Of a DNA stretch of 64,000 bases, positions 1-64,000 are shown in pieces. The first letter of the stretch is position 1, and the number at the start of each line of letters is the position of its first letter. The stretch lies in the IMG/VR virus record IMGVR_UViG_3300026076_000001; one strand, written 5' to 3'. The DNA comes from a virus. A model generated the notes under the pieces. That model saw only the letters and a list, made by a program, of their open reading frames with translations. It was not told where the DNA came from and ran no database searches. The position numbers and the translations under genes are program-made.

Positions 1-332
1 TTGACAGTAGACGGACCTTTTGATGGCCCTTCTTCTTTGACTTCTTTAGTCTCTTTCTGTAACTTCATCAACTTGTCAGTTGTATCCGCTACGTTCTTAA
101 TCATCAAAGCTGCAACTTCATATGCTCTCGGATGATCCGATGATGCTGCAACATCAAGAATACCGTTAAGTGCTTCTTGACCTTTATCGATTAAATTATA
201 TAGCTGACCACGTGTATATTCGTAGTCTTGAGTGACATCTTCTTTTACTTCACGTTTAGGTTTTGCAATAACGTCTACCGTCTCCTCAGGGAGATTTAAG
301 ATGTCTTGCATATTATCATCTAGTTTACTCAT
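1..332 (-). CDS. gp16: Terminase small subunit (T4 gp16-like), 3' end truncated by the window edge
   Basis: Hand-translated from ATG at 332: MSKLDDNMQDILNLPEE...DYEYTRGQLYNLIDKGQEALNGILDVAASSDHPRAYEVAAL. This is the typical cyanophage gp16 signature. ATGA overlap with the gp15 stop. Not in the ORF track. Confidence 0.9.
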   Translation of the reverse strand, partial: MSKLDDNMQDILNLPEETVDVIAKPKREVKEDVTQDYEYTRGQLYNLIDKGQEALNGILDVAASSDHPRAYEVAALMIKNVADTTDKLMKLQKETKEVKEEGPSKGPSTV

Positions 333-1123
333 AACATTTCAAACCCTTCGTTGAAACCGAAGTTGTCATCTGGTTGTACAAGAGCATCATCTAATGCATC
401 GATGTTACCATCAGCATTCTTATCCTCCAGTGCCTTAGGAGTATAAGTGAGTCTTGTATCCTTACGTCTAGTAGTATCACCCAACGTACCAATTTCTGCA
501 ATAGACTTCTTGATAACACCAATATTGGTAACAGGACCATAGAGGTATGTCTTGACAGTAAACTGCATACGATACTCTAAGTAACGACGGTTAAGAAAAC
601 TACCGTCATAGGTATCAGTATAATCAACACTGTTGAGAACAACTGGACAATCCTTTATCTCATCCATATCAGGAATCATCTTGATAGGAAGGTTAAAGGA
701 TGGTTGAAAATAAGGTAAGATCTGTTCTAAGATACCAAGACCATCGTCTTGTGACTTAGCTAAGATACCTAATTCAAAACCTATATTGTAAGGTACTGGC
801 ATATACTGTGAACGTACGCCACCAGTAGCGTCGTCTGTCTTCTTATAGACAGAAACAGGACTAGTCTTTCTTTGAGGATCATAGGTATAACTATTCATCT
901 CAAAATATATTCGTGGCAAAGTGATTTGCACTTGCTTATTGATATCACTTAGATCTTCTAGTCTTGCGAGAAACTTATCTCTAGGACCATAAGCTAAGGG
1001 TACCTTTTCACGTACTTGCTCAACACCATTCTCATCAAAGTCACGTAGTTCGATATTATTAAAAATAGTACCGAATGCTATGACAGTTCTACGAATAGTA
1101 CCGTTATAAAAATACTGCAACAT
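329..1123 (-). CDS. gp15: Tail completion / sheath stabiliser (T4 gp15-like)
   Basis: YFYNGTIRRTVIAFGTIFNNI, KVPLAYGPRDKFL, LPRIYFEM and EQILPYFQPSF motifs; gp13-gp14-gp15-gp16 synteny. Confidence 0.92.
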   Translation of the reverse strand: MLQYFYNGTIRRTVIAFGTIFNNIELRDFDENGVEQVREKVPLAYGPRDKFLARLEDLSDINKQVQITLPRIYFEMNSYTYDPQRKTSPVSVYKKTDDATGGVRSQYMPVPYNIGFELGILAKSQDDGLGILEQILPYFQPSFNLPIKMIPDMDEIKDCPVVLNSVDYTDTYDGSFLNRRYLEYRMQFTVKTYLYGPVTNIGVIKKSIAEIGTLGDTTRRKDTRLTYTPKALEDKNADGNIDALDDALVQPDDNFGFNEGFEML

Positions 1124-1986
1124 TAGAAGCTACCTGTCTTATTTCCAATTTCGCCGAATGGATTCCTTTCAGAGAAGTCAAGAACATCATCTGCTTTGAA
1201 TTCAATAACAGCATTGTCATCATATTGAACACTCTCGACCGTAATCGTAGTGAACGACTGGATCTCTCCAGTACCATTTGGTCCTGTAACAGTTTCCCCT
1301 TCTTGGAAACCACCAGTAGGATAAACTACAACTAGTTTACCTGTAGCAGCATCAAAGGAAACTACAGTACCTGCACCACCACCGCTAGAAGTAAAGTCCT
1401 CACCCTCTGCAAATGTACCTGTGACATTAATCAAGGTAATTGGGAAGGTATATGCTTCACGTTCTAATTGATCGACTGCCGAATCACCAGTATCAAAGAT
1501 CGTGTTACCACGCTCCATAATCTCTGTAGTGATCGTGTAGAAATATACTTTGCCCAATTGGAAGAAAGGCATTTCTTTCTCTACGAATTTGATTTCATAG
1601 TTATCTCCTGTTAAAGGATAGTGTATGATATCTCCTTCATTAGGTCGATCTGGAAGAGATGGATTAGCAGCATCTACCTCTTCCCACCTATTAACTGAGA
1701 CAATAAATGTTGCCTCATCAGTGATCCTTAAACCGAACTTGGTTGCAAGCTCAGCACCAACACCACCGAATCCTTCTACGTTCTGTAGAAGCATTTCTAC
1801 TGTGTATATAGTTGTAAACTTTGATAAAGTGACATCATTCATCACTTGATCTTGAACCATTATACGAGGGATGTACTTGACATCACTACCAAATAGTTTA
1901 ATCTGTTCGTCAACTAGGTCTTGAATAAGACCTTGTTCACCAGTAGTACCGCCGTGTAAGGCAGGGAAGTAGGTGCTAGTAGGCAT
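1123..1986 (-). CDS. gp14: Neck protein (T4 gp14-like)
   Basis: EQGLIQDLVDEQIKLFG, RPNEGDIIHYPL, EIKFVEKEMPFFQLGK and FSERNPFG motifs; synteny. Confidence 0.92.
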   Translation of the reverse strand: MPTSTYFPALHGGTTGEQGLIQDLVDEQIKLFGSDVKYIPRIMVQDQVMNDVTLSKFTTIYTVEMLLQNVEGFGGVGAELATKFGLRITDEATFIVSVNRWEEVDAANPSLPDRPNEGDIIHYPLTGDNYEIKFVEKEMPFFQLGKVYFYTITTEIMERGNTIFDTGDSAVDQLEREAYTFPITLINVTGTFAEGEDFTSSGGGAGTVVSFDAATGKLVVVYPTGGFQEGETVTGPNGTGEIQSFTTITVESVQYDDNAVIEFKADDVLDFSERNPFGEIGNKTGSF

Positions 1987-2795
1987 TATCCAATAAGGTC
2001 AAGGGGTGGAATTGCATAAGTTGAAAGTATTTGACTTTCAATCTTTTCTAGCTCCAGAACTGCCTCCTGATATATCTTCTCTCCATTGAGAGTAATACCA
2101 CCAGGCAATTGAATGTTCTGATACTTAGTTAAGTTGATACCCCATTGCTTCTTAATAAGAGCAGTGAGATACTTTTTCATAAAGGGATCATTGTTCATAT
2201 CCGTATATGTTGTAGGATCTAATGCCCTATAACATTCAATGATAACGAACTCACCTGCTTTCATATCTTCAGCAGCAGTGTCAAGATAAAGTCTGTCTTG
2301 TCTCTGGTTAAATCTGAATTGAATGAACGTACCGTTATTCAAAACAAAATCAAGAGTCTCAAGATAACTCTTGGTCATATAGTAGTTAAGTATATCAACT
2401 GCACCAAAATGATATAAGTCATTCAGGAAGATCTGATATTCTATACCAAATAAATTACCTCTTATACCACTAGACTTGATACCAAATATACGACTAATAC
2501 CATATATGTGTTCAGGAACTAGGATATAATTATCTCTCTCTGTCCACTCAGTTGTACTACCAGCTACCGTAGTAGTCTGGTTCTGAGATGCAAAGCGTGT
2601 AACATCGTCAGCAGTAACCTCGTGCTTAAGAAGCATCTTCTCAGCACCGTTATAAGTCCATTCAGAGAACTTCTGGAAAGCATCATCCGTCAGATCATCG
2701 ATCTGTTCCTGAGCTACGTTAATTTGCAGTACAGGTTCCCCCAACTGCCTCTTACAGTATGCTTGTAATTCTGCTCTCGTACTAGGTTTTGCCAT
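1986..2795 (-). CDS. gp13: Neck protein (T4 gp13-like)
   Basis: YCKRQLGEPVLQINVA, FNQRQDRLYLD and KKQWGINLTKY..IQLPGGITLNG motifs; synteny. Confidence 0.92.
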   Translation of the reverse strand: MAKPSTRAELQAYCKRQLGEPVLQINVAQEQIDDLTDDAFQKFSEWTYNGAEKMLLKHEVTADDVTRFASQNQTTTVAGSTTEWTERDNYILVPEHIYGISRIFGIKSSGIRGNLFGIEYQIFLNDLYHFGAVDILNYYMTKSYLETLDFVLNNGTFIQFRFNQRQDRLYLDTAAEDMKAGEFVIIECYRALDPTTYTDMNNDPFMKKYLTALIKKQWGINLTKYQNIQLPGGITLNGEKIYQEAVLELEKIESQILSTYAIPPLDLIG

Positions 2796-2818
2796 TACAC
2801 AATATTACCCTTCTCCTA

Positions 2819-2825
2819 TATTTAG
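2819..2825 (-). promoter_or_regulatory. Late promoter variant CTAAATA upstream of gp13
   Basis: Plus strand tatttag; followed on the minus strand by SD-like TAGGAG. Confidence 0.6.
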
Positions 2826-2858
2826 ACAGAAAGGAATATGTGTAATGGAGATTGTATA

Positions 2859-3083
2859 TTAGCTTTCGTTGAGGAGTTCACGCTCTGGTGCTTCTTCCTC
2901 AGTTGCAACTACAGGAGCAGACTGGTCTTGGAGAATGTTTAGACCTTCAACAGCACCTTGAAGTTTTAGATATCTTTCTTTAGCTGTGTTAAGCTTTTGC
3001 TCGTACTCAGAGATCTCTTTCATAAGATCTTTCATCTGAGTCGAAAAGTTTAGAATTAATTCTTCGGTATTCATTTTAGCCAT
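2859..3083 (-). CDS. Small coiled-coil hypothetical protein
   Basis: 74-aa ORF with heptad-like helix (ISEYEQKLNTAKERYLKLQGAVEGL) and its own late promoter. Confidence 0.7.
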   Translation of the reverse strand: MAKMNTEELILNFSTQMKDLMKEISEYEQKLNTAKERYLKLQGAVEGLNILQDQSAPVVATEEEAPERELLNES

Positions 3084-3093
3084 AGCTGAAAAT

Positions 3094-3118
3094 AAAAAGG
3101 AGGGTTATATAACCCTCC
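3094..3118 (-). terminator. Rho-independent terminator-like hairpin (perfect 20-bp palindrome)
   Basis: GGAGGGTTATATAACCCTCC at 3099-3118, followed by a T-run on the minus strand. Confidence 0.7.
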
Positions 3119-3130
3119 AATTATATGCGA

Positions 3131-3137
3131 TATTTAT
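3131..3137 (-). promoter_or_regulatory. Late promoter ATAAATA
   Basis: Plus strand tatttat just downstream of the stop of the 1794-aa gene. Confidence 0.55.
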
Positions 3138-3150
3138 CAGAGTGTCAAGA

Positions 3151-6100
3151 TTATGCCTGAGACTCACTCCAAGAAATACGTCCTGTTACGGTGAATGGGT
3201 TAGAGTTGCTAACACCCGTCAAGTCAACAGGTTCTGCGGTAACAGTTAGGAGGTCAGGTCCGTTCGGGAAGATTCCGTCACCACCAAGTATGGAGTTACC
3301 CATCTCAATGATCGAACTAATGTCGTAGGACGTAGCACCAGTTAGTCGGTTACCACTGTTGTCTATACCACCACCAGCAGCACGGAAGGAGAAGATCTCA
3401 AGTCCACCAGCGTAGGTGTCATCATTCGTGTGCTTAATCAACTGAGACAGTGACGGAGGTGCCACGTCTAAGTATGAGTCAGTACTTAGTGATGGGTTTA
3501 GAATTAGTTTTACTTCGCACTCGTGTGTGTTAACAACGTCGAGAGAGTTGAGCTGCAACTGCATTCGGTTGATAATTTCACGTTCACCCAAGTTACCAGA
3601 TAGAGACGAGTCAACAGAAGGTGACAGTCTAATTGATACAAGAGGTATCTGCGAAGGAACGGTGTTGTCAGTACCAGCGACAGCACCAACACTCATTGTT
3701 GTGCTTGAAGGAACTGCGGGGTTACCTAGAGCACCGTTAATGATGTTATAACCTTGGTTCCACTGGAAGGTTGTGTTACCGTTAGCGTCAACGTATAAGA
3801 AGTCAACTTCTAAGTTACCACCTGAGGATCTAGATCTGTAGATAGAACGTCCATCCACGAACCAACCATTAGCAACGGAACTATTATAAACCGTAGTACC
3901 CTGTGTTAGGACACTTGCTTGGTTTGTATTGAAGAATAGTCGTACATAGAATCTTTGGTTTCTAGACCAACCCTCACCCAAGTCATACTGTCTCTTAACT
4001 TGAGAGTTCTGTTGTGTTTGAGAACTCTGTGACACTTCGTTGGTAAACTTAAGCAAGTTACCAGACGCTGTGAAGAGGTATGCTTTGTCAGAGTCGAATC
4101 GACCATCTGTGATAACAGAAGTACCCCAGTGGAATAGACTTGGGATGTAAGTCGGAATTCCAGTGTTGTGAATCTCGTAACGAGCAGGTAGGTTACCTGA
4201 TCTGAAGTATGCTTCTGTCAAGCGGTTGTTGTGCTTGAACTCGTGGATGTACTTAACGTGTCCGTTCTGATCCTTAAATCCGAAGCGAATCTTACCAGCA
4301 CCATACCAAGAGTAATCCATATACGCCATCTGGATCTTAGTGATGTCTAGAATGAATCCAGACTTACCTGATCCATCACATCTATCGATGTTCCACTCAC
4401 CCTGAGGAATCTTAGTATCGATTGTCTTAGTTAGAATGATGTTTGCAGCAGTAATACCTTTGTACTGTGGCTGAATGATAACTGATTCATTGTTAACAAC
4501 ACGAATCACCTTATGTGACTGTCCACGAATAACAATGTATTCTCCATTACTTAACTGTGATAGGAATGAAGTATCAGAACCTGTTACAACGTTAGAACCA
4601 CGTGTTACAGATACACGACCTGTTAACTGAGTTGTGGAACTACGGCGAACGGCGTTCAGAACGTTACCATCATACTCGAAGAACATACCATTCTGGAAGT
4701 CAAACATACCAGCACGTACATTGGAGTTAGACCAAGTTAATACGTGGTACCCTGTAAATCCACCAGCAGCAGATGAAGTAGGTGCCTGATCTATGTTATA
4801 ACTGAACGTGAATGCGTTGTAAACGTAATCAACTGGATATGCTCCATTGTAGCTAGCATCAGTTGCATCAACGAACTCACATTGTGTACCAACCTCAAGG
4901 TTATGAGGAAGCTTAGTCTGAACCACAATACGATGCATAACAACACCATCAACATATGGTGAGTACCACGCACGTATAGAAGGATTCTTCGGTGCGAAGT
5001 TGATAGCGAGTGATACCTGTATACCTTTACCTGACTGGTAACGGAAGTATCTACGTGTCTGTCTGACAATCTGTCCATCAGGTGACTTACTGGTTCCAAT
5101 ATCCATACCACCGTCAAACGGTCTGTGTAGGAAGTATCCATCTGGACGTACGTAAATCGCAGTGTCGATGAAGTACTCAGTGTTACCAGCAGAGTTGTTA
5201 CCACCTGTTGTAAAGGTTGCTGCATCAGCCATTAGGAGTTCAGTGTCATCCTTAATAGCAGAAATGGTTGTCTCTACAATTGTAAATGTAGTAGCAGAAT
5301 CGTTGTTGACGTATCTGAATGTGTCACCAACCTTGAAGTAACGTGTGAAGGTAGTATCAGTACCAGTAGCAACACGTGAACCAGTTGTAACTGCGATATT
5401 ACCATTACCAACAACCTGTCCATCCATATTGGTGTGGATCAGTTTCTGTAGTGGTGTCTGTGAACCACCAGTTGTTAGGGTAACGTTAGTACCAGCCACA
5501 GCAAGTGCAGTTGATTCTGCCAACTTAATATGGTCTTGGTCAACAACAATAACGAAGTAGTCTCTGTTATCTGTCAATCCACCAATGGTTGTACCACCAG
5601 CATCTTGATAGATTACACGTTGACCAGTTCTCATAAAGTGATCTTCAATTTGGAGAGTATGGTTTGTCGTGTCAACAATACCACCTGATCCAGTGTCTCT
5701 TGCATCGAACGTCTTAGTTGTTGGGACGATCTGGAATGGGACATCAACAACGAGTTGAGTCTCACCCTTGACTTCAGATACGTTGTAAGCACCGTCAGTC
5801 GCACCAAAAGCAGCAGTCTGGTTCTCGAAGACCTGAGTACCAGATCCAGCTGATGTGAGGTCGTTCTCACCGCCTGGGTATGTGAACGAACTTGAAGTGC
5901 CCAATGCGAATCTATCGTTCGTCGCAACTTTAACATAGTACTGAGTATTAGGTGTAAGGTTACCAATTGAAGTTCCAGCAGTTGTGTAGAACAAACGTTC
6001 TCCGTTGGAAAGGTTATGGTTTTGATAGTATATACTATTCCTCATTGGGTTAGCAAATATACCAGTCATACCATAGGTACCAATAGCATCAATTAGTCTG

Positions 6101-8535
6101 TAAGGTGAAGTCCAAGTTTGCTCTTTGATTCTAAATCTATTGTCATCAACCTTCTCAGCATATACTGTAGCTGGAAGTGAAAGTGTTGTGATATCGTTGT
6201 CACCATTATAGTAACGTGGATCATTACCAGCAGTCTTAGTAATAACGATCTGGTCGTTAGTTACAGCACCGTGGTTCTCAACGTAGAAGGTATCGTCATC
6301 ATTTGAACGATCCTGTACAAGCATAATATATGCGTTACCATAGTAGTCATTACCGTGGTTCCAAACCCAAGATCCGTGAGGTTGACGATAAGCATTCCAC
6401 CAGGAATATCCATACCTGAAGTGATATCCGTAGTCGTTACCATTCAATGAGTAGTTGTAACGATACCTATTAGATCTGTAGTTGTTTCTATCATACAGTG
6501 GGTTGAAGTCACCGTTAGTTAGTGTAGTAGGGCTTTCAGGTAGATAGTCATCATAGTTCCAACCAGGACTCCATCCCCAAACTGCGTTACCACCGTGGTA
6601 CCAAGCAAGGTTGAATCTTCCGTCATAGTTAGAGTTGTTAAGATCACCATTACCATTATATTGACGACGGTTCATCGTCAAGAAATAAGTTCTGTTCCAG
6701 TTGGAGTTAGAAATACCTCTGTTATCTGAGATGTCGTTGAAGTCACGACCAGAGTTAGTTGAACCCCAGTTCCAAGATGCCCATCTGTATCTCCAGTACC
6801 AGTTCCACCAAGGCTTCTCATCTGAAACGTATCTGTGGACTAGAGCAAAGTTGTGCTTACCGTAGTTGTAAGTAGCTTGTGTACCCTGTAGTGATCCACC
6901 ATCATTTCTTAGGTTAATGATACCGTGCTGTCCTGGGTTACCACCATTAGATGCTTCAAAGTAAGCATTAGATAGTTTAATAACAGCAGTACCACCATTA
7001 GCAGATGATGTAGATTCTACACGTGCGTGATAAACACCATTACGTTGTAGGTTCTCAATACAGTAGTCACCTGGGTTAGGATAGTAAAGTAAGCAATATC
7101 TAGAACGGAAATAGTTAGCATTAGTACCAGTTAAGGTAACTGTCTTACTTGTATAGTCAACGTCACCATCATTAACTGTCCATAATCCAGTTGGTTTATG
7201 ATCCCAAGGCTGGAACTGAGCCATATCAGGTGTGATGGTTGTTGATATGTTATCCTCGTAGTCAACTACGGGTCTACCATCAGCAGCAGTTGCTGTTGTA
7301 TTAGCAACTGATAGAATTTTAGGAGAAATGGTATTAACAAAGTACAATGCAGTACCGTCAGCAAAACCATTCTCATATTCAGTTGAAAGAACAACCTTAG
7401 AGGTTGTTGCAGGGCTGAATGAAGCTTCAAATCCAACACCAGTATTACCAGCCTGTGCATCATATGCATACAGAGTGGCAGGAGTATTAGCGGTTACGTA
7501 AATACGAACATAAGCACCAGCAGTACCTTCTGTTCCATTTACATATACACCATCAGTATAAGCAACACCACCACCGTGGATACCATCAGCAGTTGTACTG
7601 AATCTGAATGGGTGACCAATATTGGTAGCATCATCTAACTTAAAGATGTACATACCGTTTTTGTTAACGGTAAATATATTGTTTCCTTGAGGAGTTCCAT
7701 CAATACCGAAGTAGTTCTGACCACCAACGTTAACGACATTAATAGCATACTCAAATGTGTCAGCAAGAATACCTTTGTCGTTTTGAAGACTAATGGCAGA
7801 GCCTTCATAGAACAAACCAGGAATAATACTGGTATATGAACCAGCAATATTAGCACTAATTGCTTGAGTAGCACGTGCCTTATATGTAAAGGTAGTTGCA
7901 CTAGGTACAGACTGAATTAGGTATGAACCTTCAGCAGTTGTAGATGCAAGACCAGATACAACAATAGGAATACCAGATGTAAGACTGTGCTCGTATAGAG
8001 TTGTTACAGTTACAATGTCTGACAATGCAGTGACTTCAACAGTCTCAATAAACGGAATTGTTGTGTCAGATGTAGCAGAGTAAGTAGAAGGGATGTTGTT
8101 AACCAACTGTAGAGTTTCCCACTTAGTTGCCTGTGGCCCGTACTCAAAGTCGGTGTCAATCATCGTTTCAGGGTTTGAAACTCTGAGTTTTGATACTGGG
8201 TCAACCAGTGTCTCAGACGGTTCAAACTCTGCTGATTCTGACTCTACGAATATTTGCAGCTGATCCGTAGCTGCCATCGTACTAGTATCAGCTTGCAGAC
8301 TGATAACAGTTTGTTCAAAGTCTTTGTCGTAATCGCATCCAGTGTCATTAGCAGATGGAGGATTAAAACCTTTTGTAGGATCTGAGAAGTTGTATAGAAT
8401 CTCGTTATCTGTAACGTTCGTAATCAGAAGGATCCTCTCTCCTGATATGTTATCCTTAATAGAAACTGTACCACCCGTTAAAGTATTTGGATCATACGGT
8501 ACGAAGGTATAGTCACTGATTAGTTTCTTTGCCAT
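3151..8535 (-). CDS. Large virion structural / fibre-associated protein (1794 aa)
   Basis: Beta-rich T/G/S/N composition. KLRVSNPETMIDTDFEYG N-terminus, VRQTRRYFRYQSGKG, FDFQNGMFFEYDG and HWGTSVITDG blocks, HxLxxGxxxxY repeats. Lies within the late module. Confidence 0.75.
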   Translation of the reverse strand: MAKKLISDYTFVPYDPNTLTGGTVSIKDNISGERILLITNVTDNEILYNFSDPTKGFNPPSANDTGCDYDKDFEQTVISLQADTSTMAATDQLQIFVESESAEFEPSETLVDPVSKLRVSNPETMIDTDFEYGPQATKWETLQLVNNIPSTYSATSDTTIPFIETVEVTALSDIVTVTTLYEHSLTSGIPIVVSGLASTTAEGSYLIQSVPSATTFTYKARATQAISANIAGSYTSIIPGLFYEGSAISLQNDKGILADTFEYAINVVNVGGQNYFGIDGTPQGNNIFTVNKNGMYIFKLDDATNIGHPFRFSTTADGIHGGGVAYTDGVYVNGTEGTAGAYVRIYVTANTPATLYAYDAQAGNTGVGFEASFSPATTSKVVLSTEYENGFADGTALYFVNTISPKILSVANTTATAADGRPVVDYEDNISTTITPDMAQFQPWDHKPTGLWTVNDGDVDYTSKTVTLTGTNANYFRSRYCLLYYPNPGDYCIENLQRNGVYHARVESTSSANGGTAVIKLSNAYFEASNGGNPGQHGIINLRNDGGSLQGTQATYNYGKHNFALVHRYVSDEKPWWNWYWRYRWASWNWGSTNSGRDFNDISDNRGISNSNWNRTYFLTMNRRQYNGNGDLNNSNYDGRFNLAWYHGGNAVWGWSPGWNYDDYLPESPTTLTNGDFNPLYDRNNYRSNRYRYNYSLNGNDYGYHFRYGYSWWNAYRQPHGSWVWNHGNDYYGNAYIMLVQDRSNDDDTFYVENHGAVTNDQIVITKTAGNDPRYYNGDNDITTLSLPATVYAEKVDDNRFRIKEQTWTSPYRLIDAIGTYGMTGIFANPMRNSIYYQNHNLSNGERLFYTTAGTSIGNLTPNTQYYVKVATNDRFALGTSSSFTYPGGENDLTSAGSGTQVFENQTAAFGATDGAYNVSEVKGETQLVVDVPFQIVPTTKTFDARDTGSGGIVDTTNHTLQIEDHFMRTGQRVIYQDAGGTTIGGLTDNRDYFVIVVDQDHIKLAESTALAVAGTNVTLTTGGSQTPLQKLIHTNMDGQVVGNGNIAVTTGSRVATGTDTTFTRYFKVGDTFRYVNNDSATTFTIVETTISAIKDDTELLMADAATFTTGGNNSAGNTEYFIDTAIYVRPDGYFLHRPFDGGMDIGTSKSPDGQIVRQTRRYFRYQSGKGIQVSLAINFAPKNPSIRAWYSPYVDGVVMHRIVVQTKLPHNLEVGTQCEFVDATDASYNGAYPVDYVYNAFTFSYNIDQAPTSSAAGGFTGYHVLTWSNSNVRAGMFDFQNGMFFEYDGNVLNAVRRSSTTQLTGRVSVTRGSNVVTGSDTSFLSQLSNGEYIVIRGQSHKVIRVVNNESVIIQPQYKGITAANIILTKTIDTKIPQGEWNIDRCDGSGKSGFILDITKIQMAYMDYSWYGAGKIRFGFKDQNGHVKYIHEFKHNNRLTEAYFRSGNLPARYEIHNTGIPTYIPSLFHWGTSVITDGRFDSDKAYLFTASGNLLKFTNEVSQSSQTQQNSQVKRQYDLGEGWSRNQRFYVRLFFNTNQASVLTQGTTVYNSSVANGWFVDGRSIYRSRSSGGNLEVDFLYVDANGNTTFQWNQGYNIINGALGNPAVPSSTTMSVGAVAGTDNTVPSQIPLVSIRLSPSVDSSLSGNLGEREIINRMQLQLNSLDVVNTHECEVKLILNPSLSTDSYLDVAPPSLSQLIKHTNDDTYAGGLEIFSFRAAGGGIDNSGNRLTGATSYDISSIIEMGNSILGGDGIFPNGPDLLTVTAEPVDLTGVSNSNPFTVTGRISWSESQA

Positions 8536-8582
8536 TGGTAGTCCCTTGGTTTATCTTGTGACAATTAAATAATAAAAAATCC

Positions 8583-8810
8583 TCAACCGCCTAAGGCAAT
8601 TGAGAGTGCAGCAATCTTGGATGTGATGCCCACACCACCGATTTTGAGGGTCTTGTTAGTACCTGTCAAGTTTAGGTCGCCACCAACGTCGATGTCTCCA
8701 ATAACGTTTCCAGTTGCGACATTTCTAAGGTTTCTTGATCCATCAAGTACTTCTGTGCCAGCCACGGACAAGCCGTTCTTGGCATTAAAATTGATATTTG
8801 ACGTTGCCAT
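8583..8810 (-). CDS. Small fibre-associated protein ending in an ALSIALG motif
   Basis: 75 aa; C-terminal KIAALSIALGG resembles ATALAIALG of 13434..14087; TATAAATA upstream. Confidence 0.6.
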   Translation of the reverse strand: MATSNINFNAKNGLSVAGTEVLDGSRNLRNVATGNVIGDIDVGGDLNLTGTNKTLKIGGVGITSKIAALSIALGG

Positions 8811-8857
8811 CGTGGTTCCCTGTCCCCCCGATAATCGGAATATAGGTTTTCTTCAGT

Positions 8858-8865
8858 TATTTATA
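8858..8865 (-). promoter_or_regulatory. T4-type late promoter TATAAATA
   Basis: Plus strand tatttata in the intergenic position. Confidence 0.75.
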
Positions 8866-8868
8866 CAA

Positions 8869-10035
8869 TTAGACATTCATTGTCGTTCTTGTGAACTGAA
8901 TAAAGGTTCCTATCGTGGCAGTTGTACTTAATTCTAGATTGACACCATTAATTGCAGCACTAAATGTGGCTACTGCAACTCCTGGATTTGAATGTACATC
9001 TCCGTACATCACCACGAATGCATCAGTTCCATCGTGAGTTAGAATTACTTCACTAGTAGATACGTGTCCACCGTGTGAAGCATATACTGTATATTTGGCA
9101 CCACGTACATTTGCAACGATCAATGAATCGAATACTTCTGTAGCAGATGTAGTAGTCATTGTACCAGCACTAATACCAGTTTTATCTGTGATATTAATAT
9201 GGTCTGTATTATTTGTTGTACCTATCTTGACAACTGAAGAACAAGAAATATCTCCTGTAACAGTAAGAGTTAATGGAATATGAGTATCGTAGTTAGACCA
9301 AATAGATGATCCTCTTATCTCCAATGCTGGTGTTGCTTGGCTACTGATATGGAAACTAATATTTTGGTTAGTTGTAGTAATCTCAGTGAAATTACCATTC
9401 TCTTTGAAAGCAAGAGTATTATTGAATAGTGGATGTGTATTGTTTAATTGTATAGATCCCAGAAGAGTTGCGTTATCTGGTTTAATAGTAAGGAACTGAT
9501 CTCCACCTTGGATCCTAGCCTTATTAGCAGTAACACCAAATGCAACTTCTTTAGCGTTATCTAACTGGATATCACCAGCAGATATGTGTAAACGTGAAGT
9601 TGGGTTTGCAGTTCCCAATCCTACACGGTGATTTATTTTATCAACTACAAGTGTTGTACTGTCTAGGTTAACATCACCATTAACCTCAAGTCCACCCATA
9701 GTAAATGTAGCACCTTGATTTAATTTGATAGCACTAACAGTACCATCAGAAGGTTCACCTACATCTATAGTATCTCCAATAACCAATCCAAAGAAATCGA
9801 TTCCTGGGTTTGGAGGATCAGAGAATGTTAATTGATCGTTATTAATTTGATAAGCAACGTTTGCTTCTTGCAGAACACCACCAAGTGATATAAACAACTG
9901 CAAAGGAGCACCAGGATATATTACCTGACCACCTACTCTCAGGTTAAATGTGGTATTAACTCCATTAAACTGAGAAGCTACGTCATCCAGTTTACGGATG
10001 TTACCTATTTTTGGTGTAACGCCTAAATACGCCAT
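8869..10035 (-). CDS. Tail fibre / baseplate-associated structural protein
   Basis: N-terminal MAYLG...LDDVASQFNGVNTTFNL module shared with 11416..12783; C-terminal RGAKY...SEVILTHDG module shared with 14118..15659. Confidence 0.7.
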   Translation of the reverse strand: MAYLGVTPKIGNIRKLDDVASQFNGVNTTFNLRVGGQVIYPGAPLQLFISLGGVLQEANVAYQINNDQLTFSDPPNPGIDFFGLVIGDTIDVGEPSDGTVSAIKLNQGATFTMGGLEVNGDVNLDSTTLVVDKINHRVGLGTANPTSRLHISAGDIQLDNAKEVAFGVTANKARIQGGDQFLTIKPDNATLLGSIQLNNTHPLFNNTLAFKENGNFTEITTTNQNISFHISSQATPALEIRGSSIWSNYDTHIPLTLTVTGDISCSSVVKIGTTNNTDHINITDKTGISAGTMTTTSATEVFDSLIVANVRGAKYTVYASHGGHVSTSEVILTHDGTDAFVVMYGDVHSNPGVAVATFSAAINGVNLELSTTATIGTFIQFTRTTMNV

Positions 10036-10038
10036 TTC

Positions 10039-11016
10039 TTATATAATGAGTAGTTTGCCATTGGTACCAGATGAGTTTTGTGCACCGCCTTGTCCAGCAG
10101 TACCTCTATCTGGATCAGCATTATTACCAGGAGTTTCGTCTGTCCCTCCTAATGTAGAACCAGCTTGTATTCTGGTCTGATCTATGTAGGAAGATCCACC
10201 ACCACCTCCGTGGCCATTGGTATCTCCTGAACCGCCACCACCACCTCCGTAGTAGCCAGCACCACCCCCGCCACCAGGATAGATGAGCAACATACCTGCT
10301 CTACCACCCAATAGAGAAGAACCATCTACTGAATCAGTGAAACCAGCAAAACCACCTGCGGTTTGACTACCTCCACCACCACCTCTTTGATCGAATAGTT
10401 GACCTATTTGACCGTGAAGAGCACCACCAGCACCACCTCTCTGATCGGCACCAGCACCACCTCCACCAGCAGCAACTAACAATGCATTAGATTGAACAGC
10501 AGAATTACGGAAGACTGCTGAGAATCCTCCACCACTTCCACCATATCTTACACCATTAATACCACCTAAGGCACCACCACATTCTCCTGCTGTTGCAGCA
10601 TTTGTGGAACGAGGATCACCTCCTCCACCGACACAGATATAATATGTCTCGCCAGGTAGTAATTCTAATCCCCCAGCTACATATCCACCTGCACCTCCAA
10701 TACCACCAGGATCAACACCACCAGCTCCACCAGCACCCCAAGCAGTAAACTGCACAGTGATTCTAGCGTCTCCAGTGACGTTTGATTGTAGTGTATATTC
10801 ACCCAAGTTTAAGGTTAGTTTTCCTTGAGTATCTAGATCGTGATTTATTACAGGATCACCATTCTGAGGAGTAACTATGATGTTACGTACTGGCTCATAT
10901 TGTGATCTTCTAATTTTTGATGTGTCATAAAATGGACGCAAATGTCCTTCATCGGTCATAGCATCTAACCGACTTTCGTAATTTAAGGTCTTTAGATTAC
11001 CGATGCGAAATGACAT
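10039..11016 (-). CDS. Glycine-rich domain protein (ALK/LTK-like glycine-rich domain), probably virion-associated
   Basis: WGAGGAGG, YICVGGGG, LLVAAGGGGAG, GGGGAGYYGGGGGG and GGGGGSSY motifs characteristic of the polyglycine-II glycine-rich domain. Confidence 0.7.
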   Translation of the reverse strand: MSFRIGNLKTLNYESRLDAMTDEGHLRPFYDTSKIRRSQYEPVRNIIVTPQNGDPVINHDLDTQGKLTLNLGEYTLQSNVTGDARITVQFTAWGAGGAGGVDPGGIGGAGGYVAGGLELLPGETYYICVGGGGDPRSTNAATAGECGGALGGINGVRYGGSGGGFSAVFRNSAVQSNALLVAAGGGGAGADQRGGAGGALHGQIGQLFDQRGGGGGSQTAGGFAGFTDSVDGSSLLGGRAGMLLIYPGGGGGAGYYGGGGGGSGDTNGHGGGGGSSYIDQTRIQAGSTLGGTDETPGNNADPDRGTAGQGGAQNSSGTNGKLLII

Positions 11017-11391
11017 TTAAGTTTCCTTGTCTCCTATAAGAATAACGGTTACAACCTGAGATGAATCCGTTAATCCAAAAACAGCATCATTTGTATCTGT
11101 TAGAACAATAGGATAGTTAAGTTCAACATAGAATGTTTCACCAGAAGCTAACTCCTGTCTAATAAACTGTTGTGGTTTATTAGCAATATCTAACGTATCT
11201 AAAGCACCTACATTATCTTCAACATAATACAAGTTAACTGTCTCGGTAGTTGTATTACCATTAAACAGTATGAAACCCTTGATATATGTTAATGTGCTAG
11301 CTGAGTTAACGTAGATTGGGGCAGCCGTACCTGTTGGTACGAACTGAATGTTCTTCCCATTATACGTTAAATTTCCTCTTGATAGTGCCAT
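11017..11391 (-). CDS. Small beta-rich structural/adaptor protein
   Basis: 124 aa; IYVNSAST..YIKGFILFN..TTTETVNLY resembles the fold class of 12783..13427. Confidence 0.6.
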   Translation of the reverse strand: MALSRGNLTYNGKNIQFVPTGTAAPIYVNSASTLTYIKGFILFNGNTTTETVNLYYVEDNVGALDTLDIANKPQQFIRQELASGETFYVELNYPIVLTDTNDAVFGLTDSSQVVTVILIGDKET

Positions 11392-11412
11392 TGTTTACTA
11401 GTGCCTCATTGG

Positions 11413-11419
11413 TATTTAG
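11413..11419 (-). promoter_or_regulatory. Late promoter variant CTAAATA
   Basis: Plus strand tatttag overlapping the stop codon of the upstream gene. Confidence 0.5.
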
Positions 11420-12783
11420 CTGAACAGCCAGATGTCTCTCATCTCGTTGCGATCACTGAAGTCCATACTAACAGTGCCGTCCCCATTGTCTGAGGTTACA
11501 ACTAAGTTGTATCCAATTTCAGCAGTTGACGTAGCTGGGAAAATTATGTTCCCCAAACGAATTCTATTTGGTGCAGGACCACCAGGGTCTGCTTGTATAC
11601 TTACTCCGCTTATAGTAGCGTTATTAAGTGTAGCAGTATTAATAACACCACCAGTAGCATCTGCTTTTAAAGCAATTGCATTGTTAATGGTGGTGCTAAA
11701 GTTTGCATCATCTCCTAAAGCAGCACTCAATTCATTTAATGTATTAAGTGCACCAGGAGCAGCACCAATCAAGTCATTAAGTTCTTGACGAACAAAACTT
11801 GTGGTAGCTAGTTTTGTAGAGTTGTCATTAAGAGATTGGAGTACAGCAGTTGAGTCGGAAGCGACATTAACTGTAGTCCTATCTGATAATGAACCTAAAG
11901 AGTTCTCAGTGGTAATGTAAGTCCCGTCAGAGACTAAGATATCGGTGGTGACACCGCTTACAACTGCAAATAAATGGAAGTTATCACCATTTTGAACTAA
12001 TTCTGTTTTACCACCTGTGTCATCAGACTCAAGGGTAATTTTTGGTAGGGTATTTGCTTTGACTCGTAGTGCATTAGAACTTCCAGCACTATCAATGTCA
12101 ACTTTAAATGAAGGACTATAGTTTCCTACACCTATAGATCCATAGCAATCAATGTCCCTTACATTGATATCATCAGTTGTTAGAAGTTCAGTAGCACCAG
12201 ATCTTCCATAGAAAGAAGATACCGCACTGGTAGGTCCAACAAGTGAAGATGAGAAACCAATATGTGTGACTTCTATTTCACTATTAATATTAGGAGCATC
12301 ATCAAAACGTAGAGTTAAATTCTGTCCAACCAAGGTATAAGCATTCTTATGCTGTACCAAACCATCTATGGTAACCATAATGGCATTAAGGTTTGGAGCT
12401 GCCTTTGACATTGTGAAATCAACATCAACTCCATTAGCAGTGAACGTTTCAGAGAAGATCTCTGAACGATCCATATTATTAACTACAGAACTCTGTACCT
12501 GTCCAAAAAAGACATCACCTGTATCAGGTGCTTCAGAGAAGTAGATTCTTTCTCCTTGTACCCAGAATGATCCAGGAGAACTAGTAGAACTACCTGTATT
12601 AGGTTGTTGGTGAACACCATTCAAACTGACGCTAAGTTGCATCGTTTGACCAACTGTTACAGGGTTATTGTTTGTCGTACGTAAAAGAAAATTGTCAGTA
12701 GTACCGTCAAATTGAGAGGAAATGTCTTGGATCTCCTTGATCTTTGAGACGTACGCTTCTGGATTAAGACCAAGATATGCCAT
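11416..12783 (-). CDS. Tail fibre-like structural protein
   Basis: MAYLG..P N-terminus; two FDGTTDNF/FTANGVDVDF-LxVxxxGxxQ modules; KLATTSFV...APGALNTLNELSAALGDDANFSTTI fibre motif. Confidence 0.75.
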   Translation of the reverse strand: MAYLGLNPEAYVSKIKEIQDISSQFDGTTDNFLLRTTNNNPVTVGQTMQLSVSLNGVHQQPNTGSSTSSPGSFWVQGERIYFSEAPDTGDVFFGQVQSSVVNNMDRSEIFSETFTANGVDVDFTMSKAAPNLNAIMVTIDGLVQHKNAYTLVGQNLTLRFDDAPNINSEIEVTHIGFSSSLVGPTSAVSSFYGRSGATELLTTDDINVRDIDCYGSIGVGNYSPSFKVDIDSAGSSNALRVKANTLPKITLESDDTGGKTELVQNGDNFHLFAVVSGVTTDILVSDGTYITTENSLGSLSDRTTVNVASDSTAVLQSLNDNSTKLATTSFVRQELNDLIGAAPGALNTLNELSAALGDDANFSTTINNAIALKADATGGVINTATLNNATISGVSIQADPGGPAPNRIRLGNIIFPATSTAEIGYNLVVTSDNGDGTVSMDFSDRNEMRDIWLFS

Positions 12784-13427
12784 TAGACTGATACCTCCAT
12801 AACACTGGCAATACAGTCTAGAGAACTTACCGTGTCACATTTAACTAGAATTTCGTCACCCAGTCCTACCTCTACTTTAACTATAGCATCACCAGATGTG
12901 TGAGTAGTAGGAGTTGAGTTTGCTTGTGCTCTATCAACGTTGAGAGTAGTATCTCCAGCACCAGCTAAAGAAGTAATCTTTAAAATCTCATTGTTGATCT
13001 TAATATAATCCTGTGCAAGCAGTTTCGGACCTGTGTTGTCACTGATAGTGATTGATACAACACTAGGAGATGTCACGTTAGCAGCAAGAGTATCACTGAC
13101 AGCTGGGGTCGAATCCCTATATGCGTCTTCGTTATACTCTAAAATGATTTTCTGACCCTGCATAACTTCAAATGCAGATCCAGCTGGGATAGGTACATTC
13201 TTTACAATCATCACAACATCCTTAGGATATTGAGGATCGATGCTGAATGCTGGATACCTATTGATTGATACTTCAGCAATCACCGCCGTTTGGGTGGTGT
13301 TTGATAGGTTGCATCCAATAATAACTGTTTGCTTCTCAGTTTGTGTTCCTTGAAGTTCAACAGCATATATGGAAGTCGTAGATGTTCCTACGTTTTGTTT
13401 TGAAGTTGAGATGAATTTATTTGCCAT
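12783..13427 (-). CDS. Fibre-associated structural protein
   Basis: MANKFISTSKQNVGT...VIIGCNLSN...IVKNVPIPAGSA split by an inserted INNEILKITS...VDRAQ..TTHTSG module. Confidence 0.65.
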   Translation of the reverse strand: MANKFISTSKQNVGTSTTSIYAVELQGTQTEKQTVIIGCNLSNTTQTAVIAEVSINRYPAFSIDPQYPKDVVMIVKNVPIPAGSAFEVMQGQKIILEYNEDAYRDSTPAVSDTLAANVTSPSVVSITISDNTGPKLLAQDYIKINNEILKITSLAGAGDTTLNVDRAQANSTPTTHTSGDAIVKVEVGLGDEILVKCDTVSSLDCIASVMEVSV

Positions 13428-13433
13428 TGTTAA

Positions 13434-14087
13434 TTAACCGAGAGCGATAGCAAGTGCAGTAGCGTCAAGACCCGCTTCAACAGATACACCGACCTGTGCA
13501 GCAAGGGTATTCACCTCAGCCTGCAATTCATTGATCGCATTAACGAGGTTTGCTTTGTTTTGAGTAGTTAAGTTAGAGAGATTACCGATAGTAATATCTT
13601 TAATCTCATTGATAGCAGCGACAATACTAGATTTAGATGTTGTGCTTAAATTGGAAAGAACACCAATAATGATATCCTTTGTTTCATTAAGAGCAGCCAC
13701 CAAACTTGTATGATCAGCGATGTTTGCTGATAAACCTGCAAGGTTACCAACATCTTGATCAAGTTCATTGAGTGCATTAACAATACTAGTTTTATCAGTA
13801 GTTGTCAGTGATGACAATGATTTGATAATAGTATCAGTAATATAGTTAATTGCTTCGACAACATTGTCTTTATCATTAGCGGGAATTTCGTTAGTGATAG
13901 AAGCAATTGGACCTAACTCAGTGTCTAACTCAATAAGACAATCAGTAATAGTCTGTGCAACTAAATTGTTAGCTACAGACTGGGCAATAACTTTGCCAGA
14001 AAAATCACCGTTGTCAACACCGATCTCGTTGATCTCGACACGTTGTTGTTCAAAGGTAAATGTTTTGTCTACTGTTCTTACTGGCAT
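13434..14087 (-). CDS. Repeat-containing trimeric coiled-stalk/fibre protein
   Basis: Five roughly 25-aa repeats (LSxLTTxxKxxIVxAINEx); N-terminal TFTFEQQRVEINEI; C-terminal ALAIALG. Confidence 0.7.
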   Translation of the reverse strand: MPVRTVDKTFTFEQQRVEINEIGVDNGDFSGKVIAQSVANNLVAQTITDCLIELDTELGPIASITNEIPANDKDNVVEAINYITDTIIKSLSSLTTTDKTSIVNALNELDQDVGNLAGLSANIADHTSLVAALNETKDIIIGVLSNLSTTSKSSIVAAINEIKDITIGNLSNLTTQNKANLVNAINELQAEVNTLAAQVGVSVEAGLDATALAIALG

Positions 14088-14109
14088 TAGACTCTAGGGT
14101 GCTCGGTTT

Positions 14110-14117
14110 TATTTATA
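14110..14117 (-). promoter_or_regulatory. T4-type late promoter TATAAATA
   Basis: Plus strand tatttata, intergenic. Confidence 0.75.
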
Positions 14118-15659
14118 TTAGGCAGTAATGAGGTCTCTGTAATACTTGATAGTATTAGTAGCGTATACTGGTGTGAAGATAATTTCAATGTTTGCTCCAT
14201 TAAATTGTGCAGAAATGGTACCTAAACCACCCTGTGCAATTCCACCTGAAGTCATAGTTGCATATTCTTCAATGTAAATGTCTGTTCCATCGTGAAGGAT
14301 AAGAACTTCTTTTACCTGAGTATATGCACCAGATGTGCATTGAACAACATACTTACCACTAGTGTAACTAGCAGTAGCAAACTGGTCGATCACAGCAGCA
14401 GTAATAGAAGCAGTAGTTGCTGTTCCTGCATCAGATCCACGAATATCCTTAACGGTAATAAGAGAATCTGCTTGATCGTTATAACGAATTTTTTCGTCTC
14501 CACCTAAGCATAGACCCATTTGGTCAGCTGCTGGACGGTAGAAACCATTGTCTTGGTCTTGATAGAAACTAATACCTGGAATAGCTTCGGTACCGTCACC
14601 AGCACCAGTGAAACCAGACAGGTTAGTTAGTCCATTACCATCTCCAATGAATGCAGTTGCACCAACAGTACCGTTGACTTGCATTATCTGTGCAAGAGCA
14701 TTGTTTGGATCTTGTCCAATACCAATCTTGTTATTGGTAGGATCTAACTTAAACAGTGCAACGTTAGAACCAGATGGTTCCATTGTTACAACTGCACCGT
14801 CAAACTTGACGTATGAGTTAGCACCTGAAACATCGATTTCAACTGCATCGATGTTAGACTGTAAAGTACCTAATGTATAAGTTACATCACCAACAGTACT
14901 ACCAGTAAAACTACCAGTACCTAGTGCGAACTTATCTTCTGATTCATCAAATCCAATAAAAGCGTTGTCTTCACTACCACGCTCAATTACCAGACCAGAG
15001 TCACCAGTTGGTGCTCCTACAATACCATTACCAAGTTCTATTAGTTTGTCACCGATTACGGTGTTAGTTGTAGTGATAGTTGAAGTACCACCTAGTACAG
15101 TCAACTCACCATTGATTACGACATTATTAGCAACTTCTAAATCTTGTGTTGGGTTTCCAACTCCGATACCGACTTTACCTTCTCCTGTAACAACTAATGC
15201 ATCAGTTACTGAGTTAACTCCACTACCACTACCTCCAGCAGCAGGTGCAGTCTTTACTCGAACAAATCCACCTGAAGCAGATCCTGTTCCAGATCCACCA
15301 GCTATAATTAAGTCTGATCCAGCAACGTCTGTACCACTAGCGTCATCCCTACTAACTTTACCAGTAACAGAAAGAGTAGTAGCAACCGATGCTGCATTAA
15401 AACTGAACGTACTTGTTCCATCTATCTTAGGTGGTGTGACAGCACCATCCTGTATAACTGAAGTTCCAACAGCTTCTAGTCCACCAGTAGAACTTAGTTT
15501 TTGAACTGTAATACTGTTGTCAGCTAGTTTTAACGTGGTGACTGCACCATTTCTGATAGTAGAAGTGGTGACCGCCTGGGTACCGACTCCGCTATCTAGC
15601 TTTGAGTCACTAACCAGCCCATCGTTCAAACCAGTTCTTCTGATTCTTGTTAGAGCCAT
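14118..15659 (-). CDS. Tail fibre / baseplate-fibre connector-like protein
   Basis: DNSITVQKL/DGAVTPPKI repeats, GDSGLVIERGS motif, PGISFYQDQDNGFYRP and C-terminal SGKYVVQ..EVLILHDG..EY module. Confidence 0.7.
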   Translation of the reverse strand: MALTRIRRTGLNDGLVSDSKLDSGVGTQAVTTSTIRNGAVTTLKLADNSITVQKLSSTGGLEAVGTSVIQDGAVTPPKIDGTSTFSFNAASVATTLSVTGKVSRDDASGTDVAGSDLIIAGGSGTGSASGGFVRVKTAPAAGGSGSGVNSVTDALVVTGEGKVGIGVGNPTQDLEVANNVVINGELTVLGGTSTITTTNTVIGDKLIELGNGIVGAPTGDSGLVIERGSEDNAFIGFDESEDKFALGTGSFTGSTVGDVTYTLGTLQSNIDAVEIDVSGANSYVKFDGAVVTMEPSGSNVALFKLDPTNNKIGIGQDPNNALAQIMQVNGTVGATAFIGDGNGLTNLSGFTGAGDGTEAIPGISFYQDQDNGFYRPAADQMGLCLGGDEKIRYNDQADSLITVKDIRGSDAGTATTASITAAVIDQFATASYTSGKYVVQCTSGAYTQVKEVLILHDGTDIYIEEYATMTSGGIAQGGLGTISAQFNGANIEIIFTPVYATNTIKYYRDLITA

Positions 15660-15683
15660 TGCTTTAGACGATTCCTATGTGAG

Positions 15684-15691
15684 TATTTATA
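15684..15691 (-). promoter_or_regulatory. T4-type late promoter TATAAATA
   Basis: Plus strand tatttata overlapping the stop of 15687..15890. Confidence 0.7.
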
Positions 15692-15890
15692 GTTTTGAAA
15701 GGACTTCTTTTAAAAGACCCTTTATTTCATCTATCTCTTGCTTGAGATTTTTTAAATCCTCTGCATTTGTAGTTGATTGAAGAGCCAAAGATCTTTGTCT
15801 CCTGTATGCTTCAAATGCTTGTTTATCGGTATTAATAACAGCTCCAGTTACAGAATCCTTAGATAATTCTGGGTGTCCTGTAACTTTCAT
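15687..15890 (-). CDS. Conserved small coiled-coil protein of cyanophage baseplate clusters
   Basis: KVTGHPELSKDSVTGAVINTD..FEAY and EIDEIKGLLKEVL. Confidence 0.7.
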   Translation of the reverse strand: MKVTGHPELSKDSVTGAVINTDKQAFEAYRRQRSLALQSTTNAEDLKNLKQEIDEIKGLLKEVLSKL

Positions 15891-16099
15891 CGATCTGAAA
15901 AATACCTTTCAACAACTTGAAGTCTCTCATCCCATTGAGCGATCATATTGATCTCAGTTTCCATAGCACCCAAGATATCGGAATGTTCTCCAATACCAGC
16001 AGGGTTCTGTAAATATATTTCAACATTAGCTTTGTGCTTTTCAATTTGACCTTGATAGTAAGCACGTAAAGCGTTAATGGTATTTGCTCTTGTAGACAT
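15887..16099 (-). CDS. Conserved small hypothetical protein
   Basis: HKANVEIYLQNPAGIGEHSDI motif; overlaps its neighbours in typical operon fashion. Confidence 0.7.
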   Translation of the reverse strand: MSTRANTINALRAYYQGQIEKHKANVEIYLQNPAGIGEHSDILGAMETEINMIAQWDERLQVVERYFSDR

Positions 16100-16101
16100 A
16101 A

Positions 16102-19100
16102 TTAGAAAGTGGCGATAGCACGGAGATCTCTTATTCGAGGAGGTAGAGCAGGGTTTCTACTCTTCATTACAATTTTAATAGCGAATGAACTAAACTCTTT
16201 CAACCCAGTAATAGTATAATTGTACTCCTTGAAATCTGATTGAGATTCCGTAGTTGGAGAGAAATTAGTACCACTGGAAGGTGTAACCTCTACATCTGAA
16301 ACACCTGTCTTATTAAAGTAGCTCCAGTTAATATCCTTAAAGAATATTTGTTGTGATGAACGTTTAGTCTTATACATCACGGTCACATCATCTATTTCCT
16401 GTAGTGCAGCACTTAACACAACGTTAATACTATTACCAGGATTATCGATTGAGATTTCCTTTGTAACATATGTAGCTACGTTAGAGGAATTTTTCAACCT
16501 ATCAGGTGTGAATAGATATCCATTAGAAACATAAACCTGTTTAATGCTTACAGGAACTTTAAATGATTCGTTAATTATAGAAACTCCACCTTCATAAAGT
16601 CCATCAGAAACTGCACCAGATCCCATCAAGTCACTCTCATCGAATGAAGAATCATTAGATGTGAATGTCAATCTAAAGTTTTCTGCATTCCAACGAGTAA
16701 CAGTACCAGTCTTAGAGTCATCACTATTAGCAAGTTTAATACCAGAAGCAATATTCAACTGTGCTAATGGTAAACTACCTGTAATTGTAATTGGTCTCGT
16801 TAGACTTAAATTACCCGAAGCAGCACCTGTTGATCCAGAAGAACCATTCAAGTCAGCATTGTATGGTGAAGATCCACCAAACTCGATGGATTCTCCAAGA
16901 ACAAATCCATCTCCTTCTGTAATTCTAACATAAAGTTCACCAGGAGTGCTAGAGTTATCCCAATAAGAAAGTATTGCTCTAGTACCAGAAGTTAGACCTT
17001 TAATTGTCTCACCAATACCATTACTAACAACAATATTAGCAGTAGTACCTAGAGGAATAGGACTTCCAGCACTATCTTGTAAGCGAAGCATTACTGTCTT
17101 ATGTAATTCTACTTCTTGTATCTTTCTACCATATCTTTCTTCAGAACCACTAGCAGATTCAATACGGTTTGATGTTAATATAGCCTTAGGATTCTTAAGA
17201 CTTAAGATGGGTGAAAGATTAGGATTGCTAGTGCTAAGAGTTGCGGTAAGGATAAACGATTTTTGACTGTTAAGTCTACTACTGAATAATTTTTCATTAA
17301 GTTTAGATGCTACAACTCTTTGAGTTGGGAAATAGTACTCCTTATTCAATATAACTGGCAATGCAGAATCTGGAGTATAATCAACCGTAGTAACAGCAGA
17401 GTCTATTGGTTTAACTAATGTAGATGTTACAGCAGTTTCCAACGTAGTAGTTGGGAAATCTAAAGAATCTACTTTAAGTAATGCTTTCTCATACTTAGTT
17501 TGACCTAAGCCTTTAACTTTGAGTCCACCACCAATGGCACTACCACCTGCGACTGTTGACATCCCAACAGTATAAAAATCAAGACCAGCAGATAGAACTG
17601 AGAAGATCTGACGATTTAATGCAGTAGTAGAGAATCCTCCTACGGATGATGCATCTTTAAGTGCAACGTAGGATCCCGCATTCAAACCGTGATTTTTATG
17701 TAAGACTTTAACAACCTTGTTATTAGCAGCAAACAAAGGACTGGATGTAGTATTAGCTCCAAGTGCATTTGTTTCGATAGGATTGGATTGTAAAGGTTCA
17801 TATCCTTGATCCATATTCACTAGATTGATAACACCTGAATGTGTGGTATCAAACTGTGCCATATAAAGGTCAAACTTTAGATCCTCATATTGATTCTCAG
17901 TCCAGAGGTTAGAGTTCTGAGACTTGAACAGAGATCCAAGTAGAGGTTGTGTGGTAACAGTAGAGTTAGAGTTAATCTCTGTCTCACCTAACCTAGAGAT
18001 AAATGTTTGGTATAGCGTGCTGTTACTTTCAACAACTACAGCATACTCTCTATCATTCTCTAAGTAAATAGGATACTGGAACTGGAATTTGGTTGGAATA
18101 AGTGCTTTATCTGAAGTAGCAACACCCATTCTTACAGCAGGTTTTGTAATCTTAAGAACTGCTTTAGCAGAAGATAATTGAGTTGCAGAAGCACTTACAA
18201 TCAACACACTAGGTGCAGTAGTGTACTCACTACCACCTAAAGTAGGTTGAATTTCATATACTTTCTGATCTGTGATCTGTGGAACAGCAGTTGCTGTAAC
18301 ACCACCAGGTAATTGAGGTGACTCAATTGTGACAGTTGTAGAACCTGCATATCCATCACCCATATCATCAACAACGATCTCAGAAACGTAACCAGAATCA
18401 AGAACGATCTGCATCTTAACGATGTCATCACCAGATCTTGAGTTATTAGCTACGGTCAATGATGTAAGAACTAGAGGTTCACCTGCAATGAAGTCCTCTT
18501 TATTGTGATCTCCAAGAATTAAAGTATAAACTTGTGATGTACCTAGGGTATAAGTATCATTGACCACAGGTACTGGTTGATTCTGTGAATCAAGTACACC
18601 AATTAATGGTCCTTGAGCATTAGAAGTATCACCTTCAACGATCTCATTATGAATTAATGTATGGCTACCACTAGTGATTGCTCTAATATAAGTATTGGAT
18701 TCCATTACAGAAACAGATCCAGGAAGAATATTCTTAGTAGGTCTGCCTGAAATAGTATCTGTCAATTTGACAGTAATAGGTAGTGTAGGATCCTTGACTG
18801 AGAAGTACATATCAATAGATGATACAAATACTCCACCATCAAAACTCTCAACACGGAATGTTTGTGCTAGAGGGTCAGATACACTAACATCTGGATTTAA
18901 GATGTTCTCAGTATACTGAGTACCATCTACCTTATCAGCAGAATCAACATCTTCCAAAGCAATGATGTCATTTGGAGTTGGTTCAGATGTAGCAGCAGCT
19001 TTGAAAGTTACAACAGCGTGTGACTCAGCAGTTGATGCATTAGTATTGCTACTTGTAAACTTAATCTTCTTATCACCTAATGGGAAACGTAATCCAGGAG

Positions 19101-22100
19101 CAGTTTCATCCCAAGTAATTGCATCGATGTCATCTTCATACTGAGTTCCTTTAGTTGGCTTTCTACCTGAAGGCATCAAGATAACACCAGTTGCTGCACC
19201 AGTATCATCAGTAACTAAAGTATCACCCCAATTTCTAAGAGATGATCCAGGCATTCCTGAATAGTTACGATCTGGTACTAGGTAATCAGAAACATCCAAT
19301 CCATCAATGAAAGGATAGATCCTAGTATTAGGCTTCATCCTCTTAAGATGGAATTCAATATATTGTTCTTTAACGTATAGTGTAATAGCAGTACTAATTG
19401 TTTGCTCACCAACAGTAGTTGAAGACTGTTGAAGTGGAACCTCAGTATTCTGAGCAGCAATATTAGAACTACTACCAGAAGATGCTAGAACTACCTCAGA
19501 TTCAGGTAGATCAGGTGCGTCAGAACTTAGAGAATTAACGTTACTAAATTCTGTACTATTACCTGTAACAGCTAGCTGAGTTACATTATGAATTTGAGAT
19601 AGAGCATTCTCTCCATCATCATAGATCTCTAGAGGATCTAGTGTTTGGTTATCATTATTGTTGATAGATGGAAGAGCGTGCTCATCAAACCAAGGATCAA
19701 CATTAGGACTAATTTCTACAGTTCCTTTATAATTGAAAATAAGGAATGGATTAACAACTGTTGTATTTGTAGCAAAGATGTTCTGACATAGAACCTTCTC
19801 TGTAAATGGTAGAGTTACTACACCGTGATTAACAACATAGTTAGAAAGAGTACGTGCGGTACTAGATTTATCTTGTTCAACTAATGATACAGTAGTTTCT
19901 TTTGACTCAGGACGTAGAGTACCACGTGTTAAATCTAGTGCTGCTTTATAATCAACAGAGTTAATATGTGAAAGACTATAGCTTTCAAAGTTATCAACTA
20001 CGAAACCAGACTTGAATCTATCCATTCCAGTCTGACCGTCTTTGATTTGAGTGTTTAGAGCACCTTGCTCTAGAACAGAAAGCATTGTGTATCTTTCTAG
20101 ACGTTCAACTTTCTTTTCGAGTTTATGGATATCACGCATTGTGAATCGCTTATTCTCTACTGGGAAGATCTTAACTTTCTTAAGATTGTCAGTGAACGCA
20201 GGGATATAGATCTTAAAGACCTTAATCGCTTCGTCTAGAGATACAGAAGATTGTGGGTTTGTTGATCCAGCACCCTTCTTAACTGCGAAGGTACCATCTT
20301 TCTTTAAGTAGACAGTATCGATACGATCAACATAATAATTATAAGAACAACTAAAGGTAAAAGGAGTTCCAATGCTAGTTTTAGTGTCAGCAGGAAGAGC
20401 AGCAGTAACACCACCAGCCGTATATACTTCAGAAACATTTGATCCTGTATCCATTACAGAGGCGTTTACATAGCCAGGAATACTGGCTGAAGTTCCGACC
20501 AAAGGACGGAAGTCAATAACATCAGCAAGACTCTTCTTACCGTGAACCAATGATGTTACTGTAGGAATTGATTCATAAGGAACACCATTCTCGTGTAGAT
20601 AAGAATCTACAGTAAAGAAGTCTCCTTCTGAATGCTTGAAGTAATCAAAACCAATGACTAATGTGCCAGTTGGAACTCTGACTCCAGGCTTCCTAATAAT
20701 AGTAGCAGTATCATACAGGTTATCCCTTTGACCATCGTCAAACAAGAAGAAATCTGTAATATTTGTACCAGTGTTACCTAGAATGTTTCCATCTTCATCG
20801 ACAGTAGGAGCAATTCCAGGAGTACCCTCATATACATAACGCAAATTATATACATCAGAGAAAGATTTAACCTGTCCTGTAGGATTATCATAATCATCAC
20901 CTCTCAAAGGAATAATAGTATTATCTAAGTCAGCAGTAAGAGAGATTCTCTTATTCTTAGTTGCTGTCTTAAGTTTTGGTTTTGCTTTGGTAGTTTCGAT
21001 GGTGGCATTCATCTTCAACTTCATACCTGTAAGTTGTAAGTTGCCACTTTGTACAAAGTAATTCTCTGGAAGTGTAATTACCAAAGAACCAGCATTATTA
21101 GTAGAGGATCCACTAGTTACACTGACCATAGATGAATCAATGTATAGTAAATCACCATCTTGAACTACATCACCAGTAAGACTACCATAACGAATAGTAT
21201 CAGTACCTGATTCATATACTTCTATAACATAGTCACCTTGACTGAATGGTACAAATTGCTGTTGACCATAATCTAACTGTGCAGCAATACTAACAGTATT
21301 ATTAGTACCATCTATAGTTACAGGTTCAATGAACTGCTTTCTAGAATAATATGTAATACCACTATCATCATCACTCTTAATTGTACCAGCTATCTTAGAG
21401 TTAGCTAGTGGTAATAGAAGTGTTGATTTACCTGAGTTTTCAATCTTAGCTCTAACACGAGTAATAGTATTAGAAGAGAATCCTTTAATAAGACGTTGCT
21501 TAAGATATATTCTACCTGGTCTATCAGTTGATGGATTACAAGCACGATAAACCTCATACTTATAAGTAACACCATCTACAGTGATCTGTATAAGATCATC
21601 TTCTACTAGTTCATCACCAGGACGTGCACTGTAGTTTGTTGCCTCAACATAATCTGTATCTTCCTTACCAGAATACTGTAGATTATTACTAATAGTCTTA
21701 AGATCAGTAGAATCTGGTTCACCATACTGAATATCACCAGTAAATTTCTTACTAGTTGCACCGTGCTCCATACCAAGAGAACGAATGTCCTCAATACCAA
21801 AGTTTTGGATTACATCTGTATACAATACAGCTCTAACATATGCGTTTTCATCTACTGCACTATGTGTTCCACCAGTATCTACAACTTCTAGCATAGGAGG
21901 AACAGCAAAAGTATCAATAATCTCTCTTCTTCCTAATTCTGTGAAACGAACATTACGGATGTAATCAGATTGTCCATTAATACCATTAGCACCTATATTT
22001 CTAGAGCAAACAATATAGTTACTAAGATATTGTCTGTCTCCAACTTTTAATTCTAGGTTATTACTTGGACCATAGTTCTCTCCACCATAAGGAACGATGA

Positions 22101-24360
22101 AGTGACTAATACGTCCATTAACTGCAATTACAGCAGACTTCTCGCTATTGTCTGCATCGTATATTTCTTCTCCTTCTACAAACTCTCCAACAACGTTGGA
22201 TATCATAAGAATATTACCGTGAGATAAAGTAGCATTCTCAGGATCATTTTGTCCTACAGAAAGACCACCTTCCACAACAGCAGTAGAACCACTAATAGAA
22301 CCAATGATGTTACCACCAGTTTCAAAAGCGTGATTTCCTGTTAATTTAAGTTTAGTGAATAGGATTGGGTTTGTGTATGACAAATCAAAAGTACAATCCT
22401 GTTGACTTGCAGAAGCTACAACATTCTTTGTTTTATCAAATCCATTTGGTTTAGACCTAAACTTAAAGTCTCTTGCCATAGTACGACCAATGATAGGTGT
22501 CATTGGCAATGTATAGTCAAGGATCATTCCGTAGTAAGTACTACCAGTATTATTACCATATAATGTAATACCATTCTGAGATCCACCACCAGCAGAACCT
22601 AACTTAATAGGACCTTGTGATTGATAAGAAGTATGAATACTTGTCAGTGTCGAAATAGGTGCTCTAAGAATAAATTCTTGAATAACGTGAGTTGGATTAC
22701 CACCACTATTCTCATTCATTCCACCAACAGCTACATCACCAGCCCAAGCAAGATTACCATCAGTATCCTTGTTGTACATTAAATTGGCACGTGCAGCTAT
22801 GACATCAACTGGGTCATATGAAGCACCATTATAATGATAAAGAGTTTTCTTATTACCGTTAATTAGTTCAGAGAATACTAAGTCAGATACAGAACTAAGA
22901 TCAATAAGATCTCCATTAGAAGGAGGTGCACCAGCATAAAGCCATACTGACATTATAGCTTCATCATTGGTGTAGATAGTTCCTCTTAGATCATCTACAG
23001 AATATACGTTATTAGTACCATTACCAACACCATTAACACCTAAGAAGGAATCAATAAACTTACGATAAAGATCTACCTTCTTAAAAGGAGTTGATTCACC
23101 ATCAGAAGTAGTGCTAATAGGTGCAGAACCTGCAACTCCACGGAGAGGAATACGTGATAAGCTAGACGCATATAGTCTAGTAGTATCACGATTTTGTGTT
23201 GCTTTTGCTTTATCTAAATCTACGTACTTAGGATCTGTATTCTCTACTTCATAACCACGAATATATGCTTTACCTGGACCTACACTCAATACTAGTTTAT
23301 TAGTAGCATCAGCAGTAGTATGTCCATTAACTAGACCTTCATCATCTGCCTTATAGAAACCAGTACCATCTGCTTTGTAATATTCCTTAACATCTGAAGT
23401 GAATGCCTTAACAACATAGTCTCCAGACTCATCATATGTTCTACGAGCTAGTATCTCTTCGATCTGACTAGGTGCAGTTTGCTTAATCTGCCTTTGGATC
23501 TTACCTTGCTGAAGGTATACTAACTGTACAAAATTCTTATTTGAAGGAGATTCGATTGCAAACTTCTCTAGTTCTAACTCAATCTTGAGTCTATGACCAC
23601 CAGGGGCAGAGAAATTAGAATATCCTTGTGCATTATCCTTAAGGGATATATCATCCTCAGGAGTAACAATAGTCTCTGTGATAGACCAACCAACTTTATA
23701 TGAAGTGTTAGTGCTATACTTACTCAAAATCAACGTCTGGGCATCGTTCTGAACGAAATGACCATTGATAAAGTAAATACCTTTTTGGACGTTTACAGCA
23801 GATCCATAACCCATTGCAGCACTGTCTGAGGGTTTGATGCCATCAGAACCTACTACCAATGTAGGATCATCATCTGTAGTTGGATTCTCTAGCTTAAGAG
23901 ACTCACCTTGACGGAACTTAACATCGATATTATCAGCACCTGAACTGATATACTTAACAAAAATAGTGTCAGCATCCAATGTAGTTTCAAAAGCATAGTT
24001 ATCAACATATGCTTTAACACCAGAAGTCTGACCGACCATTACCTTGCCGACCAGTTGCGAAATATTATATTTGACGAAATTAATTACACCGTCAACACTT
24101 TGAGCAACTTGAGAGACGCTACTTAACTTAACATATTCATAAGTGTCTGTATATGACACTTCACCAGGGATCACCATCTGTCCCTGTTTAAACATACTAT
24201 TACCAACCGACTCCAACTGGTTCTGCAACATTGATTGCAGTTGAGTCAGTTCTCTTGCTTGGATTGAATATCCTGGTCTAAAAAGTATCCTGTAGAAATT
24301 CTTCCCCGCATCAAAGTCGTCGAAGTACGGGGTTCTATTCAGATTAGTATTTTGTGGCAT
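16102..24360 (-). CDS. DUF4815/VrlC-like large baseplate-associated virion protein (2752 aa)
   Basis: N-terminal PYFDDFD..KNFYRILFRPGYSIQARELTQLQSMLQNQ, ARRTYDESGDY, DRFKSGFVVDNF and DPLAQTF motifs; follows gp8. Confidence 0.85.
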   Translation of the reverse strand: MPQNTNLNRTPYFDDFDAGKNFYRILFRPGYSIQARELTQLQSMLQNQLESVGNSMFKQGQMVIPGEVSYTDTYEYVKLSSVSQVAQSVDGVINFVKYNISQLVGKVMVGQTSGVKAYVDNYAFETTLDADTIFVKYISSGADNIDVKFRQGESLKLENPTTDDDPTLVVGSDGIKPSDSAAMGYGSAVNVQKGIYFINGHFVQNDAQTLILSKYSTNTSYKVGWSITETIVTPEDDISLKDNAQGYSNFSAPGGHRLKIELELEKFAIESPSNKNFVQLVYLQQGKIQRQIKQTAPSQIEEILARRTYDESGDYVVKAFTSDVKEYYKADGTGFYKADDEGLVNGHTTADATNKLVLSVGPGKAYIRGYEVENTDPKYVDLDKAKATQNRDTTRLYASSLSRIPLRGVAGSAPISTTSDGESTPFKKVDLYRKFIDSFLGVNGVGNGTNNVYSVDDLRGTIYTNDEAIMSVWLYAGAPPSNGDLIDLSSVSDLVFSELINGNKKTLYHYNGASYDPVDVIAARANLMYNKDTDGNLAWAGDVAVGGMNENSGGNPTHVIQEFILRAPISTLTSIHTSYQSQGPIKLGSAGGGSQNGITLYGNNTGSTYYGMILDYTLPMTPIIGRTMARDFKFRSKPNGFDKTKNVVASASQQDCTFDLSYTNPILFTKLKLTGNHAFETGGNIIGSISGSTAVVEGGLSVGQNDPENATLSHGNILMISNVVGEFVEGEEIYDADNSEKSAVIAVNGRISHFIVPYGGENYGPSNNLELKVGDRQYLSNYIVCSRNIGANGINGQSDYIRNVRFTELGRREIIDTFAVPPMLEVVDTGGTHSAVDENAYVRAVLYTDVIQNFGIEDIRSLGMEHGATSKKFTGDIQYGEPDSTDLKTISNNLQYSGKEDTDYVEATNYSARPGDELVEDDLIQITVDGVTYKYEVYRACNPSTDRPGRIYLKQRLIKGFSSNTITRVRAKIENSGKSTLLLPLANSKIAGTIKSDDDSGITYYSRKQFIEPVTIDGTNNTVSIAAQLDYGQQQFVPFSQGDYVIEVYESGTDTIRYGSLTGDVVQDGDLLYIDSSMVSVTSGSSTNNAGSLVITLPENYFVQSGNLQLTGMKLKMNATIETTKAKPKLKTATKNKRISLTADLDNTIIPLRGDDYDNPTGQVKSFSDVYNLRYVYEGTPGIAPTVDEDGNILGNTGTNITDFFLFDDGQRDNLYDTATIIRKPGVRVPTGTLVIGFDYFKHSEGDFFTVDSYLHENGVPYESIPTVTSLVHGKKSLADVIDFRPLVGTSASIPGYVNASVMDTGSNVSEVYTAGGVTAALPADTKTSIGTPFTFSCSYNYYVDRIDTVYLKKDGTFAVKKGAGSTNPQSSVSLDEAIKVFKIYIPAFTDNLKKVKIFPVENKRFTMRDIHKLEKKVERLERYTMLSVLEQGALNTQIKDGQTGMDRFKSGFVVDNFESYSLSHINSVDYKAALDLTRGTLRPESKETTVSLVEQDKSSTARTLSNYVVNHGVVTLPFTEKVLCQNIFATNTTVVNPFLIFNYKGTVEISPNVDPWFDEHALPSINNNDNQTLDPLEIYDDGENALSQIHNVTQLAVTGNSTEFSNVNSLSSDAPDLPESEVVLASSGSSSNIAAQNTEVPLQQSSTTVGEQTISTAITLYVKEQYIEFHLKRMKPNTRIYPFIDGLDVSDYLVPDRNYSGMPGSSLRNWGDTLVTDDTGAATGVILMPSGRKPTKGTQYEDDIDAITWDETAPGLRFPLGDKKIKFTSSNTNASTAESHAVVTFKAAATSEPTPNDIIALEDVDSADKVDGTQYTENILNPDVSVSDPLAQTFRVESFDGGVFVSSIDMYFSVKDPTLPITVKLTDTISGRPTKNILPGSVSVMESNTYIRAITSGSHTLIHNEIVEGDTSNAQGPLIGVLDSQNQPVPVVNDTYTLGTSQVYTLILGDHNKEDFIAGEPLVLTSLTVANNSRSGDDIVKMQIVLDSGYVSEIVVDDMGDGYAGSTTVTIESPQLPGGVTATAVPQITDQKVYEIQPTLGGSEYTTAPSVLIVSASATQLSSAKAVLKITKPAVRMGVATSDKALIPTKFQFQYPIYLENDREYAVVVESNSTLYQTFISRLGETEINSNSTVTTQPLLGSLFKSQNSNLWTENQYEDLKFDLYMAQFDTTHSGVINLVNMDQGYEPLQSNPIETNALGANTTSSPLFAANNKVVKVLHKNHGLNAGSYVALKDASSVGGFSTTALNRQIFSVLSAGLDFYTVGMSTVAGGSAIGGGLKVKGLGQTKYEKALLKVDSLDFPTTTLETAVTSTLVKPIDSAVTTVDYTPDSALPVILNKEYYFPTQRVVASKLNEKLFSSRLNSQKSFILTATLSTSNPNLSPILSLKNPKAILTSNRIESASGSEERYGRKIQEVELHKTVMLRLQDSAGSPIPLGTTANIVVSNGIGETIKGLTSGTRAILSYWDNSSTPGELYVRITEGDGFVLGESIEFGGSSPYNADLNGSSGSTGAASGNLSLTRPITITGSLPLAQLNIASGIKLANSDDSKTGTVTRWNAENFRLTFTSNDSSFDESDLMGSGAVSDGLYEGGVSIINESFKVPVSIKQVYVSNGYLFTPDRLKNSSNVATYVTKEISIDNPGNSINVVLSAALQEIDDVTVMYKTKRSSQQIFFKDINWSYFNKTGVSDVEVTPSSGTNFSPTTESQSDFKEYNYTITGLKEFSSFAIKIVMKSRNPALPPRIRDLRAIATF

Positions 24361-24377
24361 CTCTTAAGACTCTTTAA

Positions 24378-26195
24378 TTAGAACTCTACGACGAGTTTGA
24401 TATCTTCAATCTGGTCAGAAGCACGAGAGATAGCACGACGGTTCTCAATGTAAATGATATCGCCTGAGTTCTTCGCAATTTCAGCGTTAGCTACGCCACT
24501 TGCGAATACAACACCACCATCTGTCTGTCCACCAGGAGTATTATATGTACTATTTACCGTAGCAGTAGAAAGTGATCCTGCACCAGAGATAGCGTCAGAT
24601 CCGTTACTGAATGGGTAAACAACACCGTTGTGGGTGTGACGATCAGGAGACTGGAAGTACTTAACGATGTTGTATGTTACACCATCTACAGTTCCTTTCC
24701 AAGAAACAACTGTTCCCTTAGCAGTTACAGATGAACCACCAGAGGTATATGTCTGTGAAATTTCCTCGTCAACAAAGAAATCTCCAGAAGGACTTTGTAC
24801 CTTGAGTGCACCAGTTGCACTTAGATTGTCAGCAGTAGCAAAGTCTGTAGTACCGTAGTTGTATGGGTCACGAAGTAGACCAATACGACGGAAGTCATTA
24901 TCTGTTGGGAAGTCACCTTCTCCTTCATCATATGTTAAACGAGTGTTAATCATAACTCGCTTACCACCCAACTCTTCAACTGGGTCAGCACCGTGTCCAC
25001 CCTGAGGAGGAATAACAACCTCTAGAGCACCACCAGTTGCGTCACTGTTAGCGTCAATGTTAGAAGGTGTTGTCAATCCAGTGTCACTGTATACATCACC
25101 TAGGTTAAGAGATGCGTATGTATATCCAGTACCAGCTGCCTGTACACTTGCTTCAGCAATAGCACCAGAATCAACTACTAGTTTAGCGATTCCAGCAGAA
25201 CCATCACCCTTAATTGGAGTGTAGTAAGTACCAGCATCATAGTTAGTACCAGAGTCTGTAATTAGGATAGTATCAATTGCACCATCTACAGCAGCAGAAG
25301 TAACAGCAGTTTCTTCAATAATTGGAAGGAAGTCAGTTGACAAGAACTTCAATACGCTGTCAGTAGGGATGGTGTACATATACTTCCAAATATATGGACG
25401 CTTACCATCAGTTCTGAATCCTGGGTTACCAGCATCTTCTGGTTCGATGAAGATACCAGAGATAGATTGAACCTTAGTAGGTTCTGTAACTGATACTACA
25501 CCGTTAGGATCAGTAGGAGTTTGACCGTTATATACACACTTAAAGACCTCATAGCTGCTATTCATCACATAGAATGTGGAAGCAAACAATGAGGTAGAAC
25601 CAGTCGCAGTAGTCTTAGCACTAGAATAATCGGGCTTGTACATATCGTACACTGTGTTAGCACCGAAGTTATAACGCTTAACCACGAATGTTAAATCGTC
25701 TTTCTTAACCCTTTTAAGTGAGATCATATCATCGTAGATCTCAAACTTCTCTTCCTGAGAGTCAAATGGTTGTGTAGGAACGTTCTCGGATCCAGTCCTC
25801 CACACACCAGCCTTAGCAGTAGCACCACTACCATTACCAGTTACGGTAGTACCAGGAACGAAGTTAGAGTTCTGACCCTGTGTACCATTGACACCAGAGA
25901 GTAGAACAGAATTTGGGAATACTTTTTCGACTGTACCATATACAGAAGCACCACCAGGATATGACGTACCTTGATAAACAATCTCTCCCACTTGGAAAGT
26001 ATTGTTAATAGCATAAAGCTCTAGGTATGCACGCCACTCTTGCGGTCTTCCGATAAAGAAGTAGAGTCTTGTACGTTGGGTACCTGCCTCAGCCGCTGAT
26101 TCCTCAGCTGGTGTGGAGGTTGTTGGTTCAGATAATGCCTCGACGAACTGTTGGGCATTATGTATCCTGAACAGATCAGTGATAATAGCAGACAT
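24378..26195 (-). CDS. gp8: Baseplate wedge subunit (T4 gp8-like)
   Basis: MSAIITDLFRIHNAQQF, LYFFIGRPQ.W, YDMYKPDY, YIWKYMYTIP, GHGADPVEELGG, NDFRRIGLLRDP and YIENRRAISRA..QIEDIKLVVEF. Confidence 0.92.
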   Translation of the reverse strand: MSAIITDLFRIHNAQQFVEALSEPTTSTPAEESAAEAGTQRTRLYFFIGRPQEWRAYLELYAINNTFQVGEIVYQGTSYPGGASVYGTVEKVFPNSVLLSGVNGTQGQNSNFVPGTTVTGNGSGATAKAGVWRTGSENVPTQPFDSQEEKFEIYDDMISLKRVKKDDLTFVVKRYNFGANTVYDMYKPDYSSAKTTATGSTSLFASTFYVMNSSYEVFKCVYNGQTPTDPNGVVSVTEPTKVQSISGIFIEPEDAGNPGFRTDGKRPYIWKYMYTIPTDSVLKFLSTDFLPIIEETAVTSAAVDGAIDTILITDSGTNYDAGTYYTPIKGDGSAGIAKLVVDSGAIAEASVQAAGTGYTYASLNLGDVYSDTGLTTPSNIDANSDATGGALEVVIPPQGGHGADPVEELGGKRVMINTRLTYDEGEGDFPTDNDFRRIGLLRDPYNYGTTDFATADNLSATGALKVQSPSGDFFVDEEISQTYTSGGSSVTAKGTVVSWKGTVDGVTYNIVKYFQSPDRHTHNGVVYPFSNGSDAISGAGSLSTATVNSTYNTPGGQTDGGVVFASGVANAEIAKNSGDIIYIENRRAISRASDQIEDIKLVVEF

Positions 26196-26233
26196 TGTTT
26201 TCTAAAAAGGTTTCTGAGACTGGATCCGAAAGT

Positions 26234-26247
26234 TATTTATATTTATA
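26234..26247 (-). promoter_or_regulatory. Two overlapping late promoters TATAAATA (26234-26241 and 26240-26247)
   Basis: Plus strand tatttatatttata. Confidence 0.7.
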
Positions 26248-29200
26248 GATCTAAATCTGCGGTGATTATATAGTCACCTGCGACATAGGAGTCAGTATTG
26301 GTATCGTTGAACCACATTAAACGGACACCATATTGATCTGATGTCATATTTGTCGAGTCAGCCATATAGATACGGATTATCGTTGTGGCAGTTTGAGCAT
26401 TGACTGGAATATTTTGAGTAATTGTATTCCAATTAGTGTAATTCGCTTGACTGTAGGTCACTACTGACCCAATATCAAAGAATGTAGTTCCACCATCAAT
26501 ACTGTAACTCAGCATTAAATCGTTAACTGCGGAGCCTGGGGCATTACCACCATTGCTTCCGTCACCACGAATCGCACTAAATGTTACCGTATTGTATGTA
26601 GTCAAGTCAGTAGGAGCAAATGTTGCGGATCTAGCTCCACCTGCACCTGAGAATAAAAGATAATTTATGTTGGAATCAAAAACTGTTCCACCAGATACGA
26701 CTGATGCTCCTACGTTAGTAGTATTAAAGTCGTAAGCACTAAATCCTTTTTCGACTACACCTAAAGGATTAACACGTACACAACCAACAAACCTGTCAGG
26801 GAATGCTTGTGTATATGTCATTTTTTCTACCTTGGTTTGATCTGCTGCACTTCCGATAATGAAGCTACCTCCATTTGCGGGGAATCCAGCAGTAGAATCC
26901 ACAAGAATAGTATCTGCACCATTCGGATTATCTAATGCAGAATATGTAAGTTTGGTACCGAAATGTACCTCAGATCCTTGCATATACACAAAGTTATTTG
27001 TGTCACCAGGATCATTAACTTGAGAATTATAAACTTCGGGATTATCGAAATCTTCAATCGTCAAGTTAGGATACTTCTCAGACCACCATCCTATATTCAT
27101 ATCTCCCATAATGTATTGTATTGTCCTACCCATACCATCAGTGTAGTATCCATTGTTATTGGTTGTACTCTGTGGTTGGATTTCAAACTTGAAGCTCTGT
27201 AGGTAATTCAAATGAGGACCAAGGTTACCAGGACTGAATGTCTCCTTAACACCCTTCATTTGAGGGTTGGTACCTGCTTGTTTCTCAACACAACCTGACT
27301 GAGCAGTTAGTTTTGTCTCTGTATGCCTGAACTTAGTAATAGCAACTGAGACACCCTGAACACCACCTGTGCATTGTGTATTAGTGACGTTAGTCTTAAG
27401 ATATTGAACTCTTGTTTGTTCAGGTTTAAGTTCAACAAATATTTGTGGTTGAGGTTTAGTAGCAAGATCTTGTAGATCAATAATCTTCCTAATATGAATT
27501 ATAGGATCATATGATCTGTTAATAAGATATGCACTACTACCAGCATTACCAAATACTATAGAGACACCATAAGGAACAACAGCAGCCCATTGTGCCCAAG
27601 TTCTTTGTGCACCACCCTTCTTAATGGTAGTGAGGTAAGATCTCATTAATGAAGCTGCATTAATACCTACTGGTTCAATACCAAATGTAGTAAGATTCTG
27701 GATGTCAAGAGGGTTCTTACGGATAACGAAATAACCTCTAGTAAACAGGATCTGAGGAGGAACCTTATATCCTGAACCAGCAGAGATAATTTCAGTATCT
27801 GCTATTTCACCTCTAACAGCAACAGCATTAGCACGTGCACCACCGCCAGCAGGTGCTCCAACTGGATCACCATTTGAATCAACCTCAGGCTGACTACGGA
27901 AGATCATTACTGGTGGTTCACGATAGTTCTTAGAAATCTGATCCTGTAAATCATCAGAATATAGAGAAGAACTAAAGTCATATTCTTGTGATATATTGTT
28001 AGCACTAGCATTTTGCTGAACAAATGCAGCACCCAAATTAGCTACACCTTTGTTCAATACATTATCTGTTCTCCAAGCAGCGATGTTATCGAAGTAAGTA
28101 GAGTTGTCTCTCTTAGAAAGTACGATACTATTAACACCACCTGGTTTGAGGTATTGAAGACCAACACATTCTGTACCAGCTACATTATTGATATAAACCT
28201 TTTCGCCAGGACGGAAGTTAGCAGCTACTGGATCAGTATTACCAGCACCATCAAGATATAAACTGAATAGTTCTAAAGTCTTTCTAGCTGGGATGTAGTT
28301 CTTAACTGTACCTTGCCATACTATGCCAGAATTAATATCATTCTGATCATTGTACTGACATACGACATCGTTAGGTAGGAATTCTACACCAGCTTGTCTA
28401 CTAGATGTAAGTGAGTGATATCTCAACTCAGCATCAATACGTGCAACTGCCTGTGCACCATCTCCTTCAATCTGACCAGAGTAAGCACCAACGTTGATAA
28501 CAACTTCATACTCATAAGATCTGAAGAATGATCCAACTGTTGTATCACTATCATAACCAGAAGTTACAAGTGCTTCTCTAGCAGCACGGATGATAGAACG
28601 AGTACCAGCCTCACCATCGATCTGAATAAAGTCACCAGTCTTAAGTGTAGAAGGTATTCTATCCTGTCTATTAAATAATTTTTCTCTTAAGTCAGCATTA
28701 GTAGTCTCTTCAACTGCCTGAACTGTCACATCAAGTAATGATGCACTAGCTCCTCTGTCTCTGGTTATACTTAAAGTACCATTCAACCAGTTAACTTTCT
28801 GTGCAGTAACACCCTCAACGAATAGAAGGTTTCTAGCACCAGGTGCCCAGTTCTGCTTATAGATTCTACCTCTTGCATATGAGTACTCATAAGTATGAGT
28901 GCCACCATTAGGATCAGTAGAGATCCAGCAATCTGCACCTTCTAAAGGAAGAACGATTTGCTGGTCTACAGTTAATCTGAAGAACTTCTTAAAGGTACCA
29001 GGAGGTTCAATATTGAATCCTAAAAGAACACGTTCTGGATCTAAACCATAGAAGTATAGGATAAAGCAAGCAGATCCTTCTGTAGGTGCTTCTTGGAATA
29101 CGATAATATTATCTTCAATTCTATATGCTAATCTGTTCTGCTGGATAACACCGTTGAGTATAACTACAACGTTTTGACTTCTTTCTGCATAGAAAGGAAC

Positions 29201-32200
29201 ACCATTACGCTCTAATTCAAATATAGTCTGAGCATCATTGAATTGAGCTTCAATGGAGTCCATCTTATAGTACTTACCGTGCTTGAATCCAAAGAATTTC
29301 TGTTGAACACCTGGAGCAATAACAGCAGTACTAGAAATACCAACTGTATTCAGAGTTGCCTCACTTTGAACATCTTCACCATTCAAGAACTCTTTCTCAG
29401 TCATTTCAACCTGAATCCTGTTAGGATTGGGGAAGTCTTGAGTTAAAGTTAGTAGATAGTTATTATTGTTATATGCTGTCTCTTTAATAGTTGTAAGGAC
29501 TATACTGAATAATGTTCTGATAGCAGACTCAACCTGTGCACACTGAGGAATAGAATCAACAGTGATAGTAAGATCTCTATTAGCAGTCAAGGAACTGTAC
29601 TCAATAGGCCATCTCTCTGGAATAGTTCTAGTTACACCAGATTCAAATGTAGTTGGGTTCTGTACAGCATTCTCAATCAAACCAACAAATGTATTAACAG
29701 AAGATTCAACCTGTGCACATTCGTTAGATTCCTTAGTAATAGTAGGATCCTTAATCTGAGTTAAACCGTGAGTACCAACAATATTAACTGTGTTGCTACG
29801 AATAACGTTAGCAAGAATAGTCTTAAGATGTCCCATTACATTCAACACCTCAGGTACTGAGTGCTGAATATGCTCTAGATATCCATCTCTGTCTATGAAT
29901 AGATCAGCAGCATCCCAAACCTTGTTATTACCACCATACTTAAGGTTAAAGACAATAGCCTTGAGGATATCTTTAACGTCATCAACACAATCACCAAGTG
30001 CATCGTGTGAAGAAGAACGAGGATATGTGTGGACAGTTGAATGATTGTCCATACCACAAGTTAGAGAGATAGCATCTCCAAAGAACTTGAATCCTGTATG
30101 TCTATTCAACCTATGAGGTCCGATATCCATTGTGATATCACCTGTATAAGGGTCGTAAACGACAGAAGATGGTTCGTATGGTATTGGTACAGATTTACCA
30201 ACGTGCACAGTAATAGTAGTAGCATCTGCTGCTTTAACTACTAAGTTCCTTCCGTAAGAAGGATCTCCTTTACGTGGATATGCGTGTGGAGTCTCATTAG
30301 CATCCATTGAGCATCTCAATACAATAGAGTGCTCTAGTATTGTGACAGTATTAGAAGTGGTTATAGAGTGACTACCAAGGGTCAACACCATATCACCAGT
30401 TGCAGGGTCATATGCAACATCTGTTGGTTTGAATTTCGCACCTGTGTTAACAGTAATAGCATCATCAAGTGCTCTATCAAAGACGTGTGTATATGTTCCA
30501 CCAGTTGCTAGTGAAGCTTTCTTAACACTATTTGTAGCAGCAGATTGGAATACGTGATTGGTTGTATTACTTGATGGTACAGTTGTATTAACGATTACTT
30601 GGAATGTATCATCTGATACATTACTGATCTCGAACCAACCATCAGATCCCCAGTCTTTCTTATGTTTAATCCCATCTGCGACTCCTGAGGCAAAGGTATG
30701 GTCAGTTGCGTTAGTAGATGGAATAATATCTAATACAGTAACATCAAATGAAGTACCAGAAGCATTGGAAATCTCTAGCCATCTGTTACTTGGATAGTCT
30801 GTATACCTAGGATAACTGTGTGTTGTTTGTCCAGCATCTTCAAGACAAGTAAATGAGATTGCATTATCTTCAAACATAATCCAATCACCATCTGATAGAT
30901 TATGTGCAACAGTTGTACGTACGTTTAGTACACCTGTACTAGGATCATAGCTAGTACCTGTATCAGCAGTAAAGGTATCTGCAATTGCTCTAGGATATGC
31001 GTGATCGTCAGCCTGTCCATTTTCATCACAACGGAATACAATAGAACCTACATCAAATTTAACCCAATCACCATTGCTCCATCCGTGGTCAGCAATAGTA
31101 ACTTCCATTATTCCATTGGAAGGAGTATATGTTGCATTAGTAGGTGTCTTACCTACTTGAGGAACAAACTGATGAGGACTTTGATTTGAAGACTTACCAA
31201 CATTACCTACGATAACACCATCTTGCTTGATAATTCCATTTGTCATTGCAGAGACAAATGTATGATCAGTCTCATTAGTAGATGGTATAGTAGTCAAACA
31301 TTGAATATCAAATGTATTAGTTGTAACATTTGATACAGGAATCCACTTATCACTTATAGGATCTGTCTCTCTTGGATATGGGTGATTAGTCTGATTACCA
31401 TCTTCATCACAGGTAAATGTGAGTGAATGATCAATTAGTTTGATATAATCACCATTTGTTAGTCCGTGACCGTATGTTGTAACACCATTAGAACCAGAAC
31501 CTATGAATGTATGAGGAACATCGTGGCTAATAGCACCTTGTCCACCATTTACATTAATTGTAATAGTTGCAGTATCACATTTGAGGACAGGTAACCAAGT
31601 GTCATAGGCATAATCAGCACCACTTGTAGTATTAGCACCTGCTGCTCTAGGATATGTCTTAGTCTGTGTAGTTCCGTTGTATAGACAACTGAATGATAGT
31701 GAATCAGGAGATAATTTAATCTTATCGAATGTTGTTAGGTGATGAGTACCAATAGTCAACTCCATATCACCTGAAGTTGGGTTGTATGAAGCACCTGTAA
31801 CAGTAAATTGTTGAGTAGGTACTGTTATAGTAACAATTCCAGTATCAGGAAGATATGATGCATCAGTAGCAGTAAGAGGAGTACCCTCGTACTTGATATA
31901 AACAGCATCATCATAATATGGATCAGCAATTACACCTACTCCAACTTGTATTGGTGTTGGTGAACTGATGAATGTATGTGTATAGTCACCACCAGAAACT
32001 ATTGCAGAACCAGTAGCACTTACAAAGGTATGAGCAGAGTTGATACTAATAGCACCTTGTCCACCGTTGACATTAACTGTAATACTGTTTGCAGTTGTAG
32101 CAGTAATGTCTACAGCAGTGTTGTAAACGTAGTCAGCACCAGTATTTGTTGCTGCTCCAGTTGATCTTGGATATGTGCTCTGGTTATTAGAGGATGCTAT

Positions 32201-35200
32201 ACCAACGTTACAAGAAACTGTAGTTCCTGAGACAGCAGTAATTGCTAATGCTTGTCCAAATGCAGGGTCTGTTGCTCTTGGATAAGAGTGATCAGTAGCG
32301 TGGTTATCTGCATCACAAGTAAAGGTTATCTTATTAGCACCAATTGTTACAGTATCACTGGTCGTATAGCTATGAGCACCAATGGTTAATTCTAGTACAC
32401 CTGTAGTAGGATCATAATCAGCGTCAGTTACATCTTTCAGAGTGCTATCAATTGTAACTGCATTCGCAGATGTTCCACCACTGTAAATATGAGTTCCAAC
32501 AGCAGCAAGACAACTAAAGGTTAGTGAATTATCAGCAATCTTAATACTAGTACCTGTAGTTAACTCGTGATCACCAATAGTCAACTCCATATCACCCGTT
32601 GCAGGGTCATATGTAGCATTTGATACATTATGGTTAACTAAAGGTGATGCACCAACATTAACTGTAATAGTATTCGCACCAGTTGTTGTAATAGGAACAG
32701 CTTTACCACTTACAGGGTCAGTAGAACGAGGATAAACCTTAGTTGATGTTTGACCGTCCATTTGACACTTGAAAGTCAAGGCCCCATCAGGGATTCGGAC
32801 TAATTCACCTGTAGTAAATGAATGAGGTCCAATATTCAGTTCTAAGAGACCAGTTGATGCAGTATAGGTTGCATCAGTTACACTACGTAGATTACCAGTA
32901 GCCATTCTTGCTACTGCTTCTTCAGCAACGAAAGTCTTATTATCTTTGATTAATTTTGCAGCATCAATGAAGGTATTTGCTACAGGGTTGTCAATATTGT
33001 AAGGATCAGAGTAAACACCAATAGAATTGGATGTTGCACTGACAAATGTATGAGCATAATTACCACCTGATATAATAGCGTCAGTAACAGCAGCAACAAA
33101 CTTATGAGAATAGGCACCACCACTAATAACTGCTCCAGGAAGTGCTGAAACAAATGTATGAGGTGTGACATTAGTAGAAGGTGCTACATTAAGGATGTTA
33201 ATAGTAATTGTTGTATTACTTACTGCCTTAATATTAATTGAAGTATCACGGAAAGGATCTTTCTTCTGTTTGATACCATCAGTTACAGCAGAAACAAATA
33301 CGTGAGTATTAGTATTTGTAGAAGGAATATCATCAAGAACAGTTACATCAAATGTAGTAGCACTAACGTTAGATACCTTTAACCATCTGTTACTTGGGTA
33401 ATCTGTAGCTCTAGGATATGTTTTGGTTTGTCCACCAGAAACAGGACCAACATTAACAGTAATAGTACCAGCACCTTGATCAACAGAATCAATGTTTATA
33501 GAAGAATTATGTACAGGGTCAGTAGTACGTGGATAGGTATGGACAGTTGTGTAATTGTCCTCATCACAAGTGAATGATAATGAATTAGTAGCAATTGTTA
33601 TATTGTCACTGGTAGTTAGAGTATGAGTTCCAATAGTAAGGATTAAGTCTCCGTTTCCTGGAGTATACTGAGCATTAATAACATTAAAATTATTACCACC
33701 TGAAGAGATAGCATCAATTGCAGTGCCACCGACATATTGATGTGAAACTGATCCATAATTACAACTTAATGATAGAGATCCATCTTCAAACTTGATCCAT
33801 TCACCATTTGCCATATTATGTGCAACTGTTGTATGAACAGTCATCACACCTGTATTTGGATCGTAGACAGTACCACTAGCAGCTGTATGACTTATAGTGG
33901 CAGTTCTAGGATATGAGTAATTACCACTACCTTGAGTGCAATTAAAGGTTAGTGCGTTATCTAATAGTTTAATACTTGTGTTTGTTGCTAGTGTATGCTG
34001 ACCAATAGTCAATTCAACATCACCAGTAACAGGGTCATATGTAGCGTCTGATACATCGTGAGACACTAGGGGTGTTTGACCAACCTGTAATGTAATCGTA
34101 CCCTTCTCTAGCTCAACACCATTAGTAATAGCACTAACAAATGTGTGTACATCAGTATTGGTAGAAGGAAGAGTGTCTAAACACTGTATATCAAATGTAT
34201 TTTGAGTTACATTAGAGATAGGAATAAACTTACCACTAATAGGATCAGTAGCACGTGGGTATGCAGAACCAGGAGAACTTACACCAACGTTAACAGTGAT
34301 AGTAGTACCTGTTGTTGCAGTAATTCCAATTGGTTTGTTGTATACAGGATCAGTTGTTCTTGGATAAGAGTGATCAGAACCAAAGTTATCTTCATCACAC
34401 TGGAAGACTAAGGATCCAGCAGCAATAGTAACTGTATCTACATTTGTAAGACTGTGAGCACCAATAGTTAACTGGATATCACCTGATGAAGGATTGTAAG
34501 CAGCAGCAGTGACATCAAACTGAGAACCACCTGTAACTTGGATTGCATTAGCAGCAGTTCCACCAACATAGTTGTGAGTTCCACCACCATAGGTACAACT
34601 GAATACTAAAGAACCATCAGCAAGTTTAACTTTATCGCCAGCTTCAAATCCGTGGTCTGTAACCTGAATTGTAACAATACCTGTTGTAGGATTGTAGCTT
34701 GCAGTCTCTGCTGTATGGAATGTAGATCCAGTACTTACAATATTAAACGCTTTATCATAGAAAGGATCAGTAGTTCTAGGATAAGTCTTAACAGAATCTC
34801 TATGATCCATCTCACACTTGAATGAGAGGGAGTTAGGAGCAATCTTAACAGCAGTATTAGCAGAAAGGTTATGTGAACCAATATCAAGTGTCATAAGACC
34901 CGTTGCTGGATCATATGAACCGTCTGTTGGTGTATGAGTATCAAGAGTAGTTGTACCTACATTAACAGTGACAGTATCATCTGTTACTTGAGTAATATCA
35001 AGGGTTGATCTGTATGCAGGGTCTCCTGGACGTGGATATGTCTTAGGTGATGATCCACCATCCATATCACAACTCCAAGTCATTGCATTATCTGCAATGG
35101 TTATGAAATCTGCTGTAGTAAGCTCGTGATTTGGTATGGTTAGTACAAGTGTACCATTAGCAGCAGAATAGACAGCATCTGTAGGTGTTAATTTAAAGTC

Positions 35201-38200
35201 AGATGCAGCTGCTCTCTGATAATCATATAGATTGTCTATACCAAACTTATTACGTACCGCAAGGATAACCATATCCTGTAGATACTTCATAGACCATAGA
35301 GTTGCCTCTACTTCACCCTCAATATGCTTAATATCCGAATTAGGATCAGATGGGTCTAACAAATACTCTTTAGCAGCATCATAAGTGTTACTGTTACCAC
35401 CTTGAATAAGGTCGTCTGCCATTGCTCTCATTACAGACTTAAGGTCAACAATACACTGATTCCTTCCTAGACCTGGATATTGGAAATACTCAGGTGCAAA
35501 CTTACTTGTATCGTCTAATATACCTACTGCTTCTTCTGCTAGTACTGATGCGTTGTTATCAATGATATTAGCAGCATCTAGGAACTTATTACCTTGGAAG
35601 AACCTCTTAGCAACGATTTCACCTCTTGCTCCAGAAGTCTGTCCAACAACAAAGTCATTAACCAACCAATTAGTCGCATCACCTATTTCTAGCTCTACAA
35701 TCTTACCAACCTGTCTAGGTGGTTCTGTAAAGGTTATCTTACCATTTCCAGGATTAGTTGTTAATGTAAACGCTACATCAGGTTCCTGAATAACACCATC
35801 TAAAGAAACGTATAAATGGTCTCCTTCTACAATAGGAATACCTAAATCGAATTCTGTAGTAGTACCATCAAAATCAGAAGTGATATTATTCGCTTCTCTC
35901 ATATATTCAGCATTATTCGCATCATCTTGGAATTTCATCGACTTTCCGTAGAAAGTAACTCCAGGAACTGCAATACCAGTATTAGGATCGATATATGGTC
36001 CTAATGGTGCAGAAGCGAATGTAATGGTAGATCCACTAACTGTATAAGCAGTATCTGGATCCTGAAGAACACCATCCAATGTAACAACTAATTGAGTCGC
36101 TCTGAAAGGTACAAGTACCTCGTTGATGTCTTTCTTGAATAACGTAAATGTAGTGGTACCAATGATTGTACCATCTGCCTGAACAGCACCATCGAAGGCT
36201 GGTGAGATTGCTAAGTCAAATACTTCAATTTCAACGTTATTCTGTTCACTATAGTTAATAGTTCCCTTACCACGTTGTCTCGACATAGAATCGACTCTAA
36301 CGTGAGATTGAGTGATTCTTCTTGACTTATGACTACAAGTAACACCTAAAACGCCAGGTTCGATGATACTCATCACCGCACCGTAGCCATTGTCCTTTGT
36401 GCCACTTTGAGGAGTGTCTATGGTCTCTGGTTGTGTTCCATCACCTTCAGATTCAATTAAGACTTCTCCAAAGAGGTTAAATCCAGCAGGGTGTGTAAAA
36501 CGCTTAACAAAGTCTCTCCAGTCATTAATAGAGACTGTAGACTTAACTACGTAAGAATAATCTTGATAATAGATTCCATCTTGGACTTTCTGTGAAACAG
36601 CACTTAATTTACTTCTATCACTCGAATATGAACCAACTGAAGTACTTGTAGGTCCAATTTCGGGAGTTATGTTCGCAACGTAGATAATTTGGATATTTGC
36701 AGTACTACGAAGTGTTTCTCCATAGATTGAGTACCTTTGATCGAATTTTCCGTATAATCCTTTCAAACGAAGGATATTCATTCCATCAACCCAATAATCG
36801 ACTCTACCAGAAGCAATTACGTCTCCAGATGGATTTCTTTGCGTAATTAGCTCTCCATTCAAGAATGCCTTCTCTGGCATATCTTTTAGAGTCATAATAA
36901 TGGGTGGATTGACCTGAGGCACTAAAGTTGGGTCATTATTGAAGTCTTTACCCGAAGAAATGATTTCTAGGGTAGCCAACTTACCAATATCGGTTCCGTG
37001 AGCAAATAACTTAGTATCTGACTCATAAAGTCGTAAAGTAGTTGTAGAAGCGTAATTGGTTCCTTCTTGAACAGGAATAATACGACTTACACTTCCATCT
37101 GCTCTTAATTCGATTGTAAACTTAGCATTTGCTCCATCACCTTTATCTTCAAGTAAAACAATTGGTTTGGAGTAATTTAATCCAGTATCATTAACTGTAA
37201 TCGATGTAATACGTCCATCGGTCATATTTACAGTAAAGGCACCTCTAAAACGCTTGTTTAAGAAGACACCAGGTACTTGAGGTGGCATCGTATAGTTTTT
37301 ACCACCACTAATGACTTTAACCCTCTTAATCGCTCCTACAGCGTATAGAGAGTCAGTATAATACTGAACATTAGTAAATCCTTCATTTTGAGGAGATGCA
37401 GGTAGTCTATAAGCAAATTCTCTCTCGAATCCATAGAAGACAGCGTGCTTACCTGCAAATGGGTCTTCTACAAGAGTAAAGAACTGATCTTCGGAATTAA
37501 TCTTATTAGATACCTCTCCATAATAGATTTTGGTAGGAATATCCAATACAGGAGCACTCTTCCAAGTAACACCATCTATCGGTATACCATATCCTAGCTG
37601 GAATGCAATAAACGACCCAGTATTGCCTGGTTTGAGAGTTGACTGGTACGCTTGTACTAGTTCTGTAGTTCTATAGACGTTTTCATAGAATTTAAGGTTT
37701 CTGTCAACTAGAGAAGCATCAGAAGTGTCAAAAACATAACGATACGTCTTTTGAATGTCTATACTGATATTTCTCTTCCATTCAGACTCTGTAGACTTCT
37801 TAAATCTAAATCTCAATGATGTTGGTTCGACACTGGCTATAGAAACCTGTTTAGCAGGTGTACTACCATCCAAGAATCCAGATGAAGTGTCAATTATGGT
37901 ATCACCTTCATTTTGATAGTAAACAATGAGTTTATGAGTCTCAGGATCATAAGAATCGATCCAAGCATTGTTTCCACTAAACGAAACGTTAGTATCCTTA
38001 GTAAATCTGTAATAATTAGTTACAAGTGTAACATCTACACCTTCAATATGATCTTCTGCCTCTGAACCATTAACACCACGAAGAACAGTTAGGTAATTAC
38101 CACTAACACTAAGTACCTGAACAAATTCGTCAGTAATTTTAAGGACATCATCTCTTGAATACCCAGAACCACTAGCAACAGTTATGACAGTATCAGTTTT

Positions 38201-41200
38201 GGCACATCCAGCAGCATCTACAAAGAATGTAGCTGTCTGACTACCAACATTACCACCTAATAGTGAAGGTTGGAGTATAACAACATCTCCATACTTGTAT
38301 CCATCTCCTTTTGAGACAATTTGAACACTGTCAACGTGACCATCAGCATTAGTAGTGACTGTGACAGTTGCAGCAGTACCTGTACCAATTGAATTGGTTA
38401 AATTAATTCCTACAAAGCTTTGACTAGGAGTAAATCCACTACCAGCATTAATAATGCTAAGTCTTGCTACTCCAGATCCATTGATAGTACTGACTTTTGT
38501 AGGTTCGTTTAATTGTACTGTATGATACTTCTTAGTTTCAACTTCATAGCTCTGTGTAGAGATAGAAGAATCAGGTTCAACAGTAACAATGACATCATCA
38601 CCAACTGCTAGACCGTGATTGACGGAAGCAGTCTTAAGAACAGCAATATTATCTTCAATATCAAGTAATTTGAATCCTTTAGATAGAGATCTAACATTTA
38701 CAATAGTTGCAGCACCAGTATTGATCTGACATCCGAAACCAACGTCAAAGAATCCCAAATCAACGTATGATGTGCTTGGTATAGTAACTGTATTACCATC
38801 AATGTCTGTTGTAGTAAGTTGATTAGGGTTAGCAGGCTGTAATTCGACAATAACAGTATTCTTGTCTACAACATTACGTAAAACCTTACCAATAGCAACT
38901 TCGTGTGCTACACCAGCAGATTGAAGTGTATAAACGACTTGATCACCAACTGCTGCTAATACTGTGTTATCAAAGGTTATATTGTAAATCTCAGTTGTAG
39001 AATCAACTGTATCAGTAAGATTGAAGGTACCTGTAACATTTTTTACAACAAACTTGGAAGTCTCCTCAATTAGACCAATTACAGTCGCTGTAGCGTTTGT
39101 ATTGTTCTGAGTAAGGATAGATTCGTGATTTAAGTAAACAGGAGTGTTACAAGTGAAATAATTGTTCTTTGGAGTGTTACAAGTAAGAGTTGCAACTTCC
39201 TGACCTTGAATTTGGTCTACAGCAGCAAATAGTCCATCTCCATTGTCATTAATGGAATTATCGATGTATAAAACATCTTCATTCGTGAAATTGTAAGAAG
39301 ATTGATGAACTTCAATATCTGTGATAGGTCCATACTCAATTCCACTAACTCTAGACGTTAATAGCTCTCCACCGTCTGCTGTAGCATTTACAGTCCTTCT
39401 ACGGACTCCATCTGGCAAATATTTCTGTTTAGACTTAGTTTTCCAGTTTTCTTCGATAGGAACATTGTAAAATGCCTCTCCAATCGAATATGGGAAGGTA
39501 GGAGCCTCCGAATCGTCTGTAGTTAAGAAATATGCGTATACACCGTTTGGAAATTCAGGTGTAGTGCAGAAACGACCATTATTAGCGTCTAATGTTCCTA
39601 AACGTTCAATAAACTCATAATCGTTAGTAAAACGACCCATTGAGTAAGTTGTTTCGCTTGGTGAGTTTGATCCTCTAGTTGCTTTAAGTCTCCAGCTGGA
39701 TTCCATCCTTTCTATCGTAGGATTCGCAGCATCTGTATCTTGGAATGGATCTTCGTATCCAAAACTACCATATATCGGATTTCCATCATACGCCCAACCT
39801 AATATTGGTGAATGACTCTTATTAGAGAGTGGGTTACCCTGACCATCAACATTATCCTGTCTTAGGATCTTTAATGACGTAGGTGCAATGATATGACCAT
39901 ATGCATAACCATAATTAGGGTCATTTGCTGTATCTACGATACCACCAGCATTACCATTGTCAACAGACATCTCTAAGTATCTGTTATACTCCCATCTAGT
40001 CAAAACAGCAGTTGCTGAAGCACTTCTAGACCTAGGGACTAGTGTGACAGTTGTAGAACCGTCCTCATAGTCAAATCCACCAGATTGTTGAGTGAATCCA
40101 GTGATCTTACCTGTTGCAGTGTCTATTTGGCAAGTATAGAAGGCACCTTTACCTTTTCCACTTGCATCGTAGATAAAGACATCAGGTGGCTCCGTGTAAT
40201 TGCTTCCAGCGTCTATAATCTCAGCATTTTGGTTTACAGAGAGATAAATGTTCGCAATTTCACCTTGCTGAATCAAAACAGTAAATTGCCCGCCAGATCC
40301 AGAGGTAAATTCAACTGTAGGAGCAGTTGTGTAGCCAGAACCCTTATTTGTGACAGTTACGGAAGTAACTTGACCTAATCCATTAATCTCTGCCTCTGCG
40401 GTTGCATTTCCTTCAACAATAACCGTAGGAGCAATACTATAATTCCTTCCTGAATCGGTAACTTCGATTTTCTGCAATTCTCCGAAGTCTAGACCCCTTG
40501 GTGACTTATGATTGAGCAATGGAACACCATTAACCATCACACCAACTTCAGATGAGGTGGTTACTTCCTTTGCACTTGCATTTACTGGTGTTCTAGGGAT
40601 AATCTTAAGATGTTCCTGATCTTCAGGTACTTCAATGTTGTCAAAAGGTCCAATAGCGTAAGATGGGAATCCAGAAGACGCAATATAGTAATTTTCGTCA
40701 TCTCTATAGATTGCAGAGACATCAGAAAGAATTATATCCTTAATATTATTGGTTCCTACATTACTTGGATCAGAACCTGATAGTTTGGTAAAGTTTTGGT
40801 TTACAATCCACTGATTAGACAATGGTAAGTCATCTTGGAATCCAGAAGACTTAAATTCAACCATATTGTTGAAGGAAACGTAAGGAATCCCTCCAGCAGA
40901 GACATCAAAGTAATTATCTGCTGTTTCGTCATACTCTAGTCCAGCACTTGCTTCTGGTTCGATACCTTTAGACGCTAATCCAGCTACAAGACCGTAAATA
41001 CGAAGTTCTACTTCCTTACGGACTCCATTTTCGGTATACCAACCAGATAAGTTGTTTTTAGTGAAGCAACGTACTCCTTTAGCGTGAGCATAGAGTTGTT
41101 TGTTGTCACTATTAACAGCATCCCTCTCTTTAATGATAAATTGGGTAGCTGTTTTAGAACTATAGGTGATTTGCTCATCACCAATGATTATTCGACCATC

Positions 41201-42202
41201 TTTCTCTGGAAATCCAACTGTAGAGAAGACATCAATACGATCTCCAACACCTGCATTGGTAGAAACGTCATTCATAAGGAATGAACGTCTTGCAATAGCA
41301 AATATACCTGATTTAGAACCAGGTGAGATGGTTAGAGTATACTGTAGACTACCTTGATAAGGCTCACCGACTATATTGTCGATAATTGCACTAGCAGCAG
41401 TCAATTCTGGGTTATATGGATCAGGAGTTTGAATAATCTCGTTACCAACGATCTTTCTAATGTCTCCAGATATAACTTCACACACTAATAGCTCTTTACT
41501 GTTCCATCCAGACTCAGAACTCTTATAAACGTTCTCTTTTGGATAGATGATGTCAGGTTTAACACTAAACAGCATCTGGAAGATGAACTCCAGTGACTGT
41601 GGTGTACCTTTGACATTATAGAAGTCCTTGATTCTCTTTACAAGGAGGTTCTTATTGGTTTCATCCCTCAAATAAGGATATGGGAAACCACTAGTATATT
41701 GTTCTTCGTAATTCTTGATTAAAGCAGCCAATAGAAGGTTGCTTAGGTTGTTAACTACTGCATATTGCTTATGTACAGCAGCTGCAGAGTCTACAAAGTT
41801 AATTGCCTCATATAAATCACCAACTCTGGTCTTTGCACTATAACCACGGACGCAATTCCAGAATATAGTATCGGTTTTAGACTCATATAAGAAGATTTCC
41901 TGATCAATCATAATGATTCCATTATGATCAGGGAATCCATCAGTCTTATCGACTGTAATATTGATATTATCAGTACCTAAAGGTATTTCAATCTCCAAAC
42001 TTGCTGTCTTAACAAGAATCTCAGGTGAGAATGTATCAACATCGAGATATTTCTCGAAATTGTTGATAATGTCTTGCGGACCTTCACTTATCGATAATGC
42101 TTCATAATATTTCGACAGAAAATTCGTTACGAGGGGATAATCCTCGACAACGAAGTCTGGTAACTGACTTTCTATCAGTGCTGCTAGACTTGGACCTGCC
42201 AT
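26243..42202 (-). CDS. gp7: Giant baseplate wedge initiator (gp7-like, 5319 aa)
   Basis: N-terminal IESQLPDFVVEDYP..FLSKYYE and KDFYNVKGT..S..FIFQMLF; HSPILGWAYDGNPIYG; DGIYYQDYSYVVKS..INDWRDFVKRFTHPAGFNLFGE; located between gp6 and gp8. Confidence 0.85.
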   Translation of the reverse strand: MAGPSLAALIESQLPDFVVEDYPLVTNFLSKYYEALSISEGPQDIINNFEKYLDVDTFSPEILVKTASLEIEIPLGTDNINITVDKTDGFPDHNGIIMIDQEIFLYESKTDTIFWNCVRGYSAKTRVGDLYEAINFVDSAAAVHKQYAVVNNLSNLLLAALIKNYEEQYTSGFPYPYLRDETNKNLLVKRIKDFYNVKGTPQSLEFIFQMLFSVKPDIIYPKENVYKSSESGWNSKELLVCEVISGDIRKIVGNEIIQTPDPYNPELTAASAIIDNIVGEPYQGSLQYTLTISPGSKSGIFAIARRSFLMNDVSTNAGVGDRIDVFSTVGFPEKDGRIIIGDEQITYSSKTATQFIIKERDAVNSDNKQLYAHAKGVRCFTKNNLSGWYTENGVRKEVELRIYGLVAGLASKGIEPEASAGLEYDETADNYFDVSAGGIPYVSFNNMVEFKSSGFQDDLPLSNQWIVNQNFTKLSGSDPSNVGTNNIKDIILSDVSAIYRDDENYYIASSGFPSYAIGPFDNIEVPEDQEHLKIIPRTPVNASAKEVTTSSEVGVMVNGVPLLNHKSPRGLDFGELQKIEVTDSGRNYSIAPTVIVEGNATAEAEINGLGQVTSVTVTNKGSGYTTAPTVEFTSGSGGQFTVLIQQGEIANIYLSVNQNAEIIDAGSNYTEPPDVFIYDASGKGKGAFYTCQIDTATGKITGFTQQSGGFDYEDGSTTVTLVPRSRSASATAVLTRWEYNRYLEMSVDNGNAGGIVDTANDPNYGYAYGHIIAPTSLKILRQDNVDGQGNPLSNKSHSPILGWAYDGNPIYGSFGYEDPFQDTDAANPTIERMESSWRLKATRGSNSPSETTYSMGRFTNDYEFIERLGTLDANNGRFCTTPEFPNGVYAYFLTTDDSEAPTFPYSIGEAFYNVPIEENWKTKSKQKYLPDGVRRRTVNATADGGELLTSRVSGIEYGPITDIEVHQSSYNFTNEDVLYIDNSINDNGDGLFAAVDQIQGQEVATLTCNTPKNNYFTCNTPVYLNHESILTQNNTNATATVIGLIEETSKFVVKNVTGTFNLTDTVDSTTEIYNITFDNTVLAAVGDQVVYTLQSAGVAHEVAIGKVLRNVVDKNTVIVELQPANPNQLTTTDIDGNTVTIPSTSYVDLGFFDVGFGCQINTGAATIVNVRSLSKGFKLLDIEDNIAVLKTASVNHGLAVGDDVIVTVEPDSSISTQSYEVETKKYHTVQLNEPTKVSTINGSGVARLSIINAGSGFTPSQSFVGINLTNSIGTGTAATVTVTTNADGHVDSVQIVSKGDGYKYGDVVILQPSLLGGNVGSQTATFFVDAAGCAKTDTVITVASGSGYSRDDVLKITDEFVQVLSVSGNYLTVLRGVNGSEAEDHIEGVDVTLVTNYYRFTKDTNVSFSGNNAWIDSYDPETHKLIVYYQNEGDTIIDTSSGFLDGSTPAKQVSIASVEPTSLRFRFKKSTESEWKRNISIDIQKTYRYVFDTSDASLVDRNLKFYENVYRTTELVQAYQSTLKPGNTGSFIAFQLGYGIPIDGVTWKSAPVLDIPTKIYYGEVSNKINSEDQFFTLVEDPFAGKHAVFYGFEREFAYRLPASPQNEGFTNVQYYTDSLYAVGAIKRVKVISGGKNYTMPPQVPGVFLNKRFRGAFTVNMTDGRITSITVNDTGLNYSKPIVLLEDKGDGANAKFTIELRADGSVSRIIPVQEGTNYASTTTLRLYESDTKLFAHGTDIGKLATLEIISSGKDFNNDPTLVPQVNPPIIMTLKDMPEKAFLNGELITQRNPSGDVIASGRVDYWVDGMNILRLKGLYGKFDQRYSIYGETLRSTANIQIIYVANITPEIGPTSTSVGSYSSDRSKLSAVSQKVQDGIYYQDYSYVVKSTVSINDWRDFVKRFTHPAGFNLFGEVLIESEGDGTQPETIDTPQSGTKDNGYGAVMSIIEPGVLGVTCSHKSRRITQSHVRVDSMSRQRGKGTINYSEQNNVEIEVFDLAISPAFDGAVQADGTIIGTTTFTLFKKDINEVLVPFRATQLVVTLDGVLQDPDTAYTVSGSTITFASAPLGPYIDPNTGIAVPGVTFYGKSMKFQDDANNAEYMREANNITSDFDGTTTEFDLGIPIVEGDHLYVSLDGVIQEPDVAFTLTTNPGNGKITFTEPPRQVGKIVELEIGDATNWLVNDFVVGQTSGARGEIVAKRFFQGNKFLDAANIIDNNASVLAEEAVGILDDTSKFAPEYFQYPGLGRNQCIVDLKSVMRAMADDLIQGGNSNTYDAAKEYLLDPSDPNSDIKHIEGEVEATLWSMKYLQDMVILAVRNKFGIDNLYDYQRAAASDFKLTPTDAVYSAANGTLVLTIPNHELTTADFITIADNAMTWSCDMDGGSSPKTYPRPGDPAYRSTLDITQVTDDTVTVNVGTTTLDTHTPTDGSYDPATGLMTLDIGSHNLSANTAVKIAPNSLSFKCEMDHRDSVKTYPRTTDPFYDKAFNIVSTGSTFHTAETASYNPTTGIVTIQVTDHGFEAGDKVKLADGSLVFSCTYGGGTHNYVGGTAANAIQVTGGSQFDVTAAAYNPSSGDIQLTIGAHSLTNVDTVTIAAGSLVFQCDEDNFGSDHSYPRTTDPVYNKPIGITATTGTTITVNVGVSSPGSAYPRATDPISGKFIPISNVTQNTFDIQCLDTLPSTNTDVHTFVSAITNGVELEKGTITLQVGQTPLVSHDVSDATYDPVTGDVELTIGQHTLATNTSIKLLDNALTFNCTQGSGNYSYPRTATISHTAASGTVYDPNTGVMTVHTTVAHNMANGEWIKFEDGSLSLSCNYGSVSHQYVGGTAIDAISSGGNNFNVINAQYTPGNGDLILTIGTHTLTTSDNITIATNSLSFTCDEDNYTTVHTYPRTTDPVHNSSINIDSVDQGAGTITVNVGPVSGGQTKTYPRATDYPSNRWLKVSNVSATTFDVTVLDDIPSTNTNTHVFVSAVTDGIKQKKDPFRDTSINIKAVSNTTITINILNVAPSTNVTPHTFVSALPGAVISGGAYSHKFVAAVTDAIISGGNYAHTFVSATSNSIGVYSDPYNIDNPVANTFIDAAKLIKDNKTFVAEEAVARMATGNLRSVTDATYTASTGLLELNIGPHSFTTGELVRIPDGALTFKCQMDGQTSTKVYPRSTDPVSGKAVPITTTGANTITVNVGASPLVNHNVSNATYDPATGDMELTIGDHELTTGTSIKIADNSLTFSCLAAVGTHIYSGGTSANAVTIDSTLKDVTDADYDPTTGVLELTIGAHSYTTSDTVTIGANKITFTCDADNHATDHSYPRATDPAFGQALAITAVSGTTVSCNVGIASSNNQSTYPRSTGAATNTGADYVYNTAVDITATTANSITVNVNGGQGAISINSAHTFVSATGSAIVSGGDYTHTFISSPTPIQVGVGVIADPYYDDAVYIKYEGTPLTATDASYLPDTGIVTITVPTQQFTVTGASYNPTSGDMELTIGTHHLTTFDKIKLSPDSLSFSCLYNGTTQTKTYPRAAGANTTSGADYAYDTWLPVLKCDTATITINVNGGQGAISHDVPHTFIGSGSNGVTTYGHGLTNGDYIKLIDHSLTFTCDEDGNQTNHPYPRETDPISDKWIPVSNVTTNTFDIQCLTTIPSTNETDHTFVSAMTNGIIKQDGVIVGNVGKSSNQSPHQFVPQVGKTPTNATYTPSNGIMEVTIADHGWSNGDWVKFDVGSIVFRCDENGQADDHAYPRAIADTFTADTGTSYDPSTGVLNVRTTVAHNLSDGDWIMFEDNAISFTCLEDAGQTTHSYPRYTDYPSNRWLEISNASGTSFDVTVLDIIPSTNATDHTFASGVADGIKHKKDWGSDGWFEISNVSDDTFQVIVNTTVPSSNTTNHVFQSAATNSVKKASLATGGTYTHVFDRALDDAITVNTGAKFKPTDVAYDPATGDMVLTLGSHSITTSNTVTILEHSIVLRCSMDANETPHAYPRKGDPSYGRNLVVKAADATTITVHVGKSVPIPYEPSSVVYDPYTGDITMDIGPHRLNRHTGFKFFGDAISLTCGMDNHSTVHTYPRSSSHDALGDCVDDVKDILKAIVFNLKYGGNNKVWDAADLFIDRDGYLEHIQHSVPEVLNVMGHLKTILANVIRSNTVNIVGTHGLTQIKDPTITKESNECAQVESSVNTFVGLIENAVQNPTTFESGVTRTIPERWPIEYSSLTANRDLTITVDSIPQCAQVESAIRTLFSIVLTTIKETAYNNNNYLLTLTQDFPNPNRIQVEMTEKEFLNGEDVQSEATLNTVGISSTAVIAPGVQQKFFGFKHGKYYKMDSIEAQFNDAQTIFELERNGVPFYAERSQNVVVILNGVIQQNRLAYRIEDNIIVFQEAPTEGSACFILYFYGLDPERVLLGFNIEPPGTFKKFFRLTVDQQIVLPLEGADCWISTDPNGGTHTYEYSYARGRIYKQNWAPGARNLLFVEGVTAQKVNWLNGTLSITRDRGASASLLDVTVQAVEETTNADLREKLFNRQDRIPSTLKTGDFIQIDGEAGTRSIIRAAREALVTSGYDSDTTVGSFFRSYEYEVVINVGAYSGQIEGDGAQAVARIDAELRYHSLTSSRQAGVEFLPNDVVCQYNDQNDINSGIVWQGTVKNYIPARKTLELFSLYLDGAGNTDPVAANFRPGEKVYINNVAGTECVGLQYLKPGGVNSIVLSKRDNSTYFDNIAAWRTDNVLNKGVANLGAAFVQQNASANNISQEYDFSSSLYSDDLQDQISKNYREPPVMIFRSQPEVDSNGDPVGAPAGGGARANAVAVRGEIADTEIISAGSGYKVPPQILFTRGYFVIRKNPLDIQNLTTFGIEPVGINAASLMRSYLTTIKKGGAQRTWAQWAAVVPYGVSIVFGNAGSSAYLINRSYDPIIHIRKIIDLQDLATKPQPQIFVELKPEQTRVQYLKTNVTNTQCTGGVQGVSVAITKFRHTETKLTAQSGCVEKQAGTNPQMKGVKETFSPGNLGPHLNYLQSFKFEIQPQSTTNNNGYYTDGMGRTIQYIMGDMNIGWWSEKYPNLTIEDFDNPEVYNSQVNDPGDTNNFVYMQGSEVHFGTKLTYSALDNPNGADTILVDSTAGFPANGGSFIIGSAADQTKVEKMTYTQAFPDRFVGCVRVNPLGVVEKGFSAYDFNTTNVGASVVSGGTVFDSNINYLLFSGAGGARSATFAPTDLTTYNTVTFSAIRGDGSNGGNAPGSAVNDLMLSYSIDGGTTFFDIGSVVTYSQANYTNWNTITQNIPVNAQTATTIIRIYMADSTNMTSDQYGVRLMWFNDTNTDSYVAGDYIITADLDL
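30000..35180 (-). repeat. Array of 16 roughly 100-aa beta repeats inside gp7
   Basis: 16 Y[DNTLS]xxxG openers (e.g. YDPATG) and 16 YPR motifs counted in the translation; HTFVSA-type closers. Confidence 0.85.
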
Positions 42203-42205
42203 TTA

Positions 42206-44020
42206 TCAGATAAGTGCTTCTTGTGTGATCAGGAATACGCTAGACTGCAAATCAAGGCTTAGATATGCTTCACGATAAGCGTATATGTCTTTGTTGGTAG
42301 GAGAGACACGAAGTTCTATCCTCTCATCATCATAACTTCCTTTGATTATATTTAACCTGTTTAGCATTACCTCTCCTTTGACATAATCAACTGTTCCTTG
42401 CTGTGCATTTAGAACAAATCTATCTTGTGTCGTAGGATCGATCTTATAAAGGTAAATATTACCCTTTTGATCGTCTGCTAGGTAAACTATATCACTTGGA
42501 TAACCTGCAACTACAAATCCACTGCTTTGTACAGATGGATGAGAGCATCCACTCTTAATAACGTTTTGATAACAGATCTCATACTGGGTTACAGTATTTA
42601 ATACAGGAATGAAATCCTTTCTTAGCTTGATCTCTGTCTCATTAGAGGTAATTGAAGTATCGGTAGAATCGATGATACCAACAATACGACTATATTTAAA
42701 CCTACCATTGAATTTCTCAAGATCCGATGTACCTCTATAGGTAGTTAGGGCACTTATCACCGCAGCTTTCAATTCTGACTCATTCAATGTGGTCAAAGAC
42801 TTGTTATAGTAGACATTTGAGTTCAATTCAACATATGTAATTGAAGGATCTACTATTTCTGGTGTAACTGAGACTACAGCATACTTCTTAAGGTCTGTAG
42901 ATATCAAATTTTTAGTATATGCACTTAGTGAACTGGCATATGCTGGTTTTATGACGATTTTAACCTTCCCGTACTCTGGTGGACTAGCGTCCTCTCCACC
43001 GAAACACACAATGTCAGCAATTGCAGGGAAAATACGACGGATAATGGATTCGTAGTCATCTGCGGTAACTGCTCTATTCTGTGTATTGAAAAACTTCGGA
43101 GCATTTCGCTTAATCGAGTCAACTGATTCAAGGGTTTCACCTCCAGACGCTGCTGTAGTAGTAGTTAAAACAATCGTAGGTGCATAATCATTACCACCAA
43201 CAGTATCTTCTAATACAGCACCGTATGAGAACACTCTAGCAGCATTAGCTGCTGATCCATTAGTAGTGATATATGAAACTTCGATATAATTGTTAGTATC
43301 TAGTTTCTTACCTAAAATCCCATCTCCGAAAATGATCTCATAACGCTCATCTTCACCTTCTTGTAAGAAGAAGACTTGTGATGTGCCATCGAAACCAATA
43401 ATGTTATCTGCTAGGCGGTACTCAACCACACTAGTACTATTAAATGTTGGTCTAACAGTAACTTTGAGAGTACTTGTATCAATTCCTGAGTTTTGAAGGA
43501 TAAACCTTTGAGGTATTGCTGCATTGAATGTAAAAGTTTCTAAAACGTAGTTACCTTCCTTAATTTCAACGTCTTGAAAGTTAGCTACTTTCTGACTGTT
43601 AAGACCTACAACATAATCCTTAGCAGTAATAAAGGAATACGTGGTGCTGTTGATCCTTGTGAGGAATTGAGATCCTCTAGGCAACTTGACGATTGATGGA
43701 ATGTTATTTTCTGTGCTAAAATCAGCAGCAACATTCAAAACTGCTGTAGGAGCAACGGAAGACTTAGGGAGATATCCTATCTGCTTAGCCAGAGACACTA
43801 CATTGTCCCTGAGGGTCGCTGATTCGAGGAATGCCTCATTAACTACCATATTAGCGTTAAACGCCGTGTAGTACGTGTTATACGCTAATACATCTAATAG
43901 GGTAGAAAGAGTCGATCCTTCAAAATCATAATCAGTGAAGTCACTATTAGAGCGTAGGTATTCCTTCAGAGAGGATTTAATCTCTGTAAAGTCTAAATTG
44001 GCAACTTGAACGTAAGACAT
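42206..44020 (-). CDS. gp6: Baseplate wedge subunit (T4 gp6-like)
   Basis: LDFTEIKSSLKEYLR..SDFTDYDFEGSTLS.LLDVLAYNTYY, FLESATLRDNVVS.AK.IGY.P and QNRAVTADDY. Confidence 0.93.
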   Translation of the reverse strand: MSYVQVANLDFTEIKSSLKEYLRSNSDFTDYDFEGSTLSTLLDVLAYNTYYTAFNANMVVNEAFLESATLRDNVVSLAKQIGYLPKSSVAPTAVLNVAADFSTENNIPSIVKLPRGSQFLTRINSTTYSFITAKDYVVGLNSQKVANFQDVEIKEGNYVLETFTFNAAIPQRFILQNSGIDTSTLKVTVRPTFNSTSVVEYRLADNIIGFDGTSQVFFLQEGEDERYEIIFGDGILGKKLDTNNYIEVSYITTNGSAANAARVFSYGAVLEDTVGGNDYAPTIVLTTTTAASGGETLESVDSIKRNAPKFFNTQNRAVTADDYESIIRRIFPAIADIVCFGGEDASPPEYGKVKIVIKPAYASSLSAYTKNLISTDLKKYAVVSVTPEIVDPSITYVELNSNVYYNKSLTTLNESELKAAVISALTTYRGTSDLEKFNGRFKYSRIVGIIDSTDTSITSNETEIKLRKDFIPVLNTVTQYEICYQNVIKSGCSHPSVQSSGFVVAGYPSDIVYLADDQKGNIYLYKIDPTTQDRFVLNAQQGTVDYVKGEVMLNRLNIIKGSYDDERIELRVSPTNKDIYAYREAYLSLDLQSSVFLITQEALI

Positions 44021-44425
44021 TTATCGGGTTCTTTCTAGGAAGAATTCTACATCCTGTATTTGGACATCAGATTCAATTCCGATGATCTCAAAAGAAATCG
44101 CACAGTCAAAGCCATTACCATCGTAATTGGCAGAGACATCGCAACGAAGTAAATTTATACGAGGCTCGTATTTCTGTATAACATATTGAATTTCTTCTTG
44201 TAATAAAGAAGCAGTTGCTGAGTCGAGAGGTTCAAACAATAAATCCGCAACATTACTACCCAGATCAGGTTTGAAGAATCTCTCTCCTTTCCTGGTCATC
44301 ACAATATTATATAACGCTCTTTTAACCGCAGCTTCGTCGGTTATGTTAAGAACGTCTTCGGTAACTGGGTTCATACCCAACGATATGGATACGTCTTTAA
44401 AGTCAATAGCCTTCGGCATACGCAA
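44021..44425 (-). CDS. gp25: Baseplate wedge subunit (T4 gp25-like); true start probably MPKAIDF at 44419
   Basis: FKDVSISLGMNPVT.D, AVKRALYNIV.T..GERFF.P..GS, LLFEP and YEPRI. Confidence 0.92.
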   Translation of the reverse strand: MRMPKAIDFKDVSISLGMNPVTEDVLNITDEAAVKRALYNIVMTRKGERFFKPDLGSNVADLLFEPLDSATASLLQEEIQYVIQKYEPRINLLRCDVSANYDGNGFDCAISFEIIGIESDVQIQDVEFFLERTR

Positions 44426-44444
44426 CTACACGAGTTCGTGACTT

Positions 44445-44451
44445 TATTTAG
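44445..44451 (-). promoter_or_regulatory. Late promoter variant CTAAATA upstream of gp25
   Basis: Plus strand tatttag. Confidence 0.55.
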
Positions 44452-44457
44452 CGACTT

Positions 44458-44757
44458 TTAAGTTACCTGATAGAATGTATACTTTAAAAACAACTCTTCA
44501 CCCTTCTTAATAGGTCTTATAGTACGCATATGATATATCTTTCCCCATTCCTCTTCTTCAAATACTTTAATGCAATTAGGATCTTCACTATGGTTAACAA
44601 ACCCACCTAAAGGGGTTCTCATAATATCTTCATCAACCACAACGTGTGATATACCCAGATAAACATCATCGGGTATATCCTCCTTAGCAAATAGTCCCTG
44701 TCCAGCGACAGGGCTATTTTGTATATGTAAACACCTAGGTAATGCCTGGTAGGTCAC
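44458..44757 (-). CDS. Minimal SET-domain protein (putative lysine methyltransferase)
   Basis: SPVAGQGLFAKEDI (GxG SAM motif), GFVNHSEDPNC (NHS motif) and IKKGEELFLKY (ELxxxY motif). Confidence 0.85.
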   Translation of the reverse strand: MTYQALPRCLHIQNSPVAGQGLFAKEDIPDDVYLGISHVVVDEDIMRTPLGGFVNHSEDPNCIKVFEEEEWGKIYHMRTIRPIKKGEELFLKYTFYQVT

Positions 44758-44891
44758 TTTCTTCCCTGCCCACGGTATTTCTTCCTTGCCTTATTTGCTG
44801 AAGTCGCAGCATACTTAGTATGTGCTCCTGTACCTTGACGGGTTTTCTTGGGAGTTGCTTCTTTTTGAGTTGTGTTGTTGTAAAGTGCCAT
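44754..44891 (-). CDS. 45-aa lysine/arginine-rich peptide
   Basis: Hand translation MALYNNTTQKEATPKKTRQGTGAHTKYAATSANKARKKYRGQGRK. TAATG overlap with the PAAR gene and GTGA overlap with the SET gene. Not in the ORF track. Confidence 0.75.
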   Translation of the reverse strand: MALYNNTTQKEATPKKTRQGTGAHTKYAATSANKARKKYRGQGRK

Positions 44892-45439
44892 TAGTTAGAG
44901 CAATCAGTAACAGAGTTATCACCTGGAGATTGTGACCCAGAACCACCTGATCCACCAATAGACGGAATCGATAGTATTGGGAACGCCCCCAGAGCTGCAA
45001 TTGCAGCGGCTGCAGCAGCAAGTTTAGAAACTGAACTACCACCCGCACATAATAGCACATTAGGTGCCCCTACCGCAACCTTTGACCCACAACTGATACT
45101 TGTTCCGATCTTTGCAGCTGGGAGACCAGTGGGACAAATCTTAGGTCCAATCTTCGCTAATACCGCATCTGTTTCCTTATCACCTGTCTTTGGTACTGGT
45201 TGTGGTACTGAAGGAGCACCTACACCCACATCTACAGTAGCACAACCCACGCCAACGGTGCCTGGGTGGCACGCAGGGTTCTTTCCACACGGTTTACAGT
45301 GCACATTTCGCACCTGAGTACTTACTAGAGGTGCAATTTTAGTTACTTTGACGGTTGTAACTGGTGACGGAGCATATCCTTGGGGTGGCCAGCACCCGTG
45401 ACCCGTACAAACGCCTGTTGTTAGTCCAAAAGCTGCCAT
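44891..45439 (-). CDS. PAAR-like baseplate spike tip protein (T4 gp5.4-like)
   Basis: CTGHGCWPP, VHCKPC, CHPG and KIGTSISCGSKVAVGAPNVL; His/Cys metal ligands of the PAAR fold. Confidence 0.8.
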   Translation of the reverse strand: MAAFGLTTGVCTGHGCWPPQGYAPSPVTTVKVTKIAPLVSTQVRNVHCKPCGKNPACHPGTVGVGCATVDVGVGAPSVPQPVPKTGDKETDAVLAKIGPKICPTGLPAAKIGTSISCGSKVAVGAPNVLLCAGGSSVSKLAAAAAAIAALGAFPILSIPSIGGSGGSGSQSPGDNSVTDCSN

Positions 45440-47937
45440 TATACGTAAACGTGCAAGAAAGTATGGTCATTTCGGAGGTGTTGTTTGCCTTCCGTCTGCT
45501 TTCTTTGCCTTAATAAGTTATTTAGAGTGACACTTCCGTCTTCATTTTGCGTTTTTCCATCAAAATGAGCAATTTCCCGTGTATTTTCGTAAGTAAATGA
45601 GCTTCCTGTCTCCGATTGGAGGAATAAGCGGGTGTATGCGGTCGCATTTGCCACTTGAGGAGCACTAAAAGTGAAATCTACTCCAGTAAGAGACGTATTT
45701 GACGCAGTATCCATCTGAATTGCGGTCTTTGTGTTCACTCTATACACTCCAGCTGGTACATTTTGGGAAACTTGGATGGTTGAACCGTTTAAAGTGACTG
45801 ATTGTACGTAAATTGTTGGGTCATCGAACCCTTCGATGAGCATTCCAGTCTGTATATCGTCTAAATCGTACTCTTCACCGAATGTATACACCGTATTTAC
45901 TACTAGTACGTTCGTACCATCCGCAGTACATTGGAAATCTACGGCGGGAATGAGTCTTTGTACCTGTCTTTCATTCATTTGACCTAGGTCATCTTGCACT
46001 TTTACTCCCATAAAGAGTAATGGGTACGCATCCATAGTGATATTAATCATATAACTACTCCCCATAACCACATCAGCAGTCGCACTTAGGTCAGGATCGG
46101 GAGCAGAGACGGTAATAATTGGGCTTTGTATGTAACCACTACCACCATAAGTGAGCTTGTATCCGTATATACGCCCTCCTGTTACTACTGCATCTGCCGT
46201 AGCTAGTGTACCACCAGGTAAATCAGGGTCACTAAAGGTCACAGTAGGTTGACTCATATACCCTAAACCTGGATCTAGTGCAGTAATGTCACTAATTCCT
46301 TGTCCAGCATACTCATAATTGTTCAATTCTAGGTATCCATACTCAGGGAAGTTCGCAATGTCGTAATCAAATACGGTAATTTTGTCGTGACTAGGGTCAA
46401 CGAATGATTTTATCTGTGTAATTAGCACATCATCATAAGGATTTCCTTGTCTTTCGACAGCTTGTGCCAATAAATCACGGTAAGTATCCCAATTTGAGTT
46501 CAATTCGAGGTTAATATTGAAAGTATGAGTAGCTTGAGTACCTACTTGACCCTGTACTAGGTCAGCACAGTACCATCCACCTACTATAGTGTAAGGAAAT
46601 ACCTCTCTTCCTCTACTATGAGGGACGTATTCAAAGATATTCCACTTAATTCTAGGTCCAGAAGGAGGTACACCTCTAAAAGAAGTAGTAGACCACTCTT
46701 GCATCTTCTCTGTATACCAAGTAGATGGCACTACAGTCTGTTGATTCTTCATAATCGCATCAGCATTCTCTGCCATAGCGATCTCCATATCAATTACATC
46801 AGTAAAATCGCAGTTATATGTCCTTACTTCTCTCCAAAACTCTGCTGTGTCACCTGGATCGCCTTCTAGTCCAGCATCCATTTGGTTAACATAGGTCTGT
46901 TGTGCACCATCTATAACGAAATCAGCATTGAAAGCAAGGTCAACATCCATTGCCTCTGCTAATTGTTGCATTTGTTGTGCACTATGGAACCCTCCTCCAT
47001 CATCACACATACCAGTTGCTGCATCGAACCAAGCATTCCAAGACTTATCTACTTGTTCCTTTAGTTCTGGATGCACTTGCTGTTGCATACCTATAGGATT
47101 ACCGTTGGCATCTTCCCCTAGTAATGGTACTGCAACATAAACACCTGTATCAGCATTAATCGGCCACGTTGATTCACGACTACAAGTTTGTTCTGTTGTT
47201 CCCCATACAGAGGTAGCTTCCATATCTTTATGGAATTGAGTAAACTCACAACTGCCACCCGTCGTATAGAACATCTCATTCCATCCCTTGCTTTCGTCAG
47301 GATAGTCGGCAATCGGTCCGCAGACCTCTACAAGGGTATCACACTTAGGACTTAAGTACTTTGTATAGGAAACCTTCTTGGGATAGGCATAGAACCCACT
47401 AAGGGTCGCTACAACGGGTTCTGTCTGTACTGTGACTCCACCTATTAACGTACTACCAGGACTATCAAACCATCCCGCCACACAATCGGCGGTCGCCCCC
47501 GATTCAGTACCTGTTACAGTCTCACCTGGAAAATTCCCAGAGGGACTATCCATCTCTATGATATCTAAACCATTAACCTCTCGGAAGTTGTGCCATTCCT
47601 TTACAGTGCCAGTAGCACCATTAGGTGCTGTGATCGTCTCACCTACCTTAAACTGCCCACTGCTGTTTCGCACTGATATACGTTCAGTCGTGCTATCGCA
47701 TATCCATAACGTAAAATATTGCTCGGTACCAGTAACCCTTATACTGGACGGTGCATAGGTATCACACAATGTATCAGTACAAGTGACAGTGTTTAGGGAA
47801 AACTCATATTCAAAGTATGTCTCATCATTATTGACTCCCAATAAGTTGTCATCAGGATCCTGTCCAGTTGCATCATAGGTAAATGGACTACCGTAGGCAC
47901 TGGAGATGGTTAATCCTGCTTGGAAGTTACATCCCAT
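45439..47937 (-). CDS. Baseplate hub-associated structural protein (832 aa)
   Basis: FKVGETITAPNGATGTV and G.GY.SQPTV.FS..D.PGG..ATA..V..GRI...LT.GGSGY modules typical of these virion proteins; adjacent to the PAAR gene. Confidence 0.6.
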   Translation of the reverse strand: MGCNFQAGLTISSAYGSPFTYDATGQDPDDNLLGVNNDETYFEYEFSLNTVTCTDTLCDTYAPSSIRVTGTEQYFTLWICDSTTERISVRNSSGQFKVGETITAPNGATGTVKEWHNFREVNGLDIIEMDSPSGNFPGETVTGTESGATADCVAGWFDSPGSTLIGGVTVQTEPVVATLSGFYAYPKKVSYTKYLSPKCDTLVEVCGPIADYPDESKGWNEMFYTTGGSCEFTQFHKDMEATSVWGTTEQTCSRESTWPINADTGVYVAVPLLGEDANGNPIGMQQQVHPELKEQVDKSWNAWFDAATGMCDDGGGFHSAQQMQQLAEAMDVDLAFNADFVIDGAQQTYVNQMDAGLEGDPGDTAEFWREVRTYNCDFTDVIDMEIAMAENADAIMKNQQTVVPSTWYTEKMQEWSTTSFRGVPPSGPRIKWNIFEYVPHSRGREVFPYTIVGGWYCADLVQGQVGTQATHTFNINLELNSNWDTYRDLLAQAVERQGNPYDDVLITQIKSFVDPSHDKITVFDYDIANFPEYGYLELNNYEYAGQGISDITALDPGLGYMSQPTVTFSDPDLPGGTLATADAVVTGGRIYGYKLTYGGSGYIQSPIITVSAPDPDLSATADVVMGSSYMINITMDAYPLLFMGVKVQDDLGQMNERQVQRLIPAVDFQCTADGTNVLVVNTVYTFGEEYDLDDIQTGMLIEGFDDPTIYVQSVTLNGSTIQVSQNVPAGVYRVNTKTAIQMDTASNTSLTGVDFTFSAPQVANATAYTRLFLQSETGSSFTYENTREIAHFDGKTQNEDGSVTLNNLLRQRKQTEGKQHLRNDHTFLHVYV

Positions 47938-48203
47938 TAAATGTCAAGTTCTATTCTTAGCTCTAATGTATTTAACCTATTTTCGAGTGTGTCCAAATAA
48001 TCAGCAAGTTCCATATGCTTAGTGGAACCTGGGGGACGGTACATTATCTTACCGATAGGTCTTGCTGAGAGTTCTTCCACCCGTTTTTCAAGGGCGTTTA
48101 TTTTTTCTTCGAGTACCTTGTTCTCATTCTTAACGATCTGATCATTCAGTACTTTCTCATACCACTCACCGCTATCAGGGGGTGATTTTTTCGACTCTGG
48201 CAT
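47937..48203 (-). CDS. Hypothetical coiled-coil protein
   Basis: LEEKINALEKRVEEL..KIMYRPPGS; part of the late operon. Confidence 0.65.
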   Translation of the reverse strand: MPESKKSPPDSGEWYEKVLNDQIVKNENKVLEEKINALEKRVEELSARPIGKIMYRPPGSTKHMELADYLDTLENRLNTLELRIELDI

Positions 48204-48384
48204 CGGGATTACTCATCTTAAGTTTATCTAGTTCTTTCTCAGCAGTCGTCGTGGAGCGAAATTTGTGAGCGTCCTCGACGGCGTTTGTCCAGATACTATC
48301 CTGTCTCCAGTATATCACACCCGAAGATAATTTGCTACCCTCGTGCACACGGGATACAGTCCAGAAAGGTTTCTTAGTAGCCAT
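48175..48384 (-). CDS. Hypothetical protein
   Basis: 69-aa ORF directly after the late promoter at 48427. Confidence 0.6.
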   Translation of the reverse strand: MATKKPFWTVSRVHEGSKLSSGVIYWRQDSIWTNAVEDAHKFRSTTTAEKELDKLKMSNPDARVEKITP

Positions 48385-48426
48385 AATAGAAATTTTCCTT
48401 ATAAGAGAAATTTTTTCTCAAAAAAA

Positions 48427-48433
48427 TATTTAG
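48427..48433 (-). promoter_or_regulatory. Late promoter variant CTAAATA opening the structural module
   Basis: Plus strand tatttag. Confidence 0.6.
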
Positions 48434-48481
48434 CTCACTCGTTTGGTTCGTTATAGATTAGCATTGCCGAAATCTCCCTAT

Positions 48482-48514
48482 AAAAATCCCCTCGGTTTCA
48501 CTGTCCGAGGGGAT
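48482..48514 (-). terminator. Rho-independent terminator separating the early island from the late module
   Basis: ATCCCCTCGG...CCGAGGGGAT 10-bp stem followed by a T-run on the minus strand. Confidence 0.85.
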
Positions 48515-48521
48515 CACTGTT

Positions 48522-48659
48522 CTACTCAGTGCAGTAACTGGGGTCGATGGCACAAATCTGATCCATCTTGTCTGACTGCATTTGATCAACTTGGCGAATG
48601 GCGTTGGTGCCAAGGTGGACACCAACCAAGATTACGCCGAGTGCTAGGATGATTCTCAT
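48522..48659 (-). CDS. 45-aa membrane-anchored peptide
   Basis: Hand translation MRIILALGVILVGVHLGTNAIRQVDQMQSDKMDQICAIDPSYCTE; ATGA overlap with the upstream gene; not in the ORF track. Confidence 0.65.
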   Translation of the reverse strand: MRIILALGVILVGVHLGTNAIRQVDQMQSDKMDQICAIDPSYCTE

Positions 48660-48940
48660 TGCCAAACTCCGTTGACTGAATCACCCCATCCGTTGCGGAA
48701 GTATTCTTCACGCTCACGGTTCCTGATCTGAGGATCACCCAAATCATCCAACACGTCCTGTAAGAAATTTACTGGACTGACTTCACGAGTTTGAGGTGCG
48801 ATACCTGCAACGTGACGGTCGTGCTCATCACTCATTTGCTTGAGGATGGATTTCATAGCAGCGATCACAACGGGATCTTTGCGTGCTGCTTCGTTGGTGA
48901 GAAAGATGTTGTTGTTCATATTCAAATTATAAACCCCCAC
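48656..48940 (-). CDS. Early hypothetical protein (true start probably ATG at 48919)
   Basis: NIFLTNEAARKDPVV..AM motif; the annotated start overlaps the promoter. Confidence 0.65.
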   Translation of the reverse strand: MGVYNLNMNNNIFLTNEAARKDPVVIAAMKSILKQMSDEHDRHVAGIAPQTREVSPVNFLQDVLDDLGDPQIRNREREEYFRNGWGDSVNGVWQ

Positions 48941-48982
48941 TCGTGAGAATGGGGGTTCAAGTGGACAGTTATTTATCTGTCC
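48926..48982 (-). promoter_or_regulatory. Early-type promoter: GGACAG-N8-CTGTCC, 31 nt with hairpin, TATAAT
   Basis: Read directly; hairpin AACCCCCA...TGGGGGTT in the spacer. Confidence 0.75.
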
Positions 48983-49067
48983 TAGCTATTGATTCTTGTG
49001 CCCATACTCCAAAGTAGTATTTGATGTAGGGATCATTGCACAATAGGTCGTAGGTCTCTGAAGTCAT
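48969..49067 (-). CDS. 32-aa small ORF
   Basis: Hand translation MTSETYDLLCNDPYIKYYFGVWAQESIARTDK; short and unverified. Confidence 0.35.
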   Translation of the reverse strand: MTSETYDLLCNDPYIKYYFGVWAQESIARTDK

Positions 49068-49132
49068 TTGTGATGAAATAGAACGAGTTTGCGATTGAAT
49101 GGTTTGAGGATCTTGTTTACGATTCGGATCAT

Positions 49133-49273
49133 TCACAAGACCTCCTTCATTAGTTGAGCAATTACCGCTTCATCCTCTGGAATGTCGTTGAGATAGATTT
49201 CCAGATTCTCGTCTGATCCGAGAGATTCACGGATCAGATCATCAACGGCGTTAGTGTCGAACTTTTGGATCAC
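49133..49273 (-). CDS. 46-aa acidic small protein
   Basis: GTG start with GGAG SD and a GTGA overlap with the upstream gene; VIQKFDTNAVDDLIRESLGSDENLEIYLNDIPEDE... Confidence 0.5.
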   Translation of the reverse strand: MIQKFDTNAVDDLIRESLGSDENLEIYLNDIPEDEAVIAQLMKEVL

Positions 49274-49581
49274 TTGATTAACTCCATAGGAACATTAGGT
49301 GTGCAAACGAGACCAACCGAGTCTTGGCGAAATGCCTTAGCATATGCCTTGCCGATTTGTCTAAGAACTGATTCTAGCATTTGCTGGTCAGACTCTGCTG
49401 CCATTATGACTAAGATTTTACAATCTTCACGGGTGCCTTTCCAAAGACCAACGCCGTCAATAATTGTAGCATAGTCGAGATGTGGAGCAATGTCACTACG
49501 GATGAATTCATCAAACATAGTTTCGGTGACGGTGCCAGCGTCGGGGATGTCCAATCCCATCATCAGTTCAAGTCGGATCAT
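49270..49581 (-). CDS. DUF3574-like protein
   Basis: ELMMGLDIPDAG.V....FDEFI...I.PH....TIIDGVGLWKG..E and YAKAFRQDSVG pattern. Confidence 0.65.
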   Translation of the reverse strand: MIRLELMMGLDIPDAGTVTETMFDEFIRSDIAPHLDYATIIDGVGLWKGTREDCKILVIMAAESDQQMLESVLRQIGKAYAKAFRQDSVGLVCTPNVPMELIK

Positions 49582-49606
49582 AAAACCTTGGTTGCTTTAC
49601 TCTTTA

Positions 49607-49663
49607 AGTATAGCGTCTCAGTACCGACTTGGGATGCGTGAGTAGTCAGTTTGTGAACTGTCT
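49607..49663 (-). promoter_or_regulatory. Early-type promoter: AGACAG-N8-CTGACT, 31 nt, TATACT
   Basis: Read directly; lies in the 3' end of the upstream ORF. Confidence 0.6.
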
Positions 49664-49983
49664 GCTAGCTGTGGTTTTGGTACGTCATCCCGTCCTACAA
49701 TAAAGCAGTCGGGTGGATTGATACCATAACAAGAACCGATAATGTCATCCGCAGTTTCTGGGTCTTCCATTTCATTTATGTGCTCGATTAGTTCGTGCTC
49801 AGTCATTTTCTCGTAATAGTCCGTGAGACTATCCCACACATACTGTTCGAGATCTTTGTTGTCCATCCGATCCAGTACAATGTCTGTGTAGTTTTCAACT
49901 AGTGCATCAAATGTGCAGTCCTTCGCTTCGGGCATAATGGCAGTAAAAAAGAACAGTAAAAAGAGGATCGTGCTCATTGGCAC
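49618..49983 (-). CDS. Acidic early hypothetical protein
   Basis: LVENYTDIVLDRMDNKDLEQYVWDSL motif; start uncertain. Confidence 0.65.
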   Translation of the reverse strand: MPMSTILFLLFFFTAIMPEAKDCTFDALVENYTDIVLDRMDNKDLEQYVWDSLTDYYEKMTEHELIEHINEMEDPETADDIIGSCYGINPPDCFIVGRDDVPKPQLADSSQTDYSRIPSRY

Positions 49984-50114
49984 TGATCCTCAAACCTTTT
50001 ATAGACTTCGGTGTCTATTTCTTCTTGAGTCCAGTTGAGGAGTTCAGTTCTGAATTCTACAACCAAATCCTCGTAAATGGTTTCAAGGATTGACTCGTGA
50101 TGAAGTGTGCTCAT
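49974..50114 (-). CDS. 46-aa conserved early cyanophage protein
   Basis: Hand translation MSTLHHESILETIYEDLVVEFRTELLNWTQEEIDTEVYKRFEDQCQ; ATGA overlap with the upstream gene. Confidence 0.7.
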   Translation of the reverse strand: MSTLHHESILETIYEDLVVEFRTELLNWTQEEIDTEVYKRFEDQCQ

Positions 50115-50299
50115 AGTCCGTTTAAATACTCGTGAAGTTCGTTGATGTAATCATCATAACTCGAATCAGGGTATCTTTTCAAGTACCATTGTGGCACTTC
50201 CTTAACTGGTTCGGGTTTGGGTTTATCTGTTTTGAGATCGTACCCGTTCGCTCTGATGAATGAAGCATAGAAATGCTGTGGATAGAGATCACCGTACAT
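50111..50299 (-). CDS. Hypothetical protein
   Basis: 62 aa; WYLKRYP..SYDDYINELHEYLNG. Confidence 0.6.
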   Translation of the reverse strand: MYGDLYPQHFYASFIRANGYDLKTDKPKPEPVKEVPQWYLKRYPDSSYDDYINELHEYLNGL

Positions 50300-50454
50300 C
50301 AGGAATACTCAAAGGGTGAGGGTTCAAAAACTCTGTCACAGAGTTCTTCAAATGCTGCCTCGTCAATGTGATCAGGGCAACCGAGGTCACGAAGCATAAT
50401 GAGGGAATCCACGAGGGCGGTTTCCATTGCTTCGGTAAGTGGGATTTGTCTCAT
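50299..50454 (-). CDS. 51-aa hypothetical protein
   Basis: Hand translation MRQIPLTEAMETALVDSLIMLRDLGCPDHIDEAAFEELCDRVFEPSPFEYS; directly after the promoter at 50461. Confidence 0.6.
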   Translation of the reverse strand: MRQIPLTEAMETALVDSLIMLRDLGCPDHIDEAAFEELCDRVFEPSPFEYS

Positions 50455-50460
50455 ACATTA

Positions 50461-50517
50461 ATTATACAAAAAAATCACCCCTTGTGGGGTGACCTTGTGA
50501 CAGTTCCTGAACTGGTT
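50461..50517 (-). promoter_or_regulatory. Early-type promoter: AACCAG-N8-CTGTCA, 31 nt with hairpin and T-run, TATAAT
   Basis: Read directly; TCACCCC-ACAA-GGGGTGA hairpin. Confidence 0.75.
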
Positions 50518-50529
50518 GGCAGCCTGAAT

Positions 50530-50715
50530 TTATGCGAACAATGGACGCATATACTCTTTGAACTCCTCGCATCTGTGCTTAGCTAGCACTTGCATCTCTT
50601 TCTCTGTGATTACAATGTCGTAACCATCTGCCTTCATTTCATCGTAGCACGCTTGACTGATTCCCTTGTCGGTGATATCGTACTCGTGAAGTTGAACGTG
50701 CTTGAAAAATGACAT
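50530..50715 (-). CDS. Hypothetical protein
   Basis: 61 aa, FKHVQLHEYDITDKGISQACYDEM; preceded by AAGG and a long leader. Confidence 0.65.
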   Translation of the reverse strand: MSFFKHVQLHEYDITDKGISQACYDEMKADGYDIVITEKEMQVLAKHRCEEFKEYMRPLFA

Positions 50716-50879
50716 AGATTACCTTGAAAGAATAAGTGGTGTGGAGTCTTCAAAACTGTCTTTTCAGATGAAGTGCTCATCAGCAGTACAAGAGGTCTCC
50801 AAACATAAAGAGCAGTTGTCCACAGTGTGCGATCTAAGACGCTCCTGAATTGTTGCTCACCCCTGCCTTGCGTCTCCAC
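50716..50879 (-). ncRNA. Candidate structured leader RNA or small RNA (family unassigned)
   Basis: About 165 nt between a promoter and the next start codon, with complementary segments GTGGAG/CTCCAC, GAGACGC/GCGTCTT and GATGA/TCATC. Confidence 0.45.
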
Positions 50880-50885
50880 ATATTC

Positions 50886-50941
50886 ATTATAGCAATAAAA
50901 AAGCACCTGTAAGGTGCTTGTGGACAGTTTAACTAATGGCA
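50886..50941 (-). promoter_or_regulatory. Early-type promoter: TGCCAT-N8-CTGTCC, 30 nt with hairpin and T-run, TATAAT
   Basis: Read directly. Confidence 0.75.
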
Positions 50942-51120
50942 CAGCCATCAGCATCTAACTCTCGAATTTCGTTAATATCCCATTCAGAGACATACTCGTC
51001 AATGACATCAAATGAATTAATGTCCTCACGTGCTTTCTCTCGTGCTTCATCCTCAGAGTCAGCATCAACCTCGATCGTGAAATAATTGATCTCGGCACAT
51101 TCGATTAGATAGGATTTCAT
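50929..51120 (-). CDS. Small acidic protein
   Basis: FTIEVDADSEDEAREKA motif. Confidence 0.65.
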   Translation of the reverse strand: MKSYLIECAEINYFTIEVDADSEDEAREKAREDINSFDVIDEYVSEWDINEIRELDADGCAIS

Positions 51121-51572
51121 TGACCTAGGTATCCAGCAACCATCATTCCAGGTTCGTCATAGAACCACGTGACATCAACATCAGGAAATAGTTGACGCAA
51201 TGCGTAGAATATTCCTTCGGGTGGTGACCACGCAGTCTCAAACTCACATTCAAAACTGTTTTCATCTAAATGGTCACAACTGCCTTTGTCAATCTCCCAC
51301 TTAGTACCCCAGTTGATAATATTCCAATCGTACCAACGATCGTCATTTTTACCATCAGGGAAATCATACGTAGTGTGAATGACTCTGCCCTCGGTGTCCT
51401 TCATCTCTCTCAAGACTGGTAGTTCACCTTTGTCGTTGGGTGTGGTCTTCCAATCGGGTGCTGGTACGATATGCTGAAATGGTTCGTCATTGTCAAAGAT
51501 GTCATAGACTTCTTTTAACTGTGTTTCATTATCTGAATAGAATGAAACTCGGTTTTGACACCAGTTTGGCAT
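51117..51572 (-). CDS. DUF1281/YubB-like ferredoxin-fold protein
   Basis: MPNWCQN, WYDWNIINWGTKW, FETAWSPP and WFYDEPG. Confidence 0.8.
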   Translation of the reverse strand: MPNWCQNRVSFYSDNETQLKEVYDIFDNDEPFQHIVPAPDWKTTPNDKGELPVLREMKDTEGRVIHTTYDFPDGKNDDRWYDWNIINWGTKWEIDKGSCDHLDENSFECEFETAWSPPEGIFYALRQLFPDVDVTWFYDEPGMMVAGYLGQ

Positions 51573-51596
51573 AAATTCTCCTTAGTGGACATACCT

Positions 51597-51652
51597 ATTA
51601 TAGCAACCAATGCAACAAAATTAGATCAGATCAGACACTTTATCAACTGTCA
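51597..51652 (-). promoter_or_regulatory. Early-type promoter: TGACAG-N8-GTGTCT, 30 nt, TATAAT
   Basis: Read directly; dyad lies in the 3' end of 51621..51839; AGGAG SD downstream. Confidence 0.7.
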
Positions 51653-51839
51653 CCTTCTCAGCATCGGTACCGTATACAGTGTTGTAGTATAGTACTATGT
51701 CTTCAATATCCTTATTACCAAATTCTTTATACAAATTATCCAATACCTTCTGATAGTCTATTCCAGGAGTACTCTCTACTAGTTTAGCCATCCTGTTAGC
51801 TACTATCCTTTTGATTAAATCTTTCTTAGTGTGAGTCAT
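51621..51839 (-). CDS. Hypothetical protein
   Basis: 72-aa ORF. Confidence 0.55.
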   Translation of the reverse strand: MTHTKKDLIKRIVANRMAKLVESTPGIDYQKVLDNLYKEFGNKDIEDIVLYYNTVYGTDAEKVTVDKVSDLI

Positions 51840-51912
51840 AGTTAGTTGTTAACTCTACAGCATACCCATTTAATGTAAAAAGATTAAATAGAAGATTTAA
51901 TAGAAATTAGGA

Positions 51913-52098
51913 TTATAGAAATTCTTCAAAAGTCACATTATTGACTTTTTCGAGATCCTCAATTTCTAGTAAATCTTCCCAGTCCCACTGGGTTGGGTCA
52001 TCTTCTAATGTCAGGTCCAGGGTCACGCGGTACCTTGTAGTACTTGGTTGTGACAGTTCAATATGTGGTATACTGATGAAGTTCCTGGGAGCTGACAT
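51913..52098 (-). CDS. Hypothetical protein
   Basis: RYRVTLDLTLEDDPTQWDWEDLLEI; CTAAATA upstream at about 52120. Confidence 0.6.
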   Translation of the reverse strand: MSAPRNFISIPHIELSQPSTTRYRVTLDLTLEDDPTQWDWEDLLEIEDLEKVNNVTFEEFL

Positions 52099-52123
52099 AG
52101 AATAACGACCAATGCTGATGTAT

Positions 52124-52441
52124 TTAGGCGAACGTTTGCCAGTTGCCTACGTACTCAACCTCACCCTGCGGGGTAGGAACGAACCAATCAAATTTGCGTT
52201 GGAATAACCCGTAGCCTAGAACATCTCTAAGGATCTCGTTTAGGATCTGCTTAGTAGTGACGGTCCAGTACCCGCAATTGTTGATCTCTACACGGCAGCG
52301 ACCTGGTGCAATGGTTGCGATGTGGTGCCCGTGGAATCTGACCTCTACTCCTGTGTCTGTATGTGTTACAGATCTGTTGCCTTTGGCGAATGATTTGCCA
52401 TATGCAATTGAAGCGAGCATTTCAGAATCAACTTTTCTCAT
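52124..52441 (-). CDS. Conserved early cyanophage hypothetical protein
   Basis: MRKVD..M, VRFHGHHIATI, GYWTVTTK..LN.IL and FQRKFDWF. Confidence 0.7.
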   Translation of the reverse strand: MRKVDSEMLASIAYGKSFAKGNRSVTHTDTGVEVRFHGHHIATIAPGRCRVEINNCGYWTVTTKQILNEILRDVLGYGLFQRKFDWFVPTPQGEVEYVGNWQTFA

Positions 52442-52967
52442 CGTGTGGGTTCTTGTCTTTGTACTCTTCTATTATAGCGTCGCTCATCTGAATATCAAAC
52501 GCATTTGTGCCACTTTGTAGATTGGTTGCATCTGGGACCTCGAAGTTCAGCCCAGCCTCACCAACGACCACGGCATCCTCTGGCATTGTGCTACCTGTGA
52601 AAGCGTCCCAACCCCGCTTGAGCATATCTGGATTCTGTTCTAGTCTAGAATCTAGTTTTAGATTGCCTGATTGTATTCTTTCAGTAATGAAACGTCCAAT
52701 CGATGCATCTTCCCTCTCGATTGTGTCATTTATATCCTCTACTAGTTGATCTTCGTCGTCTCTATCTTGTTCAGCTTCCAATTTACCACTTAATTCCATA
52801 AATGAAGACTGAAACTCATCTAAATCATTATTTTTGTAACAATATTGTACATTAATGTTAGATTTAAACGTTACTTTAACAAAATTATTATCAAAATCAA
52901 GCTCCAAATACTCAATTGCACTGCTTGGTACCTCTCGATACCCTATTTTTCCTAGAATCTCAGCCAT
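52428..52967 (-). CDS. KTSC-like domain protein with acidic extension
   Basis: VPSSAIEYLELD...VKVTFKSN...YCY and SIGRFI....SGNL; KTSC-like pattern recognised by eye. Confidence 0.55.
   Translation of the reverse strand: MAEILGKIGYREVPSSAIEYLELDFDNNFVKVTFKSNINVQYCYKNNDLDEFQSSFMELSGKLEAEQDRDDEDQLVEDINDTIEREDASIGRFITERIQSGNLKLDSRLEQNPDMLKRGWDAFTGSTMPEDAVVVGEAGLNFEVPDATNLQSGTNAFDIQMSDAIIEEYKDKNPHDEKS
52471..52527 (-). promoter_or_regulatory. Early-type promoter: AACCAA-N8-GTGGCA, 31 nt containing TTGATA-N16, TATAAT
   Basis: Read directly; lies entirely inside the coding sequence of 52428..52967. Confidence 0.7.
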
Positions 52968-52996
52968 TTTGACGTTTTTGATTAAATCTTAAACTT

Positions 52997-53025
52997 ATAA
53001 TAACTCATTTATCTAAAAAAGTCAA
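52997..53025 (-). promoter_or_regulatory. Host-like sigma70 promoter TTGACT-N17-TATTAT
   Basis: Plus strand ataata at 52997-53002 and agtcaa at 53020-53025. Confidence 0.6.
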
Positions 53026-53196
53026 GTTTTTAACTTATTAAACTTTCGAGATTTCCGAATATTTCAGTTTTTTAAGTTTCTGAGGTTTTTGGTTGACAAA
53101 TGCTAGACTGCGGGCTAAGACCCCCAAATCCCTCAACATTAACCGAGAGATAGAACACCTAGGTATGGTTTATTTAACATTTATAAATGAACATAC

Positions 53197-53240
53197 TTTT
53201 CCACAGGTTTTCCACAAGTTATCCACAGGGTTGTGGAAAA
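53197..53240. promoter_or_regulatory. Cluster of four DnaA-box 9-mers
   Basis: TTTTCCACA at 53197 and 53208, TTATCCACA at 53219, and inverted TGTGGAAAA at 53232. Confidence 0.75.
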
Positions 53241-53252
53241 CTATCTGTCATA

Positions 53253-53450
53253 CTAAGGGGAGCTACGTGCGGAGCGTGTGGTAAGATTCTTCTTATCCTC
53301 TAGTAAACTGAGTTGTCTATCCACTTCTACCTTCAATGACATTAGATGTCCACCAAGGTACTGTTCCCACTCATTACCCTCGAACAAATCACCCAAATGT
53401 AGTAGATGTTCTTGTGCAAAGTACAATTTAGTTTGTTCATTCATTGCCAT
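53253..53450 (-). CDS. Hypothetical protein
   Basis: 65 aa; KLYFAQEHLLHLGDL..GNEWEQYL..HL.SLKVEVDRQL. Confidence 0.6.
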   Translation of the reverse strand: MAMNEQTKLYFAQEHLLHLGDLFEGNEWEQYLGGHLMSLKVEVDRQLSLLEDKKNLTTRSARSSP

Positions 53451-53662
53451 TAGCAGTCACATAGGTTAGGATGTTCACCTGTGTCACACCAAGCTTGAGC
53501 ACCTCCTTCTACACCTTCTGCATACTCACAAGAATATACACCTGGTGTTCCTGGATTACTCCAGTTAATTGCAGGTGCTCCTCCGTTGTATCCAAATCCA
53601 TATCCTCCATTAGTACATCCTACTAACAAGGGGGCTAGTAGTAGTAATTTAATCCTCGTCAT
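53450..53662 (-). CDS. Putative small lipoprotein
   Basis: MTRIKLLLLAPLLVGC signal peptide with lipobox; three C-terminal Cys. Confidence 0.6.
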   Translation of the reverse strand: MTRIKLLLLAPLLVGCTNGGYGFGYNGGAPAINWSNPGTPGVYSCEYAEGVEGGAQAWCDTGEHPNLCDC

Positions 53663-53774
53663 CTTTCTCTTTAAATGATACGATGTTATCTATGTTAAGC
53701 CAACCTAGTAGTGTCCATAGCCATATTAATGACAATACTAATACAAGTAATTCTACTACTGGTGTTGGTAACAT
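53649..53774 (-). CDS. 41-aa single-pass membrane peptide
   Basis: Hand translation MLPTPVVELLVLVLSLIWLWTLLGWLNIDNIVSFKEKDDED. Confidence 0.5.
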   Translation of the reverse strand: MLPTPVVELLVLVLSLIWLWTLLGWLNIDNIVSFKEKDDED

Positions 53775-54034
53775 TAGTCTAGTGACCCAAGGTCAGATAT
53801 TTGTTGTGGCTTTGGTTTATGTGCTTTAAACTCATCGTGGTTACCATCACCAGGCATTTTACCAAAGGCGAGGTACTCAACTGCTTGTATGCTCCCTTCA
53901 AGGCGATCTAGATCTCTGTCTAGTTTCACATACTCAAGATGTGCTTCTTCCAATTCAACTTGTCTCATTTCTAATTGTGTCACTCGTTTTGTGAAGCGAG
54001 CTAGCAACTGTTCGTATGATTCAGTTTCTTTCAT
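53774..54034 (-). CDS. Coiled-coil hypothetical protein
   Basis: ESYEQLLARFTKR...LDRLEGSIQAVEYLAFGKMP.DGNH. Confidence 0.65.
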   Translation of the reverse strand: MKETESYEQLLARFTKRVTQLEMRQVELEEAHLEYVKLDRDLDRLEGSIQAVEYLAFGKMPGDGNHDEFKAHKPKPQQISDLGSLD

Positions 54035-54061
54035 TGTTTTATACCAAAGGTGTGTAATGAT

Positions 54062-54256
54062 TTATGGGCGTTGTACTGGCATTAGTTTTGGTCCTGTATC
54101 ACGTTGGCAGGATGTTTGGAATGTATTCATTAGTTCTTGTGCCATATGACGGTAGCCACTACCAACATAGACCTGACCGCCGACGACCGCAACCGCACAC
54201 ACAGCCCAAAACCAATAATACCATTGAGTTTTTATCTGATGATCATTAGGTTTCAT
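54062..54256 (-). CDS. Small membrane protein
   Basis: QIKTQWYYWFWAVCAVAVVGGQVYVGSGY transmembrane segment. Confidence 0.65.
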   Translation of the reverse strand: MKPNDHQIKTQWYYWFWAVCAVAVVGGQVYVGSGYRHMAQELMNTFQTSCQRDTGPKLMPVQRP

Positions 54257-54276
54257 ACTATTAGCGAAGATATGTT

Positions 54277-54305
54277 ATTATAACATACGGGTGGAGATGT
54301 GTAAA
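54277..54305 (-). promoter_or_regulatory. Host-like sigma70 promoter TTTACA-N17-TATAAT
   Basis: Plus strand attata at 54277-54282 and tgtaaa at 54300-54305; the -10 box sits in the palindrome TATGTTAT-T-ATAACATA. Confidence 0.7.
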
Positions 54306-54311
54306 CCTCGG

Positions 54312-54319
54312 TATAAATA
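54312..54319 (+). promoter_or_regulatory. Late promoter TATAAATA on the plus strand (second ATAAATA at about 54369)
   Basis: Read directly; divergent from the sigma70 promoter. Confidence 0.55.
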
Positions 54320-54454
54320 CTCGTTTACAGATCATTAAGAAACTAGTGTGTGACAGGGATCCAGGACATAAATAGTAGTAGAATGAGCGAGGTCACAACA
54401 GATGCACCCAAACTTCCTTGTTATGAGGATCATTCAATCAGAGGTTAAACATTT

Positions 54455-54619
54455 ATGTTAAATCACAACGTCATCAGCAGTAATCAATTAGCAGATTGGA
54501 AAGAATCAACTGAGTCAGTCTACGAAGTGGACAACCATCTCAATAACTATTACGAGTGCATCATTGATGCTGGTGATGATACGTATACTGCACGTAGGTG
54601 CAACAGGCTACTACAATAA
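54455..54619 (+). CDS. 54-aa small protein of the picocyanobacterial/cyanophage HN.IS.NQLA.W...NYYEC family
   Basis: Hand translation MLNHNVISSNQLADWKESTESVYEVDNHLNNYYECIIDAGDDTYTARRCNRLLQ; SD AGAGG; not in the ORF track. Confidence 0.7.
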   Translation: MLNHNVISSNQLADWKESTESVYEVDNHLNNYYECIIDAGDDTYTARRCNRLLQ

Positions 54620-54624
54620 GCATA

Positions 54625-54683
54625 GTCCAGTTAACATACCGCCCACGAAACCCCTCGACAGAGGGGTTTTTTAATGCTATAAT
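54625..54683 (+). promoter_or_regulatory. Early-type promoter on the plus strand: GTCCAG-N8-CCGCCC, 33 nt with hairpin and T-run, TATAAT
   Basis: AAACCCCTC-GACA-GAGGGGTTT hairpin, then TTTTTTAATGCTATAAT as in the 57429 and 59954 copies. Confidence 0.65.
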
Positions 54684-54690
54684 GAATTCT

Positions 54691-55203
54691 ATGTCAGTAT
54701 CACATCTATTTTCAATACCCATACTTGAAACTAAGGTTGATCTAGATCAGATCATCTTGGATGAGTGTGAGTATTATTATAATGGTGAAGTGAACTGGAC
54801 TTATGGTCATCAAGAATGTGGTACACCCACACTTGATTACTTGTATGATATTATTTCTCCATTTCTTATGGAGTATGATCCCTACACACATTTTAGTTTC
54901 ACTGACATATGGCGTAATAGATACGTAGCTACTGACTATCAGGGCTACCATATCCACGCTCAATCACAATGGTCATTCATAATATATGAGACTGTTGATA
55001 GTAAAACTGTGTTATATAATCCAGCGTGGCTATTAATTCAGAATCATATGGGTGTAAGTAAATCTATGCCCTGTATTCACAATGTTAAATTGAGTGCTGG
55101 TCATATGGTCGTGTTCCCTTCATTTGTTGCTCATCACGTGAACAATGGTAATGAAGGTACTACTATTTCAGGTAACATTAAACTACAGTACAATGGGATG
55201 TAA
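54691..55203 (+). CDS. 2OG-Fe(II) oxygenase (TIGR02466-like); start reassigned from 54598 to ATG 54691
   Basis: MSVSHLFSIPI, W.N.Y...YQGYHIH...WS and VVFPSFVAHHV. The ORF-track start runs through the promoter. Confidence 0.75.
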   Translation: MSVSHLFSIPILETKVDLDQIILDECEYYYNGEVNWTYGHQECGTPTLDYLYDIISPFLMEYDPYTHFSFTDIWRNRYVATDYQGYHIHAQSQWSFIIYETVDSKTVLYNPAWLLIQNHMGVSKSMPCIHNVKLSAGHMVVFPSFVAHHVNNGNEGTTISGNIKLQYNGM

Positions 55204-55381
55204 GAACTGCGACAATGTGTCACTAGAGGACTACGAGAATGCTATGTTTGCTCATATGATAACAGAGCGACGTGGTAAGTGGTACGTAAGGACTGATAGT
55301 GGTATAATAAAAGAGTTTAAATCACACACAGCAGCCAAGGAGTTTATCTTTATGGGAGGTGCACAAGATGGAAATGGATAA
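55193..55381 (+). CDS. Small CxxC protein (start reassigned to ATG 55193)
   Basis: MGCKNCD...MITERRGKWYVRTDSG. Confidence 0.55.
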   Translation: MGCKNCDNVSLEDYENAMFAHMITERRGKWYVRTDSGIIKEFKSHTAAKEFIFMGGAQDGNG

Positions 55382-56171
55382 ACAAATCAATCCAGAGATT
55401 ATGAAGCGTAGGGAGCAGAAGCAAGCTCTACGTGATTTTGCACCTGGTGAGGGTCAGTCTAGTAATACTTACCCTGAACGTAAAATCATAAAACATTATA
55501 CAGATGATGGTGTTGATACATTTATCCGTGAGTATCCACAACACGCACCTGATAAGTTCTGTGATATGTTGATGGACTATTCAAATAGTTTATTGAAAGC
55601 TAGTAAGGAGAATAAACCAACACCTGAATCAACTGGTGAAGGATTTCCTGTTGGTCAATTTGAACGTAAGGATTTCTATTACTTCTTAACTGAGGGTACA
55701 TCACCCAACGTACGCAATACATTATTTGCAGGTTGGTCTAAACTATCATCTGAACATTATATTGATGAGTTCACCCAACTAGGTCAGAATGATTTCTGGA
55801 TGTCACCTGGTAAAGTACAAATCACTAATCCTAGTGAGGGCTTCCACGGATGGCACTATGATAATGCTGGTTTCTTTGTTGGTATGCGTGAGTTTGTTAT
55901 CATTACATACTTAAATGATGTACCTGAGGGTGGTGAGACTGAGTTCTTGTATCAACAAGTAAGAATTAAACCAGAGAAGGGCAAGACAATTATATTTCCA
56001 GCAGCATACACACATATGCATCGTGGTAATCCACCAATCAAGGGAACAAAATATATTGCTACAACGTGGGCTAGTAGACTGCCACGTATTGATGCAGAGA
56101 CACAAGAACGCAATGAAATAGAATGTATTGCACCATCAGAACAGTTGGTACAATACTACAAACATCATTAA
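55359..56171 (+). CDS. 2OG-Fe(II) oxygenase (prolyl-4-hydroxylase-like)
   Basis: [40 protein letters not shown] and KYIATTW. Confidence 0.88.
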
Positions 56172-56172
56172 A

Positions 56173-56246
56173 CGGGATTGACGAGGATCGAACTCGCAAC
56201 TTCCTCCGTGACAGGGAGGTGCTCTAACCAGTTGAACTACAACCCC
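56173..56246 (-). tRNA. trnD: tRNA-Asp (GTC), CCA not encoded
   Basis: Cloverleaf: acceptor GGGGTTG/CAATCCC, D arm GTTC/GAGC, anticodon arm CCTCC-CTGTCAC-GGAGG, T arm GCGAG-TTCGATC-CTCGT, discriminator G; 74 nt. Confidence 0.95.
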
Positions 56247-56249
56247 AAT

Positions 56250-56272
56250 AAAAAGAGGACAATCAGTCCTCT
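56250..56272 (-). terminator. Hairpin plus T-run immediately 5' of tRNA-Asp
   Basis: AGAGGAC-N5-GTCCTCT followed by TTTTT on the minus strand. Confidence 0.5.
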
Positions 56273-56478
56273 ATAAACTTCCTTGGATTAATCATACGTG
56301 ATACCAACTCTATTACTTGCTCTCGTATTTGTATCACATCATCATAACATTCTTGATTATGTGCACAAGAGCGTAATGCAGGGTCAGGTTTATGTAATGA
56401 CTCAAGTACTATTGCTTTAGCACGATCCCACTTCTCATATGATGTGGGTGACTCGTCTAAGGTTCGTTGATCTTTCAT
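56263..56478 (-). CDS. Conserved hypothetical protein
   Basis: [31 protein letters not shown]. Confidence 0.65.
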
Positions 56479-56663
56479 CCTGTAAATGGTTCAGTTGATA
56501 GGTTGATTAAAATAGTTGTTAAGTCTGGATACTTAGAGTATGCTGATTTAACTGCGGTAGCAGGATCTACACAACTATGTACAAACTTAGTCCATTGTAA
56601 TTTATGGTCTATCTTAGCTAGTACATTAACTTCCCATTTCTTCTTCTTTGATGGCATTAACAC
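56475..56663 (-). CDS. Hypothetical protein
   Basis: 62 aa, chained start/stop overlaps. Confidence 0.5.
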   Translation of the reverse strand: MLMPSKKKKWEVNVLAKIDHKLQWTKFVHSCVDPATAVKSAYSKYPDLTTILINLSTEPFTG

Positions 56664-57058
56664 CCCTCCGAGGTATGTTCAAGAGGTTCAGGTAAATTAT
56701 CATTTACCCAAAAATCCTCCCAGTCTTCTTGACTACTTCCAACATCACGAACAGGATACTTGTAAGTATGTTGTTCTTGATGAACACGACCAATTAGATC
56801 ATCAACACGATGCAATTGTGTCTTATGGAAGTCTTGGAGTTCATAAAGTGCGTGCTTAACGTCCGAAATCACATCAGAAGCACCGCCAGCGAGATAATCT
56901 TCAATTACTTGACGTAATTGTTCATACCTCTGAGTCGCACCATCCGTCGTCAAGACGGTTGGCAGCTCTTGTAAGTTTGGCGTAGAGATCACCACATTTG
57001 ACTCCACTGTGTTTTTCTGTGGTGAATTGTTGGCTTGAGCTGAGGTGTTGTAAGGCAT
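56657..57058 (-). CDS. Hypothetical protein (start uncertain)
   Basis: RYEQLRQVIEDYL and SSQEDWEDFW. Confidence 0.55.
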   Translation of the reverse strand: MPYNTSAQANNSPQKNTVESNVVISTPNLQELPTVLTTDGATQRYEQLRQVIEDYLAGGASDVISDVKHALYELQDFHKTQLHRVDDLIGRVHQEQHTYKYPVRDVGSSQEDWEDFWVNDNLPEPLEHTSEGC

Positions 57059-57110
57059 CAGACAATACGGTTAGTTCGGATTTGTTAAGCAGCACTTTAA
57101 GAAGTCTCAT
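56922..57110 (-). CDS. Hypothetical protein
   Basis: VLLNKSELTVLSDALQHL; follows a TATAAT at 57138. Confidence 0.5.
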   Translation of the reverse strand: MRLLKVLLNKSELTVLSDALQHLSSSQQFTTEKHSGVKCGDLYAKLTRAANRLDDGWCDSEV

Positions 57111-57157
57111 TGAATTGTGTCAACCACTATAATAGTAATTATACAGTGGGTGGGGGC

Positions 57158-57400
57158 TTACGCAGCCCCTAGAACAGGATTTCCTAACTGTGGAATAGTA
57201 TTGAAATCAGTCACGTCCCAACCGTAGTTGACTCGCTCTTGAACTTCACTGTCCAACTCATTAGTATTGATGAACCTTTTGTTCACCGTCCGTCCATTAA
57301 GAGATAAAACCTCTAGCAAGTAACGGTATGATACTTCACCAAATGGTAAGCGTACAGGATAGTAATCTGCTTGCTGACCAGAAGAGTTACGAATTTGCAT
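57158..57400 (-). CDS. Conserved early hypothetical protein
   Basis: ADYYPV, NGRTVNKRFIN and EVQERVNYGWDVTDFN. Confidence 0.65.
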   Translation of the reverse strand: MQIRNSSGQQADYYPVRLPFGEVSYRYLLEVLSLNGRTVNKRFINTNELDSEVQERVNYGWDVTDFNTIPQLGNPVLGAA

Positions 57401-57428
57401 TGGGTTGAATTCCCTTGACTACTCTAGT

Positions 57429-57486
57429 AGTATAGCATTAAAAAACCCCCTGTAAAGGGGGGCTTGTGACAGTTTGTAATGTGGTT
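57429..57486 (-). promoter_or_regulatory. Early-type promoter: AACCAC-N8-CTGTCA, 32 nt with hairpin and T-run, TATACT
   Basis: Read directly. Confidence 0.75.
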
Positions 57487-58025
57487 CACCTGAGTGCTTT
57501 TCCGTGCGATCTGATGTATGATGCACATATATTATCACCTAGGCGAGGATCTGCGGGTTGCTTAGCTCTTGATTTGAGCCTCTTGTACTTCGTTTCTAGT
57601 CTAGGTTGTAGATAATCGTATACTTGTTGACCTTTAAGGTGCCACAACTCTACTATATCTCCGTGTTCATAGCGTGCATAGTAATGATCATCATATTTTA
57701 AGAGCTTTTCTTCTCTTAAATACTGATCTTGCTCCTCCCACGTATCCTTAACACTAATACCATTGTACGTAGCGTTGATGTTGTTACCTATTGTTGACTT
57801 GTATTCTACTGGTTCACCCTGATCATATGCGTCAGCACCACTATATGTGTCTGCTACATCGTGATCAAGTGCGATAGCCATATGTATTTCACGTGATCTA
57901 GCATAAGAGAATGGGTCACCCCACCCTTGATCTAGACACACATCATACAATCCCTTGAAGCATTCTTCATACTTCTTGCGTGCTTCTTCTGGTGTGTACT
58001 TAGTCATCTGTTTCAATGCCTTCAA
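57486..58025 (-). CDS. PvuII-like PD-(D/E)xK endonuclease (putative)
   Basis: GWGDPF, GADAYDQGEPVEYKS (D...ExK), YARYEHGDIVELWHL and YIRSHG, colinear with PvuII motifs recalled from memory. Confidence 0.65.
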   Translation of the reverse strand: MKALKQMTKYTPEEARKKYEECFKGLYDVCLDQGWGDPFSYARSREIHMAIALDHDVADTYSGADAYDQGEPVEYKSTIGNNINATYNGISVKDTWEEQDQYLREEKLLKYDDHYYARYEHGDIVELWHLKGQQVYDYLQPRLETKYKRLKSRAKQPADPRLGDNICASYIRSHGKALR

Positions 58026-58212
58026 GGTCGTGTATGTCTCTAGCAGGTACAGTGTGTAGTCCTCCTATGAGATAATAATGGTCTTTGATACCATTAACAG
58101 TCTCTTCACCTAGGTAAAAGAGTTCAGTTGGTGGGAAACTATGTTCCCTTAGCATTGCTTGTAGCTGGAGGTGTATCATTTCTCCGTGTGATGGTACAGT
58201 TAGGCCAGTCAT
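58000..58212 (-). CDS. Hypothetical protein
   Basis: EMIHLQLQAMLREH, HYYLIGG.H.VP..DI. Confidence 0.6.
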   Translation of the reverse strand: MTGLTVPSHGEMIHLQLQAMLREHSFPPTELFYLGEETVNGIKDHYYLIGGLHTVPARDIHDLEGIETDD

Positions 58213-58366
58213 TGCGATAAATTAGTACATTACATTGTGAGTATCCGTGCATCTTACCTGGATCAGGCCATTGACGCACGCATAGAGTAAAATAGGGGTC
58301 ACCTACAAATGTGATGAATCCTTCATCATCACCACACTTGACGTGATCCCCTACATTGAATTTCAT
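58139..58366 (-). CDS. Small SH3-like hypothetical protein
   Basis: FNVGDHV....EGFITFVG..YFTLCVRQW...CNVLIY. Confidence 0.6.
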   Translation of the reverse strand: MKFNVGDHVKCGDDEGFITFVGDPYFTLCVRQWPDPGKMHGYSQCNVLIYRNDWPNCTITRRNDTPPATSNAKGT

Positions 58367-58755
58367 TCAACTTCCTCGAAGTAAATTCCGTGGTATGCAT
58401 TGAATGCATCTAGTGAGAGATAGTCATCGTTGTGTATCTTGATACCACTCTCATCGCCAAGACACATAAACTCTTCAGCGAAATAGAAAGCATTGGTATC
58501 GTGACGCTCACAACAGTCTAAATACTCCTCGACTTGCTCATCACTCATCCCACACGTATCTATGCAGAATGAGAGATCGTCTAACAGTGAATTTAATGTG
58601 GATTCCATTTGTAGAGGGTGTAGATTAGGACAATTGTGCAAATTAAAATGCACGAAAAAGAGACAATAATAATGTTCATCTGATGTATAGGTATCCTCCT
58701 GCCCAGTCTGCTCTGTTGTAGCACTCCATACGTGACTTGATGATGCGTAGATCAT
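58363..58755 (-). CDS. Acidic hypothetical protein (true start probably MESTLNS at about 58611)
   Basis: DDLSFCIDTCGMSDEQ, FYFAEEF; the 5' part overlaps the next gene. Confidence 0.55.
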   Translation of the reverse strand: MIYASSSHVWSATTEQTGQEDTYTSDEHYYCLFFVHFNLHNCPNLHPLQMESTLNSLLDDLSFCIDTCGMSDEQVEEYLDCCERHDTNAFYFAEEFMCLGDESGIKIHNDDYLSLDAFNAYHGIYFEEVE

Positions 58756-59077
58756 ATCTCACAATGGATGCTGCTTTGTTCCAAGATGCTGGTTTGTATA
58801 CCTCACCAGTTTTCTTGTCAACAAATGCGTGAACTGATGAGTCACGACCATCTTCAACTTGAATGATCTTTAGATACTTACGTCCTTTAGCAATACGAAA
58901 TGTTAGAGGACGAGAGTAAGGACCATTATGATTTCTGTTGTAGTCTGCTTCAAGACACTCAATGAGTTTCTCAGTCCAGTTGTAGATCCTATCCTCAAGG
59001 TTCAATGATGTAACCTTGCCAGATACGAACTCATCAACTGTGATCTCTTGAGCAGCAGCTACAGATTCAAGACTCAT
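58676..59077 (-). CDS. Conserved early phage protein
   Basis: GRKYLKII...SSVHAFVDKKTGEVYKPASW...VRYDL and ADWAGGYLY; AGGAG SD. Confidence 0.75.
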   Translation of the reverse strand: MSLESVAAAQEITVDEFVSGKVTSLNLEDRIYNWTEKLIECLEADYNRNHNGPYSRPLTFRIAKGRKYLKIIQVEDGRDSSVHAFVDKKTGEVYKPASWNKAASIVRYDLRIIKSRMECYNRADWAGGYLYIR

Positions 59078-59104
59078 AAACTCTCCTTTGTTTGGTATGT
59101 ACCT

Positions 59105-59161
59105 ATTATAGTCCTTATCGGTACCGACTCAACCATTTGTGTGACAGTTATTGAACTGGAC
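59105..59161 (-). promoter_or_regulatory. Early-type promoter: GTCCAG-N8-CTGTCA, 31 nt, TATAAT
   Basis: Read directly; dyad lies in the oxygenase 3' end; spacer contains the TCGGTACCGA palindrome. Confidence 0.7.
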
Positions 59162-59755
59162 AGTATGTCCATCATCCACCTTGTCAGGCATAGCATTAAA
59201 TGCTAGAGTATAACGAATTGTTTCATTTTCGTTTTCAGTCACGAAGTGCTGCAAACTCGAAGGAAACACGACCATTTTACCACCTTGTGACTGAAATGGC
59301 ACAGTATCGTGTACATTTGTAATCTTAAGCACCTCTTCATTGTATGGGTTAGGCTTTATGAATACCATATTACCTGAGTTCCCTGTAAGGAACACAACAC
59401 CACTATACAATGACCAAGGATGACTGTGTGCTCTATTATAGTCACCCTTTTGATATCTGTTCATCCAAGCAGCATTTATTCTCACATTGCTACTGTAATT
59501 ACCTGGTATACTATTATTAATGGTGTCTAGCTGCTCTTCTGCCCACTTAGAGAATGGTACAAAATCAGAATATGATAGTATACCATCCTGTTTAGGAAAA
59601 TTGAGTACATTACAACTAGAAGAACCACCTGCATATGTCTCAGCAGTATCCCAGTCTACAGTGGTGCAGAGGGATAACAACTGAGCATATATGTCAGGTG
59701 GTACATCAAACTCAAATACAGGAGTTGGAAACAGGTTGTACCGTTCAAATTTCAT
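59129..59755 (-). CDS. 2OG-Fe(II) oxygenase (TIGR02466-like)
   Basis: LFPTPV, AWMN.Y..GDYN.AHSHP.SLYSGV and VFPSSLQHFV..NE....RYTLAFN. Confidence 0.88.
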   Translation of the reverse strand: MKFERYNLFPTPVFEFDVPPDIYAQLLSLCTTVDWDTAETYAGGSSSCNVLNFPKQDGILSYSDFVPFSKWAEEQLDTINNSIPGNYSSNVRINAAWMNRYQKGDYNRAHSHPWSLYSGVVFLTGNSGNMVFIKPNPYNEEVLKITNVHDTVPFQSQGGKMVVFPSSLQHFVTENENETIRYTLAFNAMPDKVDDGHTVQFNNCHTNG

Positions 59756-59955
59756 TGTAATACAGGTGCACAGGTTAGATCATACTTATCAACCATCCTC
59801 TTACAGTACATACAACCTAGTGCAGAGAATGAGAAGTTGAATACTCTCATAGCTCCATCACAATGAGGACAAATGACATACTTGCCTTGTCTTGGTGCTC
59901 TTGTGTATCGTGTGACTTTAGGGAATTGCATTGATACCTCATTAATGTATTTCAT
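59752..59955 (-). CDS. Zinc-ribbon protein (start probably MQFPKV)
   Basis: CPHC and CMYC pairs. Confidence 0.65.
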   Translation of the reverse strand: MKYINEVSMQFPKVTRYTRAPRQGKYVICPHCDGAMRVFNFSFSALGCMYCKRMVDKYDLTCAPVLQ

Positions 59956-60012
59956 TATAGCATTAAAAAACCCCCTGTGAAGGGGGTTGATGTGACACTT
60001 ATTGAACTGCTA
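59954..60012 (-). promoter_or_regulatory. Early-type promoter: TAGCAG-N8-GTGTCA, 33 nt with hairpin and T-run, TATAAT
   Basis: Read directly. Confidence 0.75.
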
Positions 60013-60301
60013 CTCGATCTGGAACTTTAAGTCCAGCGTTCTGTAGAATGTTCACAACAAATGCCTCAAGATAGATTAGAGGTAGTACCACGAAGTCAAA
60101 CCCACGTAATTTTGTGATGTCTGCTGGTGGTTTTAGTGCTGCTGGTGCAGGTGCCTCTACTTTAGGTGTCTCCGTCACTTTAGGTGCCTCTACTACTGAT
60201 GTAGTATTTAATACTGCTTTGGATACTGCTTTAGGTGCTGTAGCTTTCTTAGCAGTTGCAGTGGACTTGCGTGTACGGCGACGAGTTGAGGTTGTGGTCA
60301 A
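59999..60301 (-). CDS. Basic, low-complexity N-terminus protein with hydrophobic C-terminus
   Basis: TRRRTRKSTATAKKATAPKA, VEAPK repeats and FDFVVLPLIYLEAFVVNIL. Confidence 0.6.
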   Translation of the reverse strand: MTTTSTRRRTRKSTATAKKATAPKAVSKAVLNTTSVVEAPKVTETPKVEAPAPAALKPPADITKLRGFDFVVLPLIYLEAFVVNILQNAGLKVPDRVAVQ

Positions 60302-60326
60302 GTGTTGAACTTGCGAACGTGATACT

Positions 60327-60382
60327 ATTATAAGGGTAGTTTGTTCGGAATGGTGGAAATACGTGCACTTTGTAAACTGGCA
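60327..60382 (-). promoter_or_regulatory. Early-type promoter: TGCCAG-N8-GTGCAC, 30 nt, TATAAT
   Basis: Read directly; lies in the 3' end of the methyltransferase gene. Confidence 0.65.
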
Positions 60383-61275
60383 TAGTCCTCGTTCAACTCA
60401 CACCCTATGTACGAACGACCTAGATCCTTGGCTACCATTGCTGTTGTGCCACTTCCTAGAAATGGATCAAGTATGATGTCACCACGCTCTGAACCTGCTA
60501 GAATACAAGGACGGATCAACTCAGGTGGATACGTAGCGAAGTGAGCACCCTTATAAGGTTTCTTATTTACTGACCAGACAGAGCGTTTATTGCGTTTTGT
60601 ATATGATTTTGTAAGACCTGTATGCGGTTGGAGTCCTGTTCCTGGATTGTGGTACTTACCATTTGTTCTGTCTCTTGTTCCCCAGTCTTGCTTAACTGGT
60701 TCTTTAATTGCTTCGTTGTCATAGTGATAGTATTTACTCTTACTTAATAGAAATATGTACTCGTGTGACTTGGTACACCTATCCTTGACTGACTCAGGCA
60801 TAGGATTAGGTTTATGCCATATAATATCCTGACGTAGATACCATCCATCTGCACGCAATGCAAATGCTAACATCCAAGGGATACCAATAAGATCTTTATC
60901 TTTATATCCTACTAGCTTGTTAGATCTACGTGGTGTGGTCTTGGGTAAGTCTTGTCTACTCTCAGAGAATGTCTGCTTAGGTATGCAACCATCCTTTCTA
61001 TAGTTATAGTATGAATCACCTATGTTTAACCATAGTGTACCATCATCAGTCAGTACATCACGTACCTTTCTGAATACATCAACTAATTCTTCTACAAATT
61101 CTTCAGGTGACTGCTCTTGTCCAATCTGATTATCTTCACCACCATAATCTCTTAAGCCATAGTAAGGTGGTGAGGTGACACACATACGTGGTTTCTCAGC
61201 AATCCCAGTTGTAATTTGTGCTTTGAGTGTGCTGAGTGTCTTACGACAGTCACCAAATAATACTGTATCTCTCAA
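60328..61275 (-). CDS. Beta-class DNA methyltransferase (N4-cytosine likely; N6_N4_Mtase family)
   Basis: Motif IV TSPPY precedes motif I ILDPFLGSGTT; LWLNIGDSY, GIPWMLAFALR.DGW.LRQDIIWHKPNPMPES and HFATYP. Confidence 0.92.
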   Translation of the reverse strand: MRDTVLFGDCRKTLSTLKAQITTGIAEKPRMCVTSPPYYGLRDYGGEDNQIGQEQSPEEFVEELVDVFRKVRDVLTDDGTLWLNIGDSYYNYRKDGCIPKQTFSESRQDLPKTTPRRSNKLVGYKDKDLIGIPWMLAFALRADGWYLRQDIIWHKPNPMPESVKDRCTKSHEYIFLLSKSKYYHYDNEAIKEPVKQDWGTRDRTNGKYHNPGTGLQPHTGLTKSYTKRNKRSVWSVNKKPYKGAHFATYPPELIRPCILAGSERGDIILDPFLGSGTTAMVAKDLGRSYIGCELNEDYASLQSARISTIPNKLPL

Positions 61276-61562
61276 CGTTCAACATTACGGATCTTATCAA
61301 GTATACCACTTCCTAGATTCTTTTGCAACTCGTGAAACTGCTGTCTCTTGGTCATATCAGAGCAAGCATTGAATTTCTGTGCTGTCATCACCTCTGCAAA
61401 CATATGCCTATAGGTGTGTAACATTTCTTTAAGATACCCACGCTCATCCCTACTGAGCACCAGATCACGGTAGTCTGTTAGATCCATAGTTGACCCCTTA
61501 TGAAGAGATGAGTTTGAGTGTGCACCCATTGGCTTTTCCTGTAATTGTGATGATTCTAACAC
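61272..61562 (-). CDS. Hypothetical protein (start uncertain)
   Basis: 96-aa ORF whose stop overlaps the methyltransferase start. Confidence 0.55.
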   Translation of the reverse strand: MLESSQLQEKPMGAHSNSSLHKGSTMDLTDYRDLVLSRDERGYLKEMLHTYRHMFAEVMTAQKFNACSDMTKRQQFHELQKNLGSGILDKIRNVER

Positions 61563-61563
61563 A

Positions 61564-61571
61564 TATTTATA
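61564..61571 (-). promoter_or_regulatory. T4-type late promoter TATAAATA upstream of the methyltransferase operon
   Basis: Plus strand tatttata. Confidence 0.7.
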
Positions 61572-61597
61572 GGCAAAAACCTCTCCTTAAGGGTATC

Positions 61598-64000
61598 TTA
61601 AGATTGCTTGTATGCTTGTAGGTCTTTGGTAACCACTGAGAATGTGCCTAAACCTGATATGTCAGCGACTGCTGTACTACCACTAAATGCTGCTAGTTCT
61701 GCTACTGCACCTAGTGCACCCCAGAAGAATCTAGTACCATCACGATAGTTAGAGCTAGTTGATACACTAAACTCAACATTAAATAGTCCTCGTGCAGACA
61801 TAGACATAGACAAATCAGCTTTAGACCAGTAAACAAACTGTGATCCTACCTCTCTATAACTAGCATCTTGCTTACTCATATCTGTTGGTATCTTAGTTGT
61901 CAAACACTGACGATCATTAGGAGTACCACTGTTAGCACTGGATGATGATGTCATTATAGTACTGTGCTCAGGACCATTAATGACTAGACCAGCAGGATCA
62001 GTAATACCTGACGTGCTAATCTTACCAATACGTGTTATATTAGCAGCATCTGGTGTTTTATTCTGTATATTACTATTACCACCATCAGATCTTGTTGTTA
62101 GATTAGCAGATGTGATCTCTATAATATATGTGTCAATCTGTGAGAACTGGTTAGTAATAGCTGCCAGTACAAATAATCTATCATTCCAACACTGTAGTTG
62201 ACGATATCTTAACTGTGTAGCAGTATGAACGTCATCCTCATTCTCTGTAATAGTTGTATCTACACTTGGTTGCTCAACAAATCCCCAACGCATATCTTTA
62301 ACTATGTCAGCACCTTGAGAGTTGTTGATAATAAAACTAGTGACTGAGTATGGATGATCTTCATAACCTGAAGCCCAACTGGTTGTACCATTAATAGTTT
62401 GTTGAGTATTACATATGAGTACTACACCATTTGTTTTACTAGACTGTGTTTCTTGTCCACCAACTGCAAATGAGTATCCCCAAGGTGATTGTTGTGTGTT
62501 ATGAATAGAATCAACACCCTTCTGGAATCGGAATGTATTTAATTTAAGATCATCACCGAGTACATATCCTGAAGAGTTAGACCCTGTTGTAGCATCAGGT
62601 GTGCTGCCATTATATTCAATAACACCATACATACCACGAGTAGTGGCACCTGTCGTATCATAGAGAGAACCTGCATATCCTACGTAAAGTGTTGAGTTGT
62701 CATTACTATCTGATTGGAATACATCTAAACCAAATACACCATCAATAGCATTATTAGAGACACCAGCACCAACCTTAACTGATGTACTACTATTCTGTGC
62801 TGCTACAATTGTGGGTGCACCACTACCAGCAACAGTTAAAGGAATACAAGATATAACAGCGTGTTGTGTTGGTACTGTTGTTGCTAGTGATGTGAAATGT
62901 CCACCAACAAATAGTTTAGCAGTGTTAGTACTATCCATAGTTACTGCTACACAATGAAGCTGGAAGTTAGCAGTTGCATCTCCCAACGTAGATGTATCAC
63001 TATTAGTGAAATGATAATCCCATTGGAATGTTAAATCTTTATCGTAGCAGGTAATATATCCTACACCATAGTTGTTACCACCAGTAGTATCAGCAGCCCA
63101 ACCAACTGTGTATATATTTCCTACTTCATCTATTACTACATCTTTAGGATAAGTATTATATCCTGTATCATACATTCTAGTCTCTACACCACCAGTAGGA
63201 GTGTGACGACTGAGTAACTGTTTACGAATGGTACTACCATCAAAATACTGTGATACAGTAATCATACCATTAGGATGCTCTTGCTTCTTAATTCTTGATT
63301 CTTCAATAGATCCATCACCCTGTAGCTTAGTGTACGTTGCTACATCAAAGTCTGTTTGTGCGTTGTCAGTACTAACTGTCTGATCAACATACAAATGTGC
63401 AGGACAAGATGCTTTAGGTTCAATTAAACTAAGTTCAGCTGACTCTTCAAATGTCTGTAAGAATATACCTTGAGAACCACGACGCTCTGCTCTATCCCAA
63501 GCTCTAGTGCTAGTAGTATCTAACTGTAGATTTTGTGTGGGTGCTACCCATAAGAATCTACCATTATATGTACCACTATCTAATGTCTCTAGTCTCTTAG
63601 CATTACCAGGTATAGTTGTTGCTTGGTAAGTAGCAGTCTTTTGTTGTGTACCTAACTGTGATGGGTTGACTGTCTGATTGTAATCAGTATTCCAACCAGT
63701 ACAACACCTCAACAGTTTCCATTTCTCTGTACCATTTGAATCAACAACGTTGGCATCATATAACATTTCCTCCCAACATCTTACCACTGTTGCAGGAGTA
63801 TATGAGAATCTTCTTAGTCTAAGATCAGTAGTTCCTACTGGTGGGAATAGATCTCTTACCTCAATTGGTCCAATCAAGTCACCATTGTGAGGTAATTTGA
63901 ATATAACATTATCAACGAAATGACCAGATGATCCAACATTACTATCACTAACGTGACGTGCAGTAACTATCATATTGTTGAATGCATCAAAGTTGATGCT
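61598..64000 (-). CDS. Large beta-propeller-like virion/fibre protein, 5' end truncated by the window edge
   Basis: The frame stays open upstream of the listed Met (SINFDAFNNMIVT). DVVIDEVGNIYTVG, YITCYDKDLTFQW and KLFVGG propeller-type blades. Confidence 0.65.
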   Translation of the reverse strand, partial: SINFDAFNNMIVTARHVSDSNVGSSGHFVDNVIFKLPHNGDLIGPIEVRDLFPPVGTTDLRLRRFSYTPATVVRCWEEMLYDANVVDSNGTEKWKLLRCCTGWNTDYNQTVNPSQLGTQQKTATYQATTIPGNAKRLETLDSGTYNGRFLWVAPTQNLQLDTTSTRAWDRAERRGSQGIFLQTFEESAELSLIEPKASCPAHLYVDQTVSTDNAQTDFDVATYTKLQGDGSIEESRIKKQEHPNGMITVSQYFDGSTIRKQLLSRHTPTGGVETRMYDTGYNTYPKDVVIDEVGNIYTVGWAADTTGGNNYGVGYITCYDKDLTFQWDYHFTNSDTSTLGDATANFQLHCVAVTMDSTNTAKLFVGGHFTSLATTVPTQHAVISCIPLTVAGSGAPTIVAAQNSSTSVKVGAGVSNNAIDGVFGLDVFQSDSNDNSTLYVGYAGSLYDTTGATTRGMYGVIEYNGSTPDATTGSNSSGYVLGDDLKLNTFRFQKGVDSIHNTQQSPWGYSFAVGGQETQSSKTNGVVLICNTQQTINGTTSWASGYEDHPYSVTSFIINNSQGADIVKDMRWGFVEQPSVDTTITENEDDVHTATQLRYRQLQCWNDRLFVLAAITNQFSQIDTYIIEITSANLTTRSDGGNSNIQNKTPDAANITRIGKISTSGITDPAGLVINGPEHSTIMTSSSSANSGTPNDRQCLTTKIPTDMSKQDASYREVGSQFVYWSKADLSMSMSARGLFNVEFSVSTSSNYRDGTRFFWGALGAVAELAAFSGSTAVADISGLGTFSVVTKDLQAYKQS

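Follow-up and report, generated by a model that had tools for sequence, protein, structure and literature searches.

A cluster of perfect recognition sites for the host initiator DnaA in a T4-like cyanophage raises the question of what such a phage could do with them. The general view is that T4-like phages replicate independently of the host initiator, and we know of no case in which a lytic phage of this type, equipped with a helicase loader and primase of its own, makes use of DnaA. To our knowledge, nobody has yet mapped a replication origin in a cyanomyovirus, and a literature search, thin in subscription journals, found no paper on DnaA boxes in these viruses. The stretch analysed here (the window) comprises 64,000 nucleotides of the IMG/VR virus record IMGVR_UViG_3300026076_000001. 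The virus is a T4-like cyanomyovirus, with giant structural ORFs and a dam gene that shares 75% identity with its P-HM2 counterpart; it also encodes 2OG-Fe(II) oxygenases, and a Kyano_Gp96 gene lies just downstream of the array site. A tRNA-Asp (GTC) gene on the minus strand (56172-56247) directly adjoins the end of a 2OG-Fe(II) oxygenase gene, in a stretch with 95% identity to Synechococcus phage S-B68.

Four DnaA boxes in a gene-free gap

Boxes 1 (53197-53205) and 2 (53208-53216), both reading TTTTCCACA, and box 3 (53219-53227), reading TTATCCACA, lie on the plus strand, separated by 2-bp gaps that give an 11-bp phase. Box 4 (53232-53240), again TTTTCCACA, is inverted on the minus strand and converges with box 3 across a 4-bp gap. 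All four were found in the positions, orientation and 11-bp phase given by the initial annotation. They are the only matches to TTWTCCACA in the 64-kb window, across which 1.63 are expected; a Poisson estimate from the window-wide rate puts the chance of four within 44 bp at about 1e-8.

The array occupies a gene-free gap of 285 bp (52968-53252) between two minus-strand ORFs, 52428-52967 and 53253-53450. A crude gene call ranks this gap second in the window; the larger interval, 58367-58675, reads like coding sequence, which leaves 52968-53252 as the largest true gene-free gap. The very AT-rich flanks described earlier were borne out, as 53171-53195 falls within the top 0.05% of least stable 25-bp windows and 52975-53075 ranks among the two least stable 100-bp stretches in the 64 kb. 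The DNA on the 3' side of the boxes is coding, with about 50% GC. Another short and very AT-rich gap, 51840-51930, separates two further minus-strand ORFs, 51621-51839 and 51913-52098. No DnaA boxes occur in it, and at window sizes of 40 and 60 bp it contains the least stable DNA of the whole 64 kb.

Conservation among cyanomyoviruses

Among 15 distinct relatives, all uncultured phage contigs, 33 of the 36 box positions are invariant, as against none of the 8 spacer positions. Boxes 1 and 4 are invariant at all nine positions, box 3 at eight and box 2 at seven. Two of the three variable positions, one in box 3 and one in box 2, are the permissive third base, at which the accepted forms of the box differ (A or T); at the remaining one, position 8 of box 2, a single relative (L124) has T in place of C. 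Judged from this alignment, the pattern is a textbook binding-site footprint. When IMG/VR was scanned with a motif from the neighbouring AT block instead of the boxes, 24 contigs were returned; apart from two chance matches, every one that was read has the box array.

Several genera of cultured Synechococcus myoviruses, represented by S-PM2, S-RIM44, Sf-FR1 and S-BM3, have homologous modules that carry arrays, and BLAST places arrays also in Syn1, S-RIM32, S-H38, S-CAM1, S-CAM3, ACG-2014d and others, about 81 records in total. S-PM2 has nine boxes in its whole genome and S-RIM44 has eight, and in each the sole cluster is one of three boxes at the homologous site. Syn9 has just a loose box pair, inside an annotated ORF. 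On this comparison, the array is under strong purifying selection and present in many ocean Synechococcus myoviruses. The Prochlorococcus myoviruses P-RSM6, P-HM2, P-SSM2, P-SSM4 and MED4-213 contain no array, and their scattered boxes occur at chance level. P-RSM6 keeps the motif ATAGAACAC and the AT block (2535-2580 of stretch L143) with decayed box remnants alone, such as TTTCCCCAT, as would be expected if a lineage infecting Prochlorococcus had lost the array. Two checks proposed in the initial annotation, a count of the 9-mer and a survey of conservation across cyanophages, gave these outcomes: matches cluster at this one site in the window, S-PM2 and S-RIM44, and arrays occur in several Synechococcus myovirus genera, with five Prochlorococcus myoviruses lacking them.

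Tandem DnaA boxes are not confined to cyanophages. They were seen in the T7-like phages phiEap-1, Kp7 and Shigella A7, within about 180 bp of the genome end, and in P483, Lactococcus AM1-type, Arthrobacter and Streptomyces phages, Clostridium phiCD119 and several microviruses; as a perfect triple in 11-bp phase, such boxes occur on more than 118 IMG/VR contigs. The exact triple pattern is present in 88 bacterial genomes spread across many phyla, and the perfect triple array in 5 of 251 sampled cyanobacterial genomes, none of the five small. A direct copy of a host origin was rejected, as no picocyanobacterial-size genome among the 251 carries the perfect triple.

The surrounding module and the likely ligand

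Read rightwards on the plus strand, the conserved module consists of a leftward early promoter, an AT-rich repeat zone, a promoter-like cassette, the ATAGAACAC motif, the AT block, the boxes and a border motif. The leftward promoter (52997-53025, minus strand) is of sigma-70 type, TTGACT and TATTAT separated by 17 nt, with 10 of 12 consensus matches in a promoter scan, and serves the downstream flanking ORF (52428-52967, minus strand; 179 aa, phrog_4357). Homologues of this ORF on IMG/VR contigs (66-93% identity) retain the array upstream. The AT-rich, T-tract repeat zone (52975-53092) is a partial palindrome with inverted and direct repeats, lying between two divergent promoter-like elements. 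Its repeats are longer in S-PM2, S-RIM44 and Sf-FR1 than in the window. Repeat-built zones upstream of the cassette occur at L141 2193-2352 (S-PM2), L142 2240-2325 and L145 1108-1405 (S-BM3); that of S-PM2 is made of 17-bp units and an imperfect palindrome of 44-55 nt, and that of S-BM3 of an unrelated set, comprising five copies of TCTAGACTAGA and a perfect inverted repeat of 21 nt. The word TAGAC recurs within the cassette, and the short repeats could be candidate iteron-like sites for some protein.

The cassette itself, TTGACA-N17-TAAGAC (53093-53121, plus strand), points to the boxes, is unique in the window and is conserved in S-PM2, S-RIM44, Sf-FR1 and many IMG/VR contigs. Its first hexamer, TTGAC(A/T), is conserved among relatives. 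The second is TAAGAC, or TTAGAC or TTAGAT in two relatives, and sometimes lacks the A at position 2. The promoter scan does not list the cassette, since position 6 of its second hexamer is not T. In S-BM3, the cassette is a canonical TTGACA-17-TAGACT upstream of plus-strand genes whose leader contains the boxes, an arrangement that shows how such an array can be placed as an operator in a leader. S-BM3 is also the exception in element order, its boxes standing before the AT block and not after it.

Between cassette and AT block lies the conserved ATAGAACAC (53150-53158, plus strand), the motif that box-less P-RSM6 retains. The AT block (53164-53196, plus strand) starts 43 bp past the cassette and reaches as far as box 1, at a distance of 75 bp; it comprises a TAnnnT hexamer (TATGGT), the conserved TTTATTTAACATTTA and a variable spacer of ~13 nt adjoining box 1, and in all relatives read the hexamer stands 20 nt before the end of CATTTA. 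On the right, the border motif GGAGCT...GCGGAG (53257-53274) overlaps the 3' end of the upstream flanking ORF (53253-53450, minus strand; 65 aa, zero family matches), which is the last gene of a leftward operon running into the array. An intrinsic-terminator scan found no terminator-like site between this operon and the array. The border motif is retained even though the upstream ORFs are unrelated, the window ORF giving no BLASTP alignment with S-PM2 p059. In nearly all relatives it takes the form GGGAG, 6-7 nt, (T/A)(G/A)CGGAG (also at L141 2617-2640 and L142 2575-2597), covering the stop and last codons of ORFs that lack mutual protein similarity. On the plus strand, it has the look of a ribosome-binding site with a start codon (GTG or TTG) and then CGG behind it, but the frame in the window has just 5 codons. 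At the homologous site of S-PM2, RefSeq annotates tRNA-Leu and tRNA-Asn over the module (L141 2478-2634; NC_006820.1 19177-19333), and other RefSeq tRNAs of this genome fall inside CDSs. ARAGORN found no tRNA in the 5-kb S-PM2 stretch; a tRNA at this site was rejected, and the RefSeq tRNA coordinates appear to be stale.

The position of the boxes relative to the cassette is strikingly regular. IMG/VR was scanned with the cassette motif alone, which gave 96 distinct instances; of the box-free ones, many are probably chance matches to the 14-base pattern. Near these instances, 143 exact boxes lie within 160 bp downstream and 12 within 160 bp upstream, with a single match for the reversed control. 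Of the 52 instances in which at least two boxes accompany the cassette, 51 agree in the polarity of the first box with respect to it. Position and polarity so fixed behind the cassette argue that the box array is cis-acting and not a free sink. A helical-phase ladder from cassette to first box, seen with 9 architectures, dissolved with 52 and was rejected.

The same figures bear on one of the two functions put forward in the initial annotation, a datA-like sink. Sinks of the datA type gather many DnaA molecules on clustered high-affinity boxes, and feature a bending-protein site and stimulated ATP hydrolysis. On this reading, the array would act in trans on the host DnaA pool, by titration or by a change of nucleotide state, and so disturb host replication. 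Its density exceeds that in likely hosts, given the rarity of the perfect triple in the cyanobacterial sample, its boxes would be multiplied along with the phage genome copies, and its geometry mirrors the E. coli DARS1 core. However, four perfect boxes, dense as they are beside the sampled cyanobacterial genomes, are few in number (3-4 boxes make up an array), and their capacity as a sink would depend on phage copy number. A trans role would also leave the fixed position and polarity behind one cassette unexplained, since a trans-acting sink is expected to be free in both. In addition, the inverted box is missing in a quarter of arrays, and reactivating DnaA has no evident benefit for a lytic phage. 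Trans action on the DnaA pool fits poorly and is unlikely.

The spacing of the boxes follows a strict grammar. Boxes of the same orientation in cassette-linked arrays are spaced by 2 or 3 bp, except for a few gaps of 12-13 bp, which contain a decayed box, and rare longer ones. Inverted boxes always come after direct ones, so that phage arrays are either inward-facing (convergent) or all direct, the inverted box being absent from about a quarter. Where convergent boxes seem to lie 14 bp apart, the inverted one mostly has a decayed direct box 4-5 bp away. E. coli DnaA needs box pairs 2 or 3 bp apart and fails at 4 (Stringer et al., PMC11317965). In vitro, cyanobacterial DnaA binds TTTTCCACA, the cyanobacterial form of the box, and binds pairs better than single boxes (PMC4674748). 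DnaA is by far the likeliest ligand, because the gap grammar matches its requirements and the cyanobacterial protein binds TTTTCCACA. The phage very probably docks host DnaA at the array; this part of the initial annotation, its use of host DnaA, gains strong support from the exact footprint, the 2- and 3-bp gaps and the conservation across cyanomyovirus genera.

Could the 9-mers instead be bound by a phage protein, or belong to a structural RNA or DNA element? Boxes 4 and 2 form an 11-bp perfect inverted repeat, and as single-stranded DNA this repeat folds into a stable hairpin of -11.2 kcal/mol (z = -3.8). The hairpin is, however, absent where the array has no inverted box, and the sites match the host consensus, vary almost wholly at the permissive position and keep the DnaA-specific gaps of 2-3 bp. 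A structured RNA was rejected, with no Rfam match at permissive or gathering thresholds; single-sequence folds are mildly better than those of shuffles (z = -2.9 and -1.4), a signal that comes from the inverted boxes and is absent in many relatives. A small protein was likewise rejected, the 39-codon plus-strand frame that runs across the boxes being interrupted in relatives. Binding by something other than DnaA is very improbable.

Possible functions and known systems

If DnaA docks at the array, one outcome would be that of a bacterial chromosome origin, where bound DnaA itself melts the adjacent AT block. This was the other function suggested initially. The phage module was compared with E. 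coli oriC and two cyanobacterial origins (genomes G003 and G004). In all three, the box arrays are outward-facing, with divergent halves. The unwinding element is consistently found 3' of the boxes when they are read as TTATCCACA, as it is for the R1 box of E. coli. In the cyanobacterial origins, a box is followed by GGCT and (CTA)4, and then by the most AT-rich 25-mers of the region; the clean unwinding modules at L458 266-322 and L459 520-580 are useful cyanobacterial reference examples. The (CTA)4 repeats are DnaA-trios of the basal unwinding system (PMC8287927). A trio run was defined as three or more DnaA-trios (3'-GAT-5') no further than about 16 bp from a box, on its 3' side. By this measure, 53 distinct phage arrays were checked and not one has a run behind it; past box 4 of the window, the triplets are interrupted and begin 13-19 bp from box 3.

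The phage array resembles the cyanobacterial oriC in its box sequence, with four perfect TTWTCCACA of the host consensus, and in its tandem spacing of 2 bp (3 bp in relatives), and the flank CCACA-GGCA-CTA of one phage subfamily resembles the host's CCACA-GGCT-CTA. An AT-rich block also lies alongside. However, the module differs from an oriC in being inward-facing, without trios, with its AT block on the opposite (5') side and with no dnaN or dnaA neighbour. To judge by this layout, it uses the words of the host boxes but not the arrangement of the host origin, and it does not belong to the oriC family. GC skew, a marker proposed for locating an origin, has no inflection at the array, and is uninformative for a phage that replicates by recombination. 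Canonical melting of the AT block by DnaA is unlikely, and an oriC-like origin fits the locus poorly enough to be quite improbable. Transcription blocking and priming are likelier than oriC-style melting as first subjects for tests, because the array is inward-facing, DARS1- and asnC-like and devoid of trios. Its function is most likely a gating of transcription or of replication start, without the unwinding design of the host origin.

The explanation tentatively preferred is that the array is a cis-acting DnaA roadblock or insulator that gates the cassette transcript by the availability of host DnaA. DnaA would bind the four boxes cooperatively, the 2-bp gaps suiting DnaA dimers, and the resulting complex, compact and inward-facing, would sit where the module meets the leftward early operon next to it. 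RNA polymerase arriving from the cassette would be confronted by boxes 1-3, and any that reads past the end of the upstream operon by box 4. DnaA occupancy would set the reach of the cassette transcript and shield the AT-rich module, and an early phage decision would thereby be tied to the amount or state of host DnaA. From the observed sites, their conservation, their grammar and their fixed context, we infer DnaA binding, an active cassette promoter and a roadblock effect.

DnaA roadblocks probably depend on orientation. The polarity expected of them, with TTATCCACA on the non-template strand, is found in boxes 1-3 for a transcript from the cassette and in box 4 for one from the upstream operon. 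The roadblock is further favoured by the single cluster per genome in S-PM2 and S-RIM44, by the S-BM3 boxes in a leader behind a canonical promoter, and by the upstream operon, which has no intrinsic terminator before the module. Its weak point is the second hexamer of the cassette, which lacks the key T at position 6 and makes the cassette a putative promoter. Also counting against it, a quarter of arrays lack the inverted box, so that two-way blocking would not be universal, and the S-BM3 boxes precede the AT block. A dedicated U-rich release tract before box 1 was considered and rejected, the bias of T over A being weak (0.41 versus 0.35).

A possible but doubtful extension of the roadblock, which does not exclude it, is a replication start of the T4 oriF/oriG kind. 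The cassette transcript would enter the AT block and be halted by DnaA, and the resulting RNA-DNA hybrid would prime phage DNA synthesis. The T4 origins oriF (uvsY) and oriG (gene 34) consist of a promoter and a downstream unwinding element, and use an RNA primer. Correspondingly, the promoter-like cassette is followed, 43-75 bp on, by an easily unwound element, the AT block, with one of the least stable 25-mers of the window (top 0.05%). A repeat-rich AT zone lies alongside, there is a single module per genome, the module occupies the largest true gene-free gap, and initiator boxes beside AT-rich DNA are an origin hallmark. On the other hand, the cassette promoter is putative, the skew shows no inflection (a marker of no use here), a U-rich hybrid would be weak, and the Prochlorococcus relatives manage without boxes.

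There is thus some chance, though a rather low one, that in Synechococcus T4-like cyanophages the start of replication is gated by DnaA, with a transcript stopped at the AT block priming DNA synthesis. Phage replication would in that case be coupled to the abundance or nucleotide state of the initiator, hence to light and the host cell cycle, and Prochlorococcus phages would have lost the coupling. The state of cyanobacterial DnaA tracks light and growth, and a conserved array would mean that abundant viruses read or use it. S-PM2, S-RIM44 and S-BM3 are cultured, so that the DnaA hypothesis is directly testable. The presence of arrays in Synechococcus phages and their absence from Prochlorococcus phages provide a second lead. 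New here are the side-by-side reading of the module and the host unwinding system, the rule that arrays face inward, with its DARS1 and asnC parallels, the polarity statistic and the contrast between Synechococcus and Prochlorococcus phages.

Among known systems, the roadblock preferred above has its closest model in asnC-mioC of E. coli, where, for the asnC transcript, it is the non-template strand of the box that reads TTTTCCACA. DnaA roadblocks to transcription at this locus are credited to Gielow (1988) and Schaefer and Messer (1988), as cited in PMC11317965. The likeness lies in a box placed in the path of a transcript with the same polarity as boxes 1-3 and box 4. However, asnC-mioC is a single chromosomal site and the phage array one of 3+1 boxes, for which both transcript and block are predicted. 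The parallel with DARS1 is one of geometry. DARS1 has three DnaA boxes, of which I and II are head-to-head, so that DnaA molecules meet head-to-head (PMC6868365). A DARS core also stimulates release of ADP from ADP-DnaA. Its core in MG1655 reads plus box, 5 bp, minus box, 3 bp, minus box; the window reads box, 2, box, 2, box, 4, inverted box. Boxes 4, 3 and 2 are a mirror image of the DARS1 core in having a convergent pair with a tandem neighbour, but the convergent gap is 4 bp and not 5, there is one extra box, and some relatives have no inverted box. The gaps in S-PM2 are 3 and 4 bp, and the convergent gap is 4 bp also in S-BM3; contig L397 (taken as S-RIM32), with gaps of 3 and 5 bp, has the exact DARS1 geometry.

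The T4 origins oriF and oriG share with the phage module a T4-like genome and a promoter-like element, with an easily melted block following at a distance of some tens of bp. They depend on MotA-driven middle promoters and contain no host initiator boxes, whereas the cassette has a sigma-70-type first hexamer and an atypical second, and DnaA boxes follow its AT block. Host DnaA boxes on phage and plasmid replicons are known from P1 oriR, the lambda pR/ori region, F, RK2 and pSC101. Like the module described here, these are mobile replicons with host initiator sites beside AT-rich, repeat-rich DNA; unlike it, they have an initiator of their own, Rep or O, and belong to temperate phages or plasmids.
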